Of a stretch of 64,000 nucleotides of DNA, positions 1 to 64,000 are shown one piece after another. Numbering within the stretch: position 1 is the first letter of the stretch; each line of letters starts with the position of its first letter. The position numbers were made by a program, and so were the translations under genes. The notes under the pieces are model-generated. The model was not told the origin of the DNA. It made no database searches and saw only the letters and a list, made by a program, of their open reading frames with translations. The stretch is from Candidatus Latescibacterota bacterium (GTDB lineage Bacteria; Latescibacterota; UBA2968), in assembly GCA_965208125.1 (NCBI GenBank), contig OZ242320.1, positions 2,464,001 to 2,528,000 of the forward strand. The letters run 5' to 3'.

Positions 1-1
1 G

Positions 2-1219
2 GACGCCCAGACAGACGAAAGGTTAAATCGTTACCAAAGCGTGATAGACTACAATATTCGGTCTGTATTGTGTGTGCCTGTATTCCATCTTAATGAAGGT
101 GTGATGGGTGCGCTATATGTGGATCATCGCGGCATGGGCAACGCATTTTCTGAAGCAGATCAGACGTTTTTACAGGCATTTGCGAATTTGGTGGGGGTGG
201 CGCTGGTCAATGCGAAGATGTATGAACAATTGAAAGAGAGAGCACAATATTTGCAGCAAGAGGTCGAAAGGCGGTACCAGCTTGGCGATATGTTTGGACA
301 TAGTGATGCGATGCAGGCGATCTACCGGCTTATCGAACGCGCGGCAAAGAGTGATGTTCCCGTGCTTGTGCAGGGCGAAACAGGTACGGGTAAAGAATTG
401 GCAGCGCGTGCCATACACTACAATAGCACGCGCAAAGACCAGCGTTTTTTGTCACAAAATTGTGCCACACTATCACCAGAGTTGTTGCAGAGTGAGTTGT
501 TTGGGCACAAAAAAGGCGCGTTTACTGGCGCAAATGAAGATCACATTGGGATTTTTGAGGCTGCCAATGGCGGTACGGTTTTTCTCGATGAAATCGCCGA
601 TGCCCCACCGCAGTTGCAAAGGAGTTTGTTGCGGGTGTTGCAAGAAGGGGAGATTCGGCGCGTGGGGGAAACAGTGGATCACACAGTAGATGTCCGCATT
701 ATTGCAGCGACCAATCGAGATTTAAAAGAGGAAGTAGAGAACGGCTCTTTTCGCGAAGATTTGTATTACCGCTTGCATGTGATTCAGATCGATATGCCGC
801 CTTTGCGGGAATACCTCGAAGATGTGCCATTATTGGCTGAACATCTACTCATTCGTGCAAAAGAAGAGGCAAACAAGTCGGTTGGGGGACTGACAGTGGG
901 TGCAATCAGGGCGCTCACAAGTTACAACTGGCCTGGCAATGTGCGCGAGTTGGAGAATGAGATTCGGCGGGCGGTGGCATTGGCAGAAGAAGAGGGGGAT
1001 ATTACGCCCGATTTGTTTTCAGAATCCATTGGGCATACAGTGTCAGATATTCCTGTCGAATTCCAGGGGCGTTTACAAGACCATGTCCAGGAGTATGAGA
1101 GACGGTTGATTCGAGCCGCACTCGAGAAATGCGATGGCAATATTACGCATACTGCCAGAGAATTGGGGATGACGCGCGTTGGTTTGCATAAGAAGATCAA
1201 TCGTCTGGGATTGAGATAG
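2..1219 (+). CDS. Sigma54-dependent enhancer-binding activator (GAF + AAA+ + Fis-type HTH), 5'-truncated by the window edge
   Basis: Walker A GETGTGKE, intact GAFTGA, Walker B FLDEI, FREDLYYRL, WPGNVRELEN, C-terminal HTH (GNITHTARELGM); GAF tail SVLCVP..GALYVDH. Frame is open from position 2. Confidence 0.95.
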   Translation, partial: DAQTDERLNRYQSVIDYNIRSVLCVPVFHLNEGVMGALYVDHRGMGNAFSEADQTFLQAFANLVGVALVNAKMYEQLKERAQYLQQEVERRYQLGDMFGHSDAMQAIYRLIERAAKSDVPVLVQGETGTGKELAARAIHYNSTRKDQRFLSQNCATLSPELLQSELFGHKKGAFTGANEDHIGIFEAANGGTVFLDEIADAPPQLQRSLLRVLQEGEIRRVGETVDHTVDVRIIAATNRDLKEEVENGSFREDLYYRLHVIQIDMPPLREYLEDVPLLAEHLLIRAKEEANKSVGGLTVGAIRALTSYNWPGNVRELENEIRRAVALAEEEGDITPDLFSESIGHTVSDIPVEFQGRLQDHVQEYERRLIRAALEKCDGNITHTARELGMTRVGLHKKINRLGLR

Positions 1220-1230
1220 GTGTGAAACCA

Positions 1231-1349
1231 GTGTATCCTTATATATACAGTATGTCCTATTGTTTACATTATTAATATCTATATAAATCAATTAGTTATG
1301 AGTATTTTATTTTATAAACGTTTGTAAGTGTATCCTTTCAGATACACTT
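1231..1349. promoter_or_regulatory. Two putative enhancer (UAS) palindromes TGTAT-N8-ATACA with an IHF-like site between them
   Basis: GTGTATCCTT repeated at 1231 and 1328; perfect 9-bp inverted repeat AAGTGTATC-N6-GATACACTT at 1326-1349; AATCAATTAGTTA at 1286-1298 matches WATCAANNNNTTR. Confidence 0.6.
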
Positions 1350-1456
1350 GTATCTGAATGTCGCATTTACAACACACGTAATTCTTAAATTTTATTTCCT
1401 TGTTTTTTTAAGCACTTGAGCTTTTTCAAGTGCTTTTTTTTTGATAGAACGATTTG

Positions 1457-1472
1457 TGGCACGAATTTTGCA
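1457..1472 (+). promoter_or_regulatory. Sigma54 (RpoN) -24/-12 promoter
   Basis: TGGCAC-GAATT-TTGCA is an exact match to TGGCAC-N5-TTGCW; it lies 47 nt before the peptide ATG and just downstream of a bEBP gene. Confidence 0.88.
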
Positions 1473-1519
1473 ATATGAAGGGCAGAGATAGCATTTAAAT
1501 TCTCAATAAGGAGGATACC

Positions 1520-1702
1520 ATGGCAACGCCACGCAAGTTGAATTTGATCAATGGAACGATAGATACAGAGGGTGATATTCAAACACTTCGGTCCGCAGAT
1601 AGTCTCAAAATTGGGGGATGTCCAGCTGGCTGGCCATCTGTTCCTCCCCTGCCTTTTCCCAATGACGATGACGATAGGGACGATCTTGAGCGCCCGGAGT
1701 GA
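1520..1702 (+). CDS. Putative RiPP precursor peptide (60 aa), SCIFF-like leader, single-Cys core
   Basis: Strong RBS AAGGAGG 5 nt before ATG; first ORF after the sigma54 promoter; 28 nt upstream of the rSAM/SPASM gene; RKLNLING...DSLKIGGC leader. Confidence 0.78.
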   Translation: MATPRKLNLINGTIDTEGDIQTLRSADSLKIGGCPAGWPSVPPLPFPNDDDDRDDLERPE

Positions 1703-1730
1703 ATCATCTCTGTCCTGAGGATTACCCGAC

Positions 1731-3161
1731 ATGCTGTGCATTCAAAAATGCGACATGCATCTTTTTCAAACTGAAGAACACAAACAGCCTGTTGCCTATC
1801 AGGTTGAGACGGGTCTGTTTTTTGAATTGGATCCCCATTTCCAGGCAATTTTAGCGTGTTGTGAGGGCTTGTCGGCTTCACAGGTTGTCCAGAGGTTGAC
1901 CGATCAATACGAGGCAGAGGAAATTGCCGAGGCCATTGAGGAATTGGTACAGGTGGGTTTGATTTCAGATGGTGCATTACCCTTGGTGTCCCAGGTGCCG
2001 ACGACAGAGGGGATGGCAGCCTGTGGGGTATCGCAGACAGATCGTTTGCAGGTGTCCTTGCACGTTTCGCATACGTGCAATATCCAATGTGCGTATTGCT
2101 TTGCTCACGGTGGAGATTATGGCGGTAAGGCTATGCTGATGCAATCCGATGTTGCCGAGCAAGCCATACGCTGGATCGTCACCGAGGCTCAGGTGTTCGG
2201 ACGGTGCCAGATTGATTTCTTTGGCGGGGAGCCGCTCTTGAATTTTCCATTGATTCAGGAGCTTGTCCCATTTGCCAAATCCCTGGGCGCGCGATTGGGT
2301 GTGCAGGTTGGTTTTGGTATTGTGACCAATGGCACGTTGTTGACTGACGAGATGAAGCAGTTTTTGGTTGATGAAAAGTTTCAGATTAAGGTCAGCCTGG
2401 ATGGTGGGCGCAAAACACAGGACCGCATTCGCAAGTTTCACAATGGTTCTGGCACTTATGATGTTGTGGCAAAGAATGTACAGAAATTGACTGATGAGGT
2501 GCCTGAGCGCGTGTATTTGCAGGCTATTATGACAGCGTATGATATGGACGAGGATCAGATTGCCGATGCGTTGCGTTCTCTGGGTACTGATAACGCGCTC
2601 ATCGGTCCGGCTGTTGTTTCACCTGATGCGCCTTATGCTATTGGGGAAGAACACATACCCGTTTTGAAGCAACAAATTTACAAGCGCAGCCGGCGTGCGC
2701 TCAAAGCCATTTTAAGTGGTGAAGAAAGTGAAGAGTTTGATCCGCGGATTCAAAAACTTTTGACGCGCGCAAAATCCTGTCACGGGTGCTTGGGTGGCAA
2801 GCAGTATTTGGCGATTGCAGCGGATGGGTCGATTTATTTTTGCTCGAGTTTGGCCGATGCGCCCGAGTTTAAGATGGGTGATGTGTTTTCGGGTATTGAT
2901 CGCGAAAAGCAGCAGCATTTTGACGCGCAGTTCAATGTGAATAATCGTCCTGAGTGCAAGACGTGCTGGGCGCGCAATTTGTGTGGTGGCGGGTGTCTTT
3001 GGGAGGCGAGGACGACGACGGGTGACCCAATGTATCCAAACCCTGTTGCTTGTGAACAGACGCGCTATCGCTATGAACTGGCGATGGAGATGTGTATGGA
3101 GATAGCAGAGGAGGATGCGTCTTTGTTGCAGCGACGATATGATCTGGAAGTGGCTTCATAA
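1731..3161 (+). CDS. Radical SAM/SPASM peptide maturase with N-terminal RRE-like domain (CteB/QhpD-like)
   Basis: CNIQCAYC, FFGGEPLL, TNGTLL, VSLDG; SPASM Cys set C..GxIYFC..CKTCWARNLCGGGC..C; ~100-aa N-terminal extension (HLFQ..VAYQVETGLFFELD..AIEELVQVGLI). Confidence 0.9.
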   Translation: MLCIQKCDMHLFQTEEHKQPVAYQVETGLFFELDPHFQAILACCEGLSASQVVQRLTDQYEAEEIAEAIEELVQVGLISDGALPLVSQVPTTEGMAACGVSQTDRLQVSLHVSHTCNIQCAYCFAHGGDYGGKAMLMQSDVAEQAIRWIVTEAQVFGRCQIDFFGGEPLLNFPLIQELVPFAKSLGARLGVQVGFGIVTNGTLLTDEMKQFLVDEKFQIKVSLDGGRKTQDRIRKFHNGSGTYDVVAKNVQKLTDEVPERVYLQAIMTAYDMDEDQIADALRSLGTDNALIGPAVVSPDAPYAIGEEHIPVLKQQIYKRSRRALKAILSGEESEEFDPRIQKLLTRAKSCHGCLGGKQYLAIAADGSIYFCSSLADAPEFKMGDVFSGIDREKQQHFDAQFNVNNRPECKTCWARNLCGGGCLWEARTTTGDPMYPNPVACEQTRYRYELAMEMCMEIAEEDASLLQRRYDLEVAS

Positions 3162-3226
3162 ACCACTGGAGGAGCAGGATCAGAACAGGTCTCCTGGTAT
3201 ATTCCCTGACCCGGGACGCCTGTTTC

Positions 3227-3271
3227 AAGCATACAGGTGTGACGAATATCTATTGTCAGGCCTGTATGCTT
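3227..3271. repeat. Intergenic stem-loop between maturase and methyltransferase
   Basis: AAGCATACAGG (3227-3237) / CCTGTATGCTT (3261-3271) with inner TGAC/GTCA pairing; no U-tract. Confidence 0.55.
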
Positions 3272-3317
3272 AAAGCCGCCACGCGCATGCCAAAGTAATC
3301 CAATAGAGAAGTGAGAA

Positions 3318-4226
3318 ATGCATAAAATTTCAGACCTCAAAATACCGGATCGGCTTAATCTGAATGCAGGTTGGAGCATTGGTGAGACGGCGTTTGAGAG
3401 AATTAGAACCACGCTTCTTGAGATGTCCCCAGTAGAAAGAATTCTCGAATTTGGGAGTGGTCCGAGTTCTGTCCGGCTGGCTATGGCGTTTCCCGAAGCG
3501 CAGGTTTTGTCTGTGGAAGGTGATTGGCGGAATTTTGCAGAGACCACGAGTCTGATGCGATCATTCTGGGATCAACACAATCTATCGATCAAATATCGTC
3601 CGATTACTCTTGAATCTTATGGAGACGCGGAATTTTTGACTTATGAATATGGGATGTTCTGGGAGGAAGAGATAGATTGCGTGATTATTGATGGTCCACC
3701 TGTCTATACCTTGCGAGGTCGAGAAGCCTGTCTCTACCAGGTTTATGATCAGGTCAAGATTGGTGGTCTGGTCATCCTGGACGATTTCAGAAGGTCTTAT
3801 GAGAAGCAAATTGTCGAGAACTGGCTGTCCGTCTATCCCGGCAGTTTTACAGTGGAAATGATCCGCGAAGACCACCATCTGGCCGTGTTGCGTAAGATCA
3901 AATCTGTGACACCGTGTTGGGATGCGCCTTATAGGCTTTCGGATGTTCAGTCTGTCAGCGAAACGCTCTCCCGCATTACACAGGCATTATCGCAGGTTGA
4001 TGATGTGTATTTGAGAACGCTGGCCAAAGCGAATAATTGCTCTGAAACAGATCTGATTGGCCTGTTCAATACCATTCGCAACATCTATGGGGTGACGCCT
4101 GAGCGCATCCAGGAGTTCATGAGCGGAAATTCTATACTTTCACCAGACGTTCAAAAAAGAAAACAGAATGCCTGTTATATGACAATCGTCAACGCGTTTT
4201 TTCGAGACGCTCAGTTTTCACATTAA
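3318..4226 (+). CDS. Class I SAM-dependent methyltransferase (Methyltransf_24-like) with C-terminal extension
   Basis: ILEFGSGPSS, VLSVE, VIIDGPP, GGLVILDDF motifs. Confidence 0.8.
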   Translation: MHKISDLKIPDRLNLNAGWSIGETAFERIRTTLLEMSPVERILEFGSGPSSVRLAMAFPEAQVLSVEGDWRNFAETTSLMRSFWDQHNLSIKYRPITLESYGDAEFLTYEYGMFWEEEIDCVIIDGPPVYTLRGREACLYQVYDQVKIGGLVILDDFRRSYEKQIVENWLSVYPGSFTVEMIREDHHLAVLRKIKSVTPCWDAPYRLSDVQSVSETLSRITQALSQVDDVYLRTLAKANNCSETDLIGLFNTIRNIYGVTPERIQEFMSGNSILSPDVQKRKQNACYMTIVNAFFRDAQFSH

Positions 4227-4394
4227 AGAAAGTGAATACAAAATGAGGAAAAGTCCAACGGCTGCGGGATGTTTTTCTGGATTTTTCCAGAAAAATTAAG
4301 GATCGGTCCTCCCATCCCGCAGTCTATTTAATGACCGATAGCCGGTATAATATTGAGTAGCAGGTAAATAGAAAACTACATTTCAATTTGGAAC

Positions 4395-4425
4395 CCAACG
4401 GTCTCCACTAAACCGTTGGTTTTTT
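4395..4425 (+). terminator. Putative intrinsic terminator closing the RiPP operon
   Basis: CCAACGGT-9 nt-ACCGTTGG followed by T6. Confidence 0.55.
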
Positions 4426-4478
4426 CTGTTAGGGCTTTGCATTCAAAAGTTCAAGGTGTGAGCAAAAGGAGACCTAAA

Positions 4479-5873
4479 ATGAAGAGAATACTTGGCATAG
4501 CCATGGTCGTTCTCGTTCTCGTCTTTCTTGTGTACGGAAACTATTCCAGGATTGATCCGGCCGTTCCCGACCTCAAAGTTCGCGAACTCCCGCCTCTTAC
4601 GGTGCCGCCATCGACAATTACGATTCCATTCTCCTTTCCAATCCAAGCTATCGGAGATGCATTGGAACAAGAGATCCCGAGGACTCAGGACGGCACAGAG
4701 AGTTGGGTGGGGAGGATTCTCGGCATCAAAACAAGCATCTCAGTAGATTGGCGGGTTGAAAGGGATGGCATAAGCATCTCCGGAGGCGAAGATAAAATTA
4801 GGACCAGGACTAGATTGAGTGCCGAGGTGGAAGCAAGAAATGTGGAAATCGCAGACATTACAGGAAATCTCAGAGCGACTATGAGGCCGAAACTGAATTC
4901 GAATTGGCGCCTTAATCCTCAACTGACAACGAATATTAACTTGTCAACAGCCAATCTACTCAGATTCATTAGTGTACGAGGGTTACTTGAACCTGAACTC
5001 AACCAAAGACTTAGTAATATTAGCAGTGACTTTAATAATAAGTTAAGCCGCGACGATTTCATAGAGAAAGCCGTCAGACAACAGTGGCATGAGATTTGCC
5101 GTTCCTTTCCTATTAGCCCGGATTCAAGTATTTGGCTAGAGGTAAAGCCAGTAGCTGTTCGATCAGCACAGCCCATAGTTGATACCCAAAATGTCTACTT
5201 GCAGTTCAGTCTTGACGCGGAGACACAGATCGTCGAGACGCAGACCCAACCACAATGCACTTTCCCTGACAGTCTAATTATAGAAGACTCACAGCCCGGT
5301 TACTTCAAAATCGTTCTACCCGCTGCATTGGAGTACGATACCTTAGAAGCCTTTCTAAAGAAAAAATTTGCGGGCAAAACCGTTGATAAAGATGTTTCAG
5401 TGAGGATTAATGCTGTTAACATCCTTTCAGATGGCGAGGTGATTGTATTAGGTGTCAAGTTGACCTTGAAGGCTAATGGTTGGTTCGGACCTCGGGCTCA
5501 AGGAATAGTTTATCTTTCAGCTAAACCCCATCTTAATGTCGATAGACAAGAGATTATACTTACAAAGTTACAACTCGATATAGAATCTCGAAACGCACTT
5601 GTCACCATTTTTGGAGAAGCCGCAGAATCAGTACTATTGGTTGCTCTTGGCGACGAGATAGTATTTGACCTTAGCCCCAAATTGGAAGAGGCCCGAGACA
5701 GGGCGCAGCAAGCCCTGAATGCGATATCGACGGACGAACTTCTGGTTGAAGGGCAGTTGAGTGAGATCCGAATAACGAGTCTTGATGTGGGGACCGACAG
5801 ATTACGCCTTGTCACTACTGCTCAAGGAGGGGCTGTAGCTTCTGCAAAAAAAATTTCATGGAGTTCGAACTGA
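4479..5873 (+). CDS. DUF4403-like membrane-anchored protein
   Basis: AGGAG RBS before ATG 4479; N-terminal hydrophobic anchor; PSTITIPFSFP..LEQEIP start and repeated beta-rich halves typical of DUF4403. Confidence 0.65.
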   Translation: MKRILGIAMVVLVLVFLVYGNYSRIDPAVPDLKVRELPPLTVPPSTITIPFSFPIQAIGDALEQEIPRTQDGTESWVGRILGIKTSISVDWRVERDGISISGGEDKIRTRTRLSAEVEARNVEIADITGNLRATMRPKLNSNWRLNPQLTTNINLSTANLLRFISVRGLLEPELNQRLSNISSDFNNKLSRDDFIEKAVRQQWHEICRSFPISPDSSIWLEVKPVAVRSAQPIVDTQNVYLQFSLDAETQIVETQTQPQCTFPDSLIIEDSQPGYFKIVLPAALEYDTLEAFLKKKFAGKTVDKDVSVRINAVNILSDGEVIVLGVKLTLKANGWFGPRAQGIVYLSAKPHLNVDRQEIILTKLQLDIESRNALVTIFGEAAESVLLVALGDEIVFDLSPKLEEARDRAQQALNAISTDELLVEGQLSEIRITSLDVGTDRLRLVTTAQGGAVASAKKISWSSN

Positions 5874-5964
5874 TCGAAAGCCGGGATGACAACGCCGTTG
5901 CCGGAAAGGCTACTTCTAATGTGAAATAAATCAATAGTCTCATCACCGTTGGTTTGGACTTTAA

Positions 5965-6129
5965 GAAGCTGTCTTAAAATTATTTTGAACAGGCCTGACA
6001 CATTTACGCAAACTGTGGGTCGATAGCGGCTATCTCGGTGAAGACTTCAAGGAATGAGACGCAAAACGGAAAGCGCACGTATAAAATTGATACCGGCTCG
6101 CTTAATTACATGGGTTTTAAGACAGCTTC
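5965..6129. mobile_element. 165-bp MITE / internally deleted IS
   Basis: Perfect 15-bp terminal inverted repeats GAAGCTGTCTTAAAA (5965-5979) / TTTTAAGACAGCTTC (6115-6129), flanked by TAA direct repeats (5962-5964, 6130-6132); no transposase ORF. Confidence 0.75.
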
Positions 6130-6141
6130 TAAGGAGCGCAG

Positions 6142-7293
6142 ATGTCAAATATTGATCGCAGCACTACAAACAAGTCTGAGTCTCACCTACCACGACGTTT
6201 TATAATGGCTGTGGTTACCCTTTTCTTTGGTCAACTCGTCGGTGAGAACTCTGTAATTTTGGCCAAACTTTTCTACTTTTACTTTCATGGGCCTGATGAA
6301 TTAGAGCTATGGAAGGTCATGCAGGTCTCACTGGTGCTGCTGATGGTTTTTACTTCTTTAGCTATTCTGATAATTGTGCGTTTGGTAGAGGCAAATTCTG
6401 AACAAGTTGAGCAAGTCTTGCTTTTTGTATCATTAGCATTTATTACTGCGGGTTTCGCTATCATAGACCAATCTCTTCCATCAATGGACAAGGGTAGGCA
6501 GTTACCACTGTGGGAGACCTTATACTACTTCGGTTGGCCAATGATGCTGTGGTTTGTCATTCCTTATTTTTTATTAGATGGGTCGCGACTTGAGCGAGTC
6601 CAAAAGATCGTAACTTTTATTGCTATATCTTTTGTAGGCCTTGTTATATGTGGTAGTGTGGGTGGAGTTCTCTTTTTACTTGCTCCGACGATACTTGAAT
6701 ATACGAAATTAATGGAGGGTGCCGTTGGAGTCCTTGATGATCCCATAAAGTTCTGGCAAGCGAGTCCTCCTACTATCAACTCGATCTGTGCGTTGTTTGT
6801 AGTAGTGGCTTTTGCTCCCAAATGGTGGCGAAACCTTAAGCTACGAGTTTCATGGACGGTTTGGATCCTCATTTTCACTGGATTTGCGATCATTTACGCT
6901 GGGATGTTTGGTAGTTTTTTCTTTGCAGAACGTCATCATTTTAGTGACCAGAAGTCCATAGGACTGCAAATTCAATTGTTTAGCAAGTTTGGTTCATTTT
7001 CGCTCATCATAACTGTAGTATTCTTGTTAAGTCTTTGGCTGGTGCGTCACCAATCAAATTCGGATGCGGCTATCGGTTTCCCGTCAGGCAACCGCTTTTG
7101 GGTGTACTTGTCAATAGGGTTGGGGCTGGGATTCTCTCTGGTTCAGCTCTTTGAACTCCTTCCATATGGCTCATTTGTTGAGGCTGAGGCTAGACATGTG
7201 CTCGTGGTCCTGGTATTCCATGCCCTGAACGGAATATGTCTCGGTTTCTCGCTTCGATCCCTCAGATGTGTGATAAGGTATGTAATGCGGTGA
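6142..7293 (+). CDS. Hypothetical polytopic membrane protein
   Basis: 383-aa ORF with about 10 hydrophobic segments; AAGGAG RBS. Confidence 0.7.
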   Translation: MSNIDRSTTNKSESHLPRRFIMAVVTLFFGQLVGENSVILAKLFYFYFHGPDELELWKVMQVSLVLLMVFTSLAILIIVRLVEANSEQVEQVLLFVSLAFITAGFAIIDQSLPSMDKGRQLPLWETLYYFGWPMMLWFVIPYFLLDGSRLERVQKIVTFIAISFVGLVICGSVGGVLFLLAPTILEYTKLMEGAVGVLDDPIKFWQASPPTINSICALFVVVAFAPKWWRNLKLRVSWTVWILIFTGFAIIYAGMFGSFFFAERHHFSDQKSIGLQIQLFSKFGSFSLIITVVFLLSLWLVRHQSNSDAAIGFPSGNRFWVYLSIGLGLGFSLVQLFELLPYGSFVEAEARHVLVVLVFHALNGICLGFSLRSLRCVIRYVMR

Positions 7294-7516
7294 GGGCGAT
7301 GCGCCTACTTCAAATCGAGTTTATCCCTTGCTTCCTCTTGCACACGCTACTACGCTGTGTGGGCTTGATCCGTTTTGGATGGGGTTGCCTATCTGTGGAC
7401 CAAAGCCATTTTGGAAAATCGACCGGTCAAAGTCTATAATTATGGGAGAATGCTCCGCACCAGATCCCGAGTGGACGGGACAATGTCCCGGTCTGGTTTA
7501 GAAGACATAGGAGAGA

Positions 7517-7756
7517 TTGATGAGTAGTGAAATATTTCATTTCGTTCATTCTGATGAGGTGACAGGATTTTTTGACAGATTGCAGCTACGAGAAAAATTT
7601 GATGCAGGAAACATAAAGTGCCACTTCTGTCACACAGTAATTACCGTGCAAAATTTCAAGGGTGCTACGCGGTATAGGGGAGAGCTTATATTCGTGTGTG
7701 ACCAGCCTGAATGCTATGAGTCATTTTGGACACCTGTAGATAGCGAGAACATTTAA
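7517..7756 (+). CDS. Small putative Zn-binding protein (CxxC...Cx4C)
   Basis: CHFC and CDQPEC motifs; AGGAG RBS; stop overlaps next start (TAATG). Confidence 0.7.
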   Translation: MMSSEIFHFVHSDEVTGFFDRLQLREKFDAGNIKCHFCHTVITVQNFKGATRYRGELIFVCDQPECYESFWTPVDSENI

Positions 7757-8871
7757 TGACATCAAAGGAAGTTCTACAATTTCTCAATCTCTTTATGGAT
7801 AAGAGTCCACTACTGCTTTTAATCGGTGGACTCCTTAGCCTTGTCGTATTCTTGTTCAGAATCTTGATAGATGAAGATCGAAGTGGGCTCTGGAGAGCGA
7901 GGATCAGCTATGCAGCATATAAACTTACTGGTAACAGAGATTCAGAGAAACGGTACATCTCTGATGATGTACGTTCCAGAATTAATTTGGCGCGGAGAAA
8001 ATTTTCCCACGGAGCGCAGGATCCTCCTGAAGCTGTCTCCGTTGACTGGGTGGATGAAGAACCAGGGACCACCTACGACATTGGAGAAGGTGAATTTGTC
8101 GTAAGGCTTCAGAGCAGCGATGAGCAAGAGAAGAACATTGTAGATCTAGCCATTGCGGTCACTAAGAGGACGACATTACCCGGCGTACGAACTGTCATGG
8201 AGCAGCCACTGCGAGTCGCGGTGACACTTAATTTGGTACAATCAATTCTTAGAATGATTAAGAACAAAGCAGCACTGGAATGGTTTTTCGAGAACCGCTT
8301 ATCTCCCATACTACAAGATAAGGAAGGACTACGTCGAGAATTTGAGCGAATCGAAGATATAGATGAGCGCGGGCTGTTTACGCATATTCTATTGGTTGAA
8401 CTTGAGGAGTTTGGTGAAGTGATATTAGGACGCACGCCTCGCCCATATATGTTTGGAGATGTCCAAGGTCTAGTTGACTTTCTCCATCGGGTCGCTACCA
8501 AACGTCCAGGCGAAGACATACCACTTGAGTATAGAAGAGCGTATATCAAAATCGCGATAATCTTAGTAGCTAAAACAGAACGGATTCTAAATGAAGGCAT
8601 TGAGCCGTATGTGAAGGCGATGACACATAGTGCTAACCGAGATTTCAACACAGTTTATGTACTGGGCTATGATAAGGAAGTTCTATCAGAGAAGGATTTC
8701 CTTTCATACGAGGAATTTCGTAATTTGATCTCACAACTCGATAAAGAGCTAGATCTATTTCCGGTTCAGAAGGACTTTTCTATCGATTACTCTTGCATAG
8801 ATCAACAGGGTAAGCAACGCAAAGCAACGTGTACCCGATACATACTCAAAGATACCTCGGGTCGCGTGTAA
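7756..8871 (+). CDS. Hypothetical protein with a single N-terminal TM helix
   Basis: 371-aa ORF translationally coupled to the small Cys protein; hydrophobic residues ~19-38. Confidence 0.75.
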   Translation: MTSKEVLQFLNLFMDKSPLLLLIGGLLSLVVFLFRILIDEDRSGLWRARISYAAYKLTGNRDSEKRYISDDVRSRINLARRKFSHGAQDPPEAVSVDWVDEEPGTTYDIGEGEFVVRLQSSDEQEKNIVDLAIAVTKRTTLPGVRTVMEQPLRVAVTLNLVQSILRMIKNKAALEWFFENRLSPILQDKEGLRREFERIEDIDERGLFTHILLVELEEFGEVILGRTPRPYMFGDVQGLVDFLHRVATKRPGEDIPLEYRRAYIKIAIILVAKTERILNEGIEPYVKAMTHSANRDFNTVYVLGYDKEVLSEKDFLSYEEFRNLISQLDKELDLFPVQKDFSIDYSCIDQQGKQRKATCTRYILKDTSGRV

Positions 8872-8972
8872 GAGTAGATCATCTGCCGAATCATCCCACA
8901 CCCTGTTTCACCCTAATTAAAAAAGGAACCCCCCTTTTCTGTTATCGACTAAAATGGGTCAAGTCCATAACT

Positions 8973-9003
8973 AAAAAACCACGTCCTTTGGGCGTGGTTT
9001 TTT
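8973..9003. terminator. Bidirectional intrinsic terminator (copy 1)
   Basis: AAAAAACCACGTCC-TTT-GGGCGTGGTTTTTT between convergent ORFs. Confidence 0.85.
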
Positions 9004-9033
9004 GGTTTTTACTGCTAATGTTTTCGACAGGGA

Positions 9034-9360
9034 TTAGAACCGCGATTGTTTGCTCTCCATGCTGGTATGCACATCGATCAGCACGGTTTTGCCATCGGCA
9101 TTTAGTCGCTGTGCTTCTTGTAATGCAGGGCGCATTTCGCCCACTTTTTTGACGGTGATGCCCACAGTGCCCATGCCTTCGGCAATTTGGGCGTAGTTGC
9201 CCTGCATATTGGAAACGCCGTAGCGTTCGCGCGCCGTGGGAAATCCGCCGGGGTATGTCGCCATGTCCCCGTTGTTCAGAATCACGGTTGTAATAGGGAT
9301 GCCTGCGCGGGCAGATGTTTCGATGTCCAGGCCGGACATGCCGAAGGCGCCATCGCCCAT
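9034..9360 (-). pseudogene. C-terminal 108-aa fragment of the ThDP-dependent enzyme
   Basis: Nearly identical to the last 108 aa of 11962..13593; starts at MGDGAFGM; upstream sequence is unrelated. Confidence 0.88.
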
Positions 9361-9455
9361 CGGTCCAATTGGTTTGTATTCGCAGCCTCTTCTTCTTATC
9401 TTTCATATAGGATCTAAGGTACACACCAAATCGAGTCAAGCTTTAAGAGGCTATA

Positions 9456-11864
9456 ATGCTGCGTAATTATCTGGTTGTAGCGGTTCGGAATCTGTTGAAT
9501 AATAAAATCTTGTCAATGATCAACGTTTTTGGACTAGGAGCAAGTCTGTCGATCTGCCTGCTGATCATCTTGTTTGTGTCATACCAAAAAACGTCTGATG
9601 CATGGCACAAGAAGGCAGATCGTATCTATCTCACCATCTGCGACTACCGTTCGCCCACCCAGCCTGATCGTGTTCGCTCCTACGCAACGACACCTGCGAG
9701 TCTTGCTTCGCTTCTTCAAGATATCTGCCCAGATGTAGAAGTGACGACACGGTTACGCAGATTCCGTGGTTCCATGGGCTTTCCCGGCAGTCAAAGTCAA
9801 ATTAAAGTGTCTGGCCTTTATGCCGAGCCGTCGTTTTTCGAGGTATTCGATTTCGCTCTTGTGGAGGGGAATCCCGCTACCGCGCTTTCCGAACCCAATT
9901 CCATCGTGCTTTCGCAGAACCAGTCGGTTGCATTATTTGGAGATTCCAGCCCACTGAATCAGACTGTGATGATCGGACAGACGCCATACAAGGTAACGGG
10001 CGTCCTGGCGGATCCGTTAGGGGCCAGCTATGTACGGTTTCAGATCTTGGTGTCGTTTGAGACCTTGAAATTTGCGCCACCCCGCGGCATTCCTCAGTGG
10101 AGCGATGGCATGAATGACACATACACATTTTTGGTCTTACGAGAAGGTACCCACCCAACGGTCCTGGAAAGATACTTCACACAGATCATTCAAGACCACT
10201 ACCAGCCTGGTACAGATCGACAGATAGAGAGGGCAAGTGCCCAATTACTGACCGACCTCAACCTGAGCGTCATGAGAGTTAACCAACTTAGTTGGATGGT
10301 TCCTGGCATGGCTGTTTATTTTGTTAGTGTTCTGGCCGCTATAATACTGATAGGGGCGTGCTACAATTATACCAACTTAATTGTGGCCAGAGCAATGGCC
10401 AGAGCCCACGAGGTGGCAATTCGGAAAGTCGTAGGTGCATATCGCAGACAGATCATTGGCCAAATATTGGTGGAGTCGATTCTAACAGTATTGCTGGCGA
10501 CGTTTTTTGCCATGTGGCTGTTGGTATGGTTAATTCCTGCTTTCAACGAGATGTTCTTTACTTCATTTTTTCCCTTGGCCCGCATCAAGCTCGACGTTCT
10601 CAAAGATCTGACGGTCTATCTCACTGTCCTTGGCTTCATCGTAGGCGTAGGCATTCTTGCGGGCACCTACCCCGCACTTCATCTTTCCCGATTCGTCCCA
10701 GTCTTGATCTTGAAGGGAGGAAGTTTTACAAAGGATCGAGCCAAGTCATTCAATCGGATGTTTGTGGTGGGGCAGTTTGGCATGTCGTTATTCTTCGTCC
10801 TCTCGACCCTGTTCGTGTACCAGCAGTTCCGATATATGGTATCGTCCGACTATGGATTTGATCATGAAAATATAGTGAACGTACGGCTTCAGGGAGTGGG
10901 CTACGACGTGTTCCGGCAGGCGATGGAGCAATCGCCCTCAGTGGAGCTCATTTCTGGTTCCTCACAGATTCTGATGCAGGGTGAGCGATCAGAACGTTCG
11001 GTGACGATTGGGAGAGGTGATCCTAAGACAGTTTCAGTTTCCGAATTAATAGTGGACTACAATTTTGTTTCGAACCTGAAACTCAAGCTACTTGCAGGCC
11101 GTTACTTCAATCGCCCATCGGATATTCACAGGAGTGTGCTGCTCAATAGAACCGCTACTCGGTTGCTAGGTCTGGAAAACGAAGAGCAAGCGATAGGTCA
11201 AATCTTGAACGTGTCAGGGAAGAACACGAAACCTACCATTGTGGGGATTCTGGAAGACTTTCAGACATATGGCATAGGCATGGATATTGATCCTGTCATA
11301 CTGCTCTGTGAGCCAGCGCGTATAAATTGGGCAAACGTGCGCGTGTTACCCGGCCATATGCCTGAGGCGGTTGCGCACCTCGAACAGGTCTGGGCTGAGT
11401 TAGGAAGTCCTTGGAAAGTGGAGTACGATCTGTTTACGACGCAAATCCAAAAAGGAATGCTCGCTGGAGTCTATTCCGATGTTTTGCATATCATTGCTCT
11501 GATTAGCGCTTTCGGGGTGCTTTTGGCCTTACTTGGCATGTTGGGAATAGCTATGCATGTCATGGAAATGCAGGTCAAGGCAGTTGCAATACGCAAGGTT
11601 CTGGGAGCGAGTTCTTGGCAGATCGCTGTGCTCTTGTCAAAGGATTTTCTCTTGATGCTTGTTGTGGCGGTTCTACTTGCAGCTCCTGCTGCGTGGTTTG
11701 CAAACCACCTCTGGTTAAACCAGTTCCCCCTCCGAACCACAATGAGTCCGTGGCTGTTCGGTGGTGTTGTTGCCGTGATGGCAGCAGTTGTTCTCACAGT
11801 AGTTGGGTCGCAGACGCTTCGTGCAGCGAATTCCGACCCAGTAAAGGCACTCAGACGTTTATAG
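9456..11864 (+). CDS. MacB/FtsX-type duplicated ABC permease (orphan, no ATPase nearby)
   Basis: MLRNYLVVAVRNL start, NYTNL..R.HEVAIRKVVGA and AIRKVLGAS repeats, AANSDPVKALR end; 802 aa. Confidence 0.92.
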   Translation: MLRNYLVVAVRNLLNNKILSMINVFGLGASLSICLLIILFVSYQKTSDAWHKKADRIYLTICDYRSPTQPDRVRSYATTPASLASLLQDICPDVEVTTRLRRFRGSMGFPGSQSQIKVSGLYAEPSFFEVFDFALVEGNPATALSEPNSIVLSQNQSVALFGDSSPLNQTVMIGQTPYKVTGVLADPLGASYVRFQILVSFETLKFAPPRGIPQWSDGMNDTYTFLVLREGTHPTVLERYFTQIIQDHYQPGTDRQIERASAQLLTDLNLSVMRVNQLSWMVPGMAVYFVSVLAAIILIGACYNYTNLIVARAMARAHEVAIRKVVGAYRRQIIGQILVESILTVLLATFFAMWLLVWLIPAFNEMFFTSFFPLARIKLDVLKDLTVYLTVLGFIVGVGILAGTYPALHLSRFVPVLILKGGSFTKDRAKSFNRMFVVGQFGMSLFFVLSTLFVYQQFRYMVSSDYGFDHENIVNVRLQGVGYDVFRQAMEQSPSVELISGSSQILMQGERSERSVTIGRGDPKTVSVSELIVDYNFVSNLKLKLLAGRYFNRPSDIHRSVLLNRTATRLLGLENEEQAIGQILNVSGKNTKPTIVGILEDFQTYGIGMDIDPVILLCEPARINWANVRVLPGHMPEAVAHLEQVWAELGSPWKVEYDLFTTQIQKGMLAGVYSDVLHIIALISAFGVLLALLGMLGIAMHVMEMQVKAVAIRKVLGASSWQIAVLLSKDFLLMLVVAVLLAAPAAWFANHLWLNQFPLRTTMSPWLFGGVVAVMAAVVLTVVGSQTLRAANSDPVKALRRL

Positions 11865-11876
11865 AGCTGACGAATA

Positions 11877-12289
11877 GACTAAAACGGATCAAGTTCATAA
11901 GTAAAAAACCACGTCCTTTGGGCGTGGTTTTTTGGTTTATGTCTGGTGTTTTCGATGGGGATCAAAACCGCGATTGTTTGCTCTCCATGCTGGTATGCAC
12001 ATCGATCAACACGGTTTTGCCATCGGCATTAAGTCGCTGCGCTTCTTGCAATGCGGGGCGCATTTCGCCCACTTTTTTGACGGTGATGCCCACAGCGCCC
12101 ATGCCTTCGGCTATTTGGGCGTAGTTGCCCTGCATATTGGAGACGCCATAGCGTTCGCGCGCCGTGGGAAAGCCACCGGGATAGGTCGCCATGCCCCCGT
12201 TGTTTAGAAGGACGGTTGTGATGGGAATGCCTGCGCGGGCAGATGTTTCGATGTCCAGGCCGGACATGCCAAAGGCGCCATCTCCCATC
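11877..12289. repeat. Direct repeat copy 2 (terminator plus 3' end of the intact ThDP enzyme gene)
   Basis: Matches 8947-9361. Confidence 0.92.
11903..11933. terminator. Bidirectional intrinsic terminator (copy 2)
   Basis: Same hairpin as 8973-9003, between the convergent permease and ThDP enzyme genes. Confidence 0.85.
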
Positions 12290-13593
12290 ATGTTGAGACA
12301 GAATTTATCGGGATGTGCCAGTTTGGCGCCGATCATCAGGGGGATGCCAAAACCCAGGTGGGTTGTTTTGCCCCAGCCGATGTAACTGTGGGGTGTGGTT
12401 GCGGTGTAAAATGGCACGATTGAGTCGCGGGGGGCGCCGGCGTCGTGTGTGACGATGCTGTTTTCGCGGTCGAGTGTGTTGTTGATTTCGTTGATGACGC
12501 GATAGGGGTTGAGAGGTTCTTCATTTGAGGTCAGCAGGGGTGTCCAGGTGTCGAGCCATTGTTTTTTTGCCTGTGCGATTTCAGCGGCGACGCGGTCGGA
12601 ATTTTTTGGTTCGCCAATTTGAGCTTTTACTTCGTCAATGATCGCTTGCAGGGTGAGTTTGACATCGCCGATCAATCCGATATCTACGGCTTCGTCTTTG
12701 TTGATGTCATCTGGGTTATCGGTGTTTTGGATGAGTACTTTGCAGGGGGGAACGGATTGGGCATAAGGTGTGCGGGTTAAACTGGATCCGAGTGCGAGCA
12801 GTACGTCGCAATTTTTGAGCCAGTGGTGTACGGGTCCCGTGGTTGCGCCGCTGCCAGCGCCGAGGGCCAGAGGATGGCGTTCGTCAAAGGCCGATTTGCC
12901 GGGCATGGTGCAGAATACGGGTGTGGCGGTCAGGTCGGCCAGTTCTTTTAGTTCATCTGTTGCCCCGGCAAATACGACCCCGTGTCCCGCCCAGATTACG
13001 GGGTTTTTTGCCGCGAGTAGTGCTGTGACGGCATCTTTGATGTCTCCGGACGAGGGCATTTGTTGCGCGCGTTTTGGCGAGTGATAATTTTGTGCATCGG
13101 CGGGTATTTCCTCTGCGCAGACGTCGGAGGTCATTTCGACTACGACTGGACCAGAAATACCATTGCGAAGCGCGTGGAATGCGCGGCGCATCACGGTGCC
13201 GACATCTTCTGGTCGATAGATCGCCTCGACGCGTTTGACCCATCCGCGATAGGTGTGGGTTGCGGAAAAATTGGGACGAACCGCGATTTGACTGAGTCTT
13301 ACGCCGCCTGGGAGGACCAGAATTGGGACGTTGTCGGCATAAGCCTGGGCAATGCCACCCATTGCGTTTTCCGCACCGGCTTGTGCCTGTATTGCTACGA
13401 CGCCAAATCGCTGTCGGTTGCTGGTGCGGCTAAAGCCGTCTGCGGCCATTACTGCGCCGCGTTCGTGGCGAAATGCGATTGGGCGAATGCCTTCTTTGGC
13501 TGCTGCTTCAATCAGGGGATTGCTGGGATAACAGGAGATCCATTCGACGCCTTCTTGTTTCAAGATGCGCGCGATATATTCAATGCCGTCCAT
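11962..13593 (-). CDS. Thiamine pyrophosphate-dependent enzyme (acetolactate synthase-like family)
   Basis: RHERGAVMAADG, GDGAFGM..LNN ThDP motif; 543 aa. Confidence 0.92.
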   Translation of the reverse strand: MDGIEYIARILKQEGVEWISCYPSNPLIEAAAKEGIRPIAFRHERGAVMAADGFSRTSNRQRFGVVAIQAQAGAENAMGGIAQAYADNVPILVLPGGVRLSQIAVRPNFSATHTYRGWVKRVEAIYRPEDVGTVMRRAFHALRNGISGPVVVEMTSDVCAEEIPADAQNYHSPKRAQQMPSSGDIKDAVTALLAAKNPVIWAGHGVVFAGATDELKELADLTATPVFCTMPGKSAFDERHPLALGAGSGATTGPVHHWLKNCDVLLALGSSLTRTPYAQSVPPCKVLIQNTDNPDDINKDEAVDIGLIGDVKLTLQAIIDEVKAQIGEPKNSDRVAAEIAQAKKQWLDTWTPLLTSNEEPLNPYRVINEINNTLDRENSIVTHDAGAPRDSIVPFYTATTPHSYIGWGKTTHLGFGIPLMIGAKLAHPDKFCLNMMGDGAFGMSGLDIETSARAGIPITTVLLNNGGMATYPGGFPTARERYGVSNMQGNYAQIAEGMGAVGITVKKVGEMRPALQEAQRLNADGKTVLIDVHTSMESKQSRF

Positions 13594-13613
13594 GAAAATT
13601 CCTTGGGAAAAAG

Positions 13614-14507
13614 CTATTCTTTTAATGTTTCATTAAAAAAGTCAATCGTGCGTTGCCAGGCGAGCTTTGCCGCGGCTTCGTCATAGCGCGGTGTTGTGTC
13701 GTTGTGAAATCCGTGGTTGGCGTTTTCGTATATATGAGCCGTGTAATTCACCCCTGCTTCTTTGAGCGCGGCTTCATAAGCGGGCCAGCCCTGGTTGATG
13801 CGTCTGTCCAGTTCGGCATAGTGGATGAGTAAGGCGCCTTTTATTTTTGGTACGTCTTCGGCAGCGGGTTGGCGGCCGTAAAAGGGGACTGCGGCGGAGA
13901 TGATGTCGGGGATGCGTACGGCAAGGGTGTTTGACATGCCGCCGCCAAAGCAGAAGCCCACGACGCCGACTTTGCCGGTGCATTTTTCGTGTGTGTGTAG
14001 ATAACGCGCAGAGGCGATAAAGTCTTCTGTCATTTTATTGCGGTCTATCTCGCGCTGCATGAGCCGCCCTTCGTCATCGGTGCCGGGATATCCGCCGAGG
14101 GGCGCGAGCGCGTCGGGGGCAAGAGCCAGAAAGCCTGCCGTTGCCACGCGCCGGGCAACGTCTTCTACGTAGGGATTTAGGCCGCGATTTTCGTGGATGA
14201 CGACGACGCCGGGGACTTTGCCTTCTGCCTGTGCTGGGGCGACGAGGTATCCGCGGGTTTTTTCGTGTCCTTCTGGTGATGGGTATTCTATGTATTCGGC
14301 GCTGATGCGCTCGTCGTCTGTGGCGATTTGCTGTGCAAGCGCGTAATTGGGTTTTAGACTGTCCAGCAGCGCGGCAGCGGTTACGCCGCCGACTGCGAAT
14401 TTTGCAGCGCGGTTTAAGAAGCCTCGCCGGTCTGTTTGTCCGTGGACATATTCGTCGTAGAGGTCGAGGAGTTCCTGGTCAAAGTCAGTTGCTCGTTGGC
14501 GTTTCAT
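13614..14507 (-). CDS. yghX: YghX-type dienelactone hydrolase family protein
   Basis: [15 protein letters not shown]-terminus, HENRGLN, GFCFGG nucleophile, HGFHND; start set at MKRQ (AAGGA RBS). Confidence 0.88.
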
Positions 14508-14547
14508 AATGGATTCCTTTCTGTGATTATACAATGCAAACGGCTTT

Positions 14548-14787
14548 TCAGGTCGCAGGGATTAATAATTCGGCGACGTTCTTACCTATTGTTGGAGGCG
14601 GTAAGACCCTGTTTTCTCGATGGGCGATTTCTAACCACTCATCAACAATTTGGCATAACGCCCGGTAAACTTCGACTTCATTATCGCCGTGACAACACGG
14701 ACCAATAATGCCCGGACAATAACCAATGAAACATTGGTCTTCGTCCGACCATTCGACAATTTTGATGTACTGAGCACTGTCGGTCAT
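14548..14787 (-). CDS. hicB: HicB-family antitoxin (short, no obvious HTH)
   Basis: [16 protein letters not shown]...HGD....L..IV.EW...LPPP pattern; 4-bp overlap with hicA. Confidence 0.8.
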
Positions 14788-14978
14788 CGTTGAGATTCCC
14801 CTATGTTCCTTTTGACTTCTTTTTCCTGGTAAGGTTTAGCGTCATCACCGAGTTTTCCAGAAATTGTAACGCGCATACCTTTCGGATGTTCATAATTTCT
14901 ATGACTGCCTTTTCCGCCTCGATTGATGAATCCGGCCCTTTCCAAATCACTGATTAACGCTCTTATCTTTCGTGGCAT
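14784..14978 (-). CDS. hicA: HicA-family toxin
   Basis: 64-aa basic protein, LERAGF..RGGKGSHRNYEHP, DAKPYQEK. Confidence 0.88.
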   Translation of the reverse strand: MPRKIRALISDLERAGFINRGGKGSHRNYEHPKGMRVTISGKLGDDAKPYQEKEVKRNIGESQR

Positions 14979-14981
14979 AGT

Positions 14982-15755
14982 TTATCCAACGGTCTCGCGT
15001 ACACCATCCCACTCACGCCATATATCGGTGAATGCATCTACTCCAATTTCGTCAATCTGTGTGTGTTTGGTCCTGAAGATTACGGCGTATCGAATGTCTG
15101 GCGAGGTGTTGGGGCAGCCGGTATGTACCATGGCGTGATGGGCAAAGATTACGTCTCCCGCTTCGCCAGTTACAAATACCGGACCTTCGGGTAGTTCGAC
15201 ATGGGGCATGTGGTCGTCCAGGATCTGATGTCCGTGTTCTTTGAAGTAGTTTTCGAAGAAGTGATGCGATTTGGGCCAGACGGTAAAGTTGCCGCCATTG
15301 GGAACGGGGACATCGTCGAGATATACGACCGCGAAGGATGTAAAATTCCGGTTATAAGTTCCATCTTCGCGCAATCCGCGCAACCGGTCGCCTACGGCTT
15401 TTATGCCGTCCAGATGCCCGCCACTTCTGCCCCACCCAATTTTTTCCGTTAAAGTATCTTTTGCAAGACTGCCTGGGGGACGCGGAAAATTGAGCTTGAT
15501 ACTTCCCGTCTGACTGCGCTGCAAATTGCCTTCTCCCAATGCGGATTCGAGGAGAGAGAAGGCGGGTGTTTCGTTGAACAGGTCCGTAATGACTGGTGTG
15601 GCGTTGATTTCGGGAAATGGGTTGGTATTTCCTTTGCCTATTTCGGCATTGATCGCCTGCCGCGCGGCATCTACCATCACGCGGGGCACGGCACCCGGGA
15701 CTTTGAGATAGCCTTCTTCGTAAAAGAAGCGCTTTTGGCTTTCGGTTAGTTCCAT
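14982..15755 (-). CDS. Phytanoyl-CoA dioxygenase (PhyH) family Fe(II)/2OG oxygenase
   Basis: MELTESQKRFFYEEGY start with AGGAG RBS; HLD, VWPKSH, AGD..H...H.G.PN...R. Confidence 0.88.
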   Translation of the reverse strand: MELTESQKRFFYEEGYLKVPGAVPRVMVDAARQAINAEIGKGNTNPFPEINATPVITDLFNETPAFSLLESALGEGNLQRSQTGSIKLNFPRPPGSLAKDTLTEKIGWGRSGGHLDGIKAVGDRLRGLREDGTYNRNFTSFAVVYLDDVPVPNGGNFTVWPKSHHFFENYFKEHGHQILDDHMPHVELPEGPVFVTGEAGDVIFAHHAMVHTGCPNTSPDIRYAVIFRTKHTQIDEIGVDAFTDIWREWDGVRETVG

Positions 15756-15837
15756 TGCGGTCTCCTCAAATTCGCGTTTCAATTTCACTTCGTCCAAAAT
15801 TATACCACTTTCCAAAAAAAGCAATATTTTTACCATT

Positions 15838-15926
15838 GGGACGGCACAGGGGCCGTCCCCTACGGTTTGTAGGGGCGACCCCCTGTGGTCGCCCGCTGAT
15901 GTACGGGCGGGTTTAAAACCCGCCCC
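15838..15926. repeat. Cluster of three GTAG-type REP palindromes
   Basis: GGGACGGCACAGGGGCCGTCCCCTAC (minus orientation), GTAGGGGCGACCCCCTGTGGTCGCCC, GTACGGGCGGGTTTAAAACCCGCCCC; related pair at 22544-22611. Confidence 0.8.
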
Positions 15927-16046
15927 GCTGATACCTCTTGATAATTTTTTTGTTTCATGCCATAATTTCACGGGGCGTGGGGAAAGCAGATTTATCACCT
16001 TTATGATGACTCCAGTGCTGAGATAATATGGCCTGGGGCGAAAGGA

Positions 16047-17219
16047 ATGAAGATGTCCAGTTCTCAATCAGTTTATCGCGCTGCGGCTTTTGCCGATTTC
16101 AAGCCTGAGCTTTCGGCACCCGGGGCTACGCCAGAGCGATTGGCGCATCTGGAGGAGCACGGTTTTGTCATTATCAACGATTTTGTCGATAATCCGTGGA
16201 TTCCCGTTCTCCGCGAGGCGGGTCGCCGCGTTACCGAGGCGTGCGCGCCAGAGAATGGGTACGACGAGATCGATTGTTCGAAGGGCTATGTACACCGCAC
16301 GGGCAATGATGAGCCGTGGGCGATTCGGGGGCTTATTCATCCGGCTTTTGGGGAGCCGTGTTTTGCGGAGTTCCACGGGTCGCCAGATTTTCTGAGTTTT
16401 GTTCATTCGTGGTGTGACGGGCTGGAGCCAGAAGATATGGTGCTGGGGGGGTTGTTGTTGTGGTGCAATCCGCGGCAGAAAGAGAATAAGCTTAGCTGGC
16501 ACCGGGATGTGACGTGGTGGGGTACGGGGGAGCGCTATTTTGCACAGCGGGATGAGCGGGGTAGTAATCCAGAGGCGTACTCTGAGGAAGTCGAGCGAAA
16601 ACGCTGGAAAGAGATTGTCGCAAATAATGCGAAGTCGCTCAAGGAGCGGAATGGGGTGAGTATGTTTTTGGCATTGGCGGATGATGAGTGTCACGAGCTT
16701 GTGCCGGGGAGTCACAAGCGGTGGCGTACGCCGTTTGAGCACGATGTGCTTTTGCCGAAGGCGGTGAAGGAGCAGGGGGTGCCGCATACGCCGAGTTGGA
16801 ATGGCGAAGATCCATTGCCGGGGCAGGTGGCGATCCGGCTCAAGGCCGGGGAAGCGCTTATCCGCAATGGGACGACGATCCATACGGGGCACACGGTTCC
16901 CGACCGCGAGCGCAATACGTTGTCGATCGGTTGGTCGAAGTGGTCGGGACCATCTGACGAGGAGCCGTCTGTGAGCGATGTGCGGCATGCATGGCAGCTC
17001 GATCCGGCTGTGCGGGAAGCACTGCCACACGAGTGGATGAAGACGGCGTGGGATCGCTGGGCCGAGAGAACGAAACTCGGGGATACGCTCGAGGACCGGT
17101 ATCCGGGTTTTGATATCAAGCGCATCAAAGATGGCGAGGTGGCCGGTTGGCGCGGTGAGTTGGAGCGACAAGCTGCGGCGGCTGGCGAGGCGTGGGAGCG
17201 TTTCCAGACTTTGTCGTGA
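16047..17219 (+). CDS. PhyH family dioxygenase
   Basis: LEEHGFVII, WHRD, VPGSH, LKAGE...IHTG...R. Confidence 0.85.
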   Translation: MKMSSSQSVYRAAAFADFKPELSAPGATPERLAHLEEHGFVIINDFVDNPWIPVLREAGRRVTEACAPENGYDEIDCSKGYVHRTGNDEPWAIRGLIHPAFGEPCFAEFHGSPDFLSFVHSWCDGLEPEDMVLGGLLLWCNPRQKENKLSWHRDVTWWGTGERYFAQRDERGSNPEAYSEEVERKRWKEIVANNAKSLKERNGVSMFLALADDECHELVPGSHKRWRTPFEHDVLLPKAVKEQGVPHTPSWNGEDPLPGQVAIRLKAGEALIRNGTTIHTGHTVPDRERNTLSIGWSKWSGPSDEEPSVSDVRHAWQLDPAVREALPHEWMKTAWDRWAERTKLGDTLEDRYPGFDIKRIKDGEVAGWRGELERQAAAAGEAWERFQTLS

Positions 17220-17234
17220 AGATTGTGCAATAGC

Positions 17235-17275
17235 AAAAAGCCCCCGGTGCTTATTATGGCGTCGGGGGCTTTTTT
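17235..17275. terminator. Bidirectional intrinsic terminator
   Basis: AAAAAGCCCCCGG...TCGGGGGCTTTTTT between convergent genes. Confidence 0.85.
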
Positions 17276-17288
17276 GTGGGTGGGATGT

Positions 17289-18842
17289 CTATGATGTGTA
17301 GATGTTCTCCATCTGATAGGCGTCGAGTGACAGGAGTTCGCTGTCCTGTCCCTGTGATCGCAGGGAGACGCCCGTGCTGTCTTCGCGCCCGGGATAGACG
17401 CGCAATGCCACGCATTGTTTGCCGTTTACAAATACTTCTACGACGCTTTTGTCGATAAATACGCGCAATTTTAAGGTTTCATCCGGTTCGATATGGACCG
17501 AACCGGTTTCTGGCGCGCGGGTGCGCACGTCGGGTAGAATGGAGGAACACGATGAGTCGATTGTGATCAGGCTTTTCTGTGTGTTGCGTGCTCGATTTCT
17601 GAGCCCGCGATCTTTGAAGAACATGATGCGCGTGACTTCTTCTTTGTTGGGTGAGCGCAATACGTCCATTTCGACCATGGGCGCGTTTTTGGTATCGATT
17701 TCAGCGACGATCTCCATTGCGTTGCCCTGAATATTGTCGAGTACGATCTCGCTATTGGCAGCGAGTGTCATGCGTCCTACGTGCTGGTGATCGCGGCGCA
17801 GGGATTCCACATCGCCCGCTGGTTCTATGCGTATATCTTCTTCGCCGATGAGCGTCATTTTGCGGGGCAGAGTCATGATCTGGTTCCAATTCTCTGTTGG
17901 CTTGCCCGGGTTCATGTTGAAGATGACAATGATATTGCCATTTCCATCCGGGGTTGCCGAAGGCGCGTGTACGCCACAGGGAGCAGAAGGTCCGAAATTG
18001 CATTTGTCGTGCGCTGTTACCACAAATTTGTCGCGTTCTTTGTCGTAGTCGCCCAGGAGATATTGCCCCCCGCTTATGTGGCTGTAAAAGAGCAAGATAT
18101 GGCGATCGCCAATAGGCCAGAAGTAGGGGCAGGCGCCGTCGTCGCCAACGATTGTGAAGAGGTCGTCTTCGACAAATGGATGCAGGTACGTCCAGTTCGC
18201 CAGGTCGGGTGAGCGGAGCAAGAAGTTCGCGCGTTTGGGCTTGCCACCAGGCCCGGGCAGGGTGCCGCCTGAGAGGGAGTAGTAAAAGTCGCCCTTTTTC
18301 CAGATGCACGGATCAAATACCCGATAGGGCGGGGTGGAGCCATCGGGGTTTTGCATGGGGATTACGGCTTGTCCGGTTACTTTTTCCCAGTTCAAGAGCA
18401 GGGGATCGTTGGATACGGCGACCATGTTGCCAACCATGGTGCCGTGATACATGGCGATGACGCGGTCGTCTTCTACGAGTGTTGAGCCGGAAAAACAGCA
18501 GCGTTCGGGGTTGGGATAGATCGCATAGGGCAGGTCTTCCCAGTGGATTAAGTCGTCGCTGATGGCGTGTCCCCAGTGCTGGCGCGGGTCTTCGGGGGGA
18601 TATGCCTGGTAAAACAGATGCCATCGCCCCTGCCAGAAGCAAATCCCATTGGGGTCGTTGAGTGTGTGTTCTGGGTTTACGTAGTGGTAGATGGGTCTGT
18701 GGGGGTCGCCTTCATAACTTTTTCGCGCTTCGTTCATCCGCTGTAATAGCGGATTTGTGGCGAGGGCTTCACGCTGTTCTTCGAGTGTGTTTGGAAATGT
18801 GTAGTGCGGTACGAGTGATGTGTAATCTGGCGTGTCGCTCAT
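17289..18842 (-). CDS. Glycoside hydrolase family 32
   Basis: LNDPNG, WHLFYQ, HWGHAIS.DLIHW, FSGS, FDP; C-terminal FIDKSVVEVFVNG. The usual EC acid/base motif reads AC (GACP). Confidence 0.88.
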   Translation of the reverse strand: MSDTPDYTSLVPHYTFPNTLEEQREALATNPLLQRMNEARKSYEGDPHRPIYHYVNPEHTLNDPNGICFWQGRWHLFYQAYPPEDPRQHWGHAISDDLIHWEDLPYAIYPNPERCCFSGSTLVEDDRVIAMYHGTMVGNMVAVSNDPLLLNWEKVTGQAVIPMQNPDGSTPPYRVFDPCIWKKGDFYYSLSGGTLPGPGGKPKRANFLLRSPDLANWTYLHPFVEDDLFTIVGDDGACPYFWPIGDRHILLFYSHISGGQYLLGDYDKERDKFVVTAHDKCNFGPSAPCGVHAPSATPDGNGNIIVIFNMNPGKPTENWNQIMTLPRKMTLIGEEDIRIEPAGDVESLRRDHQHVGRMTLAANSEIVLDNIQGNAMEIVAEIDTKNAPMVEMDVLRSPNKEEVTRIMFFKDRGLRNRARNTQKSLITIDSSCSSILPDVRTRAPETGSVHIEPDETLKLRVFIDKSVVEVFVNGKQCVALRVYPGREDSTGVSLRSQGQDSELLSLDAYQMENIYTS

Positions 18843-18862
18843 GGTGCTTTGTCCTTTCTGTT

Positions 18863-20314
18863 TTAGGGAATCCTCATTGCTTTCAGTTCGGGATGTGCGT
18901 CCCAGTGCGCCCGGATCCGCTGTCCCCAGTTGCCGATCTGACGGGTGGGGCGTTCGTGTGTGATTCTTCGCCGTTCCAATCCCGCTTCAAAATTCAGTAG
19001 TGTCTGGCGGCATTGTATCAATAATGTGCGTTTGTTTTCTTCATGGGCGAGATTACGCGTTTCTCCCGGGTCGTTCCTGAGGTCAAAAATTTGTTCGAGG
19101 CCGATGCGTTCGGGATCGGGTCCGGGTGGGAGCAGGTCTTTTTCATCTCCGTAGGGAATATACTCACAGACGTATTTATATCGGTCGAAAAGCAGTGCGC
19201 GTCCCCAGTAGTTGCTTTCGACAAAGCCAAAGTCGCGCCAGGGTACGTCTCGCCCTTCGACGAGGGAGCGCACGCTCATTCCCCGCGCCTGTTCGGGTGG
19301 GTCAATTCCGGCGTAGTCGCATACTGTGGGGAGGAGATCGACGCCGGATACAAAGTGTTTGTGATCAAATGCGCCTTTGGGGATGTTCAGGTTGTGTCCG
19401 AGCGATGAGACGATAAAGGGTACGCGAATGCTGGCTTCGTAGAGGGAGAATTTCTGGAACATCTGGTGTTGTCCAAAGGCTTCGCCGTGATCTACGCTGA
19501 AGATGATTGCGGTGTTGTCCGCGAGGCCGCTTTGCTCAAGGGCGGTTAAGATCAGGCCGATTTCACCATCTACTTTTTCTACAAAGCGGTGGTGATGCCA
19601 TATAAATGTTCGCCATTGAAGTTCGTCCCATGTTTTCATGGCTCGCAAGATGGGCCAGTGAATCAGGCATTCGTCTATGCGCCTGCATACGCGGTGTAAG
19701 ACGGTTTCGCGCGTGTCGTAGTTAAAATTGTCAGGTAGAGGGGGTAAGTCCTTTTCGGTGAGCATGCCCCGGCGCACAGCGTCGGGCATTTCTTTTGTTT
19801 CAAAGTTGTGGCCATATTCGCAGATGTCGTGTGGGTTGACGTACCAGACTTGCAGATAAAATGGGTCGGTTTTGTCGTAAGTGGTTAAAAAATCTACGAC
19901 GGCATGGGTCATTGCCGCGTCGTAGTATTCGCCGCCGCCTGCACCGATTCGCTGTTGGCCGTAGTAGAGGACGTCGAAGCTATCATATACGTTTCGACCA
20001 TCTACGTGCCATTTGCCGCAGTGGATTGCGCGGTGGTCGCTTTGTTGTAATATTTGACCGAGGTCGGGTATGTCTTCGTGCAGATGGCCGCCGTTGAACG
20101 GGGTGCCGGCTTCTGAGGTGTATCGCCCGGTCATCCAGCTCGCTCGCGCAGGGGCGCAGACGGGGTCGCTGCTGTAAGACCGCATGAATGAGATGCCGTT
20201 GTTGTGCAGGCGGTCGATGTGTGGGGTTTTTACATGTGTGTTCCCGTATGCAGATATGACGTCCCAGGTGTGCTGGTCGGTGTTGATGAACAGGATATTG
20301 GGTCGGTCGCTCAT
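18863..20314 (-). CDS. Sulfatase (Cys-type)
   Basis: RPNILFINTDQ, CAPARASWMTG, GKWH, DHGE; start MSDRPN overlaps the upstream stop. Confidence 0.92.
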   Translation of the reverse strand: MSDRPNILFINTDQHTWDVISAYGNTHVKTPHIDRLHNNGISFMRSYSSDPVCAPARASWMTGRYTSEAGTPFNGGHLHEDIPDLGQILQQSDHRAIHCGKWHVDGRNVYDSFDVLYYGQQRIGAGGGEYYDAAMTHAVVDFLTTYDKTDPFYLQVWYVNPHDICEYGHNFETKEMPDAVRRGMLTEKDLPPLPDNFNYDTRETVLHRVCRRIDECLIHWPILRAMKTWDELQWRTFIWHHHRFVEKVDGEIGLILTALEQSGLADNTAIIFSVDHGEAFGQHQMFQKFSLYEASIRVPFIVSSLGHNLNIPKGAFDHKHFVSGVDLLPTVCDYAGIDPPEQARGMSVRSLVEGRDVPWRDFGFVESNYWGRALLFDRYKYVCEYIPYGDEKDLLPPGPDPERIGLEQIFDLRNDPGETRNLAHEENKRTLLIQCRQTLLNFEAGLERRRITHERPTRQIGNWGQRIRAHWDAHPELKAMRIP

Positions 20315-21108
20315 GTCGCGTCTCCCGTCAGTACGAAGGTCTGGAATGTGGTCGATGCGATGATGACCTGTTCTTGTTGATCCAGCCACCAGTACGAGGG
20401 TAGCATTCCTGCGCCATAGACGAAGAAGCCGGAGAGTTTCAGGGTTCTGTCGCCGAGTGGTAAAGTACTGTCTTCCATGTAGCCGATATGTGCGGGCGTG
20501 CGAATTTTTTCGAGGTCTTCCAGAATTGTGAGGGAGATTTTTTTGCCGGAAGATTTTAACTGGTGTGCGAGTTTTGGGATGACGTCGAATAGCGTCCAGT
20601 TGCAGGTGATGGGATGGGTGTTTTCGAGATGACCGACGGGTAAGGTTGTGTTGTTGACGACGAGTGTGACGCGCTGCTGGTTTCCATGTGATGTGATACG
20701 TCCTTCGCAGGTGAATTGGCGATATTTATCCCCCGCACCATTGGTCGCTGTTACGCGCCAGGTGTCCCGCAGGGTGCAGAGGTCGTCGTCCGTGCAATAG
20801 AAGTCGAGGTGCAGATTTTCGCCGCTTGTGGTGTTGAGAAATTGAATGTCGTAATGCCAGTTTTTCGATGGTTCGCGCTTTTGGCTGATTATTACTTCGC
20901 CGATTGTCAGGTCGCGCACGGGGTCTCCACCGCCACGCCCTTTGTATCCTTTCCAGTAGTTCGGGAGGACGGTGTATTTTTTTTCAGATGTTGGCGTAGT
21001 GCTTCTATTCAGTATTTCGATTAACTGCTTGCCAAAATGCGGGGTCTGACTTTTGCCATCGTACTGAAATGTCCAGTGTATGTGATCGGATGTCATTGGA
21101 TGCCTCAA
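20311..21108 (-). CDS. Hypothetical protein
   Basis: 265-aa ORF coupled by 4-bp overlaps to both neighbours; no recognised motif. Confidence 0.7.
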   Translation of the reverse strand: MRHPMTSDHIHWTFQYDGKSQTPHFGKQLIEILNRSTTPTSEKKYTVLPNYWKGYKGRGGGDPVRDLTIGEVIISQKREPSKNWHYDIQFLNTTSGENLHLDFYCTDDDLCTLRDTWRVTATNGAGDKYRQFTCEGRITSHGNQQRVTLVVNNTTLPVGHLENTHPITCNWTLFDVIPKLAHQLKSSGKKISLTILEDLEKIRTPAHIGYMEDSTLPLGDRTLKLSGFFVYGAGMLPSYWWLDQQEQVIIASTTFQTFVLTGDAT

Positions 21109-22520
21109 TCGGACACTGGCGTAATTTTCAATACGAGCGCGTGGTCACACGGTTTTTCTGCGGGGAGTTGGACTTTTAGTCCGCGCATTGTTTGCGACCA
21201 TTTTAACGATCCTACTCCCAATAGTTCGACTTTGTCGATTTGTTTGGTTAGCAGACGCAGGGAAGAGCCGAGCGATTGGATCGTTATTTCGTCTTTTTCG
21301 GGTATTGCCAATACGGTTGCATAGAGTACATCGCCTCGCGTGGTGAATCGGATGTCGCGTTCGCTAAACATCTGTCGCTTTGTGTCGGTGAATGAACCGG
21401 TTGTGACTTCTGTTGGGCCTTCGCCAAATACTTTCCAGGGACGCGAGTCGTAGATCGCTTCGCCGTTTACGTTTAGCCATTTGCCGATTGCGAGCAATAG
21501 GGCCTCTTCTTCTTCGGGGATTGTGCCATCGGCGCGCGGTCCCACGTTGAGCAAGAGTGCGCCGTTTTTGCTTACGATATCTACCAGATCGCCGATTAGT
21601 TGTGAGGCACTTTTGTATCCCCGTTCTTCTTCGATATATCCCCAGGATTTTCTCGCCACGCAGGTGTCGGTTTGCCAGAAGTGCGGGTTGATGTCGTCTA
21701 ATTGTCCGCGCTCAATGTCGTAAACTGCGACCTCTGGGGGAAAGGTATCGTGTTTGTAGTTGATTGCTACGCCGCGATCCCATTCGGCGCCGCGGTTGTA
21801 ATAGTAGGCTGCAAAACGCTGTACGTAAGATGCGAAAGCGGGTTCTTGTATCCACCAGTCAAACCACACGATTTGTGGGTGATATTTATCGACGAGTTCG
21901 CAGGTGCGCGCGAGCCAGTCGTCTAAGAATTCTTCGTTGGGCTGGCTGTCTCTCGGTTGCGCGGGTCCGTATAAGCCCGCGTATTGTCCGTCCTGTACGT
22001 CGGAGTCAAATTGCATCCCGCCGTCCATGAACCACCAGTGTTCTGCGCGGTGGGTCGATAATCCGAATATCAGCCATTGTTTGCGTACGGCTTCGGCGAG
22101 TTCGCCAATGAGATCGCGTTTGGGTCCCATTTTGCTCGCGCACCAGTCCGATAGGTCGGTGTCGTACAGGGCAAATCCATCGTGATGCTCGGCTACGGGG
22201 ACGACAAAGCGGGCGCCAGCTCTGCGGAATAAATCAGCCCAGTGGTCGGGGTCGTATTTTTCCGCTTTGAACATGGGGATGAAGTCTTTGTATCCAAATT
22301 TTGTGTGTTCGCCATAGGTCGCTTTGTGATGCGCGAATTCTCTGGCGCCTTGTTGATACATGTTGCGGGGGTACCATTCGCTTCCATAAGCGGGGACTGC
22401 ATACACGCCCCAGTGAATGAAGATGCCAAATTTGTCGTTCTGATACCAGTCGGGGACGCGATAATTTGAGAGCGATTCCCAGTTCGGTTCAAAAGGGCCT
22501 TCGGGTAGTTGTATTGCCAT
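21105..22520 (-). CDS. Alpha-L-fucosidase, GH29
   Basis: KFGIFIHWGVYAVP, EHHDGF, WFDW, DIVSKNGALLLNVGP. Confidence 0.95.
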   Translation of the reverse strand: MAIQLPEGPFEPNWESLSNYRVPDWYQNDKFGIFIHWGVYAVPAYGSEWYPRNMYQQGAREFAHHKATYGEHTKFGYKDFIPMFKAEKYDPDHWADLFRRAGARFVVPVAEHHDGFALYDTDLSDWCASKMGPKRDLIGELAEAVRKQWLIFGLSTHRAEHWWFMDGGMQFDSDVQDGQYAGLYGPAQPRDSQPNEEFLDDWLARTCELVDKYHPQIVWFDWWIQEPAFASYVQRFAAYYYNRGAEWDRGVAINYKHDTFPPEVAVYDIERGQLDDINPHFWQTDTCVARKSWGYIEEERGYKSASQLIGDLVDIVSKNGALLLNVGPRADGTIPEEEEALLLAIGKWLNVNGEAIYDSRPWKVFGEGPTEVTTGSFTDTKRQMFSERDIRFTTRGDVLYATVLAIPEKDEITIQSLGSSLRLLTKQIDKVELLGVGSLKWSQTMRGLKVQLPAEKPCDHALVLKITPVSD

Positions 22521-22543
22521 GGTTTCTCCTGTGAATGATTGCC

Positions 22544-22611
22544 GGGACGGCACAGGGTCCGTCCCCTACGATGATGTTGTGGTTTGTAGGGGCGACTCCC
22601 CGTGGTCGCCC
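22544..22611. repeat. Inverted pair of GTAG-type REP palindromes
   Basis: GGGACGGCACAGGGTCCGTCCCCTAC...GTAGGGGCGACTCCCCGTGGTCGCCC, near-identical to 15838-15894. Confidence 0.8.
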
Positions 22612-22616
22612 GCCTT

Positions 22617-23756
22617 TCAAAATTCTACATAAGGCTCTGATTCTATGGGTGTAAATGGTTTTGGCGGATATTTTGCCAGGATATCCTCTTTTAAATCTAC
22701 GCCCCAGCCGGGTCCCTCAGGGGGTACGCAATGGCCGTCGATTACTTCGATGGGTTGTGTGAGGACTTCGTTGTAGCGGTCGATGGAGGATAGGAATATT
22801 TCCTGCATTAAACTGTTGTGGATGCAGAGGTCCAGGTGCAGGCTGGCGATGGTGGAGATCGGTCCGTTTGAGTTGTGCGGGGCTACGGTTACGTAATATG
22901 TTTCGGCCATTGCTGCGATTTTTTTGAGTTCGGTGATGCCGCCCGCGTGGCAGATGTCCGGCTGGATGATGCCCACGGCATTTAGTTCTAACAGTGCGCG
23001 GAATCCCCAGCGGGTGTACAGTTGTTCGCCCGTTGCAATGGGTACGCGCACTTCATGGGCAAATTGGGCGAGGGCTTCGGGGTTGTCCCATAAGATGGGT
23101 TCTTCCATCCAGGCGATGTTGTATGGCTCGAGTGCTTGTGCGACCCGGCGCGCGCTCCAGATGTTTAATCGCGCGCGTATGTCAATTCCGATTTCGACCT
23201 GCGGTCCGGCGGCTTCTCGCGCGGCTTCTACGAGCGCAACACCGTGTTCTATGCGGTCGATTTTTGCGACTTGTTCGCCGCCAAAGGGGTAGAATTTTAA
23301 TGCTGTATAGCCTTGATCTACGACTTGTTTTACGCCTTCTAAGATGCCTTCGGGGGTGTTTCCTTTTCTGGGCCAGCCGTTGGCGTACATGCGTATTTTG
23401 TCGTGGGATTTGCCGCCGAGTAATTCATATACGGGTACGCCGAGTGCTTTGCCTTTGATATCCCATAGGGCGAGGTCAATGGCGCTGATGGCGCTGGTGG
23501 TTACGGGTCCGCCAGACCAGGTGACGCGCCGATATAGGGATGTCCATAGTCGTTCGATTTCAAAGGGGTTTTTGCCGATTAAATATCGCTTGAATGCTCC
23601 AAATTCCGCTATTAATCCTTCGTCTTTGTATTGCAAACTGGCTTCGCCCAATCCGTATATGCCGGCGTCGGTTTCGATTTTCACAAATGTCCAGTTTGTT
23701 CCCCCACCCTTTCCCGGGGTGCCCATACGCATGACGTGTAGATCGGTGATTTTCAT
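22617..23756 (-). CDS. Mandelate racemase/galactonate dehydratase-like sugar-acid dehydratase
   Basis: FVKIETDAGIYGLGE, IDLALWDIKGK, EEP, ATGE, QPDICHAGG, APHN. Confidence 0.9.
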   Translation of the reverse strand: MKITDLHVMRMGTPGKGGGTNWTFVKIETDAGIYGLGEASLQYKDEGLIAEFGAFKRYLIGKNPFEIERLWTSLYRRVTWSGGPVTTSAISAIDLALWDIKGKALGVPVYELLGGKSHDKIRMYANGWPRKGNTPEGILEGVKQVVDQGYTALKFYPFGGEQVAKIDRIEHGVALVEAAREAAGPQVEIGIDIRARLNIWSARRVAQALEPYNIAWMEEPILWDNPEALAQFAHEVRVPIATGEQLYTRWGFRALLELNAVGIIQPDICHAGGITELKKIAAMAETYYVTVAPHNSNGPISTIASLHLDLCIHNSLMQEIFLSSIDRYNEVLTQPIEVIDGHCVPPEGPGWGVDLKEDILAKYPPKPFTPIESEPYVEF

Positions 23757-23766
23757 TCGTGCTCCT

Positions 23767-25032
23767 TTATTCTTTAATTGCGACAGCTATTTCCTCTGGT
23801 TTGTCCAGTTGTGGGATCCATTCATAAGGCACGCGATAAGCGCGATAGCACGTTTCGTGAGGGCTGATAAATTCCCATACAATTTCGAGTTCGGGAGTGA
23901 CTTCAAAAAGCCGACCTCCTGCCCCTTCGCAAATCAGTGTATTGCCATTGGGCAAGCGCTGTGCAGAACTCCACGGACGGCTGTAAAAACGGCAGGCGCG
24001 GATCCGGTCACCATCCGCCTTTAGCGCGGAATACTCCCACACGAGTTCCAGTGTTACCGGATCGAATTCTACCACACGAGAATAATCTCGTACCGCGTTC
24101 ATCCTCCCGTTGGGAGCACCCGGATTCGGTGCACCATATCCTGCAGCACCGCCATTATCGAATACCAGGATGTTTCCTGCACCGGGCAAGCCTTTTGGTA
24201 TCATATGCGCGTGATGCAGTCCAATGATCCAGCCCAATGCCCGCAGTTCAGATGTCAGTGAATAATCCGGCCCGACTTTCCACGCGATTTTACCAGTCTC
24301 TTTGCTGATTACTGCGATTGTGTTGGTATGTCGTCCATCCCAGATAAAATTATCTGGATGAAATCGCTCGTCGCCAGCATCATACCATTTGTTTGGTCCC
24401 AAATAGGATACACTGTTGGAATGTACCCAGTCATAAGGATTTGCTCCGACGCGTCCTCCCCGGTAAATCGCATTTTTTGCTTCTTCGCTGAAATCCATTT
24501 CATCAAAGTGATCCACGCTTTGCCATTCCCACACGGTGTCGCCGTTCCAGTTTACTTCCAAAATACAATCGCCATGCAGCACCCCGGGTGCGATATGTGG
24601 CCTTTCAACTTCTTTTGCTGCGAGGACAATGGTATTTCCGCCTTCTATAATGGGATCTAAACCCGGCGCATAATACCCGGTTGGACTGCCCTCGCGTTCA
24701 AAATCGTGGTGTTGCTTGGCGGACCAGATTTTTTTCTTATCAATTTCGATTTGCTCAGTTTTATTGTAGTGCCAAATTACATTTCCATCCCAATCTATCT
24801 GAACGAGTTCGCGCCCCCGTTCCATGCGAGGACCGTTGTAACGCCGGTCACCGAGGATATGTCCCCCAGGCATTACTTTGCCCAGTTGTGACAGATCAAA
24901 ATGCTTTACCAGGTTGCCGTTCATGTCAATTATCTCACCGCCAGCATAGACCGTATAGCCATTCCAGCTACGCTCGGGGTCGTACACAGATATACCTACT
25001 GGTCGGGGAACACCCGTTACGCGTGATGCCAT
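23767..25032 (-). CDS. Aryl-sulfate sulfotransferase (ASST) family protein
   Basis: QHHD, DWVHSNS, HHAH, LVFDNG, SRVVEFDP, SSAQRLPNGNTLICEG. Confidence 0.85.
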   Translation of the reverse strand: MASRVTGVPRPVGISVYDPERSWNGYTVYAGGEIIDMNGNLVKHFDLSQLGKVMPGGHILGDRRYNGPRMERGRELVQIDWDGNVIWHYNKTEQIEIDKKKIWSAKQHHDFEREGSPTGYYAPGLDPIIEGGNTIVLAAKEVERPHIAPGVLHGDCILEVNWNGDTVWEWQSVDHFDEMDFSEEAKNAIYRGGRVGANPYDWVHSNSVSYLGPNKWYDAGDERFHPDNFIWDGRHTNTIAVISKETGKIAWKVGPDYSLTSELRALGWIIGLHHAHMIPKGLPGAGNILVFDNGGAAGYGAPNPGAPNGRMNAVRDYSRVVEFDPVTLELVWEYSALKADGDRIRACRFYSRPWSSAQRLPNGNTLICEGAGGRLFEVTPELEIVWEFISPHETCYRAYRVPYEWIPQLDKPEEIAVAIKE

Positions 25033-25059
25033 TGATAGACTCCTCAGTAGATTTTGGGA

Positions 25060-26802
25060 CTAAGCGGGACTGATTCTCTTTATATAAACATAGTAGGCAC
25101 CGGGTGGTGCGTCAATGCCATCGTCGAAATAGGTTTGTACGCGGGTTGAGCCTTTTTTAAGTGATAGATGAAAGGCGACGCATTTGTCTTCTTCGCTGAC
25201 TGCTTTTTGTTGGACGATGTCGCCTAATTGTAATTTTGCTGTTTTGATGGCGAGTGCTTCTCCCGGCAATAGATCATCTACATAAGGTACGCCTGTTCTG
25301 CCCGGTAGGGCGGCGCAGATCGGTGTGTCGATTTCAACGGGCCAGCGGCGAAGTTCGAATTCGTATTCTCCGTCTTGTTCAATGTCGATGGTCCAGAAGC
25401 CGTTGTCTCGCTCTTTTTGGCGCACATGCCGCTGGCTGTAAATTCCTTCTTTTCCGTGCCAACTGTGCGCGGTCAGTGTTGTGGGGTTTTCGCGATCTGA
25501 TCCGATTGGGATTTCGCTGTATTCGCCAAATCGCCGGGAGATGTCGGTCCACCAATTTTCATACGCTTCGCATAGTGTTTTTACGATTTCGGGATTGTGT
25601 TCTGCTATGTCGCGCTTTTGCTCGGGGTCGCGTTTGTGGTCGAATAGTTCGTGTTGTGGCGCACGCCATGTTCCCGTGTGTACGAGTCGCCAGCGGTCGG
25701 TCATGGCGGCGAAGTCTTTGTATTTTTTCGGGTGATCAATTTGCTGCTGGTGTACGAATAGTGTGCGTATGGGCCAGTTGCTATAGGCGTTGTTTAACAG
25801 GGGTGTGAGGCTGATGCCGTCGAATTTTGCGTCCGGTGGTGAGAGTTTGCAGAGGTCGATTAATGTGGGCAATATGTCGATGTGGGCGGTTAGATGATCG
25901 ATATCGCGACCGCCTGTCAGTTTTCCGGCGGGCCAGTGTATGAAACACGCGTTGCGATGGCCGCCGTCATAGACCCACGTTTTTTTGCCGCGCATGCCCG
26001 CGTTATATCCATCTGTTGGATATCCATCCGCGGTTATTCCCGTTCCCATGGATGTGCCGTTGTCTCCCATGAAGATAAGTATGGTGTTTTCTGTCAGGTT
26101 ATTGTCCGCGAGCCACTGGCGGAGGCGCCCGATGTTTTCGTCGATGTTTGCGATCATGCCGTAAAATCGCGCGCGTTGTTTCGGTATTCCCTGTTGTAAA
26201 TAAGGCGCGCTGTATTTTTCGTGTACGTTGAATGGGCCATGGGGGGCGTTGGTGGAGATGTAGCAGAAGAACGGGGTTTCATCCGCCTCCATAAATTGCA
26301 TGGCTTCGTCGAACCATACGTCTGTGCAATAACGGACGTGCGGTTCGGGTGTGCCGTTTCGGAGATATGTGGCGGTAAAGTTGTCGTTGTCCCAGTAGTC
26401 CGGGATTTCTCCAACTACGCCGCCGCCAAAGCTCAGGGATTCTCGAAATCCCCGGTCAAAAGGGCGATAGGGATAGTTGTCGCCCAGATGCCATTTGCCA
26501 AAGATGCCGGTGCGATAGCCCGAGTCCGAAAATGCGTCGGCGATGGTGATTTCGTCCCGGCGCATGATATACCGGCCCCGCAAGGTGCTCCATACGCCGG
26601 TGCGCGCGGCATATCGCCCGGTCATGAGCGCGGCTCTTGTGGGCGAGCACATGGCATCTACGTGATAGTCGGTCAAGCGCACGCTCTGGTCGTATAATTG
26701 ATCCAGATTTGGCGTTTGCAATACGGGATTGCCGGTGCAGCTTAGATCCCCATATCCCTGATCGTCGGTTAAGATCAGGATTACATTGGGGCGTTCTGTC
26801 AT
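25060..26802 (-). CDS. Arylsulfatase (Cys-type)
   Basis: [35 protein letters not shown]. Confidence 0.95.
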
Positions 26803-27761
26803 GCGCGATGCTCCTTGTATGGACTGAGGTCCATTTCTGGATAGGCGTTTTTGATGAGGTGAAGCGTTTCTGGCGTGTAGAAGTCGTCGCCGGGATTGGG
26901 CCAGCCAAAGAGGCTGCGGACCCTTGCGGTGGTTTTTGTTAAGAAGGGACGCAGGCGTCTGCGTTCTTGTATGTCTCGTTTTTCCGTGAGTGTCCAGGTG
27001 CTGGTGTCTCTGCGGCCCACTGCGTAGAAGAGGACTGCGCGTTGTTTTCTGGGGTTGGTGAATGCCTGGGCTGAATGGGGCGTGTGTGAGCTGTAAAAGA
27101 GTACGGTTCCGGTTTTTCCCGTGGCGGTGACGGGTTCGAATTTGTAAGGGAGTTTGCGGATGTCGTCAAAGCGATAAGATGCGTGTTCTGTGCCTATTGG
27201 GGCGCGGATGAGTTTGTTCATTTTGCTGTGTGCGCCGGGCAATACGCGGACCGGGGCGCAGTCTGCGTCGTTGTCGGTCAGATAAACCCAGGCCTGGATG
27301 TGGCCGTAGCGTTGCCATTCCGGGTGCGGGGGTAGCAGGGGTTTTGCCCAGTCGATGTGGAAGCCCTGCCAGGGTTCTCTTGGGGTTCCCCGGTCTAAGC
27401 GTCCGCTGCGGGTATAGACAAAGCCGTGGTGGTAGTGCATGTCGGGTGTGTCTAAGAGTTGGGTTAGGGCGTCTAAAAAGGGTTCGTGTTCAAGGGTGCG
27501 GTCAATGGCGTCGATACCCGTTGGGATGTCGTGAAATTCCGCGCGGGGTCCGCCAAAGTTGCGGCGGCCTTTTGGTCTGATGAGTGTTTCTGCAATTTCG
27601 GGATGGGCATCTATTTCGGCGTTGAATTCTTCGTGAGATTTGCCGTAAGCATTTTGTTCTGCGACTTCAAGCGCGGGTGCCAATTGCTCTTTTGAGAAGA
27701 GGTCGGGGACTAAGAGATAGCCATTGCGCTGATATGATTCACATTGTTCAGGGGTCAACAT
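26799..27761 (-). CDS. PhyH family dioxygenase
   Basis: LTPEQ..YQRNGYL, FHID, VLPGAH, HSA...R. Confidence 0.85.
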
Positions 27762-27772
27762 TTTCGATCTCC

Positions 27773-28573
27773 TTATCCGGCGATTACGGGATGCAGGGGG
27801 TGATCCCAGGGTTTGCCGATTTCCATTTCGTCTTGCGCGCCCGCTGCGTCATTTTTGCCGGTGAAGAGGACGTAGTCGGGAATGTAGATGATGGCGAATG
27901 CGCGGCGGGGTTTGTCGCTGAGGTTTGGTCCCGCATAGTGGAAATTGCATCCGTGGTGGAAGGTGACGCCGCCGGCTGGCAGTTCTATGGTTTCCGGTTC
28001 GGCGACTTTGTGGCCGCGTTCTTTCATTTTTTGGACGATGCTTTCGCCCTGAATGGTCAGGCTCACGCTTTCTTGTTTGCCGAATTTGTGGCTTCCGGGG
28101 ACGAAGTGCATGCAGCCGTTTTTGACATAGACATCATCGATTGCGATCCAGGCGGAGAGTGCGCCCGGGCGATCCATGCCAGACCAGTATGGGAAGTCCT
28201 GGTGCCAGTTGGTTTCCCGGCTTTTGACGCCGGGTGGTTTTATGAGTGCGTGGTCGTGATAGATGCGGATCTGTTTGGCTTGTGATAGCCGGCGAGCGGA
28301 TTCTGCGAGGCGTTTGTGCAGGGCGATTTTTCGCGCGCCTGCATAGTCGGTCCAGAGGTTGACCATTTGATTGAATACGAGTTCGTATTCGGGTCTGCCT
28401 CGTCCCGCGTTTTCTGCGCCTTTGATTCTGGCGCGGTTGATTGCTACGGCGTGGTCGAGCGCGTCTGCCAGTTCCCGGAGGTCTTCGGGCGTGAAGAAGT
28501 TGGGATAGCTGATGAATCCCTTTTTTTCATATTGCGCGATGTCTTCAGGGGTTGTGGGGCAGTCTGTGGTCAT
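27773..28573 (-). CDS. PhyH family dioxygenase
   Basis: KPP..WHQD, NGCMHFVPGSH, FHH..FHYAGPNLSDKPRR. Confidence 0.92.
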   Translation of the reverse strand: MTTDCPTTPEDIAQYEKKGFISYPNFFTPEDLRELADALDHAVAINRARIKGAENAGRGRPEYELVFNQMVNLWTDYAGARKIALHKRLAESARRLSQAKQIRIYHDHALIKPPGVKSRETNWHQDFPYWSGMDRPGALSAWIAIDDVYVKNGCMHFVPGSHKFGKQESVSLTIQGESIVQKMKERGHKVAEPETIELPAGGVTFHHGCNFHYAGPNLSDKPRRAFAIIYIPDYVLFTGKNDAAGAQDEMEIGKPWDHPLHPVIAG

Positions 28574-28589
28574 TGTTGTTCCTCCAGTA

Positions 28590-29609
28590 TTATTTTATTT
28601 CCGCTACTTCTACCATTTGTCCGCCGCGTTGTGCCGATAGATAGGCCGCATCGACGATTTGCATGGTGTGTAAATTTCCTCGCCCACTGTGCATGGGTTC
28701 TGTGCCGCGCCGGGCAGAGTCCATCAGGTGATTCATGCTTTCACCCATTGCGTGTGCAAAAGCCCCTTCGCGATTGAATTCGCGTGTTTCCTTTTTTCCG
28801 TTCAGGGGATGGATGTGCAATGTGGCTGTGTCGTCAAGTACAACTTTTTTGACGGATAGTGCCGAGCCTTTTGTGGCGTCTATGCGCAATCGACATTCCG
28901 ATAGGGTTAAGCCATGCCAGTTGGATATCATGGTGCCGACGACGCCATTTTCAAATTGTACTGTTAGACTGGTAAAGGTTTCGCCTTTGACGTCTGGATT
29001 CCAATGGCGGGTTACGGCTGATACGCTTTGGGGTGGGCTGCCAGCCAATGTGCGGATGCGGTCGATGAGGTGGATGCTAAAGATACTGATTTCCAGGCGT
29101 TGCTCCCGGCTTCGCCACCCGCGCACTCGCGTCCGATTTTTTAGTTCGTCGTGCGATATATAACGTACGTCGCCAATATCACCCGAATTGACGATGTTGC
29201 GCATTGCGACGACGTCTTCCATGAATCCCAGTTGGTGGTTTACCGCCAGGGTTACGCCTGCTTTTTCCGCTGCTTCGACAAAGGAGACTGCATCGCACAA
29301 TGTTTCGCCGAATGGTTTTTCGACAAGGAGATGGATTCCTTTTTCAATTGCGGGGAAGATTACGTCATGGCGCACAGCAGGGGGTGTTAACAGGCTGATG
29401 ACATCGACTTCTCCCGATGCGATCATTTCCGCCGCATTTGTAAAGCGATTGGGTATGTCGTATTGGTCACAATATCCATTCAGTTGCTCTTTGTCTATAT
29501 CGCATCCTGCGACGACTTCTCCCAGGTCGTGTGCGACTTTCCGATATCCCGCAATGTGCCGATGCGCTATCCCACCACACCCTACAATTCCTATCCGATA
29601 TCCGTTCAT
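28590..29609 (-). CDS. Gfo/Idh/MocA family oxidoreductase
   Basis: IGIVGCGGIA, VEKP, IHLID. Confidence 0.9.
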   Translation of the reverse strand: MNGYRIGIVGCGGIAHRHIAGYRKVAHDLGEVVAGCDIDKEQLNGYCDQYDIPNRFTNAAEMIASGEVDVISLLTPPAVRHDVIFPAIEKGIHLLVEKPFGETLCDAVSFVEAAEKAGVTLAVNHQLGFMEDVVAMRNIVNSGDIGDVRYISHDELKNRTRVRGWRSREQRLEISIFSIHLIDRIRTLAGSPPQSVSAVTRHWNPDVKGETFTSLTVQFENGVVGTMISNWHGLTLSECRLRIDATKGSALSVKKVVLDDTATLHIHPLNGKKETREFNREGAFAHAMGESMNHLMDSARRGTEPMHSGRGNLHTMQIVDAAYLSAQRGGQMVEVAEIK

Positions 29610-29619
29610 AATGAATTCC

Positions 29620-31008
29620 TCATAATTCAGGTGCGCCGTGATTCCACGCGATATAAGACCGCGGACTCAGTTCGATCAGTTTGTCCAGTAAGCGTTTCTG
29701 CAATTTGGATTTTAATTCTGCTATATCCTGGCGGTCCCACAGGTTTTCTTTTTCCCACGGGTCATTTTTCAGGTCGTAGAGTTCGCCATAGGGTTTGTTC
29801 CAATAATGCCCTATTTTCCAACGCCGGGTGCGCAAGCACCGAATGCCCGATGCTTCCATGTACAATTCGTCCCGGTCGTCCAGGTCTTCCGCATAGGACC
29901 AATAATGCGAGAGGTCGCGTGATGCCATGTGTTCGGGCACTTCTGCGCCTGCTACGGTCAGACAGGTGGCTGCAATATCAATTGCCGAGATTAGAGATGA
30001 TTCTACTTTTCCGCGTACGCCGCCTTTGGGGGGTTTGATTACAAAGGGTATGCGCATGAGCACTTCCATTATGTTTTGCCCTTTTGCCATGAGTTGGAAG
30101 TCGCCCATGAAATCGCCGTGGTCGCTGGTGAAGAATATGAGGGTGTTGTCATAGGTGTCACTATTTTTTAATGCTTGTACGATTGCGCCGATTTTTTCAT
30201 CTATGAGTGTTACGTTTGCGTAATAAGCGTGCCTAAGTTTGCGTATTTCATCGTTTGTAAAAGGCTGTTGGCGCTCGGGGCCGCCGCGAAGTGAGTTGTG
30301 CGGCGGTTTTTGTGCCAGCATCTCAAAATTCGTTTCTGGCATGTCGATGTCTGCCGGGTCGTACAGGTCGGCCTGAGGAAGATTGCCACAGTCAATGGGG
30401 CCGTGTGGTCCTGGGAATGAGATCCAGCAAAACCAGGGGTGATCTTCGGGCATGCTGCTTTCAATCCATTCGCGGCCCCGGTCACCTACGTAGTGATCGA
30501 CGTGGTATTTTGGGTCCGCTTTCCATTCCGAATATCTTCTGATGTCGGGATTTCCCTGAATTAATTCACTGCGGTGCTTAAATCCAGAGTCCCATAGCCA
30601 CTGGTTATAGGAGTTGCGGTTTGGATTCTGAGGTGCGGGGCTGTGGCTGTCTATAATATCTTCGTAGTTATAACCCCGTTCAATTTTCGATTCGCCAAAG
30701 TGCTGTTTTCCAATTACTGCTGTGTAATATCCCGCTTCCTGTAGATAACTCATGAATGTCTTTTCGTGCGCTGGCAAATAGGTGATAAAGGTGGGTGCCG
30801 CGCACTGATGCGGATATTTCCCCGTGAATATTCCCGCCCGCGCAGGTACGCAGGATGGATTAGGCGTATATGCCCGGGTGAATAGAACGCCGTCATTGGC
30901 CAGGGCATCCAGATGCGGTGTTTTTACCGCGGGGTTTACACTTCCCAGATGGTCAAATCGCTGCTCATCGGTCATTATGAACAGGATATTTGGTCGGTTC
31001 TTGGCCAT
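29620..31008 (-). CDS. Sulfatase (Cys-type)
   Basis: RPNILFIMTDEQ, CVPARAGIFTG, GKQH, SDHGD. Confidence 0.92.
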   Translation of the reverse strand: MAKNRPNILFIMTDEQRFDHLGSVNPAVKTPHLDALANDGVLFTRAYTPNPSCVPARAGIFTGKYPHQCAAPTFITYLPAHEKTFMSYLQEAGYYTAVIGKQHFGESKIERGYNYEDIIDSHSPAPQNPNRNSYNQWLWDSGFKHRSELIQGNPDIRRYSEWKADPKYHVDHYVGDRGREWIESSMPEDHPWFCWISFPGPHGPIDCGNLPQADLYDPADIDMPETNFEMLAQKPPHNSLRGGPERQQPFTNDEIRKLRHAYYANVTLIDEKIGAIVQALKNSDTYDNTLIFFTSDHGDFMGDFQLMAKGQNIMEVLMRIPFVIKPPKGGVRGKVESSLISAIDIAATCLTVAGAEVPEHMASRDLSHYWSYAEDLDDRDELYMEASGIRCLRTRRWKIGHYWNKPYGELYDLKNDPWEKENLWDRQDIAELKSKLQKRLLDKLIELSPRSYIAWNHGAPEL

Positions 31009-31015
31009 GATTTTC

Positions 31016-31915
31016 TCACCTGACGACATTTTGACCGGCATATCGCTCTCTGAACAGGGTCTGGCGAATTGGGGGCATGGCGTTCAGGATGCGGGGATCG
31101 GGTCGCAATAGTCTGGCGTGACCGCCATCTACGAAGTTGTAGAGGTTGGCAATGGCAATGCGGTCGTTTTCTTCATTGGTCCACGGATGCGCGCTATGTG
31201 TTGTTGCTTCTGCGAAAAACAGGACTGAGCCTGCCGGACATGAATAGGTCGTCCAGATGCTGGAGTCGGGGTCTTGTATTTCGTCGGGCGCGGTGTACAC
31301 AGCTTTGTGGCTGCCCGTTACGAGGAGTGTGCCGCCCTGTTTGTGTTTGACGGGGTTCAATTCCCAGATCACGCGGGTATGCGGGCTGTTGGCTTTGCCG
31401 GGGAAGGCGTTGTAATAGTGCGCGTCGCCGGGCAGGCGATATAGTCCATTGCCATTGTGCGGACTAAACTGGCGGGCTTCTCTTTTGCCTTCATTTCGCC
31501 GATTGGGTGCGGTTCTATACCAGAGTCCATTGGCGGCCAGACTGAATCCATAACAGTTGGGGCTTGATAAGCGGGGATTGGCCATGAATTCGTTTAACAT
31601 GCCGACTACGAGAGGGTGATCTATCAATTTCTGTGTGGGACCTGCCAGTGGGGTGCGTTCGTGTTCGGGGAGCGATTGGGGATCGAAGTGCAGTTGAATA
31701 CAATATTCCCGCATTTCTTTGATGTCCTGTTCGCTCAATACGCCGGGGACTAAGAGCCACCCGTCTTTGTCGAACCGGTATTTCTGCTCTGCGGTCGGTT
31801 CGATGATGTCTAATCCGTCGCCATTTTTCTTTGCCAATGTATCTGAGTAGTCGTCCATTGGGCTGCCCAGATTTTTGTCGATGATATAAGGTGTTACTGT
31901 TCCGTTGCTGTCCAT
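31016..31915 (-). CDS. PhyH family dioxygenase with HxG metal motif
   Basis: QKYRFDKDGWL, FSPHNG, VTGSHK, THSAHPW; AGGAG RBS before MDSNG; paralog of the next gene. Confidence 0.82.
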   Translation of the reverse strand: MDSNGTVTPYIIDKNLGSPMDDYSDTLAKKNGDGLDIIEPTAEQKYRFDKDGWLLVPGVLSEQDIKEMREYCIQLHFDPQSLPEHERTPLAGPTQKLIDHPLVVGMLNEFMANPRLSSPNCYGFSLAANGLWYRTAPNRRNEGKREARQFSPHNGNGLYRLPGDAHYYNAFPGKANSPHTRVIWELNPVKHKQGGTLLVTGSHKAVYTAPDEIQDPDSSIWTTYSCPAGSVLFFAEATTHSAHPWTNEENDRIAIANLYNFVDGGHARLLRPDPRILNAMPPIRQTLFRERYAGQNVVR

Positions 31916-31932
31916 GTTGGTCTCCTGTTCAA

Positions 31933-32844
31933 TTACCCGTCCATATACGCCGTTGTGCGCGGGAAGAATGTATCCACTTTTTCGTTGTACGGTTCGCTGA
32001 AGAGCGTTTGTCTGAGGGGTGGCATGGCTTCGATGAGTTTTTCGGGGGGCAACCACGAATGCCATCGGCTCGCGACGATATTGTAGAGGTTGAATACGGC
32101 GAGGCGATTGTTTTCGGTATTGGTCCAGGGATGTGCGCTGTGCGTGATTGCTTCGGTGAAGAATAACAGAGATCCGGGTGGGCAGCTATATGTTTCCCAC
32201 ATGGTTGATTCGGGGTCGCGGACGGTTTCGGGTGCTGGATAAGCGGCTTTGTGGCTGCCGCTTACAAATAATGTGCTGCCCTGCCCTTTTTTGACGGGGT
32301 TAAATTCCCATACGACGCGCGTTAGTCCGCTCCACGCTTTGCCGGGGATGCAACGGTAAAAGTGGGAGTCCCAGGGCATGCGAAACAGGCCATTGCCATT
32401 ATGTGGACTAAATCTTCCGGGTGTTTCAGCATCGCGGTAAAACAGGTGGGATGTTTCCAGTCTGAATCCGTATCGCTCGTCGTTGGCGAGTGGCGGATAT
32501 GCCACGAATTCGTTCATAAAGCCGACGATAACGGGGTGGTCGGCCAATTTTTGCAATGGTCCCCCAAGTGGACAGCGTTCGTGTTCGGGTATGCTTTCGG
32601 GGTCTTTGGCCAATCGCTCGGCAAAGGTCCGCATTTCGTCGCATTCGTCTTTTGAGAGTACGCCGGGGATCAAGAGCCACCCATTGCGATCAAAGTCGTA
32701 TTTTTGTTTTTCCGTTGGCAAGACTACTGGGAGACCATCCGCATTTTTTGGCGTGAGGTCTCTGGCGGATATCGCCATCGGGCTGCCCATGTTTTTGTTG
32801 ATTACAAAGGGTTCCGACCGGACGATTTTTTTTGTTTCTGCCAT
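31933..32844 (-). CDS. PhyH family dioxygenase with HxG metal motif
   Basis: QKYDFDRNGWL, FSPHNG, VSGSHK, THSAHPW; AGGAG RBS before MAETK. Confidence 0.82.
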   Translation of the reverse strand: MAETKKIVRSEPFVINKNMGSPMAISARDLTPKNADGLPVVLPTEKQKYDFDRNGWLLIPGVLSKDECDEMRTFAERLAKDPESIPEHERCPLGGPLQKLADHPVIVGFMNEFVAYPPLANDERYGFRLETSHLFYRDAETPGRFSPHNGNGLFRMPWDSHFYRCIPGKAWSGLTRVVWEFNPVKKGQGSTLFVSGSHKAAYPAPETVRDPESTMWETYSCPPGSLLFFTEAITHSAHPWTNTENNRLAVFNLYNIVASRWHSWLPPEKLIEAMPPLRQTLFSEPYNEKVDTFFPRTTAYMDG

Positions 32845-32866
32845 GAGAGACTCCTTTCTTTTGGCA

Positions 32867-34855
32867 TTATTCAATCACTACAATCTGATTCATTTCGACC
32901 TTGGGCACGGTAAATGATACGCGCCCGTTCGCTACTGCAAATTCAATGTCCTCGTTTTCGGGTGCGAGATATACGCGAGATATGTCGCGGTCCGCTTTCA
33001 GGGAGACTGCAATATTGTATAGCGGAATAATGTCTTCTATTACATTTGTATCGCCCCGTTTGATGGGGTTGGCGTACATGAGATGCAGGATTAGCCGGTT
33101 TCCTTCCTGGGGTTGACGGGTTATGTTTACGCGACCGCACGATGGCAGGGAGACCTGCAATAAGGGGTCGTCATAAAGCAGGTCAATACAGTTTTTTACC
33201 AGGTCGCGGTGCAATTGCATGCCCTGGTCGTCATAGACTCTGAAGATGGGTTGTGCGATGTGTATGATGTTGCCTTTGCGGATGACCGAGGGCCAACCCG
33301 CGTCGCCTTCATAAGGGGTGTTTCGGTGGGAGCAGAATTTTCCGTAGGTGCGGTTAAAATACGGTTTCCACGCGGTTGCGAGTATTTCGCCATCTGTCAC
33401 TTTTGTGGTTACGCCGGATTCATAGACGAGGAATGGGGTGCGTACCAAATTTGAGGCGATGGCGTCTCCGACGACTACGTATTCTATATCATTGGGCGAG
33501 GGTCCAGTATATTCCGCGCCGATGTCATACGCAAAACCATTTCCCGCAGGGTCCAGGCCGCTTTCGCCGGACGATAATAATTTTCCGCCATTTGCCAGAA
33601 AGGCGTCGATTTTTGCTTTTAGTGCGTTATCCACGCGCACGCTATCTGGTAGAATCAGTAGCTGGTAGGGGGATAGGTCCATTGTTTCGTCGAGCATTAA
33701 GAATGGGATGTGGTTTTCCATGAGCATGAGTCCGGCGCCGACTTCGCTGTCTTCCAGATCTCTGTTTTTGTGTACTCCCGAGGGTGCGAGGACCGCCACA
33801 TCTACCACGTGTTCGGCACCTTCCAGCCAGGGTTCGCGTTCTTCAACGCGTTTGTACGCTTCGCCTATGATGCGATAGGTTTCTTCGTCCATTTCACCTT
33901 CTGGATGGAGTTGATCGCCTACCATACAGCGGCAATTTAATGAGATGATTTGTCCTACTTCGTATTCCAATGCAACTGGATTTTTGAAGCCGCCAAATTC
34001 ACCCCACATGCGATGGAATTTGCCCGTTTGTGCGATTGCGTTGCAGTCGGGCAGATTTGTGAAGTAGCGCGCGTTTGTCGGGAAGTGGTTGTATCCCCAC
34101 ATGCCGGTTGGCAGGGATTCAATTTCGTGGTGCGACCAGTAGGGGTAGAGGTCATGGCGACCCTTTTTGTCGCTTCCGTTGTGATAAATTGTGGCGTCGG
34201 GATTTCGGCTCCAGATGATGTCCGTGGTTTTGGACAGATAATCTTTGTACACATCTTGTGAGTGGATAATCCGATCTCCAGCGTTGTTGGGGTCGAGTCC
34301 CTTTTCGTGCATGCTGGCGATACACCAATCACAGGTGCAGATTTCTTCCCCGGTGATGTCGAGAAATATGCCAGAGGGATTGTACATGTCCATTACTTCT
34401 GTCAGTACGGGCAGGACACTCGCGTCCAGATAAGGTGTGTTGCAACACAGGCGATACCATCCGCCGTGTGGCAGGGGGGTATGAGGGTGCATGGTTGGCC
34501 GTCCCACATAGCCCCCATCGGGTCGCCTGACGCGCCATTCGGGGTGTTCGCGGGCCGCTTTTTCCTGCCATTGTACGGTGATATAGACGGGCATGTTGAT
34601 GTCGGCTTTTTTGGCGGCGGCCTGCATGCGTCCAACGAGGTCGGTTTGCAGGTTGGGATGCCTCATATCCGTTTTTGTGGGGTAATAACACCAGCCGTGA
34701 TGACATTGTGCAAAGATGGTTACGGAATTGACGTGTCCTTTTTTCAGGGCGCCGATGAACTGGTCTTCGTCAAATTTGCCACCGACATTCGGGCAGTGTT
34801 CAGAGGTGTGAAAGTCCAGGTGTACCTGTCTGTAGCGGAGTTTGGCGTTTTTCAT
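32867..34855 (-). CDS. GH151-like alpha-L-fucosidase / GHL6 with beta-galactosidase trimerisation domain
   Basis: RQVHLDFHTSE, FAQCHHGW.YYPT, GIFLDI, EIESLPTG.WGY, GDQLHP. Confidence 0.8.
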   Translation of the reverse strand: MKNAKLRYRQVHLDFHTSEHCPNVGGKFDEDQFIGALKKGHVNSVTIFAQCHHGWCYYPTKTDMRHPNLQTDLVGRMQAAAKKADINMPVYITVQWQEKAAREHPEWRVRRPDGGYVGRPTMHPHTPLPHGGWYRLCCNTPYLDASVLPVLTEVMDMYNPSGIFLDITGEEICTCDWCIASMHEKGLDPNNAGDRIIHSQDVYKDYLSKTTDIIWSRNPDATIYHNGSDKKGRHDLYPYWSHHEIESLPTGMWGYNHFPTNARYFTNLPDCNAIAQTGKFHRMWGEFGGFKNPVALEYEVGQIISLNCRCMVGDQLHPEGEMDEETYRIIGEAYKRVEEREPWLEGAEHVVDVAVLAPSGVHKNRDLEDSEVGAGLMLMENHIPFLMLDETMDLSPYQLLILPDSVRVDNALKAKIDAFLANGGKLLSSGESGLDPAGNGFAYDIGAEYTGPSPNDIEYVVVGDAIASNLVRTPFLVYESGVTTKVTDGEILATAWKPYFNRTYGKFCSHRNTPYEGDAGWPSVIRKGNIIHIAQPIFRVYDDQGMQLHRDLVKNCIDLLYDDPLLQVSLPSCGRVNITRQPQEGNRLILHLMYANPIKRGDTNVIEDIIPLYNIAVSLKADRDISRVYLAPENEDIEFAVANGRVSFTVPKVEMNQIVVIE

Positions 34856-36318
34856 TGTTTTTCCTTTGCGGTATTGGCATCTATCGTTTGCAGTAATGCA
34901 TTCATTTGCTTGCGCGCCTGAGGTATGTTATCGCTGTTGAAGATCTGTTGTTCTATTTCGTCTGTTAAGCCCGCTTTTTCGCGTTCTTCTTGCAGCAAGG
35001 CTTTCATTTCGGATACTGTTGAGGCGTATTCAAGGTCTTCGGATACGTCCCGGGTTTCGCTGGGATCTTTTTGGGTGTCGAAGAGCTGGTAGTGGTCGTA
35101 GTTGTGGTTGTACCAGATGAGTTTGAAATTTTTGGTGCGTACGCCGCAATTTGCCAGTTCGCCGTCGGGGTGGATGTCGAAATGCTGGTAATAGAACGCG
35201 GTTCGCCAATCTTCTGGTGTGTGTCCTCTCAAGAGGGATACCAGGCTTCTTCCCTGGATGTCCGCGGGGATGGGATGCCCGGCGTATTCCAAAAAGGTCG
35301 GTGCATAGTCGAGGTTGATGACCATGTCATTTGTGTGGGTTCCCGCTGCGATTTTTCTGGGGTACCGGATCAAGAATGGTACCCGCAGGCTTTCTTCGTA
35401 CATCATTTTTTTATCGACCCAGCCGTGTTCGCCCTGAAACATCCCGTTGTCTGAGGTATATGCTACAATCGTATTTTCGACGAGGTCCTGTTCGTCGAGG
35501 TAGTCGAGGAGCCGCCCGATATTGTCATCTACCGATGCTACGCAGCGGAGGTAGTCTTTGATGAAGTACTGGTAGTTTCTGTGTTTTTGTTGCTGCATGG
35601 ATAACCCTTCGGGCATGGCGTCCCAGTGCGTGATATTCCATTGTTCGTGTACGGTTTCCAGCTTGACTTGCAATGCTTCGGGAGGTACCGGGCTGTCTCC
35701 AAAGTTGTGGTTAAATGTCTCTGGTTCGGGAATTGTTTCATCCTGGTACATTGTTTTGTGTTTTTCGTCCGGCTCCCAGTTGTAATGGGGGGACTTAAAA
35801 TGACACAGGAGCATGAAGGGTTTTTCGGGGTTTCGCCCTTTGAGCCAATTCAGGCATTTGTCGGTTACCAGGTCCGTCGAATATCCCCGGCTTTCTTTCC
35901 ATACGGGACCGTGTTCGCCGGGTTCGATAAATCTGGGGTCAAAATAAGAGCCTTGATTCCACATGACGCTGTAGTGATCAAAGCCCGTTGGTATGCTGTG
36001 CAGGTGCCATTTTCCGATGATTGCTGTTTGATATCCCGCGTTCTGTAATAGGCGGGGGAATGTTTGTTGTGTGCCGTCAAAGATATTTCCACCGATCGAT
36101 GTTTGCCCGTGGAGATGTGCGTATTTTCCGGTTAAGATGGAGGCGCGGCTGGGCGAGCACAAGGAGTAGGTTACGTAACAATTGTCCAGGCGCATTCCTC
36201 CGTTGGCAATGCGGTCCATGTTGGGGGTGTGGTTGATCTGGCTGCCATAGCAACTCAGGGCACCGGTTCCATGGTCGTCGGTCATGATGTAGAGGATGTT
36301 GGGGCGTTTATCAGGCAT
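34852..36318 (-). CDS. Sulfatase (Cys-type)
   Basis: RPNILYIMTDDH, CSPSRASILTGKY, GKWHL, YTSDNG..GEHGW.DKK.MYEESLR. Confidence 0.93.
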   Translation of the reverse strand: MPDKRPNILYIMTDDHGTGALSCYGSQINHTPNMDRIANGGMRLDNCYVTYSLCSPSRASILTGKYAHLHGQTSIGGNIFDGTQQTFPRLLQNAGYQTAIIGKWHLHSIPTGFDHYSVMWNQGSYFDPRFIEPGEHGPVWKESRGYSTDLVTDKCLNWLKGRNPEKPFMLLCHFKSPHYNWEPDEKHKTMYQDETIPEPETFNHNFGDSPVPPEALQVKLETVHEQWNITHWDAMPEGLSMQQQKHRNYQYFIKDYLRCVASVDDNIGRLLDYLDEQDLVENTIVAYTSDNGMFQGEHGWVDKKMMYEESLRVPFLIRYPRKIAAGTHTNDMVINLDYAPTFLEYAGHPIPADIQGRSLVSLLRGHTPEDWRTAFYYQHFDIHPDGELANCGVRTKNFKLIWYNHNYDHYQLFDTQKDPSETRDVSEDLEYASTVSEMKALLQEEREKAGLTDEIEQQIFNSDNIPQARKQMNALLQTIDANTAKEKQ

Positions 36319-37267
36319 TTTGTTTCCTTTTGATCTGAATGTCGTTTTCTGTCAGTGTTCGGCCCAGGGCATTATCCCAGTTCAGGTTTTCTTTTTTGGG
36401 CGTTGTTTGTACGGTTCCGGGCATTCCGCAGATGTACATTTCATGCGTGCCCCAGTGCTTCGTGTCTTCGGCGATCCTTTGCATGTTCCTGGTGTTGGTG
36501 TGCTGAATGGTTGCTTTCATATAGTGTACGATATAGGCTCGCCGAAATCTGTCTGATCTGTTGGGTGTGCTGCGGTGAAACAGGGCGTTGTTGAAAAATA
36601 CGAGTGCGCCCTTTGGTACTTCTACTGGTGTTGCTCGTTCTTCCATTTCGTCGGATACGGTCAATCTTTTTTGCAATAAATACTCATCGCTTTCGACCTG
36701 GCTGTGATCTACTACGCCCAGGCGGTGGCTGCCGGGGATTACCCATAAGCATCCGTTTTCTTCGTCTGCATCATCCAGTGCCAGCCAGGTTCCTATGGAG
36801 GCTTGCTCTATGGCGTCGCCTATGCTGCTAACGTACGTGTTTCGGAAGTACCAGGAGTCCTGGTGCCACGCGATGGGCCGCCCGGTGCCCGGGGGTTTGA
36901 AGAAGTACAGATCGTTGGGACAGAATAAATCCGATCCTACGATCTGGGTGACTGCGTCCAGTCGCCTCGGGTCGCGGATGTGGGATCGCACCAGTGCGCT
37001 GAACCGGTGAAGTCGCGTTATACTGTTTAACGATGCAGGCCCAGAAGTCGCTTCGGCTCCAATATTGCGTTTCAGAATTGCTTGTTTCTGTTTTTCTGGC
37101 AATACGTCTGAGGTTTCGATGAGTTCTACGAGGTCTTCGATTCTGTCGCGCAGTGCGTCGATTTCGTAGGGATCGAAGGCTTTTGGTCGGATGAAGAATC
37201 CGTCTTTTGCGTAAGCCTCGCGTTCTTCGGAGGTTAAGGCATGTGTTCTGGTGTCAATAGTTGCCAT
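36311..37267 (-). CDS. PhyH family dioxygenase
   Basis: FKPP...WHQD, ENGCLWVIPGSH, FHRSTPNRSDRFRR. Confidence 0.92.
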   Translation of the reverse strand: MATIDTRTHALTSEEREAYAKDGFFIRPKAFDPYEIDALRDRIEDLVELIETSDVLPEKQKQAILKRNIGAEATSGPASLNSITRLHRFSALVRSHIRDPRRLDAVTQIVGSDLFCPNDLYFFKPPGTGRPIAWHQDSWYFRNTYVSSIGDAIEQASIGTWLALDDADEENGCLWVIPGSHRLGVVDHSQVESDEYLLQKRLTVSDEMEERATPVEVPKGALVFFNNALFHRSTPNRSDRFRRAYIVHYMKATIQHTNTRNMQRIAEDTKHWGTHEMYICGMPGTVQTTPKKENLNWDNALGRTLTENDIQIKRKQNA

Positions 37268-37280
37268 TAAATAGTTCCTT

Positions 37281-39251
37281 TTAAAATCCATGTACCAGGT
37301 GTCCCTGTCCAAAGAAGAAGATGCTGTCTATCACGCAGGATGCAAATGTCGCTATGGCATATCCGATTAGCAGGCCGATGAAGAATGGCTGTCCTTTTCT
37401 GTAGAGGCGCACGCCACCTATTTTTAGTATGGTCGCTTTGTAGATCCAGATGAGAAATACGGAAAATACGGTTTTCTGCGCCATATAGGTGCCCTGTAGC
37501 ATGAGGGCTACGGGATGGAGGGGCAGGTGTACGAAGCGGTATTTCAAATAGGTGAGTACGGCGGTGATCAATACGCCAGATCCCATGAATAACATGCGTT
37601 CTACATCGGGTGCTTCCGGGTTGCGTATCCAGGTTACGGATGCGTCGTAGGAGCGCTGCGGTCCGATCAACAGGTTCCACGCGGCTCTGAGGTTGAAGCC
37701 GCCGCCGGAATAGCCCATGTATATGGCATGGAGTATTGCAAATGTCGCGCCGGCTACTACGGCGAGGACGATTACGCCGAATAGACGCCCCCGCTCGACC
37801 CGCAGCGGTGTGGTCAATTTGAGCATTTGCGCGATTGGGGGTCCCAGAAATCCCCGGGTTTTTCCGAACATGGCCCAGAGATAGCCCTGGCATGTCAATG
37901 TGGATGCGGTTACTGTTTGCCCGCCCATGATGTGGAGTGGGGTCCAGGTAATTGAATGGTAGGCGATATCTCCATAAGGCAGTCCCAGTTCTGCGGCGAA
38001 TCGGGCCATTCCGATGTAGGCGACTGCGGTGAAAAACAGGTACAGGACGACGACTCGGATTTCCATGCCCGCTGTGTGTAGCCACGCTACCATGTACAGC
38101 AAGGATGCTATGAGGGCGATTACTGCCGCGCGGTAGGATATCACTTCTTGAGAATCATCTACGTCGGAGGCATTTTTGAAGACTTTTCGAAATACGGTTT
38201 TCAGATGTCCACGCGCCATCCATAGTCCGAACATGACATAGGCGCATAGTACTCCGAAATTTTGTGACCGTACGGCTTCGCCACCTCCGTGCCCTGCCGC
38301 GATTCCCAGGCGGTCAAAGGTCGAGACTTCAATTTCTGTGAAGAGAAAGAATAACCAGAAGCTGAACAGGGTTTCGACTCGTGCAAAATAGGCAAAACCT
38401 ATGACGTAAATGCTGATTTGTACCCAGAAGGGTTTGGCACCTTCCAGCCAACGGAACCATTGCCCTTCGGTGTGCGTGGTTGGCAGTCCCGGTATTAAGG
38501 GGTAAAAATACGAGATGATGTTCCAGAATACTGCAAAGATCCCGACCCAGAAACCAACGCGGAAGAGCGGTTGGTTGAGCAAGGAGGGCATTCCCCCATT
38601 GCGCTTATCTACCTGAGCCACCTGCATACCCACTTCCATGAGCGGAAATTCCAGGCGTTCGTTTTCTACCCACTGTTTTCGCAGTATTACCATCAGGCAG
38701 AGGGCCACGCAGGCCGCTGCAGCTACAAAGGTCATCCACCAGAATACCGGTACTGCCCAGGATCCCCAGGGTATGGTATGGCCCGGGGGCAGGCCATCGT
38801 AGAAATGGGTCACGGCTTTGTCTTCGTTGTTCATGACCAGCCAGGAGACCATGTTGGGGTGCAGAAGTTCTGCCCAGCCGTTTTCCGGGGTGGCGAAATA
38901 ATAGGGTGCGGCAATTGTGCCGACGACGTAGGATGCCAGGCCATAGAATGGGAATAGGGAGCCGATCAGTCCCATGCCCAGGGCTACGCATAGTTGGCCC
39001 CGGTTCAGTGCCCACCGCGGTTTTACCCATCTGAGTAGCAGGTTGGTACCTACCAGCATCACAAATGGAAAGAACAGGCCCATTGGGAATAGGGCTTTGT
39101 TGTTCTTCGACGCCCGCAAGATCACGGTGGACCAGTTGATGTAGTAATCCGATGCGACGATTAACAGCAGGCCCGCGACTACGACTTTCCACGATATCAG
39201 CTTCGGTTCAGTTGCTGGATGTATTGCCTCCTGAGCAGAAGAAAGAGCCAA
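37281..39251 (-). CDS. DUF6785-like polytopic membrane protein (putative transporter)
   Basis: Many TM segments; YYFATPEN.W, IPW..W..P, LRKQWVENERLEFPL, PLHPV, K..ILKIGG..LYRK..PFFIGL. Confidence 0.75.
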   Translation of the reverse strand: MALSSAQEAIHPATEPKLISWKVVVAGLLLIVASDYYINWSTVILRASKNNKALFPMGLFFPFVMLVGTNLLLRWVKPRWALNRGQLCVALGMGLIGSLFPFYGLASYVVGTIAAPYYFATPENGWAELLHPNMVSWLVMNNEDKAVTHFYDGLPPGHTIPWGSWAVPVFWWMTFVAAAACVALCLMVILRKQWVENERLEFPLMEVGMQVAQVDKRNGGMPSLLNQPLFRVGFWVGIFAVFWNIISYFYPLIPGLPTTHTEGQWFRWLEGAKPFWVQISIYVIGFAYFARVETLFSFWLFFLFTEIEVSTFDRLGIAAGHGGGEAVRSQNFGVLCAYVMFGLWMARGHLKTVFRKVFKNASDVDDSQEVISYRAAVIALIASLLYMVAWLHTAGMEIRVVVLYLFFTAVAYIGMARFAAELGLPYGDIAYHSITWTPLHIMGGQTVTASTLTCQGYLWAMFGKTRGFLGPPIAQMLKLTTPLRVERGRLFGVIVLAVVAGATFAILHAIYMGYSGGGFNLRAAWNLLIGPQRSYDASVTWIRNPEAPDVERMLFMGSGVLITAVLTYLKYRFVHLPLHPVALMLQGTYMAQKTVFSVFLIWIYKATILKIGGVRLYRKGQPFFIGLLIGYAIATFASCVIDSIFFFGQGHLVHGF

Positions 39252-39264
39252 TTGAGATCTCCAT

Positions 39265-40002
39265 TTACCACCGGCTTCGCAGTGCCAGGCGGGGCATGTC
39301 GCGCACGTTATTGGTGGCGGCGTGGACGCAGAAGTGAGCGAAGAATAGTATGTCGCCGCATTTTGGCTCCAGTTCTACGGGGTCGCCGATATCGACGGTG
39401 TGCAGGTCCTGTGATAGCCGCCACATGTATTCGTATTTTTCGGGGTCGGATTCTGCCAGTGCGCGAATGGGTTTGTGGGATCCGGGCCACGCGACTGTTC
39501 CCCCGCCGTGTTTTTCAATGTCGTTGAGATATATGATGGAGTTGATGATGAATGGGCCGGGGAGTGTTTTGTGCATTTTGGCTTTTACACCACCGTCAAA
39601 ATGCGCCCCTTGCCACGCCCATGCTTCATTTGAGGGAAAGACGTTTTGAATGAGTGTGCCGTCTGGTGGATGAAAGAGATCTACACTTTCCCCGGTTAAT
39701 TGCGCCATTGCAGCCATCATTTCGGGTGTGTAACATGCGAGGAGGTCGGGGTGTTGGTTGCTGAAAAACTGGAATAATTTCGATCGGGGTTTAAATCCGG
39801 CCTGTAGCGTGGATGCAATCGCTTCGTCCGAAAAGTTGTCCCAGGTTCCCGGGTCGTCAGGGTCCATGCTCATGACTTCCCACATTGTGGCTTCGCCCGT
39901 GCGTGCAATAGCCTCGGGGATTAATCCCGAGGCCAGTATAAAACCGTCTCGATGGTATTGGTCAATTTGATTTTCTGTTAAGGGTAGTGTTTCAACGGTC
40001 AT
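39265..40002 (-). CDS. PhyH family dioxygenase
   Basis: LTENQIDQYHRDGF, AHFD, AWPGSH, GD..F.H...HAA..N...PR. Confidence 0.88.
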   Translation of the reverse strand: MTVETLPLTENQIDQYHRDGFILASGLIPEAIARTGEATMWEVMSMDPDDPGTWDNFSDEAIASTLQAGFKPRSKLFQFFSNQHPDLLACYTPEMMAAMAQLTGESVDLFHPPDGTLIQNVFPSNEAWAWQGAHFDGGVKAKMHKTLPGPFIINSIIYLNDIEKHGGGTVAWPGSHKPIRALAESDPEKYEYMWRLSQDLHTVDIGDPVELEPKCGDILFFAHFCVHAATNNVRDMPRLALRSRW

Positions 40003-40164
40003 TGCGATTCCTTTCTTTTAAGGTGAGGGAACTCACACAAAGACACGGAACGGGGTACAACTGGCCGTCTCTCAGGCCAGTTCACGCACAGAGATACAAG
40101 ACGATAAAGAGCCCCTTTATACCTCACCGCTTTTCAATATAAAAAACAACGGGTAATTATCCAA

Positions 40165-43100
40165 CTATCCCCTGCACAGGGGTTCAAAGAGGACAGGGTC
40201 GCCAATTGCGTAATCGACGACCTTTACCCAGGTGCCGGGCGATAGGTTTTGGAGTTTGTTATTGTTCGGGTCGATGTAGATGGTGGTGCGTATTTTCCCG
40301 GGGGGCCAGGTGCCCGCGTTTTGGGCGTTTGCAATAACGGCCCAGTCGTCGCTGGTTTCGGTTTGGAGTCGCGTGCCGTGGAGGTTGCCGGATTTTGCCA
40401 TGATGTGAAAGCCAAGGTCGATTTTGTTGTTTTCGATGGTGATGACTTTTGCGCGTCCCAGGATTGAGGTGACGTCCAGAGTGAGGCGTTGGATGTGGGC
40501 GTCGAGTTGTTCGGTGGCTTCGATGCGATAGCTGTGTGCGCGGCCGTCCGGGTTGATGGTGATGCGGTCACCCGCGGCGATGCCTTGCAGGCCCTCGATG
40601 TCGATGGAGCAGGTGTCCCGGTTGAGGGCGATGATTCGGCCAGTTTGTTGTGCGCGGGGATTTGTGAGGGTTGTTGCCGCGGTTTGAAAGGCGGTTGCAC
40701 CCATGGTGGAGATTTGGCCGTCTGCGACGACTGCGAGGGCACCTGTGAGGGCGACGCCATTTTCGAATTGGGTTTTGTCATTCGGGTTGGCATTGGGTGC
40801 CCAGTACAGGGCGATTTGTTTGCCTTTTGCGGTGGTGAGGTGGATGCCAGCGGCTGTGGGGTTGTGCGATGGTATGGCGTTAGTATTGGCGATGGTGGGG
40901 TTGCCGATGTGGGGTTCAAAGACGAGGTCGATGCAGGTGGTGTCGTTGTCAGGCGCGCGACGCCAGAGCAGGGGATGGTAGAGGTAGTTGGATTCTTCGG
41001 GTTTGCCCATGGCCTGTGCCGCACGGGCGTTGACGATCCGGGTGTTTGGAGAGGTGTTGAGTTGATGGAGGTCCAGGTGTACGGCTGGTTCGATTTGCGA
41101 TTGCCAGGTGCCCTGGAAGGTCGGTGGTGCCTGGGCGGTTGTTACGTTGTCCATATAGGCGAGGGCGGTGTGGTCCGGGTGGGGCAGATTGTCTGTTTGG
41201 GTGCGCTGGATGTGCGGGCCGGCGACTGTGCCGGGTTGGGGTTTGAGATCCACATTGTCGGTTTGGAATATGCCTTCCAGACCGCGACAGGTGCGCCAGT
41301 GTTCTGCGCCGCCCGCGATGCGCGAGAGGTCGAGGAGGGCGATGCCTTCGTCGTCGGTTTCGATCAGGGCGATGAGGCGGCGGAAGGTGATATCGAGTTT
41401 GCGCCATCCGCCGGATGGGTCGAGTGCCCAGCGAGTAGCTCCGATGTCGAGGATCTGGATGCCGTCGGTGAAGAGGGCGCGGACAAGGCGGCCACGGCCC
41501 GCGCTGGTGGGTTCGCCGGGTGGCAGGTCTGCCCAGACGGTGTTGTGGGTTGCCCAATGAGCTTCCCAAAGCGATGTGCTTGCCCAGGATTGGGGATAGC
41601 CGAGGTCTGTGAGAAAGGGACGGTCGAAGGCGAAGAGTTGGACGTCCAGGAGGTCTCGGTGGCGGTGGTGCATGGTGTCGCCATAGGCTATGCCCACGGC
41701 GGCTCGTTCGGGGGCTTCGGGTGTGCGCAAGATGGCAATGCCGACGCTGTCGAGGATGGTGGGACCGATTGCGCGGTGTTGTTTGTTTTTTACGGCGGAT
41801 TGGATTTCTTTGATGTGTGGGTCGTTAGTGAAGGCTATGGCGCGTTCCAGTACGCTGGGGTTCATGGGTGCGTGATAGAGGTCGTTTTCCAGGCGGATTG
41901 AGTCTTCTGTCTGGATGCCAGCGGAACCGGGGGCAGAGCCGTCGCCGAATTGGAAGTAGGATTTTCCGATCATGGTGATTTCGCACAGTGCCTGTGGGAC
42001 GCGCGCACCTCGTGGGTCGTTGAATAGCGAGGGGTACAGGGATTCCGGGTAGGCTTCGGGTTGCTGGATGCGGAGGTTGCGGAGGTCGTATTCCAGGTCG
42101 AAGAGGCCGTCGCTGTGAATGGCGTTGTACCCGCCCGTGGATTCTTGGGGTGTGCCGTCGGGCAAGATGTCATTGGTGGTGAAGACGCGCAGGGTGTCGG
42201 GTCCTTCGTCATAGACCCAGTCCATGACGTTCTGGGCGTCGGCGCGATCCAGGCAGCGCAGCAATATGAGTACGCCCTGGCTTTCGCGCGGTAGGTTGCT
42301 GCCTGCGCCTCGATCCAGGGTGACCTGCAGGAGGGCGGCGAGCATTTCTTCGATGAGTAGGCAGGTGTCTTCAGGGCTTTGCAGGGATAGGCCGAACGCC
42401 TGGGCGCGTTCGACGAGTTGTGTGTCTTCTTTCAAGAAGGGCCAGGCTGTGTCATAAGCCAGGGCTAGGCTTTCGATGAGGTAGGGGGTGTCGATGCTGT
42501 AGCGGATGCTGCCTTTTCTGCTCAGGGCGGCAACGGGGTCGGTTTCTTCTGCCCAGTCCGGCTGTCCCCATTCCCAGGGTTCTTCTACGCTTTTTGAGGG
42601 TCCGTAGCGGAACTGGGGGACCGCGGCGAGGTAGAGTTCTTCTGTGGCATAGCGCAGGAGCATGAGGCCGAGTTTGCGCGTGCGTTCTTCGTCGCGGTCG
42701 CCAGCGCGGAGGCTGTCTGTGAGTGCGTTGATGCCGGCGTGATAGGCGCGGCACTGGTCGCGGTGATAGGTGGCGGCAAAGAGGTAGATGTGGCCCTCTG
42801 CGTCGAAGTAGCCGTATCCGTCGTCTGCGTGTTGGCCTGATATATAGTCTTCTTTTGTAAGGTCATTGCTGGGATAGACGAAGGCGCAGTGGGGGCATTT
42901 CGATTTGAAATCACAGGGCAGGTGGTTGCGTTCCCAGGGATAGAAGCCGCTGTATTTGAAGATGGCGGTGCCGCAGTTTGGGCAGCCCTGATGGCAGTTG
43001 GCAAAGTGCGCTTTGGGTAGTTCCGCTGGCGGTAGTTGCGACCAGAGGATATGGTCGGGTTGGGATGACCACCAGGCGAGGGTTTTTTCGTTGATGTGTT

Positions 43101-43464
43101 CCGATCTGGGGTCATCTTGCAGGGTTTGTCGGGTTTTGGTGAGCTGGTAGTTTTGTCCCAGAGGCCATCGGCGGGGCCATTGCGCGCCGTTGTAGGTGTG
43201 GGGCTGGCGCAGGTTGTCCAGGGTGCGGACCTGGATGGTGGCTTTTGCGGTGTTGCCGTTGTGTGTTGCGATGAGGGTGTAGTCGCCCTGTTTTTGAGGA
43301 GATCGCAGGTAGTAGTAGCGTGCGGTGTCCCGCTCGCACCATCGGGTTGCGATGGTTTCAAAGTGGTCGGCTGTGAGGGCGATGTTGTCGCCGGTTGCTT
43401 GGACGGGCAGGCGGAAGTTGCGGCCGGGAAGGATGACTCTTGGCCGCCAGGGTATGCTGGGCAT
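40165..43464 (-). CDS. Large heparinase II/III-like (lyase/epimerase fold) protein
   Basis: DG..QESTGGYN, FQFGDG, GIAILR, HHRHRDLL, DLGYP, THNTV; N-terminal CPNC/CPHC..YPSND. Confidence 0.6.
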   Translation of the reverse strand: MPSIPWRPRVILPGRNFRLPVQATGDNIALTADHFETIATRWCERDTARYYYLRSPQKQGDYTLIATHNGNTAKATIQVRTLDNLRQPHTYNGAQWPRRWPLGQNYQLTKTRQTLQDDPRSEHINEKTLAWWSSQPDHILWSQLPPAELPKAHFANCHQGCPNCGTAIFKYSGFYPWERNHLPCDFKSKCPHCAFVYPSNDLTKEDYISGQHADDGYGYFDAEGHIYLFAATYHRDQCRAYHAGINALTDSLRAGDRDEERTRKLGLMLLRYATEELYLAAVPQFRYGPSKSVEEPWEWGQPDWAEETDPVAALSRKGSIRYSIDTPYLIESLALAYDTAWPFLKEDTQLVERAQAFGLSLQSPEDTCLLIEEMLAALLQVTLDRGAGSNLPRESQGVLILLRCLDRADAQNVMDWVYDEGPDTLRVFTTNDILPDGTPQESTGGYNAIHSDGLFDLEYDLRNLRIQQPEAYPESLYPSLFNDPRGARVPQALCEITMIGKSYFQFGDGSAPGSAGIQTEDSIRLENDLYHAPMNPSVLERAIAFTNDPHIKEIQSAVKNKQHRAIGPTILDSVGIAILRTPEAPERAAVGIAYGDTMHHRHRDLLDVQLFAFDRPFLTDLGYPQSWASTSLWEAHWATHNTVWADLPPGEPTSAGRGRLVRALFTDGIQILDIGATRWALDPSGGWRKLDITFRRLIALIETDDEGIALLDLSRIAGGAEHWRTCRGLEGIFQTDNVDLKPQPGTVAGPHIQRTQTDNLPHPDHTALAYMDNVTTAQAPPTFQGTWQSQIEPAVHLDLHQLNTSPNTRIVNARAAQAMGKPEESNYLYHPLLWRRAPDNDTTCIDLVFEPHIGNPTIANTNAIPSHNPTAAGIHLTTAKGKQIALYWAPNANPNDKTQFENGVALTGALAVVADGQISTMGATAFQTAATTLTNPRAQQTGRIIALNRDTCSIDIEGLQGIAAGDRITINPDGRAHSYRIEATEQLDAHIQRLTLDVTSILGRAKVITIENNKIDLGFHIMAKSGNLHGTRLQTETSDDWAVIANAQNAGTWPPGKIRTTIYIDPNNNKLQNLSPGTWVKVVDYAIGDPVLFEPLCRG

Positions 43465-43494
43465 GGTGAGGTCCTTTGGGGTGTGTCGCGTGTT

Positions 43495-45243
43495 TTATTT
43501 TCTCTTATCGCCCGGTTTTCGCACCGGGTATTCATAACGGTCTCCCCTGGCGTCATAGGAGACACTTAGCTGGCCGTTTTCTACAACGAGGCGCGGCGTG
43601 TTTCTGCCCCGGGGGGCATCACGGGTGGAACCGCGCATGACGGCAAATTGGGCTTCGGTCATGCCTTCGACTATATCTTCTCCCCAGCGGTCTTCGGGTT
43701 CGATGACGCCGCCGCGGTAGGAGTGGTGGCGGGAATAGTAACTGAAGAAGATGGACCGGCGGCTGATGTCGGATTTCCAGGGCCAGGCGCCGTGGGTGAG
43801 GACGGTGTCCATAAAGAAGAGGATGTCGCCGGCTTTTGGGACCGGTTGGCGGATGGCGCCCATGTCGTCGTCGCTGGTGCGGATGCCTTCGGGCATGCGA
43901 TAATAGGCTTTGTGGCTTCCCGGGACGCAGACGAACCCACCACCGCCAGGGGTTGTGTCGTGCAATTGCCAGACAGCGCGGACAAATTCGGCATGGCTGC
44001 GGCCGTTCTGGAAGACGTAGCTTCGGGAGGGTATGAGGGGTTCGTTGCCGCCGTGGAGGGAGTGCCCGGTAGAGCCTTTGACCGAACAGAAGGCGGTGGC
44101 CCCGTTGCACCGGTATCCGCTGCCCATCATCCAGTTGAGGCGGCCGATGACGGCCGGGTGGATGAGCATTTTGCGGAAGGGATCGCAATAGGGTTCGGGC
44201 AGGTGGAGAAGGCCGCTGAGGGTGGGGCGTCCGGTGCCCCGGAGGCTTTTGGATCCCCGGGCGAGTTCTTCGCCCACGACAATGCGATCGGAAAATTTGT
44301 CGATGGCTTCGTTGGCCCGTGCCAGCCATTCTTCGTCCATAACATTGCGCACGATGAGGTAGCCGGTGAGATCCCAGAAGTAGAGTTCTTTGTGGTCAAT
44401 GCCAGCGTCGGGGTCGGGTTTGTAAAACGAGGGGTGTATAATGTCCGGCGATTTTTCCAGCCAGGTCTTTTTGCCATCGGTATTGAGGGTTGGCGGCGGG
44501 TCGGTGGTGTCTTTGTATCCGGGGTTGGAGAGGACGGCCACATGTTCGGGCGGCAGATTGGCCATCCATTCCGGTCTGGGTTCTATTTTTGCTCCTGGCC
44601 CATTTGATTGCAGGACAGCGCGGTTGGCATATTCGCAGGCGATGAGACGCTGTGGATTGTGCCCTTTCCAGGGGCGGAGGCCCTGAAGGGTGGTGCCGCC
44701 AATGATGAGCAGGTCGCCAGCTTTGAGTACGGGTTGTTCGACCAGGTCCATGTCGTCTGCACCTGTGAGGAGGTCTTCGGGTGCTTCTACATTGCTTTTG
44801 TGGCTGGCTGGAACCAGGACCACGCCGCCGTCGTCCGCGTTGACATCGCAGAGTGCCCAAATGACGCGTACGCCGTGGCAGACGCGGTAGTGGTTCTGAA
44901 AATAGTAAGCCCGGGCCGTGTCTCTGGGTTCGTTGTTGCCATGTAGCGGGGCATTGGGATCGTCGTCAGCGGCTTCTCCGATCAGGCGGGGTGCTCTGTC
45001 CAGGCGAAAGCCGTGGCCACAGATCTGGTTGAGGTACCAGACCAGTACGGGATGGACCAGAAGGTCGCGGAAGGGGTCCCGCAGCGGAGCGGATAGTGTC
45101 AAGAGATTATCGGTGGGTCCGGCGTCGTCGAGGGTGTTGTTGAGGGTATCGACTTCTTTCGAGGTGAGGGCACCGGGGACGATGATATAGCCTTCGGTGT
45201 CAAAGAAGTAATTCTCTTCATTGGTCATAGATTCGCGGTCCAT
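43495..45243 (-). CDS. Tandem two-domain PhyH family protein
   Basis: Two repeats: YFFDTEGY..LHGNNEP..VPASHK..KAGD and YFWDLTGY..LHGGNEP..VPGSHK..KAGD..THGAWPW. Confidence 0.85.
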   Translation of the reverse strand: MDRESMTNEENYFFDTEGYIIVPGALTSKEVDTLNNTLDDAGPTDNLLTLSAPLRDPFRDLLVHPVLVWYLNQICGHGFRLDRAPRLIGEAADDDPNAPLHGNNEPRDTARAYYFQNHYRVCHGVRVIWALCDVNADDGGVVLVPASHKSNVEAPEDLLTGADDMDLVEQPVLKAGDLLIIGGTTLQGLRPWKGHNPQRLIACEYANRAVLQSNGPGAKIEPRPEWMANLPPEHVAVLSNPGYKDTTDPPPTLNTDGKKTWLEKSPDIIHPSFYKPDPDAGIDHKELYFWDLTGYLIVRNVMDEEWLARANEAIDKFSDRIVVGEELARGSKSLRGTGRPTLSGLLHLPEPYCDPFRKMLIHPAVIGRLNWMMGSGYRCNGATAFCSVKGSTGHSLHGGNEPLIPSRSYVFQNGRSHAEFVRAVWQLHDTTPGGGGFVCVPGSHKAYYRMPEGIRTSDDDMGAIRQPVPKAGDILFFMDTVLTHGAWPWKSDISRRSIFFSYYSRHHSYRGGVIEPEDRWGEDIVEGMTEAQFAVMRGSTRDAPRGRNTPRLVVENGQLSVSYDARGDRYEYPVRKPGDKRK

Positions 45244-45410
45244 GTCCGGGTTCTCCTTGAAAGAATAGATGGTGGGTGATGGGGTTTAGTTGATGGCAAA
45301 ATATAGCCTTTGACATGCAGGTGCAAGCCAAATAGATGTTCGCGCTTTTTGAAGGTTGCGTTCCGCGGAGCGTATCGCGTATATTGCGGGACAATCAAGG
45401 AGGAGATATT

Positions 45411-46010
45411 ATGAATGTGGCAGTGATTGGCGCAGACCGTCCCTGGGGTGCGTTGCTGGCGACGGGGTTGGGTGCGGGTTTTGAGGTGGTGGCGATCGGT
45501 TCGGAAGATGTCCGTGATATGGCCGGATACCGACAGGTCGATTTGCTCCAGCGGGAGTCAGTGGATCCGGTGCTGGCGGGCGTAGAGGCTGTTGTGTACG
45601 CGGCGGGCAGCGATCCGATAGGGGATAGCGAACAGGTTCTGCTCGATGTAGCGGCGCGGGGTACTTATGTGGCGCTGACGTCGGCCTGTGCCGCCGGTGT
45701 TGAGAAGGTGGTGCTGTTGAGTTGTCTGGATTTGGTGCGGGATTATCCAGAGGAATATATCGTTGATCCGCGGTGGAATGCGATACCGCGCGCTGAGGCT
45801 GAGGCGCTGGCACCGTTTATGGCAGAGTTGGTGGGGCGAGAGATTGCCCGTACGGGTCAGATCGAGGTGCGTTGTTTGCGCCTTGGTGCGCCGGGTGTGG
45901 AGACGATGGCGGCGGATGCGGTGGCGGCGGTGCGCGATGCGCTTATAGCCGAGCGCGAAGGGCACCACTGGTCGCTGGCGCATGTGGCGTCGAGTGGGCG
46001 TTTTGCTTGA
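45411..46010 (+). CDS. Short NAD(P)-binding epimerase/dehydrogenase-like protein
   Basis: AGGAGG RBS, VAVIGA Rossmann start, GTY...AC.AGVEKVVLLS; lacks YxxxK. Confidence 0.7.
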   Translation: MNVAVIGADRPWGALLATGLGAGFEVVAIGSEDVRDMAGYRQVDLLQRESVDPVLAGVEAVVYAAGSDPIGDSEQVLLDVAARGTYVALTSACAAGVEKVVLLSCLDLVRDYPEEYIVDPRWNAIPRAEAEALAPFMAELVGREIARTGQIEVRCLRLGAPGVETMAADAVAAVRDALIAEREGHHWSLAHVASSGRFA

Positions 46011-46021
46011 GGGGAAATATT

Positions 46022-46837
46022 ATGGCGACTGTAAATGAGGGCAATGTGGTGTTGTTTGGGGCGGGTGGTCCGGTGGGCGCAGCGGCGATTTCTGCGCTTA
46101 AAGACCACTATACTTTGCGGGTGACCGATCTTCGGCCGATGACGGAGATCGCGGTTTCGCCGCCGCAGAGTTCCCGGGCGCCGGTTCCAGAGGTGTTGGG
46201 TCCGCCGCACGAGAATCGGGTTGTGGATATTACGGATTACGAGCAGGTGCTGGCCGCGTGCGAGGGTATGGATGCGGCGATCAATGTGTCTGTGATTCGG
46301 CCGCATCCGGTGCTGGCTTTTCAGGTGAATATGGTGGGTGCATACAATGTGGCAAAAGCCTGTGTGGCATGTGGGATTAAGCGGCTGATTCACACGGGAC
46401 CTTTTCACACTTCGCTGGATCACAATGCCGATTATTGGCACGATTTTCAATTGGATGCCGATATCCCGCTGCATCCAGGCGATGATCTCTACGCGCTGAC
46501 CAAGTATCTGGGTGGGCAGGTGACACGCGTTTTTGCCGAGCGCGAGGGTCTGGAGGTGCTTGCATTTGTTTATACGCAGTTTCGTCCAGGAGAGGTGTTG
46601 CCCGAAGAATATGGGCGCGGCGCACATCCTTATACGACGTCGTGGGAGGATACGGGTACGGCGTTTTTGTGCGGGCTGCGAGCGCCCGAGATGCCGTCGC
46701 CTTATGAGAATTTTTTTATTTGTGCGCGGCTGCCGCACGATAAGTATCGGCCCGATAAGGCGAAGCGGTTGTTGGGGTGGGAGGCAAGGGATCGATTCGA
46801 GGCGTTGTATGTGCGGCCTTCAGGGGCGGGGGATTAG
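46022..46837 (+). CDS. NAD-dependent epimerase/dehydratase (uronate dehydrogenase-like SDR)
   Basis: VVLFGAGGPVG, VN..GAYNV, YALTK, AKRLLGW. Confidence 0.85.
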   Translation: MATVNEGNVVLFGAGGPVGAAAISALKDHYTLRVTDLRPMTEIAVSPPQSSRAPVPEVLGPPHENRVVDITDYEQVLAACEGMDAAINVSVIRPHPVLAFQVNMVGAYNVAKACVACGIKRLIHTGPFHTSLDHNADYWHDFQLDADIPLHPGDDLYALTKYLGGQVTRVFAEREGLEVLAFVYTQFRPGEVLPEEYGRGAHPYTTSWEDTGTAFLCGLRAPEMPSPYENFFICARLPHDKYRPDKAKRLLGWEARDRFEALYVRPSGAGD

Positions 46838-47380
46838 ACGGCTTTTTCGTATGACTGCCGCAACAAAATCGGTCTTTGCGGCCTGATAGGCTTTTCGGTC
46901 TCCTCGAAGTTTTTCAGATAGATTGCGTTTCAGTTCTTTGTATTCTTCGGCAGTCTTTTGATTCGATCTCAGATAGTCCCGAAATAAGATCAGTTTTTTC
47001 CATTCTTCACTATCTTTTTCGAGCAGGTGGATGTGATGGGTGCATGGCTCGCCTTTTAAAAAATAGTGTCTGCGGGGTATGCCGTTCTCTCCCTTGAAAG
47101 TGTATCCCATTTTACAAAGTGGTTCTATACATATTCTGGCTTCTTCAAAGTCTTTGACAGCGATTGCAATGTCCAGAATTGGCTTGGCAGGCATTCCTAT
47201 AATTGATGTGCTGCCAACATGCTGTATGTCCCCGATATAATCTCCTATTGCTTCTTCAATATCCCTCTTTTCTATCTCGAATAAGAGTTTCCATTCTTTC
47301 CGATAAGGGGAAACGCGCAGCTCCCCACGCTTCAAACCGAGTAAAGGTTGGTTGCTGGGTTCGGATTTCTTACTGCTCAT
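46820..47380 (-). CDS. GrpB/UPF0157 family protein
   Basis: IQHVGSTSI.GMPAKPILDI, HHIH, LFRDYLR, Y..LK, Y..AK. Confidence 0.9.
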   Translation of the reverse strand: MSSKKSEPSNQPLLGLKRGELRVSPYRKEWKLLFEIEKRDIEEAIGDYIGDIQHVGSTSIIGMPAKPILDIAIAVKDFEEARICIEPLCKMGYTFKGENGIPRRHYFLKGEPCTHHIHLLEKDSEEWKKLILFRDYLRSNQKTAEEYKELKRNLSEKLRGDRKAYQAAKTDFVAAVIRKSRLIPRP

Positions 47381-47410
47381 TGGCGTTCATTCCTTTGTTG
47401 TGGGTGGTCG

Positions 47411-49795
47411 TCACTCTTGACGGAGCATTTTAACCGGGTCTTCAGACCAGGCTTTGCCCGCCTGATAGCCCACGATTAATAGGGTGACAATGATGCCTGA
47501 GACTGCTCCGATAATAAAAACGAGGATGCTCTGATTTATTCGGTATGCAAAATTTTGTAGCCATTGCTCCCCGGCATAATAAGCGAGGGGAAGAGCCAAT
47601 ACATAAGCGACTGCGATTAACTTCAGGAACTCTTTTGAAAGCAATGTAAAAATATCTGCGAGATTCGCACCCAGTACTTTGCGGATTCCAATTTCTTTGA
47701 TCCTTTGTTCAACACTGAAATTTGCAAGGCCAAATAGTCCCATACAAGCGACAAAAGAAGCGAGTAGCGTGAAGATTTCAAGGACATTGAATATATTGAT
47801 TTCCTTTAGATAAAATCCTTCGAGACTTTCGCTTAGAAACCAGCTTTCAAAAGGTCGGTTTGGGATGAATTGTTTCCACTTTGACGCCATGAAATCCATC
47901 GTTGATGAGACGTTTTCTCGTCCGATTTTGACTGACAGCCAATTCCATTTTTCCTGCCATTTAAAAATGAAAATTGGTTCTATCTCTTCGTGAAGAGACC
48001 GCAGATGAAAATCGCGTACGACCCCGATTACTGTTCCGCGACGACCAGTAAGAGGCCAGGTAAATTGCTTTCCAACAGGATCTTTCCAGCCCAGTCTTTT
48101 AACAGCCGTCTCGTTGAGAATGAACGCTTCGAAAGAGTCGCTTGCAATATCCTTATTCAGATTTCTTCCGGCTATCACATCGATTTCAAATGTGTCCAAA
48201 AAGTCCTCATCTACCGCCAGATGTCTCATTCTGACCTCTTCGTCATCAAATCCTTCTGGAATGACAAGCTCACGTCCTCCGTCATACCCGAGTGCGATTT
48301 GAGATGCGGCTGCACGGTGAATATTGGGATGTTTGAGAAATTCCTGCTTGATCAATTCATACTTACTTGTGAGGGCGCGGTCTCTTGCAAATAGCGGCGT
48401 CATGACCACCATGTCTTTGTTGAAGCCAAGTTTTTTGTTTTTGATATAATTCAGTTGCTGATAGACACCCCCAGTGCAAATTATGAGGGCGATAGACACA
48501 CAGAATTGAAAGACGATCAGGACTTCTCGCATGCGAACACCTTTTAAGGTGTGTGAGTGCTTGCCACCTAATACCTGTATGGGTTGAAAACTTGACAAAA
48601 AGAAAGCGGGATAGCTTCCAGCGATGAAGCCCATCAGCACGGTAAGGATGATCATTATGAAAAATTCAGAGACGCCAAAACGCAAGTCTATGCCCACAAA
48701 TTGTTCGAATGCTGGCAGGACAAGCTCAATCAGTGAAATTGAAAATAGCAAAGATAGGAGTGATATGAATAGCGATTCACTGAAGAATTGGTTGATTAAT
48801 TGAAGTTTGTGTGCGCCGACGGTTTTGCGAATGCCCACTTCTCTCGCCCTTTTGGCTGAACGCGCGGTTGCCAAATTCATAAAGTTCGCACAAGCGATCA
48901 GAAGAATCAGAGTACCGATTGCAGCAAATAAATAGACATAAGTAATGTCTCCGCCACCTGCTATACCGTAGTCTGAATACGAGTAGAGATAGATCCGGCG
49001 AAAAGGTTGCAGGTGATACGTTGTGTTCGCACGCGTTTCAGGATCAAAATAGCGGGTGGTAAAGTCCGGCAATTTACGCTCTAAATCAGCAGGGGAAGTG
49101 CCTTTGGAAAGCAATACATAAGTTTTGACAGGGCGAAAGGAAGATTTACGCCATATTTCCCAAACCGTTCGCATCATTGGTAAAGAAGGAACTGTAAACG
49201 TCAGAATGTCGAGTTGGAGTGTTGAATGACGAGGCAAATCTTTCAAGATGCCTACTATCTCATAATCTCCCCCTGTGTAGCGACTTTCTACAGTAATTAC
49301 CTTGCCGATAGGATTTTCATTACCAAAATATTTTTGTGCAGTGGATTCTGTAACAACTACAGAAGAAGGATGTTTCAGTGCCTGGTGATCGCCCTTTAGT
49401 AAAGGAAATGTGAATACATTGAAAAAACTATCATCGGCAACACAGAAGTTCTCTTGGAATCCCTTATCTTTGTACCGAACCCACGCATTACGGGTAAAGA
49501 TTCGGGTCATCGCCTCAATTTCGGGGAAGTCGGCTTTGAGAGCAGGGCCTAAAGGTCCCAGCGTGCCATTGCTGAAGTAGGAATCCCCGGTTGTTTTATT
49601 TTTTACCTGTCTCAATACTCTGTAAATGCGGTCTCCGTTGAGATGATGTTGATCAAATCTTATCTCATGTTGTATCCACAGGAGGATCAGGCCACAGCTC
49701 GTCAGGCCGACCGATAGTCCGACTATGTTAATCAGTGAATAAAGTTTGTGATTGCGGATGTTTCGTATGATTATGGTGAGATAATTTTTCCACAT
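47411..49795 (-). CDS. MacB/FtsX-type duplicated ABC permease (orphan)
   Basis: MWKNYL, IACANFMNLATARSAKRAREVGIRK, KEIGIRKVLGA, DPVKMLRQE; GGAGG RBS. Confidence 0.93.
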   Translation of the reverse strand: MWKNYLTIIIRNIRNHKLYSLINIVGLSVGLTSCGLILLWIQHEIRFDQHHLNGDRIYRVLRQVKNKTTGDSYFSNGTLGPLGPALKADFPEIEAMTRIFTRNAWVRYKDKGFQENFCVADDSFFNVFTFPLLKGDHQALKHPSSVVVTESTAQKYFGNENPIGKVITVESRYTGGDYEIVGILKDLPRHSTLQLDILTFTVPSLPMMRTVWEIWRKSSFRPVKTYVLLSKGTSPADLERKLPDFTTRYFDPETRANTTYHLQPFRRIYLYSYSDYGIAGGGDITYVYLFAAIGTLILLIACANFMNLATARSAKRAREVGIRKTVGAHKLQLINQFFSESLFISLLSLLFSISLIELVLPAFEQFVGIDLRFGVSEFFIMIILTVLMGFIAGSYPAFFLSSFQPIQVLGGKHSHTLKGVRMREVLIVFQFCVSIALIICTGGVYQQLNYIKNKKLGFNKDMVVMTPLFARDRALTSKYELIKQEFLKHPNIHRAAASQIALGYDGGRELVIPEGFDDEEVRMRHLAVDEDFLDTFEIDVIAGRNLNKDIASDSFEAFILNETAVKRLGWKDPVGKQFTWPLTGRRGTVIGVVRDFHLRSLHEEIEPIFIFKWQEKWNWLSVKIGRENVSSTMDFMASKWKQFIPNRPFESWFLSESLEGFYLKEINIFNVLEIFTLLASFVACMGLFGLANFSVEQRIKEIGIRKVLGANLADIFTLLSKEFLKLIAVAYVLALPLAYYAGEQWLQNFAYRINQSILVFIIGAVSGIIVTLLIVGYQAGKAWSEDPVKMLRQE

Positions 49796-49870
49796 GGTGA
49801 GACCTCCGTTGACAAATCATTGGAAAGCCCTTAGTGCCACGCAATATGAGATCTGCTTAAATAAATATTA

Positions 49871-49886
49871 AGCAAAAACTATGCCA
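49871..49886 (-). promoter_or_regulatory. Sigma54 -24/-12 promoter for permease 47411..49795
   Basis: Minus strand TGGCAT-AGTTT-TTGCT; tandem TGT-N10/11-ACA sites at 49951-49987. Confidence 0.75.
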
Positions 49887-50003
49887 AAAAAGTCAAATAT
49901 TGATATAACAACAGGTTACGAAAATTATCTGAAATTGGCGTCTTATAAAGTGTCCGATTTTGATACAGTGGTGTCCGAAAATGAACACTGAGAGGAGGGG
50001 ATC

Positions 50004-50234
50004 TTGCGAATTTCAGCGATTTCTTTTTTCGTGCAGAGGGCGTGCTGCCCGCTGGAGCAGCTATTACACGTCGGAGATTCTCTGGAACAGGATGTTGCAG
50101 GTGGGGGTGCAGCCGGAGCGCGTACGGTCTGGCTAAATCGCGAAGGTCTGATAAATGACACCGGGATCAAGGCCGATTACGAGATCAGTTCATTGACTGA
50201 CCTGCCCGCAATATTAGGGGTAGGTGGAAGTTGA
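50004..50234 (+). pseudogene. HAD hydrolase copy with a 468-bp in-frame internal deletion
   Basis: First ~8 codons and last ~66 codons match 56241..56939 (76 vs 232 aa); the DxD motif is lost. Confidence 0.88.
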
Positions 50235-50332
50235 CAAATTATTGGTAAGTTCTTAGTGCCAGGGCCATGCAATATGAGACCAGTTCCCACAATTGGTCGC
50301 ATCAGTGTTTGGTTTTCGGTTTGCAATGAAAC

Positions 50333-50920
50333 TTATTCGATTTTTTGACGTCCATTGGAATCATAAAAAGCAAGATGACGTGTCTCATCGTCATAAGAGG
50401 CTGCCCGATTCCACGCTTCCAGAGCTGGCTTCTTTTTTTTCAATAACTGATCCAGAAATAATGTCAAGAAGATGGTCGTTGACGCGGCATTTTGATAATC
50501 CAGAGAGCCTATATAGCATCTCGGATTACTCTTCAAGAATGCGCTTGCCATTGCGTCTGTCCCGCCTACACAACACGTATTCACAACAATTCGATCAGTC
50601 AGATTCGCATGTTTTGCAATACATTCTGGCGGCATGCTCTCGTCCTTTAGCATTGATGTATCAATGCCCTCCATATAATCGCCGAAGACAATCCCATTCT
50701 CATCCCCATGACCGCAGATAATGATGCAGGGAGGCAATTCAGGTTCACGGCTGATGACCTTTAGAAAATCACCCGGTGTTCCGATTCTATAGAATCTGAC
50801 TGTCAGGTTTAGATCTTCGGCAAACATTCGGATTGTATGCGCTTGTTGAAAGTCTGCGATGTTTATTATGCCAATGGGGTTCTGTTTGGCGTAAAATTGA
50901 GTCTCAACCGGATTCCACAT
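50333..50920 (-). CDS. Stand-alone CHAT/caspase-like protein, paralog 1
   Basis: IIICGHG, VVNTCCVGG, MASAFL..YIGS; closely similar to 58037..58624. Confidence 0.6.
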   Translation of the reverse strand: MWNPVETQFYAKQNPIGIINIADFQQAHTIRMFAEDLNLTVRFYRIGTPGDFLKVISREPELPPCIIICGHGDENGIVFGDYMEGIDTSMLKDESMPPECIAKHANLTDRIVVNTCCVGGTDAMASAFLKSNPRCYIGSLDYQNAASTTIFLTLFLDQLLKKKKPALEAWNRAASYDDETRHLAFYDSNGRQKIE

Positions 50921-50992
50921 ATTTGTTTTCCTCTCATCAGTAAAAAGTGCGGTCAAACCAGCACTATTATGCCGTTTTCCCCGATTCCCTGT

Positions 50993-53392
50993 CTATTCAT
51001 ATCTTATTTCGTCAATGGGATTTTTTGAGGCGGCCTGTATCAAATGCCAGGCTACCGTTGCAAAAGTAATTGCAATTGCAAATAGCGTTCCCAGGGCAAA
51101 AGCATGAGGTGATAGTTCGATCCTGTAAGCAAATGAAAGCAACCAATTGTCCATTAAAAGAAATGCAATTAACCACGCAAATAAATTAGCAACAACAAGG
51201 ATTCCGAAAAACTCGGAGAAAATCAGGACAATAATATTCCAGGCCGAAGCCCCTAAAATTTTCCGGATTCCAAGCTCTTTTGTTCTTCTTTCTAAAGCAT
51301 AAGATACCATGCCCAACATGCCCAAACAGGCTATAAAAATGGCGAGCAATGCAAATACACCAAATATACGCCCGAAATTAATGTCATTTTGATATAGCTG
51401 GTTCAGGTGTTCATCTAAAAAGGCGGCTTGGAATGGTTTGTCAGGAATAAATCGGCTCCATTGATCCTCCAAAAAAGCCATTGTATCTTTGATATTTTCA
51501 CCTCTAATTTTTAGAGAGAGAAGATTATACTTGGGTTGCCACATACATAGAGCAATTGGCCTGATGGGTTCTTTGAGAGAGCGGTTATGAAAATCCTCAA
51601 CAATACCAACCACAATGCCCTTGCGCTTCCAATATGCCCATTCGAACTGTTTTCCTATCGGATTTTGCCACCCCAGTTGCTCAACTGCTGTTTCATTTAA
51701 GATATAAGCATCGGTTGCGTCACCTGGAATCTCCACGGAAAAGTTCCGACCTTTTGACAGTGTTATCCCATACAGGTCTATAAAGTCTTCGTCAACGCCC
51801 AATATCCTCATCTGCCATTCGCTACCCTGAAAACCTTCGGGATAGACTGTATGAAATGCGCCACCAAACCAGGCGATAGTAGAATTGGATGCAGATGCAG
51901 AGATCACATTGGGGTGTTTCAAAAATTCTTGCTTAATAACGCGATATCGCTCATTTAGAGAACGGTCAGTCGTAAAAAGAGGTAATACTACAATATGCTC
52001 TTTATCAAATCCCAACGCCTTGTTTTGAATAAACGCCATTTGTTTATAAACAACAATTGTGCTGATGATAAGCACGACAGAAGCAGCAAATTGAAAAATT
52101 AAAGAGCCATTTCTCAGCCATTTTCCAGAGTTATTAAACTGGAGTTCACGTCTTAATATTTGGACGGGATGAAAAGATGCCAGGAAAAGCGCGGGATAAA
52201 GTCCAGATAGAGTGCCTATAACGAGGGCTGTAAGAAATGTTATAACAAATAACAGATGTCCGCTGAATTCCAATTTGGCTTCTTGATTTATGTAGCTATC
52301 CAGATAGGGAAGAGAGATTTCTACAATACAAAAGGCGAGGAGTGAAGAACAGAATGCCGTAAAAACAGCTTCGGCTATAAACTGAAAGATGAGACTACTC
52401 TTATGGGCACCAACGGTTTTTCTCACGCCTATTTCTTTTAGTCTGGCCGCAGATCGCGCTATAGATAGATTTACAAAGTTAAAGCTGGCAATAAGTACGA
52501 TAAATATTGCGATTGCCGAAAAAATATAGACGTATGTAATGTCCCCCCCGCCTCTAATTCCATATTCAAGGTGAGAGTACAAATACATTCTTTCCAGAGG
52601 CTGGAGAATATATCGATTGCGTTCACTTACATCAGGTCCCATATAACGATTTAAAAGGTCCTGGAGTTTGGTATCTATGTTTTTTGGAGACGCTGCATCG
52701 GACAACAGGACAAATGTCTGGATTGGTCGCCAGGATGTATTTGGTTGCCATCTCTCCCAGGCAGTCAATGGTATTTCATTGTGAACAGTAGATGTCAATA
52801 TGTCAAAATGCAGAGAGGAGTTTCGAGGTATATCTTTGACAACGCCAGAGACAAAATAATCTCCGCCAAAATACCTGCCATCGACAGAGATTGTTTTACC
52901 AATAGGATTTTCATTGGCGAAGAATTTTTGTGCAGTTTCTTCCGTAATAACGACAGAGAATTTGTCTTTCAAAACGGTTTTTGGATCGCCAATTTTGAGA
53001 GGAAAAGAAAATATCTGCAAAAATTCTTGATCAACAGCACAAACTGCTACAAAAAATCCCTTCTCTTCGTTGGTTGCCCAGTTTTGGCTTATGCTAAAAA
53101 AACGAGTCACTTTCTCAATTTCAGGAATGTCTGCCACCAAACTCTGCCCCAACATACCGGAGGTCCCTGGTGAAATCTGGGGTGCTCCTGCTAAAGATTC
53201 AGTTTCTCTCAACACTCTGAATATGCGATCAGAGTTTTTATGAAAGGTATCAAAGGTCAACTCATTAAACATAAATACCATAATGAGTATTACGCTTGCC
53301 ATGCTAATAGAAAGTCCGATTAGATTGATCAAAGAGAAGGTTTTATCTCTGAATGTTCGCCTTAAAGCAATGACAAAATATCTGCCGATCAT
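50993..53392 (-). CDS. MacB/FtsX-type duplicated ABC permease (orphan)
   Basis: Start set at MIGRYFVIALR (AAAGG RBS, aligns with paralog starts); NFVNLSIARS..KEIGVRK, KELGIRKILGAS, NPIDEIRYE. Confidence 0.92.
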   Translation of the reverse strand: MIGRYFVIALRRTFRDKTFSLINLIGLSISMASVILIMVFMFNELTFDTFHKNSDRIFRVLRETESLAGAPQISPGTSGMLGQSLVADIPEIEKVTRFFSISQNWATNEEKGFFVAVCAVDQEFLQIFSFPLKIGDPKTVLKDKFSVVITEETAQKFFANENPIGKTISVDGRYFGGDYFVSGVVKDIPRNSSLHFDILTSTVHNEIPLTAWERWQPNTSWRPIQTFVLLSDAASPKNIDTKLQDLLNRYMGPDVSERNRYILQPLERMYLYSHLEYGIRGGGDITYVYIFSAIAIFIVLIASFNFVNLSIARSAARLKEIGVRKTVGAHKSSLIFQFIAEAVFTAFCSSLLAFCIVEISLPYLDSYINQEAKLEFSGHLLFVITFLTALVIGTLSGLYPALFLASFHPVQILRRELQFNNSGKWLRNGSLIFQFAASVVLIISTIVVYKQMAFIQNKALGFDKEHIVVLPLFTTDRSLNERYRVIKQEFLKHPNVISASASNSTIAWFGGAFHTVYPEGFQGSEWQMRILGVDEDFIDLYGITLSKGRNFSVEIPGDATDAYILNETAVEQLGWQNPIGKQFEWAYWKRKGIVVGIVEDFHNRSLKEPIRPIALCMWQPKYNLLSLKIRGENIKDTMAFLEDQWSRFIPDKPFQAAFLDEHLNQLYQNDINFGRIFGVFALLAIFIACLGMLGMVSYALERRTKELGIRKILGASAWNIIVLIFSEFFGILVVANLFAWLIAFLLMDNWLLSFAYRIELSPHAFALGTLFAIAITFATVAWHLIQAASKNPIDEIRYE

Positions 53393-53505
53393 TGTGTAAC
53401 CTTTCTTTATTATTTTTTTAGTGCCGCGGCCACGCAATATGAGACCAGTTTCCATCATTAAATCGGGAAACTTCTGTTTGAATGACAACAGCAACCCAGG
53501 AGTAA

Positions 53506-55917
53506 TCATTTATAACGCAAATGATGAATGGGATTTAACAGAGCAGTTTTCAGGGTATGATAGACGATGGTAAGCAGGGCAATCATCAGGGATATCCCAC
53601 CACCCAAGATCAGCGTTATAAGATCCACATGAACGCGATAATGAAAATCCTGCAACCAGGCCTCCATGACGAAAAAAGCTATGGGCCATGCAATGATGTT
53701 GGTCAATAAAATAAGTCCTAAAAAATCCCTCACGAGCAACCACCAGATGTTGAACTTAGAGGCGCCCAGTACCTTTCGGATACTCATTTCGTGAGTGCGA
53801 TACTGCACGGTAAAGGCGGTTAGTCCAAATAAGCCCAGACAGGCTACAAAAATTGTAATTAGTGACACTAATCGGAGCATTTTTTCTAATTTTATCTCAG
53901 CCTCATAATTCCATTTATCTATGTTTTCATCCAAAAAATGAAAATTGAAGGGAAAATTTGGGATTAGTCGTTTCCACTGATTTTCCACAAATTGGATCGT
54001 GTTGGCAATATTATCTTTTCGAATTTTGAGGGAGAGATAATTCCATTTGGGAACCCACATGCAGACGAAAACAGGTCCTATTTTTTCGTGCAAAGATAGC
54101 AGATGAAAATCCTCGACAACGCCAATCACTTTTCCGGGCCGATCATTCCACTCAAACTGCTTGCCAATTGGCTTCTCCCAATCCAGTTGTTTGACCGCCG
54201 TTTCATTCAGGATATAGGCACTTGTAGTGTCGCGTGCAATGTCGCTTGAGAAATTTCGGCCTTCTTTAACTTCGATGTCAAAAAAGTTCAGAAAGTCCTC
54301 ATCAGCAGCCAATATATTCATCTCCCAACCATCCGAATTACTTCCTTCTGGATAAACCACCCAGCGCTCTCCCCACCCAATATTGGGCAATGTATGAGAA
54401 GCCGTTGCCGCCAATATATCTGGATGTTTTAGAAATTCCTGGTGTATTGCACGATAATTGCCCGTCAATGACCGATCTGTCATGTATAACTCTAAAATCA
54501 TGACCTGATCTTTATTGAAACCCAGGTCTTTATTTCTCATGTACTTCATTTGATTAAAGATGGTTATCGTGCCGATGATACATATAACAGAAATTGAGGA
54601 TTGAAAAATAACCAATCCCTTTCGGAATTGGGCGTTGTTTTTAGTAGAAACTAACTTACCTCCTTTGAGAATATCCATAGGCTCAAAAGCAGATAAAACA
54701 AAAGCAGGATAAATTCCAGAAAATAGCCCGACCAATACCGTAATGCCGGATAATCCGACCAATAGAGATTCGTTCTGAATATTTAGTGACAATGCCTTAA
54801 GTGTAAAAGCATTAAAGGTAGGCAGGAAAAGCTCGACAAAACTCAATGCCAACAAGAGGGCGAGCAATGACAGCAGAAAGGATTCTCCCAAAAATTGCAC
54901 AATCAATATCCGCCGATTAGCACCTACCACTTTCCGCATACCTACTTCCATTGCCCTGGTGGTGGCGCGTGCTGTAGCGAGATTCACAAAATTGATACCG
55001 GCAATGAGTAAAATAAAAAAGGCAAGTGTAGATAGTAAGTAGATATACGAGATGTCGCTATACATGGTCATACTGTAATCTACGTTAGAATAGAGGTGGA
55101 TGCGGTTGATCGGCTGAAGGTGATAGATATTGTTTGATCGGATTTCCTCCCCCATATAACGAAGTATAAAATCGCTCAATTTTTGTTCCAATTCGGAAGG
55201 TGGATACCCTTCTTGTAGCAAAATAAAAGTTTCTATTGGCAGCCAGCCACTCTCGCGCTGCCATCTTTCCCACACAGTGCCAGCAAACTCTTTTTGTCTC
55301 CATTCCGATGATGCAGACGAAGCGAGAAAATCGAATTGAATTGTCGAATTTATGGGTATATTTTCCAGGACACCTGTGATTTTGTAATCCCCTCTAAAAT
55401 ATCGGTGTTCAACGGTGATTGTTCGGCCTATGGGATCTTCGGCGGGGAAGAATTTATTCGCCATTTCCTGGGTGAGAACAATGGTATAGGGGTCTATCAG
55501 AGCTGTCCTTGGATTGCCTTTTATGAAAGGAAAAGAGAAGATTTCAAAGATTTTAGAATCAGTCATCATAAATTGTTGTTTAAACCATTTATCTTTGTAG
55601 TTTATCCAGGTATCAATGTCCCAGGTACGAACAGCACTTTGTATTTCTGAAAAATCTTTCAGCAGAGACGGTGCAAGCGCACCTGAAGTGCCCGGCTGCG
55701 TGTGGGATTCGCCGCTATTGGCTTCCCTTTCTCTCAGCACCCGGTAAATGCGATTGCTTTTTTCGTGGAACTGGTCGTACCCTATTTCATCCTGTATATA
55801 CAAAAAAACCAAAATACAACAGGCCATCCCAATAGCTAAACCACTGATGTTCAGGAATGAAAACATCTTAAATTTAATCAGGTTTCGAACTGCAACTTTT
55901 AGATAGTTTTCATACAT
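53506..55917 (-). CDS. MacB/FtsX-type duplicated ABC permease (orphan)
   Basis: MYENYLKVAVRNL, INFVNLATAR..EVGMRKVVGA, SIRKVLGAS, NPIHHLRY. Confidence 0.93.
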   Translation of the reverse strand: MYENYLKVAVRNLIKFKMFSFLNISGLAIGMACCILVFLYIQDEIGYDQFHEKSNRIYRVLREREANSGESHTQPGTSGALAPSLLKDFSEIQSAVRTWDIDTWINYKDKWFKQQFMMTDSKIFEIFSFPFIKGNPRTALIDPYTIVLTQEMANKFFPAEDPIGRTITVEHRYFRGDYKITGVLENIPINSTIQFDFLASSASSEWRQKEFAGTVWERWQRESGWLPIETFILLQEGYPPSELEQKLSDFILRYMGEEIRSNNIYHLQPINRIHLYSNVDYSMTMYSDISYIYLLSTLAFFILLIAGINFVNLATARATTRAMEVGMRKVVGANRRILIVQFLGESFLLSLLALLLALSFVELFLPTFNAFTLKALSLNIQNESLLVGLSGITVLVGLFSGIYPAFVLSAFEPMDILKGGKLVSTKNNAQFRKGLVIFQSSISVICIIGTITIFNQMKYMRNKDLGFNKDQVMILELYMTDRSLTGNYRAIHQEFLKHPDILAATASHTLPNIGWGERWVVYPEGSNSDGWEMNILAADEDFLNFFDIEVKEGRNFSSDIARDTTSAYILNETAVKQLDWEKPIGKQFEWNDRPGKVIGVVEDFHLLSLHEKIGPVFVCMWVPKWNYLSLKIRKDNIANTIQFVENQWKRLIPNFPFNFHFLDENIDKWNYEAEIKLEKMLRLVSLITIFVACLGLFGLTAFTVQYRTHEMSIRKVLGASKFNIWWLLVRDFLGLILLTNIIAWPIAFFVMEAWLQDFHYRVHVDLITLILGGGISLMIALLTIVYHTLKTALLNPIHHLRYK

Positions 55918-56106
55918 TGCGAATCCCTTCTTATTCTATCAAATTGATCAGAAACGGTGTGTCACACTATTGAATTTTCACCATTGTTCGATTCTCCCGG
56001 CAAAAAACCTCCAGCTTGCATACGCCACAAATGGAAGAGGATGGCGGTTTTGTATTTCTATTTCCTTATAGACAACCAGAGAAGTCTCAGGATTACCTAT
56101 TTTTAA

Positions 56107-56122
56107 AGCAAAAACTGTGCCG
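56107..56122 (-). promoter_or_regulatory. Sigma54 -24/-12 promoter for permease 53506..55917
   Basis: Minus strand CGGCAC-AGTTT-TTGCT; same tandem UAS-like sites at 56188-56224. Confidence 0.7.
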
Positions 56123-56240
56123 AAAAAGTCAAGTAGTGATATTACAACAGGTTATGAAAAATCACCCGAAATAGACGTCTTAAAAAGTGTCCGATTTTGA
56201 TACAGTGGTGTCCGAAAATGAACACTAAGAGGAGGGGATC

Positions 56241-56939
56241 TTGCAAATTTCAGCGATTTCTTTTGATGGTGATATGACCTTGTGGGACTTTTATAAGGTC
56301 ATGCGACATTCGCTAACGCATACATTGAGGGAATTGCGCAGGCATGTTCCGACCCAGCGCGCTTTAGACCTTACTGTTGAGGATATGATTGCGATTCGCA
56401 ATCGGCTTGCTGAGGAGGTGAAAGGCGAGGTCTGGAATCTCGAGGAGATCAGACGGCTGGCATTTGAGAAGACGCTTGAATATGTTGAATATCCGGACAG
56501 TGATCTGGCTATGCATCTGAATAAAATATATCTGAAGCATCGTTTCGAAGATATTGAATTGTACAAGGATGTTGTACCTGCGCTTGATACTTTAGCACCA
56601 CATTTTACAATCGGACTTTTGTCAAATGGGAATAGTTACCCGGAACGCTGTGGTCTCGCAGGTCGTTTTGACTTTGTTGTCTTTGCCCAGGATGTGCGTG
56701 TTGCGAAGCCTGATCGAAGAATTTTTCAGATTACCGCACAGAGAGCGGGCTGTCCGCTGGCGCAGCTATTACACGTCGGAGATTCTCTGGAACAGGATGT
56801 TGCAGGTGGGGGTGCAGCCGGAGCGCATACGGTCTGGCTAAATCGTGAAGGTCTGTCAAATGATACGGGGATCAAGGCCGATTACGAAATCAGTTCATTG
56901 ACTGACCTGCACGCGATATTGGGGGTAGGTCGAAGTTGA
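56241..56939 (+). CDS. HAD-superfamily hydrolase
   Basis: FDGDMTLWD, LSNGN, KPD..IF, HVGDS..QDV.G; GAGGAGG RBS with TTG start. Confidence 0.9.
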   Translation: MQISAISFDGDMTLWDFYKVMRHSLTHTLRELRRHVPTQRALDLTVEDMIAIRNRLAEEVKGEVWNLEEIRRLAFEKTLEYVEYPDSDLAMHLNKIYLKHRFEDIELYKDVVPALDTLAPHFTIGLLSNGNSYPERCGLAGRFDFVVFAQDVRVAKPDRRIFQITAQRAGCPLAQLLHVGDSLEQDVAGGGAAGAHTVWLNREGLSNDTGIKADYEISSLTDLHAILGVGRS

Positions 56940-56957
56940 CAAATTATTGGTAAGTTC

Positions 56958-57992
56958 TTAGTGCCAGGGCCACGCAATATGAGACCAGTTCCCACAACTG
57001 GCCGCTGGTTGTCCGCCCAGTGTGAACTCAGTCCGACTGGAAGCGGGACACACGACAACTGAATACGCGGTTGCGAACTCATTGCCTCTTCGCTCAACGC
57101 CGTCGTCGGCGAGATATGTCTTCAAGTCCGACGGTGTTGGAGATCTTTCGCTGTTGTAGGTGTTTTCGAGAAGTTGCGCCAGGCGATTGTATCTGTTCCA
57201 TGTGTCGCGTGGTTGCTTTCCTTTTTTTCTGCTTTCTCGTCCTATCATGGCGTGGTTTGTTCTCACGGCCCAATCCGTTTTGACTTTCGATAGTCTCCAT
57301 CTCGAACATGAGCATTCGAAGATGGCTGCTTCATCTGTTTTGCCATCCGCAGCTATCAGGATCATACCTTCTGTTCTGTCAATTTCGTTCAGGAGCTCTC
57401 GCACATCATCAATAGTTTCACACGTCTCCAGAGCTTCGACGACGAAGCCATACGTCGGCAGGACGACTTTTCTGCTGTCTGGCTTATCAGTTGTGTTCAA
57501 GTGGTCAATGTGCAGCCAGAGCTTCGCCTTGTTGATGCCAGCGGTCGCCCAGATATCTCCCGCAAGCCCGAAGTACATGATTGGGATGCGATCCTTGACC
57601 TCCAGGATAGTGATGTATCCCCATAGCTTGGGTACAAAGGTGTCGTTGTTGTGACCAATCCAGACTTTGCCTTTGGACCGGCAGATGATGCTGCTACAGC
57701 CCTGACTGAGTGCTATTTCCTGATAACCCCAATGTGCTATGCGCTCGAACGGTATCCCACTCCCTTTAGAGAGACCCCGAAATCTGTCACTTATATGCTG
57801 GGGTAGAGAACTGATCCACGCTACAGCATGCGTTTCCGAGTGCTTAGCGCAGTTCTTCGCTGCCAGAATTCGGGCAGCAAGGTAATTTTCAAGGTAGGTA
57901 CCAAAACTACGGCCGAGGCTCTCGCCAAGACGGACGCCAGCAGAGTAGGAATCGTCGGCCTCTATCCTGATTATGCGGGGTATCGTGTCCAT
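56958..57992 (-). CDS. C45 family Ntn peptidase/acyltransferase
   Basis: Autoproteolytic GCSS site, GHNND, GINKA.L, RTNH, RY.RL. Confidence 0.82.
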   Translation of the reverse strand: MDTIPRIIRIEADDSYSAGVRLGESLGRSFGTYLENYLAARILAAKNCAKHSETHAVAWISSLPQHISDRFRGLSKGSGIPFERIAHWGYQEIALSQGCSSIICRSKGKVWIGHNNDTFVPKLWGYITILEVKDRIPIMYFGLAGDIWATAGINKAKLWLHIDHLNTTDKPDSRKVVLPTYGFVVEALETCETIDDVRELLNEIDRTEGMILIAADGKTDEAAIFECSCSRWRLSKVKTDWAVRTNHAMIGRESRKKGKQPRDTWNRYNRLAQLLENTYNSERSPTPSDLKTYLADDGVERRGNEFATAYSVVVCPASSRTEFTLGGQPAASCGNWSHIAWPWH

Positions 57993-58036
57993 GATTTTTC
58001 GGTAGGGTATAACATTTTCGCGGTTTGCAATGAGAC

Positions 58037-58624
58037 CTATTCGATTTTTTGACGTCCATTGGCATCATAAAAAGCAAAGTGACGTGTCTCCTCATCATAA
58101 GAGGCTGCCCGATTCCACGCTTCCTGCACTGGCTTATTTTTCCGCAATAACTGATCCAGAAATAATGTCACGAAGATGGATGTTGACGCGGCATTTTGGG
58201 AATCCAAAGAGCCTATGTAGCATCTCGGATTACTCTTCAGGAATGCGCTTGCCATTGCGTCTGTCCCGCCTACACAACACGTATTCACAACAATTCGATC
58301 AGTCAGTTTTGCATGTTTTTCAATACTCTCTGGCGGCAGGCTTTCGTCCTTTAGCATTGATGTATCAATGCCCTCCATATAATCGCCGAAGACAATCCCA
58401 TTCTCATCCCCATGACCGCAGATAATGATGCAGGGAGGCAATTCAGGTTCACGACTGATGACCTTCAGAAAATCAACAGGTGTTCCGATTCTATAGAATC
58501 TGACTGCCAGATTTAGCTGTTCGGCAAATGTTCGGATTGTATGAGCTTCTTCAAAGTCGCCGATGCATATTATGCCAATGGGATTCTGTTTGGCGTCAAA
58601 TTGAGTCTCAACCGGTGTCCACAT
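58037..58624 (-). CDS. Stand-alone CHAT/caspase-like protein, paralog 2
   Basis: CGHG and NTCC motifs as in 50333..50920; GAGG RBS. Confidence 0.6.
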   Translation of the reverse strand: MWTPVETQFDAKQNPIGIICIGDFEEAHTIRTFAEQLNLAVRFYRIGTPVDFLKVISREPELPPCIIICGHGDENGIVFGDYMEGIDTSMLKDESLPPESIEKHAKLTDRIVVNTCCVGGTDAMASAFLKSNPRCYIGSLDSQNAASTSIFVTLFLDQLLRKNKPVQEAWNRAASYDEETRHFAFYDANGRQKIE

Positions 58625-58667
58625 GTTTGTTTTCCTCTCATCAGGTGTTCAGTCTTGTCTTTTGCCG

Positions 58668-59381
58668 TCAGAGCTTTCTTCCGCTATATATTCCAAAAAG
58701 CCCATATCGATAATGGCAGGCGACTTCCTCAAAGCCGACTATCTGCAAATCCTCAAGTTGGTTCTCCAGCGTATCATAAAAGTTCTCTGGACGAACACGC
58801 GCTTCATCGGGGATATGTGAAAAGGATTCAGAGAGATTTTCCCGCGCTTCATGTTTTTGAATCCATTCTCTCCAGAGGTCGTAATACCAGTTTTCGAGGG
58901 GTTCAGTTGTTGGTAAGACAATATCGATATTCAGAAAGTACGAGTTTGGGGCTAACATATTCAAGATTTTTTCAAATAGCCCTCGTCTTTGTAATTTCTC
59001 CAGGTGGTGAATGGCAAAGCAAGAGACAATGAAGTCGAAAGTGCCCAGGTTTGCTTTACCTTCGATTATGTCTTCGAAAGGCATTTTGATGAAGTTTTCC
59101 ACGTCATATACGGCAAGCCTCTTTTGGGCGGCTGAAAGCATTTCTTCAGAGCCATCGACCGCTACCAGTTGGATATGAGGATCTATAAGGAATAGTCTCT
59201 CGCTTATAATTCCGTCGCCACATCCAAGATCAAGTACTCGCTTTTTCTGAACAAAATGCTGGTAGAATGAAGCAAGTATCTCGAAATGCGTATTTCGTTC
59301 CGGTAAAAAGTGTTGCGAATGATCTTGATATTCTTGGGCATATTCTGTTTCGCCCCACCTGGATTCTTCAAATTTTGCCAT
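58668..59381 (-). CDS. Class I SAM-dependent methyltransferase
   Basis: VLDLGCGDG, VDGSEEML, FDFIVS.FAIHHL. Confidence 0.9.
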   Translation of the reverse strand: MAKFEESRWGETEYAQEYQDHSQHFLPERNTHFEILASFYQHFVQKKRVLDLGCGDGIISERLFLIDPHIQLVAVDGSEEMLSAAQKRLAVYDVENFIKMPFEDIIEGKANLGTFDFIVSCFAIHHLEKLQRRGLFEKILNMLAPNSYFLNIDIVLPTTEPLENWYYDLWREWIQKHEARENLSESFSHIPDEARVRPENFYDTLENQLEDLQIVGFEEVACHYRYGLFGIYSGRKL

Positions 59382-59384
59382 AGT

Positions 59385-60143
59385 CTAATCCGTTCTTTTG
59401 TGCAAGAAGTCCCTCACAGGAGGAAAAATTAGGCGACTATCAGTGTATGCTTGTCCGTGATCAAGACCCGGAATAATGATCAATTTTGCTTCGGGGATTT
59501 GACTGGCACCTCGTTTCGCAGCGTCTAACATAAATGAATCGGCCTTCCCAACATAGATCAGGCAAGGTATTTTTAAAGTTTCTAAAGTATCTTCACATCC
59601 AGACCAATCTCGGGCTGCAATTGTAGATGCGATCAAAGCCTTTGGATCATTCCTCAAAAATTCCTCTCGCCTTTCAGACGAATCATACCCCCAGGCATCT
59701 GCTGCTGCCGCAATGCCACTTTTCAATACGGCAATTTGGTCATCATAGGCTTCTGGGTGCGCAGGTGGGAATGGCGCCATTCCGCCGATAATCAGAGATT
59801 CAATACAATCTGCATAGAATTGGGCGAGGCCAAAGCAAACTTCACCTCCCATTGAATAACCCCAAACATGCGATTTTTTCAGATTGAGATCTTCCATGAC
59901 GGCAACAATATCAGAAGCCCTTTTCTCTATTTCATAGACTGCCGGATCATGTGGTTTATCGCTTAAGCCATGTCCTCTTTCATCAATGAGAATGAGCTGG
60001 TAATCATCGCTTAACTTTTCAACATAACCATTTCTTTTCCAATCTTTTGAATTGCCAGCAAACCCGTGCAACAGAACAAGAGGTTGCCCTTGCCCGACAA
60101 CTTCATAAAAGATGCGAATATCCTGATTTTTAATGAGAGACAT
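59385..60143 (-). CDS. Alpha/beta fold hydrolase
   Basis: LLHGF, D.RGHG.S, GYSMGG, G..D, H. Confidence 0.92.
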   Translation of the reverse strand: MSLIKNQDIRIFYEVVGQGQPLVLLHGFAGNSKDWKRNGYVEKLSDDYQLILIDERGHGLSDKPHDPAVYEIEKRASDIVAVMEDLNLKKSHVWGYSMGGEVCFGLAQFYADCIESLIIGGMAPFPPAHPEAYDDQIAVLKSGIAAAADAWGYDSSERREEFLRNDPKALIASTIAARDWSGCEDTLETLKIPCLIYVGKADSFMLDAAKRGASQIPEAKLIIIPGLDHGQAYTDSRLIFPPVRDFLHKRTD

Positions 60144-60179
60144 TTGAGATCGTTGAGTTTTTTATTTATCAGTTTTCAG

Positions 60180-60662
60180 TCAGTCTTGTCTTTCGAAGAA
60201 GTCCCTGGCCCAGATGAAATGACCAATACCGGCATTTTGAGCCGCCTTCTGGTCAATTTCTGTATCTCCAACCATCACTGATTGTTTGACATCGACAAAG
60301 TGTTTGTCTGCCAGGCCGTTGATCATGCCAGGGTTTGGTTTTCTATATGGTGATTCGATGTGTGGGCACACCCAGTAATCTGTGATCAGGCCCTCGGTTG
60401 CGGTGTTGACTTGGTCGATAAAGGACTTCGCGCGCTCTACCGATAAGGTTCCCTTTTCTATGCCCGATTGATTCGTGATAATAAATATCGCGTCGAAGTT
60501 CGATGCCCTTTGCCTGAGAACCTCAATGGTATTTGGCAGGAGTTCTACGTTTCCAGGGGCGTCCGTGAAAATTTCATCATTTTCTATCCGAACGAGAGTC
60601 CCACCGAGATCCAGGAAGAGAGCGCTATACATGTCGCCTTGGTCAGCCTGGTTTGTTCTCAT
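60180..60662 (-). CDS. HAD-IIIA family phosphatase (GmhB-like)
   Basis: FLDLGGTL, TNQSGI, CPH, RKPNPGM, MVGD...D..AA..AG; start may be 60632. Confidence 0.85.
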   Translation of the reverse strand: MRTNQADQGDMYSALFLDLGGTLVRIENDEIFTDAPGNVELLPNTIEVLRQRASNFDAIFIITNQSGIEKGTLSVERAKSFIDQVNTATEGLITDYWVCPHIESPYRKPNPGMINGLADKHFVDVKQSVMVGDTEIDQKAAQNAGIGHFIWARDFFERQD

Positions 60663-60675
60663 GTGATGTGACCTT

Positions 60676-61692
60676 TCAGGATATAGCTCTCAACGATTCA
60701 ATGATATTCACGACGTCCTTAATGTCTTGAATGACTGACATTCGGAGATTCTTTTCTTTGGCCCAGTCTGGTACCTCGTCACACCCCCAATACCACATAA
60801 ACCGAATCCAACGGTTGAATGGCGCAACAATTTCTGATAGGTAGATTGTTTCGGGATCAAGTCTATTTTCGCGAACAGTTTCATATCCCGTTTTGATCCA
60901 GGACCAGCGTTCTAATTGGCTGGGTATAACGGAAGCCATAACAGATCCCAGAACCAGGACTTCGTTGCTGTAGCGCGACATCTCCAGATCTATAAATCCT
61001 TGTAGAGAGGGACCCTGGGCGATGATGTTGCTATAGTGAAAATCGTCTAAAAAAATAAAACTGCGATATGCCAGAATTGCATCTCTATTTGCCCGTAGGT
61101 CGTTGAGGGAATTCTCTAAGAGAGACTGATGTGGTAAATCGCACGTTTCTAAAACGCCAGCGGATATTTCTATGACTGTGTCAAAGAAGGTTTCTAAGTT
61201 TGCAGTGCAGTAGAATTTGTAGTCAAAACCAGGCTCGCGTGGCAGATTTTGTCTTCCAGTAGTTGCCAAATCAGCGCCAGGGGCAATCTTGACAATTTCC
61301 GCGAGCACCTGTCCCAGTTGATTAAAAAGTCCTTCCCATTCGTCCAGGCTTATATTCTCTTCAACCATGAAAAACGGTAGTCCGGGCAATCGTTCGATTA
61401 TGAGGACTGAATCGTTTTTAATCGGATAAATTTGTGGGACATATCCAGTTTTTTGGAAGAGTTTCAATACTTTTTCTTCCTGGTTTTTTCTCTCTTTATC
61501 ATGGAAATATTTAAAGACGATGGGTTTGCCGTTCAGGTGGCCAAAAAGAGCTGTATTCGTTCCGCCTGGAAACCCGGGCAAATAGTCTTCATCAAGTGTT
61601 AGATTGGGTGTTGCTTGCACGATGGCGTCTATTTCGGACAAAGCCAATGCAAGCCGAGGGTCCACATCGCCGCTTCTTTTGTCTGAGGGCAT
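60676..61692 (-). CDS. APH/choline kinase-like phosphotransferase
   Basis: GGTN, VFK, ERLPG, DDFHYSNII, FIDLE; start set at MPSDK. Confidence 0.75.
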   Translation of the reverse strand: MPSDKRSGDVDPRLALALSEIDAIVQATPNLTLDEDYLPGFPGGTNTALFGHLNGKPIVFKYFHDKERKNQEEKVLKLFQKTGYVPQIYPIKNDSVLIIERLPGLPFFMVEENISLDEWEGLFNQLGQVLAEIVKIAPGADLATTGRQNLPREPGFDYKFYCTANLETFFDTVIEISAGVLETCDLPHQSLLENSLNDLRANRDAILAYRSFIFLDDFHYSNIIAQGPSLQGFIDLEMSRYSNEVLVLGSVMASVIPSQLERWSWIKTGYETVRENRLDPETIYLSEIVAPFNRWIRFMWYWGCDEVPDWAKEKNLRMSVIQDIKDVVNIIESLRAIS

Positions 61693-61762
61693 TTTTGTTG
61701 ATTCCTGAATGATATTAGGGATGGTCTTCTTAAAAAGACGATGATCTATCAGGGGAAAGTAC

Positions 61763-62578
61763 TCAAGGTTTCTGAGCCACTGCCATAATGTGCGGAGAAG
61801 CGCCAAGTAAAGAAGGCTCTGTCTCGAGTTTTTGTATTGCATCGAGAAGTATCTCGCGGCGTTCAGGGTCTTCCAATTGTTCTTTTATATCTCCGAGCAA
61901 CCAGGCGGCACCTTCTATAGCCAATGTCTGGCATTGGGTGAATCCGCATTCAGTGATCTCGACAGTTAGTTCCTCTGGGCGATGGAAGTAGGCAGTCGTA
62001 AAGTAGTCTTTGTTTTCGTCAGGGTTGCGATGTTGTCCGTCCTTTAAGTCACGCGCTACAATTGCTCGAAAGGCTGGATCGAGGATCGCCCCGGTTCTTA
62101 CTCCGTCAAGTAGAGATGCAAATCGCGTGATTGCGGCTGCAAATAGGATCCCTCCTGGTTTCAGAACTCTTCTGACCTCGCGAAGTGCCTTTTTTCGATC
62201 TTCGGCCTTTGTCAGGTGATATAGTGGCCCCATGAGCAAGACGACGTCCATGGTTTCATCTGACCATTTCAGGCTACGCGCATCGCCCTTCTGGATGCTT
62301 TTTAGAGGGTGCTTTCTGGTGCGTTCTTCCGCCTCCTTGAGATGTCGAGGGACGGGATCAATTAGATGGACTTTGTGTCCTTTCTCTGCGAGCCAGGACG
62401 AGTACGCGCCTGGACCGCCACCGACATCGAGGATGTTGACGGAAGTTTGGGGTAAGTACCGATCCAGAATCTGTTTTGAGCGTATGTATTCCAGGTGACC
62501 GCTACCGTCATCGAATCGGTCAATTTCATTATAATAGGTCCCGTAATAATTAAGGATGGATGGGTCCATATTTGACAA
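61763..62578 (-). CDS. Class I SAM-dependent methyltransferase
   Basis: ILDVGGGPGAY, GDAR.L, VLLMGPLYHL, RVLKPGG. Confidence 0.92.
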   Translation of the reverse strand: MSNMDPSILNYYGTYYNEIDRFDDGSGHLEYIRSKQILDRYLPQTSVNILDVGGGPGAYSSWLAEKGHKVHLIDPVPRHLKEAEERTRKHPLKSIQKGDARSLKWSDETMDVVLLMGPLYHLTKAEDRKKALREVRRVLKPGGILFAAAITRFASLLDGVRTGAILDPAFRAIVARDLKDGQHRNPDENKDYFTTAYFHRPEELTVEITECGFTQCQTLAIEGAAWLLGDIKEQLEDPERREILLDAIQKLETEPSLLGASPHIMAVAQKP

Positions 62579-62601
62579 TATCTCCGGTTAAATAGAGGAC
62601 A

Positions 62602-63093
62602 TCAAAGGTATTTCTGCACTTTGTCGGGGTTTATGGGTTCGCAGAGATAGATTGGGTAGTGGTTTTCCCGTTTGTTCGCGTAGGCCAGTATGTGATCTGT
62701 GACGTGTGGGAGTAATTCCACTTTTTCGAGGTCAACGAGGGGTATCCATTTGACCGCTGTCTGATTGGGGTCCGGTTTTTGTGGCATTTGGGGTTCTGTA
62801 TTACCTGTGAGCTTGCACTCGAAGATTACTGTGAGTGAGTGACGTGTTCCTCCCCAGAATGCGTTTCTCTTCGGTTCGTATTCCGTAATGATGAGCGGCT
62901 GACCTATTTCGACTTCGGCGCAGGTCTCTTCTTGTACCTCTCTTTTAAGCGCTTCCTCCAGCGTCTCATCCGGCTCTACACCGCCTCCCGGCATGTTGTA
63001 GTGAAGGCCCGATTCGTCATCGTATTCTACGAGCAGAATGGCGTTGTCTCGAAGAATGAGAGCTTTTGTGCTGACTCTGATGTGTGTATCCAT
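62602..63093 (-). CDS. NUDIX hydrolase
   Basis: PGGGVEPDETLEEALKREVQEET Nudix box. Confidence 0.93.
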   Translation of the reverse strand: MDTHIRVSTKALILRDNAILLVEYDDESGLHYNMPGGGVEPDETLEEALKREVQEETCAEVEIGQPLIITEYEPKRNAFWGGTRHSLTVIFECKLTGNTEPQMPQKPDPNQTAVKWIPLVDLEKVELLPHVTDHILAYANKRENHYPIYLCEPINPDKVQKYL

Positions 63094-63117
63094 TGCGATT
63101 ATTCCCTCAGTTTAATG

Positions 63118-63462
63118 CTATTTTGCAGCAATCGCGACTATTTCTACAAGTGTATTTCCTTCGAGCCTGGCTTCTACACAGGCGCGCTGGGGCCAATTGT
63201 AGGGACCGATCCAGGCGTCCCAAATTTCGTTCAGGATGGGTTTCTTTGCCATATCTGTGATGTAGATCGTGACGGAGAGGAGACAGGTCCTATCAGTTCC
63301 AGCTTCATCGAGGTTTGTGTCCAACTGTTCGAGCGCTTGCCGGGTCTGGCTTGTGAAGTCTGCAGATAAGTCCGGCGCAATGACAGCTGTATAGAGAATG
63401 CCATTGTGTTCGACGGATTCACTGCGACCAACTGCTTTTCCCGGGTATCGTATGATGGTCAT
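63118..63462 (-). CDS. RidA/YjgF family protein
   Basis: QTRQAL..LD..L..AGT, NEIWDAW....PQRACVEA.L...LVEI. Confidence 0.9.
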   Translation of the reverse strand: MTIIRYPGKAVGRSESVEHNGILYTAVIAPDLSADFTSQTRQALEQLDTNLDEAGTDRTCLLSVTIYITDMAKKPILNEIWDAWIGPYNWPQRACVEARLEGNTLVEIVAIAAK

Positions 63463-63570
63463 GAGTACTCCCTGATAGATAGCGTCTTATAATGGAGATT
63501 TATCTTTTGACAGTTCTATCAGCAAGATGGTTTCTATATTGCGTGGAAGAGGAGAGTAAAGATTAATGCG

Positions 63571-63605
63571 AAAAAAGCCTTACAGAGAATTCTGCAAGGC
63601 TTTTT
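63571..63605. terminator. Intrinsic terminator (bidirectional form)
   Basis: AAAAAAGCCTTACAGA-GAAT-TCTGCAAGGCTTTTT. Confidence 0.8.
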
Positions 63606-63634
63606 CTTTTAATAGAGGATCTCGGCGATTTTTA

Positions 63635-63817
63635 TCATGTGCGTTTAATAACGCGAGCAACTCTTTGAAGTCTTCCTGTACTTCCATGGTGTTGTCGCCT
63701 GAGATATTCTACGGCCAAAACCCGCTCTTCTGCGGGCCGACTTAGCCAATAGGCAAGATCTTCTTTTGCCTGGGAATGCGTTGTCAGGTTTCGCTTTCGA
63801 ACGACTTTTTCTATCAT
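63635..63817 (-). CDS. Small conserved-looking hypothetical protein (DLAYWLSRP.EER..AVE.LR type)
   Basis: 60-aa basic ORF with GGAG RBS and a terminator downstream; motif recalled from small proteins encoded upstream of nucleotidyltransferase genes. Confidence 0.6.
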   Translation of the reverse strand: MIEKVVRKRNLTTHSQAKEDLAYWLSRPAEERVLAVEYLRRQHHGSTGRLQRVARVIKRT

Positions 63818-64000
63818 GTGCTTTCTCCGGGATCCCATTGCTTGTATAAAATAAATATAGATTAAATTTCTCGAAAAACAATCATATAACGGTGTTCAGC
63901 ACCTGCCTTGAATAGTCCATGAAACAAGAAGTTATTCCCTCATCTATTTCTATTTCGAAGTAATCGCGCCTATTTTATCCCCAAATCGATTTCGTAAGCC

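Follow-up and report, generated by a model that had tools for sequence, protein, structure and literature searches.

A probable sigma-54-dependent RiPP operon with a CteB-like radical SAM maturase in an uncultured Latescibacterota bacterium

Introduction

The closest described relatives of the locus reported here are the SCIFF systems CteB/CteA and Tte1186/Tte1186a (TIGR03974; structure 5WGG), whose maturases share full-length homology with ours, including the N-terminal RRE, an identical CX3CX2C and seven-Cys SPASM pattern and a three-Cys auxiliary cluster 1 (AC1), and whose precursor gene likewise lies immediately upstream of the maturase gene in a cluster without protease or exporter. In contrast, our maturase is only ~31 to 34% identical to theirs, scores 260 bits where the SCIFF cut-off is 425 and belongs to a separate clade; the SCIFF precursor carries six Cys in forty-five residues, whereas in ours a single Cys is conserved and the core is of Pro/aromatic type; and the host is a member of the Latescibacterota rather than the Firmicutes, its locus being tied to a sigma-54 activator of its own. 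The QhpD/QhpC and nif11 maturases come close to this in HMM score (255 and 254 bits), but these values fall below the respective cut-offs of 453 and 519, and the neighbourhood shows neither genes for dehydrogenase subunits nor a leader of the nif11 type. QhpC is an example of Cys-to-side-chain thioether chemistry. The streptococcal RaS-RiPPs, reportedly quorum-sensing-regulated radical SAM RiPP operons under shp/rgg control, resemble the present loci in being small operons with a dedicated, adjacent signal-responsive regulator and many paralogous variants, although their regulator is Rgg and ours is a kinase-STAND-TPR-GAF sigma-54 activator.

According to the available text of PMC10177961, Tte1186 forms a single cross-link, as we propose for the present enzyme. 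Within the same phylum, antiSMASH calls of the types "ranthipeptide" and "RRE-containing" appear in sponge-associated Latescibacterota MAGs in the available part of PMC12993501, which gives cluster types only and describes no precursor, regulator or family. The present locus would probably receive the same class label, and it is by this label alone that we liken the two. The host studied here is an uncultured Latescibacterota bacterium, and the phylum as a whole is uncultured.

Results

The window, by which we mean the whole 64-kb stretch of DNA analysed, begins with a set of elements in a single orientation (positions 2-4425): the 3' part of an activator gene, a terminator, a promoter, a 60-aa ORF, a radical SAM (rSAM) gene, a methyltransferase-like gene and a second terminator. 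The individual features are as follows.

2..1219, + strand: sigma-54 enhancer-binding protein, 3' part (405 C-terminal aa), with GAF end, Sigma54_activat (AAA+, GAFTGA) and HTH_8 (Pfam)
1231..1250, no strand: distal imperfect palindrome copy (GTGTATCC...ATACAG), candidate activator site, in an aligned block conserved in same-genus loci
1286..1298, no strand: IHF-like motif AATCAATTAGTTA, in the conserved intergenic block 'TTATATaAaTCAa.tA.TTATg'
1326..1349, no strand: perfect palindrome AAGTGTATCC-TTTC-AGATACACTT, candidate UAS (8/8 arm match)
1410..1442, + strand: predicted intrinsic terminator, 11-bp stem (1410-1435) and T-run, fold z -3.5, conserved in same-genus loci
1457..1472, + strand: sigma-54 promoter TGGCACGAATTTTGCA, -24 TGGCAC / -12 TTGCA, exact motif match
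1508..1514, + strand: RBS AAGGAGG, 5 nt before the ATG, conserved in the alignment
1520..1702, + strand: precursor peptide, 60 aa (31-member alignment A2)
1731..3161, + strand: RRE-radical SAM/SPASM peptide maturase, 476 aa (Radical_SAM, SPASM and PqqD domains)
1791-1952, + strand: RRE of the maturase, residues ~21-74 (PqqD 24.2 bits, cut-off 23.4)
3318..4226, + strand: Methyltransf_24-like protein, 302 aa (Pfam E 0.002, below cut-off)
4260..4324, + strand: strong branched hairpin without T-run (-38 kcal/mol, z -4.9)
4395..4425, + strand: terminator-like hairpin (4395-4419) followed by U6, operon end (z -2.2, weak alone)

A sequence-only reading of this stretch had proposed a co-oriented, sigma-54-controlled RiPP system, and its description is borne out element by element: all lie in the same direction and where it had placed them, from the GAFTGA activator (Sigma54_activat, 4.5e-71, with a visible 'KKGAFTGA' loop) and the exact -24/-12 promoter, through the 60-aa ORF with its strong RBS and the SPASM enzyme with an N-terminal extension, which matches PqqD/RRE at residues 21-74, to the closing hairpin.

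The exact motif TGGCAC-N5-TTGCW occurs once in the window, where 0.05 matches are expected and 5 of 100 shuffles contain at least one; an identical element stands upstream of the paralogous peptide, and 40 exact copies exist genome-wide. Sigma-54 control is supported by the exact promoter with correctly spaced -24 GG and -12 GC, by the presence of rpoN in the same genome, by the conserved adjacent GAFTGA activator and by a promoter/UAS architecture that is conserved among homologous loci. The two palindromes are candidate binding sites for the HTH of the adjacent activator. In the 22 same-genus loci compared, the arms of the perfect palindrome change together with the C-terminal HTH of the activator. 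The GTGCATCC variant, for example, is found in all seven loci with an 'AGLQ' HTH and in none of the 15 others, counts that come from related loci and do not represent independent events. The motif at 1286-1298 resembles the IHF consensus, WATCAANNNNTTR, and is a functional lead only. Judged from its predicted fold, the terminator at 1410..1442 would separate the operon from the activator gene and insulate it. An Rfam scan of positions 1-6000 (E <= 0.1) returned no match, and hence no known riboswitch or leader RNA for the intergenic conservation or for the hairpin at 4260-4324.

Only the 3' part of the activator gene falls inside the window; in full (L003:3938-7219), it encodes a protein of 1093 aa with the Pfam architecture Pkinase (Ser/Thr kinase)-AAA_16/STAND-GAF-Sigma54_activat-HTH_8. 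Full-length activators elsewhere have ~1600 aa and the order kinase-STAND-TPR-GAF-sigma-54 AAA+-HTH, and the present copy lacks ~530 residues (the TPR and part of the GAF domain) that are kept in the other 14 same-genus copies; it may therefore be deregulated or defective. Among loci with 6-8 kb flanks, the activator lies directly upstream of the rSAM gene in 22 of 23 (15/15 same-genus, 7/8 from other genera). The best 120 matches to the regulator's N-terminus are all at least 82% identical, so that any wider spread of the architecture is not visible from them, and no description of kinase-STAND-EBP fusions appears among the top-ranked literature matches.

RNA-library contigs of close relatives, from two studies, cover parts of the operon; in these libraries the strand is not shown and contaminating DNA is possible. 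One contig of 1618 nt runs from the peptide start through the rSAM gene (X18 record 9), and another joins the rSAM 3' end to the methyltransferase-like gene (X20 record 28). Contigs of one relative (two runs of one study) end ~44-47 nt before position 1532, near 1485-1488, which is at most a weak hint of a start just downstream of the -12 element, as contigs cannot show transcript starts. No contig at 85% likeness or more covers 1200-1523; this gap is no evidence of silence, given that intergenic DNA diverges more and that the contig sets are filtered.

The peptide is a real gene, conserved and under purifying selection. A related peptide ORF lies just upstream of the rSAM gene in all 33 distinct loci, from six genera (31 intact, one cut by a contig end and one frameshifted), so that the proposed link between the enzyme and an upstream peptide stands when the neighbourhoods of the rSAM homologues are inspected. 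These counts come from a phylum-wide genome search, used in place of a genome-contig scan in which 3 of the 80 listed loci belonged to the family; in a metagenome contig scan with the family alignment, the matches listed were all SCIFF-type loci, at 28-35% identity. The precursor consists of a leader (MATPRKLNLINGTIDTEGDI), a variable block around a single Cys34 (GGCPAGWPS) and a conserved VPPLPFPNDDDD tail, for which dN/dS across 22 same-genus copies is 0.24, 0.64 and 0.10, respectively. The family is characterized by a single conserved Cys with a block rich in Pro and aromatic residues after it, in contrast to the six-Cys SCIFF precursor. No NCBIfam or Pfam model matches it: among the 31 precursors, a search at E <= 1 gave no relevant NCBIfam match and a single spurious one. 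A profile search of 1.84 billion representative proteins matched just 21 short proteins, and by this search the family is essentially restricted to Latescibacterota.

The maturase is CteB/SCIFF-like and not sulfatase-maturase-like. The CX3CX2C cysteines C116, C120 and C123 align to CteB C104, C108 and C111; C353, C371 and C422 align to CteB 344, 362 and 413, which give AC1 three Cys and an open site; and C409, C412, C418 and C441 align to 400, 403, 409 and 432 of the four-Cys AC2. All ten are invariant in 26 family members and correspond one-to-one to the CteB cluster ligands in the available text of PMC10177961. The best solved relative is CteB 5WGG (residues 24-452, 6.7e-58; 1.7e-89 with the family profile), and a profile comparison of PDB relatives gave 304 bits for CteB and 90 for anSME. 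Against NCBIfam, the enzyme scores 260.3 bits with SCIFF (TIGR03974), 255 with QhpD, 254 with nif11 and 230 with PapB; clustering with sulfatase maturases, which would have spoken against a RiPP locus, is not seen, since the 253-260 bits for the CteB/SCIFF, QhpD and nif11 maturases compare with 113 for anSME. The enzyme nevertheless reaches none of the curated cut-offs of the NCBIfam maturase models, among them SCIFF (425 bits), QhpD (TIGR03906; 453) and anSME (TIGR03942; 113.4 against 349), and around its gene lie the activator, the methyltransferase-like gene and, also in the window, a DUF4403 gene. In a quick tree, a branch with an SH-aLRT of 96 separates the 26 family sequences from 28 SCIFF-like sequences, so that these enzymes seem to be a separate clade of CteB-like maturases. 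By its enzyme, the locus belongs to the known ranthipeptide-like class, and what matches no recognised class is the precursor family and the regulator coupling.

Leader binding by the maturase RRE, to which the PqqD match above cut-off and the start of the CteB alignment at residue 24 point, was addressed with a complex model. The conserved leader motif on the RRE reached an ipSAE of 0.85 and the best control 0.02 (controls 0.00-0.02); the mark applied is one that 58 of 80 solved complexes attain, as do 2 of 110 mismatched pairs. The modelled interface joins peptide residues 5-14 and 20-27 with enzyme residues 28-34 and 68-75, leader residues 5-14 being placed on both RRE segments; at least 56% of contacts were common to the runs, and partner pLDDT was at least 49. 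The core, including Cys34, was not confidently placed, and the high score may stem from the solved CteB-peptide structure and not from the present pair. From this model, we infer that the RRE binds the leader.

The methyltransferase named in the sequence-only reading exists as a gene, but the label is weak: the Methyltransf_24 (PF13578) match reaches 19.4 bits where the gathering cut-off is 26.3 (E 0.002). A match to the PDB O-methyltransferase 2gpy (E 5.4e-4, residues 32-82) and Methyltransf_24 in 24 of the 30 nearest atlas clusters point to a probable class I SAM methyltransferase fold with a ~100-aa C-terminal extension; the AF2 model is unusable for the fold (mean pLDDT 38.9, pTM 0.26). 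That this gene is an obligatory tailoring enzyme of a four-gene system seems doubtful to us. It is co-oriented and within 500 nt downstream of the rSAM gene in 8 of 15 same-genus loci, the RNA-library contig mentioned above, from a relative, joins it to the end of the rSAM gene, and elsewhere in the genome a third copy is likewise preceded by a sigma-54 promoter, together with what is left of the 3' end of an rSAM gene. However, it is found ~3 kb away in two of the 15 and is absent within 6-8 kb in the remaining five and in all eight other-genus loci (none of which has it within 500 nt). Among its 278 homologues, none of the best 120 falls below 81% identity, and the family therefore appears young and genus-restricted. 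Of the proposed four genes, the conserved core therefore comprises activator, peptide and maturase, and the methyltransferase-like gene is a genus-restricted accessory.

Discussion

We consider it probable that this is a sigma-54-dependent RiPP operon whose precursor is cross-linked by a CteB-like maturase into a ranthipeptide-like product with a single thioether. A signal would act on the adjacent Ser/Thr kinase-STAND-(TPR)-GAF enhancer-binding protein, which would bind the palindromes at ~1231-1250 and 1326-1349 and activate sigma-54 RNA polymerase at 1457-1472, giving a transcript for the 60-aa precursor, the maturase and, in this genus, the methyltransferase-like protein. The N-terminal RRE would grip the conserved leader motif K-L-x-L-I-N-G, core Cys34 would probably bind the open iron site of AC1, and a 5'-deoxyadenosyl radical would take a hydrogen from a residue downstream of Cys34, leaving one intramolecular thioether macrocycle (-2 Da), which the methyltransferase-like protein might then methylate.

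A single Cys thioether is the most likely chemistry, as judged from the enzyme family and the core. The same precursor-maturase pair could instead carry out another radical reaction, such as a C-C (cyclophane-type) cross-link on the aromatic/Pro block, epimerization or Cys oxidation, in which case the Cys would merely be a cluster ligand or a recognition element. Aromatic residues do stand near the Cys in most precursors: counting from the Cys, W is at +4 in many type I cores, W at +2 and F/W at +5 in all 12 type II cores and F at +4 in two of the three type III cores (L104, L105, L108). Pro at +1 or +2 in every type I core is reminiscent of the sulfatase motif C-x-P, and the SPASM enzymes YhhB, FxsB and DynA, which perform other chemistries, also score (73-94 bits). 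Yet thioether formers are closest by a wide margin (230-260 against 73-113 bits), the three-Cys AC1 pattern agrees with CteB, PapB and Tte1186, and the Cys is the only residue kept in every core, which makes such a reaction unlikely. For the favored thioether, the three precursor subtypes share no conserved acceptor residue, and they may therefore differ in the partner of the cross-link or even in the type of reaction. That the short ORF is not the substrate at all, being a chance ORF or a regulatory leader beside an enzyme that acts on another protein or small molecule, is very improbable, because, although the type III peptides have few motifs in common with the rest, the peptide is present in 33/33 loci and conserved at the level of amino acids, its leader and tail having dN/dS values far below 1, the rSAM enzyme has an RRE domain that makes specific leader contacts in the complex model (unlike the controls), and peptides and enzymes are equal in number in the genome.

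As the sequence-only reading had remarked for this locus, no protease or exporter is adjacent, and neighbourhood domain searches found none conserved near the peptide-rSAM loci; leader removal and export are therefore unexplained by the locus.

We may speculate further that each locus is a self-contained, orthogonal peptide-signalling module, in which the thioether-modified, hypervariable peptide would serve, exported or not, as the ligand for the TPR/STAND input of the kinase-EBP encoded beside it, and this regulator would in turn drive its own sigma-54 promoter. We rate this as rather improbable, but several observations fit it. Genomes carry two to three paralogous peptide-rSAM loci, and our genome has two such pairs and exactly two full kinase-STAND-EBP genes, one beside each pair. 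Divergence is fastest in the Cys block of the peptide (dN/dS 0.64) and in the TPR region and HTH of the activator (77% mean identity each, versus 86% for the kinase, GAF and AAA+ domains and ~91% for the enzyme), and HTH variants track palindrome variants, with the same reservation about the relatedness of the loci. If true, this would be a STAND/sigma-54-based circuit for autoinduction or kin discrimination.

Literature searches on ranthipeptides with sigma-54, Latescibacterota rSAM RiPPs and sponge-symbiont ranthipeptides, judged in part by title or abstract opening, found no published description of this operon and no match for a ranthipeptide under sigma-54. Within this uncultured phylum, the locus defines a new precursor family and, by its enzyme, what appears to be a CteB-like maturase clade of its own. 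Because its substrate is simple, with one Cys, it would be a clean test case for how SPASM enzymes with a three-Cys AC1 choose their acceptor. It is uncommon among RiPPs that each peptide-maturase pair has its own sigma-54 activator of ~1600 aa, and the co-varying DNA sites are likewise uncommon; together they offer a testable hypothesis that these loci may be insulated regulatory or signalling modules.

Locus organization and expression

The sequence-only reading had described a co-oriented series, comprising an activator, a promoter, a small ORF with a ribosome-binding site, an RRE-radical SAM/SPASM gene, a third gene, and a hairpin, and this first observation is confirmed, as every listed element was located in the ORFs, the sequence itself, or the Pfam/NCBIfam domain scans.

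Features of the peptide-radical SAM (rSAM) locus, in window coordinates
2-1219, + strand: sigma-54 activator, 3' 405 codons (ORF listing; GAF, Sigma54_activat, and HTH_8 by Pfam)
Between the activator gene and the short ORF: AT-rich intergenic region (raw sequence)
1410-1435 plus T-run: terminator, between the promoter and the activator gene
1457-1472: sigma-54 promoter, TGGCACGAATTTTGCA (exact motif match)
1520-1702, + strand: 60-codon ORF with AAGGAGG in front (ORF listing, raw sequence)
1731-3161, + strand: 476-codon gene with PqqD (RRE), Radical_SAM, and SPASM domains
3318-4226, + strand: 302-codon gene, sub-threshold Methyltransf_24 match by Pfam (E 0.002)
4260-4324: strong, branched hairpin (-38 kcal/mol, z -4.9), 3' of the methyltransferase-like gene and ahead of the terminator
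Block end at 4425: weaker hairpin plus U6 (fold calculation)

The promoter is the sole exact match within the window, where 0.05 would be expected. Pfam and NCBIfam scans gave no match for the short ORF, and the hairpin at 4260-4324 has no T-run and no match in an Rfam scan.

Relatives of the locus at 85-99% identity occur in four RNA-library runs from two studies, in contigs that carry no strand and from libraries that may contain DNA. One contig (X18 record 9, 1618 nt) runs from just 5' of the peptide ATG, with the ribosome-binding site and ATG visible at its loose end, across the peptide and rSAM genes to window position 3100, and another (X20 record 28, 821 nt) spans from the 3' end of rSAM into the methyltransferase-like gene. 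Contigs in X18 and X19, both runs of one study, stop 44-47 nt before 1532, near 1485-1488; these stops fall a few bases past the expected sigma-54 start, a weak hint from contigs that show neither ends nor strand.

A conserved precursor family

The pairing of the enzyme with an upstream peptide holds across its close homologues: in the 700 nt 5' of the rSAM gene, a related peptide ORF is recognizable in 33 of 33 distinct loci, a set that leaves out two loci cut at the enzyme (L106 and L107) and a 30% outlier (L109). Thirty-one of these ORFs are complete and entered the alignment; a contig end cuts another (L093), and in the last the leader and core frames differ (L103). The 31-member alignment sorts into three subtypes, and the assignment of the three type III peptides to the family is tentative.

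Precursor subtypes
Type I (the window's genus): M-A-T-R-R-K-L-x-L-I-N-G-x-x-D...G-C-x6-V-P-P-L-P-F-P-D-D-D-D-W-D-D-F
Type II: ...I-N-G-x-x-D-x-x-G-R-I...C-x-W-P-x-F-P-x-L-P-P-P
Type III (three more distant peptides): ...L-S-C..., then aromatic and Pro residues

A single Cys is the sole residue common to every precursor core. In 22 copies from the window's genus, the segments differ in dN/dS, with 0.24 for the leader, 0.38 for the linker, 0.64 for the Cys block, and 0.10 for the VPPLPFP-acidic tail. Judged from these sequences, the precursor ORF is a translated gene under selection whose middle is diversifying. A profile of the alignment matched 21 proteins among 1.84 billion representatives, all but two of them 47-75 aa long, and all 18 that were retrieved belong to the precursor family; none of the 31 precursors matches a relevant NCBIfam model.

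Several copies are irregular. At one locus (L097, G089:C1:3978695-3983128), the precursor ends early, after a DDDDDDF stretch, and an inserted 52-aa ORF (...LAYLSLLYAIWGNEVRSEALRTMM...), some 135-294 nt upstream of the rSAM start, separates it from the rSAM gene. In the database precursors P0127, P0132, P0133, P0137, and P0141, as well as in L103, the leader is kept but the core frame is lost, or vice versa, and these are either assembly indel errors or decaying copies.

The maturase and its relation to CteB

The top NCBIfam matches of the maturase are SCIFF (260 bits), QhpD (255), nif11 (254), and PapB (230), each below its own cut-off. An affiliation with anaerobic sulfatase maturases (anSME), which would have spoken against the sequence-only reading, is not what we found, as the enzyme lies nearer to the CteB type: the sulfatase maturase model scores 113 bits, and in structure-database comparison anSME reaches 1e-24 versus 1.7e-89 for the family profile against CteB (5WGG), the best solved relative (phmmer 6.7e-58, residues 24-452). 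All ten Cys that are invariant in the family have an aligned counterpart among the CteB cluster ligands, which PMC10177961 gives as C104/C108/C111 for the RS cluster, C344/C362/C413 for AC1, and C400/C403/C409/C432 for AC2. With three Cys, AC1 is left with an open site. The same paper describes this ligand scheme for PapB and Tte1186 as well, and reports that the substrate interacts with AC1; because of this scheme and this contact, we propose that the window's maturase may likewise act through substrate contact with AC1.

The rSAM family comprises about 65 matches at 39-92% identity in a search of 5.8 billion proteins, with a clear gap to SCIFF maturases (at most 34%), and a quick tree splits 26 family rows from 28 SCIFF-like rows by a branch with SH-aLRT 96. 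Four distant loci (L203:9542-11023, L208:10298-11689, L209:5163-6563, and L210:8974-10440) have a further, highly divergent rSAM-like gene (23-30% identity) downstream of the family enzyme. In two of these loci another gene or about 900 nt intervenes, and the quick tree places the four divergent genes, on long branches, as a sister group of the family (SH-aLRT 98).

Predicted leader recognition

A complex of maturase and precursor was modelled from the two alignments with three 4Fe-4S clusters and SAM. It reached an ipSAE of 0.85 in three runs (best control, 0.02), above a mark that 58 of 80 solved complexes pass, as do 2 of 110 mismatched pairs; this pass may stem from likeness, since a solved CteB-peptide structure exists. 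The runs had at least 56% of contacts in common and a partner pLDDT of at least 49. The confident interface involves peptide residues 5-14 (R-K-L-N-L-I-N-G-T-I) and 20-27 and enzyme residues 21, 28-34, and 68-75 (PqqD-like domain), plus 343-346 and 452-476; the precursor core has no confident placement in the model.

Paralogues and distribution

The window's genome, a single 5.75-Mb contig, carries a second rSAM copy, 92% identical to the window's, in a locus of the same layout: a 1602-aa activator that additionally has a TPR/MalT-like block, the same terminator, the promoter TGGCACGGATCTTGCA, a 59-aa peptide with conserved leader and tail and a different middle, and the rSAM gene. Full kinase-STAND activators, peptides, and rSAM genes each number exactly two in this genome. 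At a third, degenerate locus outside the window (G000:C1:1800400-1801890), the terminator hairpin recurs, with a sigma-54 promoter (TGGCACGCATCTTGCT at 1800451), an unrelated 56-aa ORF, an out-of-frame stretch like the rSAM 3' end, and the methyltransferase-like gene in a copy with 81% identity; peptide and rSAM are both absent. A small ORF homologous to the 52-aa insertion of L097 lies 3' of the promoter at this third locus.

A search of 168 genomes of the phylum gave an rSAM match at E <= 1e-60 in 26, one of them a 30%-identical outlier that is not counted as family. Within the window's genus these are 16 of 21 genomes (its own included), usually with 2-3 copies, and outside it nine genomes from five other genera.

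The third gene and downstream genes

The methyltransferase that had been proposed as part of the system stands in part. In its favor, the gene is co-oriented and lies within 500 nt of rSAM in 8 of the 15 loci from the window's genus; against it, tblastn over 6-8 kb flanks places it about 3 kb off in two more of those 15 and finds it in neither the other five nor any of eight other-genus loci, and its Methyltransf_24 match is sub-threshold. In the 302-aa protein, LEFGSGPSS resembles a G-x-G-x-G motif; an O-methyltransferase in the PDB is a weak match, and 24 of the protein's 30 nearest atlas clusters carry Methyltransf_24, but its AF2 model gave no usable structure. The homologues of the protein lie close together, with the best 120 of 278 at least 81% identical and all named hypothetical. 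We regard the gene as an accessory specific to this lineage that may serve in tailoring. The remaining downstream genes vary, with DUF4403 at the window and a propeller-like protein, glycosyltransferases, or a second divergent rSAM elsewhere. As had been noted for the window, no conserved protease or exporter occurs among the neighboring genes, there or at homologous loci.

Activator and predicted sigma-54 control

The window's activator runs on upstream of the window to 1093 aa (L003:3938-7219), in the order Pkinase, AAA_16/STAND ATPase, GAF, sigma-54 AAA+, and HTH_8, and sigma-54 itself is encoded in the genome. Compared with the other 14 same-genus copies and with the own-genome paralogue, this activator is shortened in frame by about 530 residues, which comprise the TPR/MalT-like block and the initial part of GAF, and it may be constitutive, inactive, or a product of misassembly.

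By tblastn over 23 distinct loci with 6-8 kb flanks, a kinase-STAND-TPR-GAF activator sits immediately 5' of the operon, in the same orientation, at all 15 same-genus loci (at three of them with apparent frameshifts or an insertion) and at 7 of 8 other-genus loci (one split by an insertion). The sole exception, with none within 8 kb (L210, G071:C1:2097347-2114333), has an rSAM gene split near residue 138 and an ISL3-family transposase upstream, and is probably a decayed locus.

Aligned intergenic regions share the order stop codon, palindrome(s), AT-rich block, second palindrome, terminator, -24/-12, and ribosome-binding site; the AT-rich block holds a candidate IHF-like motif. The palindromes vary from locus to locus on both arms, in step with the C-terminal helix of the activator: GTGCATCC-type palindromes occur in 7 of 7 loci with a '...TRAGLQKKINRLGLR' helix versus 0 of 15 others, counts that may reflect just two or three evolutionary events, since the loci are kin. 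Loci with '...TRVGLHKK...' have palindromes of the GTGTATCC or GTGTAAAC type, and those with '...VRASLYRKM...' have TGTGTATCTATTAGATACACA. Across 11 full-length same-genus activators, the TPR region and the HTH are the most diverged parts (mean identity 0.77 each), against 0.86 for the kinase, GAF, and AAA+ domains. The window locus pairs a VGLH helix with AAGTGTATCCTTTCAGATACACTT at 1326-1349 and its paralogue pairs AGLQ with GTGCATCC, and thus the two loci look mutually insulated in their regulation.

A second, shorter sigma-54 activator, its AAA+ about 40% identical to that of the large one, follows rSAM by 120-1200 nt in loci without an adjacent methyltransferase-like gene (L004:12895-13815, L005:8641-9561, L197:9546-10508, L199:9603-10523, and L201:9596-10519); at the own-genome paralogous locus, it comes after the methyltransferase-like gene. 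Elsewhere in this genome, outside the window (G000:C1:3685076-3698938), seven tandem co-oriented ORFs of 582-837 aa each encode a protein-kinase domain that shares about 32-35% identity with the kinase of the activator.

Class assignment

A literature search found nothing on the precursor family, nor on sigma-54 or kinase-STAND control of such operons; for sponge-associated Latescibacterota MAGs, one paper lists antiSMASH 'ranthipeptide' and 'RRE' clusters and does not analyse them further (PMC12993501). Unlike SCIFF systems, the window's maturase scores below the equivalog cut-off and its precursor, with one Cys, falls outside the six-Cys definition, and we therefore file the locus as a new clade and variant, not as a SCIFF member. 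By its enzyme it is a ranthipeptide-like system of the CteB/SCIFF type, and so far as the sequences show it would work as one, with a maturase predicted to form a thioether product that the 302-aa protein may then methylate.

Follow-up and report, generated by a model that had tools for sequence, protein, structure and literature searches.

A single-cysteine peptide with a hypervariable six-residue loop, encoded beside a radical SAM/SPASM maturase in Latescibacterota: a candidate thioether-macrocycle precursor with a putative sigma-54 promoter

In the SCIFF systems (CteA/CteB and Tte1186a/Tte1186), the core of the locus consists of a precursor and a maturase alone, and the maturase combines an RRE, a radical SAM domain and a SPASM domain. 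The Latescibacterota locus analysed here has the same core and the same enzyme architecture, with 31% identity to a true SCIFF maturase, and the placement of the leader on an RRE strand, predicted here, has been solved for CteA (passages of PMC8326336). The two systems differ in several respects. SCIFF peptides have six cysteines whereas the peptide described here has one, a Thr or Ser after the loop is not conserved here (26/148 sequences), and the peptides share no HMM or profile similarity. Moreover, the Latescibacterota family adds a hypervariable loop, an Asp tail, putative sigma-54 control and several copies per genome.

Homologous enzymes are found in the PapA/PapB (freyrasin) and QhpC/QhpD systems which, as here, present a Cys donor together with Asp-rich acceptor candidates, and passages of PMC8326336 give Asp side-chain carbons as the acceptors of PapB and QhpD. 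According to the same passages, freyrasin carries six Cys-to-Asp bridges, whereas a single Cys is available here. QhpC is an amine dehydrogenase subunit, whereas the scan of six window genes (2..7293) gave no match to a dehydrogenase family. For NxxcA/NxxcB, passages of PMC8326336 describe a ranthipeptide whose one thioether comes from one donor Cys, as envisaged here; the acceptor there, however, is an Asn three residues before the Cys, and passages of PMC11851443 describe the system as streptococcal and tied to quorum-sensing operons. Finally, the WprA/WprB cyclophanes share aromatic-Pro-x triads with the window copy of the peptide (W-P-S and F-P-N), but WprB has no first auxiliary cluster and depends on WprC as a separate protein (passages of PMC11851443), and the Trp is not conserved here.

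In sponge-associated Latescibacterota genomes, antiSMASH 'ranthipeptide' clusters of unknown function have been tallied (passages of PMC12993501). These clusters are probably the same loci as the present cassettes; the main-text passages of PMC12993501 offer a tally of cluster types and describe no precursor, loop variability or regulator. Apart from this tally, searches of openly accessible full-text papers returned no account of the precursor family, the loop, the sigma-54 regulator or a tie between such a regulator and radical SAM peptide maturation. Hypervariable-core peptide libraries are represented by the prochlorosins and the cyanobactins, in which, as here, a conserved leader and recognition parts flank a freely changing core. 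By contrast with these libraries, each precursor here comes with a near-identical enzyme and a regulator of its own, and the variable segment is fixed at six residues.

All positions given below are those of the window, i.e. the whole stretch of 64,000 nucleotides that was analysed. The features of the locus are as follows.

2..1219, plus strand: 3' part of the regulator gene (whole gene L105:3938-7219, 1093 aa)
1410..1442, plus strand: terminator-like hairpin and T-run closing the regulator gene, as read from the sequence
1458..1472, plus strand: sigma-54-type promoter GGCACG-N4-TTGCA (-24 GG, -12 GC), the single match in the 64-kb window
1508..1514, plus strand: ribosome-binding site AAGGAGG, 5 nt upstream of the ATG
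1520..1702, plus strand: precursor ORF, ATG start, 60 aa, sequence MATPRKLNLINGTIDTEGDIQTLRSADSLKIGGCPAGWPSVPPLPFPNDDDDRDDLERPE
1731..3161, plus strand: radical SAM/SPASM peptide maturase, 476 aa (Pfam PqqD, Radical_SAM, SPASM)
3318..4226, plus strand: optional accessory gene, probable class I SAM-dependent methyltransferase (all matches weak)

We consider it reasonably probable that the ORF at 1520..1702 encodes a precursor from which a ribosomally synthesised and enzymatically modified peptide would be formed by a thioether-macrocycle scheme, under sigma-54 control.

The precursor gene, its family and its distribution

The peptide string given in the preliminary description was found to be exact, as were its 14-residue spacer and its lone Cys (C34). 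To delimit the family, 44 loci were fetched, 43 of which were non-duplicate. Searching with the leader pattern alone yielded a small ORF directly upstream of the maturase at 37 of the 43, and the remaining six comprised one locus cut by a contig end, four distant-type loci and a locus whose maturase homologue is 43% identical. An RBS-like hexamer was present at most 20 nt from the ATG at 37/37 loci. The gap from the precursor stop to the maturase start is 28 nt in the window and 21-29 nt at 35 of the 37 precursor-bearing loci (in L028 the gap is about 300 nt, L012 ends at a contig edge, and five distant-type loci stand outside this count).

The 37 sequences, picked by leader pattern alone, were aligned (alignment A1) and the resulting profile matched 260 protein clusters, orthologues and paralogues together, in a search of 5.8 billion proteins; every source name given among them was 'hypothetical protein'. 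Against 1.84 billion representatives, the same profile matched 14 proteins, all of them family members or frameshifted copies except one repetitive 1159-aa protein, and this search revealed no tie to any other peptide family. The precursor matched 0 families of Pfam and NCBIfam at E<=1, and at this threshold neither an NCBIfam precursor-family model nor the Nif11 and NHLP leader models (Pfam, NCBIfam) matched it. Comparison of the precursor profile with PDB chains returned chance-level matches to unrelated proteins (best E 0.031), from which the CteA(1-21) chain was absent at E<=10, and the top protein-atlas score of the precursor, 0.76, was under the useful range. These results show that the ORF at 1520..1702 is a genuine gene and a member of an unannotated peptide family, since the 260 clusters, the kept motif, the purifying selection in frame and the presence of an RBS and a promoter at 37/37 loci place it beyond chance.

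The leader had been likened to that of SCIFF peptides, and this likeness was not recovered by any of the comparisons made. The SCIFF model TIGR03973, for which 50 bits mark membership, left the peptide unmatched at E<=1 and the whole genome unmatched at E<=10; as a positive control, a Caldisericota peptide scored 54.9 bits with this model and its enzyme 483.3 bits with the SCIFF maturase model. Profile-profile alignment to 19 true SCIFF peptides with hhalign gave a probability of 0.4% over 4 columns. In the comparison with shuffled controls, a check set beforehand, the local alignment score of the leaders had a z of -0.87 and was equalled or exceeded by 156 of 200 shuffles. The leader comparisons as a whole took in the Caldisericota SCIFFs and the NCBIfam model. 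The DSLK-GG-C stretch, described as retained, belongs to a minority subgroup: only the window copy and some near relatives show the DSLK..GGC likeness, where the family as a whole has the consensus N-S-F-E (N 76%, D 12%; E 84%, K 12%), and GGC occurs in 40 of the best 120 database sequences. The peptide is not a SCIFF, as a peptide-model match, six cysteines and a maturase above the cut-off, which define that class, are all absent.

The order of the cassette is conserved, i.e. regulator, sigma-54 promoter, precursor and radical SAM/SPASM maturase, and the order regulator-precursor-maturase holds at every locus whose flank is covered. The genome that contains the window, a single contig of 5.75 Mb, carries a further cassette, the peptide of which is 61% and the maturase 92% identical to those in the window. 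Twenty other genomes from the genus were searched, and close maturase homologues (87-93% identity) are present in 15 of them; 13 of these have 2-3 full-length copies and the two others, fragmented assemblies, contain pieces only. Five genomes of the genus (G001, G009, G010, G016 and G018) gave remote radical SAM matches or none. In a neighbouring family, maturase homologues of 49-54% identity were detected in 3/13 genomes of one genus, and one further genome has the 43% homologue, split across two frames. The precursors of this distant subfamily carry C-x-W-P-x-F-P-x-L-P-P-P and are without an Asp tract. As a separate observation, DNA runs contain at most 0.24 of the sampled words, and neither habitat nor source is claimed on this basis.

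A fixed cysteine, a variable loop and conserved flanks

Conservation along the peptide was assessed in alignment A1, in the best 120 database matches of the 260 clusters, which were read unfiltered, and in an entropy set of 148 distinct sequences drawn from a pool of 170 after removal of ten that lacked the leader/core pattern. Codon analysis was carried out on 27 complete cassettes (351 pairs), and 13 independent pairs were also taken. The segments of the precursor are as follows.

1520..1618, plus strand: leader, residues 1-33 (omega 0.37)
1532..1561, plus strand: predicted RRE contact, residues 5-14 (complex model)
1619..1621, plus strand: Cys34, presumed sulfur donor (invariant in 37/37 leader-picked and 120/120 best database sequences)
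1622..1639, plus strand: hypervariable six-residue loop, PAGWPS in the window copy (78 distinct loops in 120 sequences)
1640..1660, plus strand: Pro-rich segment V-P-P-L-P-F-P (V41, P42, F46 and P47 invariant in A1; omega 0.12)
1661..1699, plus strand: acidic tail NDDDDRDDLERPE (D50 invariant, D51, D52 and D54 at least 90% in A1)

In the leader, K6, L7, L9, N11 and G12 are invariant in A1, partly by construction of the pick-up pattern, and L-x-[LV]-[IV]-N-G is present in 120/120 of the best database sequences. The invariant core residues in A1 are C34, V41, P42, F46, P47 and D50, and conservation reaches at least 90% for T3, D15, E17, G18, I20, S28, P45, D51, D52, D54 and F56. An alignment of orthologues had been proposed to find out which of C, W, F or D is invariant: C34, F46 and D50 are, and the Trp is not. 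In the 148-sequence set, Cys, P42, F46 and P47 stand at 100% by construction. The codon of Cys34 accumulated 126 summed synonymous differences and 0 non-synonymous ones over the 351 pairs. The single invariant Cys and the conserved acidic tail of the preliminary description are both borne out: a Cys occupies this position in all of the best 120 sequences, of which 105 have one Cys in total and 15 have two, and at least three acidic residues are found among the five that follow F-P in 118/120.

The six residues after Cys34 behave differently from their flanks. Loop length is 6 in 120/120 of the best database sequences, and column entropy (148 sequences) rises to as much as 2.98 bits, its peaks being loop positions 1, 4, 5 and 6. 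The loop has a dN of 0.84 against 0.049 for the maturase, and its omega is 0.88 over the 351 pairs and 0.59 over the 13 independent pairs. These values suggest that constraint on the loop is strongly relaxed or diversifying. Positive selection on the loop was considered and dropped since both omega values are below 1, and hypervariability alone is claimed.

The core C-P-A-G-W, previously expected to be conserved among orthologues, is not a family trait. A Trp lies within the loop in 37 of the best 120 sequences (31%), with Trp at 31% at loop position 4 and Pro at 16% at position 5. A Cys-Trp link across C-P-A-G-W would suit the window copy, whose Trp is at loop position 4, as well as the other loops that contain Trp, and all 9 distinct sequences of the distant subfamily have a Trp at the second residue past the Cys. 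However, 83 of the 120 loops are without Trp although the enzymes are about 90% identical, and such a link therefore cannot be the common modification; we regard it as extremely improbable. For the same reason, neither it nor a W-P-S cross-link, which had also been put forward, is retained as the chemistry of the family.

Beyond the loop, C-x6-[VI]-P-x-x-[PS]-F-P is found in 120/120 of the best database sequences. The tail, with the family consensus D-D-D-D-W-D-D-F-D, has an omega of 0.26, and Asp reaches 95-97% at each of positions 2-4 after F-P (148 sequences). It should be noted that 13 residues separate Cys34 from the first Asp or Asn and that no Asp stands at one fixed distance from the Cys across all of the 148 sequences. 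Taken together, these comparisons point to a layout in which a conserved leader is followed by a fixed Cys, a free six-residue segment, an apparently rigid Pro-rich spacer and an Asp-rich follower.

The maturase, its leader contact and the candidate cross-link

The maturase has an N-terminal PqqD-like RRE (24.2 bits, Pfam cut-off 23.4), and its C116-x3-C120-x2-C123 motif and seven-Cys SPASM pattern are invariant. Its top NCBIfam matches are the SCIFF maturase (3.1e-77), QhpD (1.1e-75), the nif11-type model (3.2e-75) and PapB (4.7e-68), and among solved structures CteB (5wgg) comes closest, with an E of 6.7e-58 over residues 24-452. Scores remained below the cut-offs for SCIFF (TIGR03974, 260.3 bits vs 425), QhpD (255 vs 453) and PapB (230 vs 340), and indeed below every curated family cut-off of NCBIfam, so that the bond type cannot be transferred from SCIFF, QhpD or PapB. 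Sactisynthases matched more weakly (NCBIfam: RumMC 4e-31; PDB: SkfB 1.2e-4), and the cyclophane synthase models YhhB (5.2e-25) and FxsB (1.5e-20) were both far below their cut-offs. Among paralogues, the maturase is 87-93% identical with an omega of 0.11; the next enzyme relatives, at 29-32% identity, belong to true SCIFF loci of Caldisericota. Judged by its best matches, the enzyme, with its three Fe-S cluster motifs, falls in the SCIFF/QhpD/PapB thioether clade and inside no curated subfamily. On this enzyme-based view the system appears ranthipeptide-like; a place among the ranthipeptides in the strict sense would hinge on the bond formed. The earlier proposal that the peptide is the precursor for the adjacent radical SAM/SPASM enzyme agrees with these CteB-like and SCIFF-maturase matches (6.7e-58 and 3e-77).

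To address the contact between the two partners, the maturase was modelled with the precursor, SAM and three 4Fe-4S clusters, together with three controls. The complex model scored 0.85 and the best control 0.01; the pass mark is attained by 116/157 solved complexes and by 2/215 mismatched pairs. The runs share at least 37% of their contacts, and partner pLDDT is at least 47. Confident leader contacts (low error) comprise residues 5-14, 18 and 20-27, with residues 5-14 resting against positions 28-34 and 68-75 of the enzyme. On the enzyme side, residues 21, 28-34, 37, 68 and 71-75 of the RRE are contacted, as are 341-346 and 452-475. The LxxIN motif, to which RRE binding had been attributed, is thus placed on the N-terminal RRE strand, which supports the L-x-L-I-N-G stretch as the probable recognition motif for the RRE of the maturase. 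The model pass may lean on the solved CteB-CteA(1-21) complex, and the core was not confidently placed, which leaves the model silent on the acceptor.

Comparison of the six proteins of the window with the other loci showed that only the regulator, the precursor, the maturase and the methyltransferase-like protein recur. GG had been suggested as the leader cleavage site. This suggestion is unsupported: the GG is not conserved, the residue preceding Cys being G in 52%, A in 15%, S in 11% and H in 10% of cases, and there is no peptidase or exporter among the recurring proteins. Regarding the double-glycine type, no C39 peptidase-exporter was detected among the six window genes scanned (2..7293). 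That no conserved protease or exporter was found among the six proteins searched in other loci would fit an unmodified small acidic protein, acting for example on the regulator, with the radical SAM enzyme devoted to another substrate. The conserved spacing to the maturase, the leader-binding RRE of the enzyme and the specific pass of the complex model all argue against this possibility, as do conserved flanks around a variable loop, which are typical of precursors, and we hold it to be very improbable.

The proposed scheme is that the leader segment K-L-x-L-I-N-G would bind, in strand form, to the N-terminal RRE of the neighbouring maturase, as in the model, and that SAM-derived radical chemistry, judging from enzyme homology, would join the sulfur of Cys34 to a carbon in the downstream conserved segment. 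One thioether macrocycle carrying the six-residue hypervariable loop would thereby be closed. The likeliest acceptor would be an Asp of the tract just past P-F-P, through its beta-carbon as in PapB and QhpD, and the main alternative would be ring closure at V41/P42 or F46. A Cys-derived thioether appears to be the best reading, given the enzyme clade, the invariant Cys and the fit between RRE and leader, and we hold it with moderate confidence, most of the remaining probability lying on other cross-links. The earlier suggestion of a lone Cys thioether, with its partner in the tail or in the core, therefore stands in its broad form, the Cys-Trp version being the unlikely part.

Subtilosin A contains Cys-to-Phe alpha-carbon links. 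A sactipeptide-type bond of this kind, from the sulfur of Cys34 to the alpha-carbon of V41/P42, making a ring around the six variable residues, or to that of F46, is favoured by the fixed distance from the Cys to V-P (six loop residues in 120/120), by the invariance of V41, P42 and F46 in A1, and by the Phe and Pro that are common to the distant subfamily, in which the Asp tract is missing. On the other hand, the nearest enzyme families all form non-alpha thioethers, the sactisynthase models score far lower, and the Pro-rich segment may serve recognition or shape instead of an acceptor role. We consider a sactipeptide-type bond unlikely, while giving it more weight than the other alternatives to a non-alpha thioether. 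If the chemistry is shared with the distant enzymes of 49-54% identity, the acceptor would not be Asp, as these loci have no Asp tract. A Thr after L-P-P-P was tried as the acceptor of the distant subfamily and rejected: it lies at most 3 residues away in 8/9 sequences and is missing in P0140.

The conserved F-P-[DNA] and the two aromatic-Pro-x triads of the distant subfamily, W-P-x and F-P-x (W-P-R in 5/9 distinct precursors), call to mind a triceptide- or WprB-like cyclophane at F46-P47-D/N48, in which Cys34 would only anchor the substrate on an auxiliary cluster. A published radical SAM link in W-P-R joins Trp-C5 to Arg-C-gamma (passages of PMC11851443). Cyclophane synthase models, however, lie 50 orders of magnitude below the thioether clade (3e-77), and WprB is presented in the published passages as a twitch-domain enzyme with a separate helper protein, unlike the fused RRE-SPASM enzyme found here. 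In addition, the third residue of the triad is Ala in 6/148 sequences, and the W-P-S triad seen in the window copy is no constant feature of the family (Trp 31%, Pro 16%). A cyclophane is therefore quite improbable, and a Cys-derived thioether remains the preferred reading.

Promoter, activator and copies of the cassette

The regulator gene appears to be closed by the terminator-like hairpin at 1410..1442, and a hairpin 3' arm followed by a run of at least 6 T was found in 37/37 upstream regions. Downstream of it, the sigma-54-type element at 1458..1472 compares with 0.09 matches expected by chance in the 64-kb window. GGCAC-N5-TTGC is present at 37/37 loci, 57-79 nt upstream of the ATG, and a GG-N10-GC element at 6/6 distant-subfamily loci; a stricter pattern requiring a T before GG was discarded, as it is present at 19/37 loci only. 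The genome encodes rpoN (429.6 bits, cut-off 277).

According to Pfam, the regulator of the window cassette comprises a Ser/Thr protein kinase, AAA_16 (a STAND-type NTPase), a truncated GAF, a sigma-54 AAA+ domain and HTH_8. The regulator of the paralogous cassette (1636 aa) has a protein kinase, AAA_16, TPR, GAF, sigma-54 AAA+ and HTH_8, and the stretch aligning to its residues 681-1210 (TPR repeats and the start of GAF) is missing from the window regulator. An activator homologue lies upstream of the precursor at 39 of the 43 loci (none in L012 and L041; in L024 the last 39 residues only fit), its identity being 81-95% within the genus and 57-58% for loci of the distant subfamily. The conserved promoter and gene order suggest that the precursor and the maturase would be transcribed through sigma-54 with an upstream activator of kinase-STAND-(TPR)-GAF architecture.

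The accessory gene downstream of the maturase matched Methyltransf_24 with an E of 0.002, under the cut-off, and the O-methyltransferase 2gpy with an E of 5e-4; its protein-atlas score to Methyltransf_24-bearing clusters was 0.96. Among 32 loci, the region 3' of the maturase contains an intact probable methyltransferase in 11, a remnant in 4, a second sigma-54 activator in 11 and neither in 4, and 2 are too short to judge.

Contigs of family members were found in four RNA-library runs from two studies. A 117-nt contig spans 1565-1681, and its differences translate to another loop variant; two further contigs, 1618 and 1141 nt long, join leader and maturase sequence, and in place of the core they have 76 unlike letters, as a paralogue would. 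Carried-over DNA may account for these contigs, which are not taken as proof of transcription, its level or its ends. In two runs of one study, contigs end 44-47 nt before 1532, a position that would fit a sigma-54 start site near 1483; as contigs cannot show RNA ends, it is given no weight as evidence.

The cassette has been duplicated within genomes, the enzymes remaining about 90% identical between copies while the loops diverge. As the enzymes are near-constant between copies while the loop diverges, the product would most likely be a diversified signalling or competition peptide and not a cofactor. A bolder and rather unlikely reading takes each cassette as a self-contained peptide-signalling unit. 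Specificity would reside in the loop, which would be sensed by the cassette's own sigma-54 activator, either directly or through the kinase, STAND, TPR and GAF input domains, and duplicated cassettes would act as orthogonal, self-activating channels by which an uncultured symbiont would recognise kin, sense quorum or signal to its host. In the part of the activator alignment that was compared, its last approximately 880 columns (from TPR to the C-terminus), no 60-column block reached the omega of the loop; the highest value was 0.57 in a gap-rich block, and the 3-kb flank stops short of the kinase and STAND parts. A correlation between loop and regulator would mirror shared descent, since the cassette is inherited as one unit.

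The bacteria are uncultured, which makes heterologous expression the sole route to the product, and both genes needed for it are small. If the product is confirmed, the peptides would constitute a ranthipeptide-like family of new design, with a single donor Cys, a nearly free six-residue segment, a Pro-rich spacer and a poly-Asp follower. The same confirmation would make the family a natural display scaffold of interest for peptide engineering, in which near-identical enzymes tolerate at least 78 loops. The cassette would also bring the maturation of peptides by radical SAM enzymes under sigma-54 regulation, exerted by a very large activator of kinase-STAND-TPR-GAF type.

Invariant cysteines of the maturase and aberrant precursor copies

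Besides the cysteines of the SPASM region, the window maturase (1731..3161) carries two further cysteines, C159 and C350, that are invariant across both the subfamily of the window and the distant one. C159 is found in the context R-C-Q-I-D-F-F-G-G-E-P, and C350 lies three residues upstream of the first SPASM cysteine, whereas in CteB, the SCIFF maturase of solved structure, and in one Caldisericota SCIFF maturase the upstream cysteine is seven residues ahead of it.

Regarding the precursor, several of its database versions have either kept the leader and lost the frame of the core, or kept the tail and lost the frame of the leader. These frame-broken versions (P0124, which contains no cysteine at all, P0126, P0127, P0128, P0130, P0131 and P0132) are pseudogenes or assembly errors. 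Upstream of the maturase at three other loci (L028:1535-1696, L046 and L062), two of which represent one and the same place, the precursor ends inside or just past the Asp tract (...DDDDDDF or ...DDDDWDDF). At these loci, about 300 nt containing a 52-aa ORF are inserted between the precursor and the maturase.

The regulator and the genes downstream in the window

The regulator gene and the genes that follow the cassette are listed below.

L105:3938-7219 (3' part, window 2..1219), cassette regulator, window copy, 1093 aa
L106:533-5443, cassette regulator of the paralogous cassette, 1636 aa
Window 4416..5873, DUF4403 protein, membrane-anchored at its N-terminus, after the methyltransferase-like gene
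Window 6142..7293, multi-pass membrane protein of no family, after the DUF4403 gene
Window 9034..9360, 108-aa gene fragment
Window 9456..11864, MacB/FtsX-type permease gene, flanked by direct repeats of about 365 nt

In the regulator, a Ser/Thr protein kinase is fused to an AAA_16/STAND NTPase, TPR repeats, a GAF domain, a σ54 activator domain and HTH_8. Compared to its paralogue, the window copy lacks in frame about 530 residues, spanning the TPR repeats plus the beginning of the GAF domain, and may therefore be deregulated or defective.

The DUF4403 and multi-pass membrane proteins were unmatched in the other loci, searched over about 1.5 to 3 kb after the maturase. Further downstream, the direct repeats around the permease gene (8944-9307 and 11874-12235) are 90-92% identical at a spacing of 2928-2930 nt, and both contain the terminal 3' part of a gene for a thiamine-pyrophosphate enzyme, together with a terminator-like hairpin. 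This arrangement resembles the outcome of an insertion or duplication, with the 108-aa fragment as its remnant.

More distant loci

L041:2001-3409 (L083 is the same place), maturase homologue of one genome, 43% identical, split into two overlapping frames, 2001-2432 and 2420-3409
L036:3542-5023 and 5077-6060, genes after the cassette, distant subfamily
L038:4298-5689 and 5607-6911, genes after the cassette, distant subfamily

The 43% homologue is split by a frameshift or through a sequencing error. Ahead of it, a small ORF with an L-R-R-I-N stretch, one cysteine and an aromatic/Pro-rich stretch may represent a third precursor type.

Loci of the distant subfamily carry another radical SAM gene after the cassette, which shares 24-26% identity with the first one. 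Behind it comes a group-1 glycosyltransferase gene in L036 and a 434-aa ORF in L038. The presence of these genes suggests that the products of the distant subfamily may carry further modifications.
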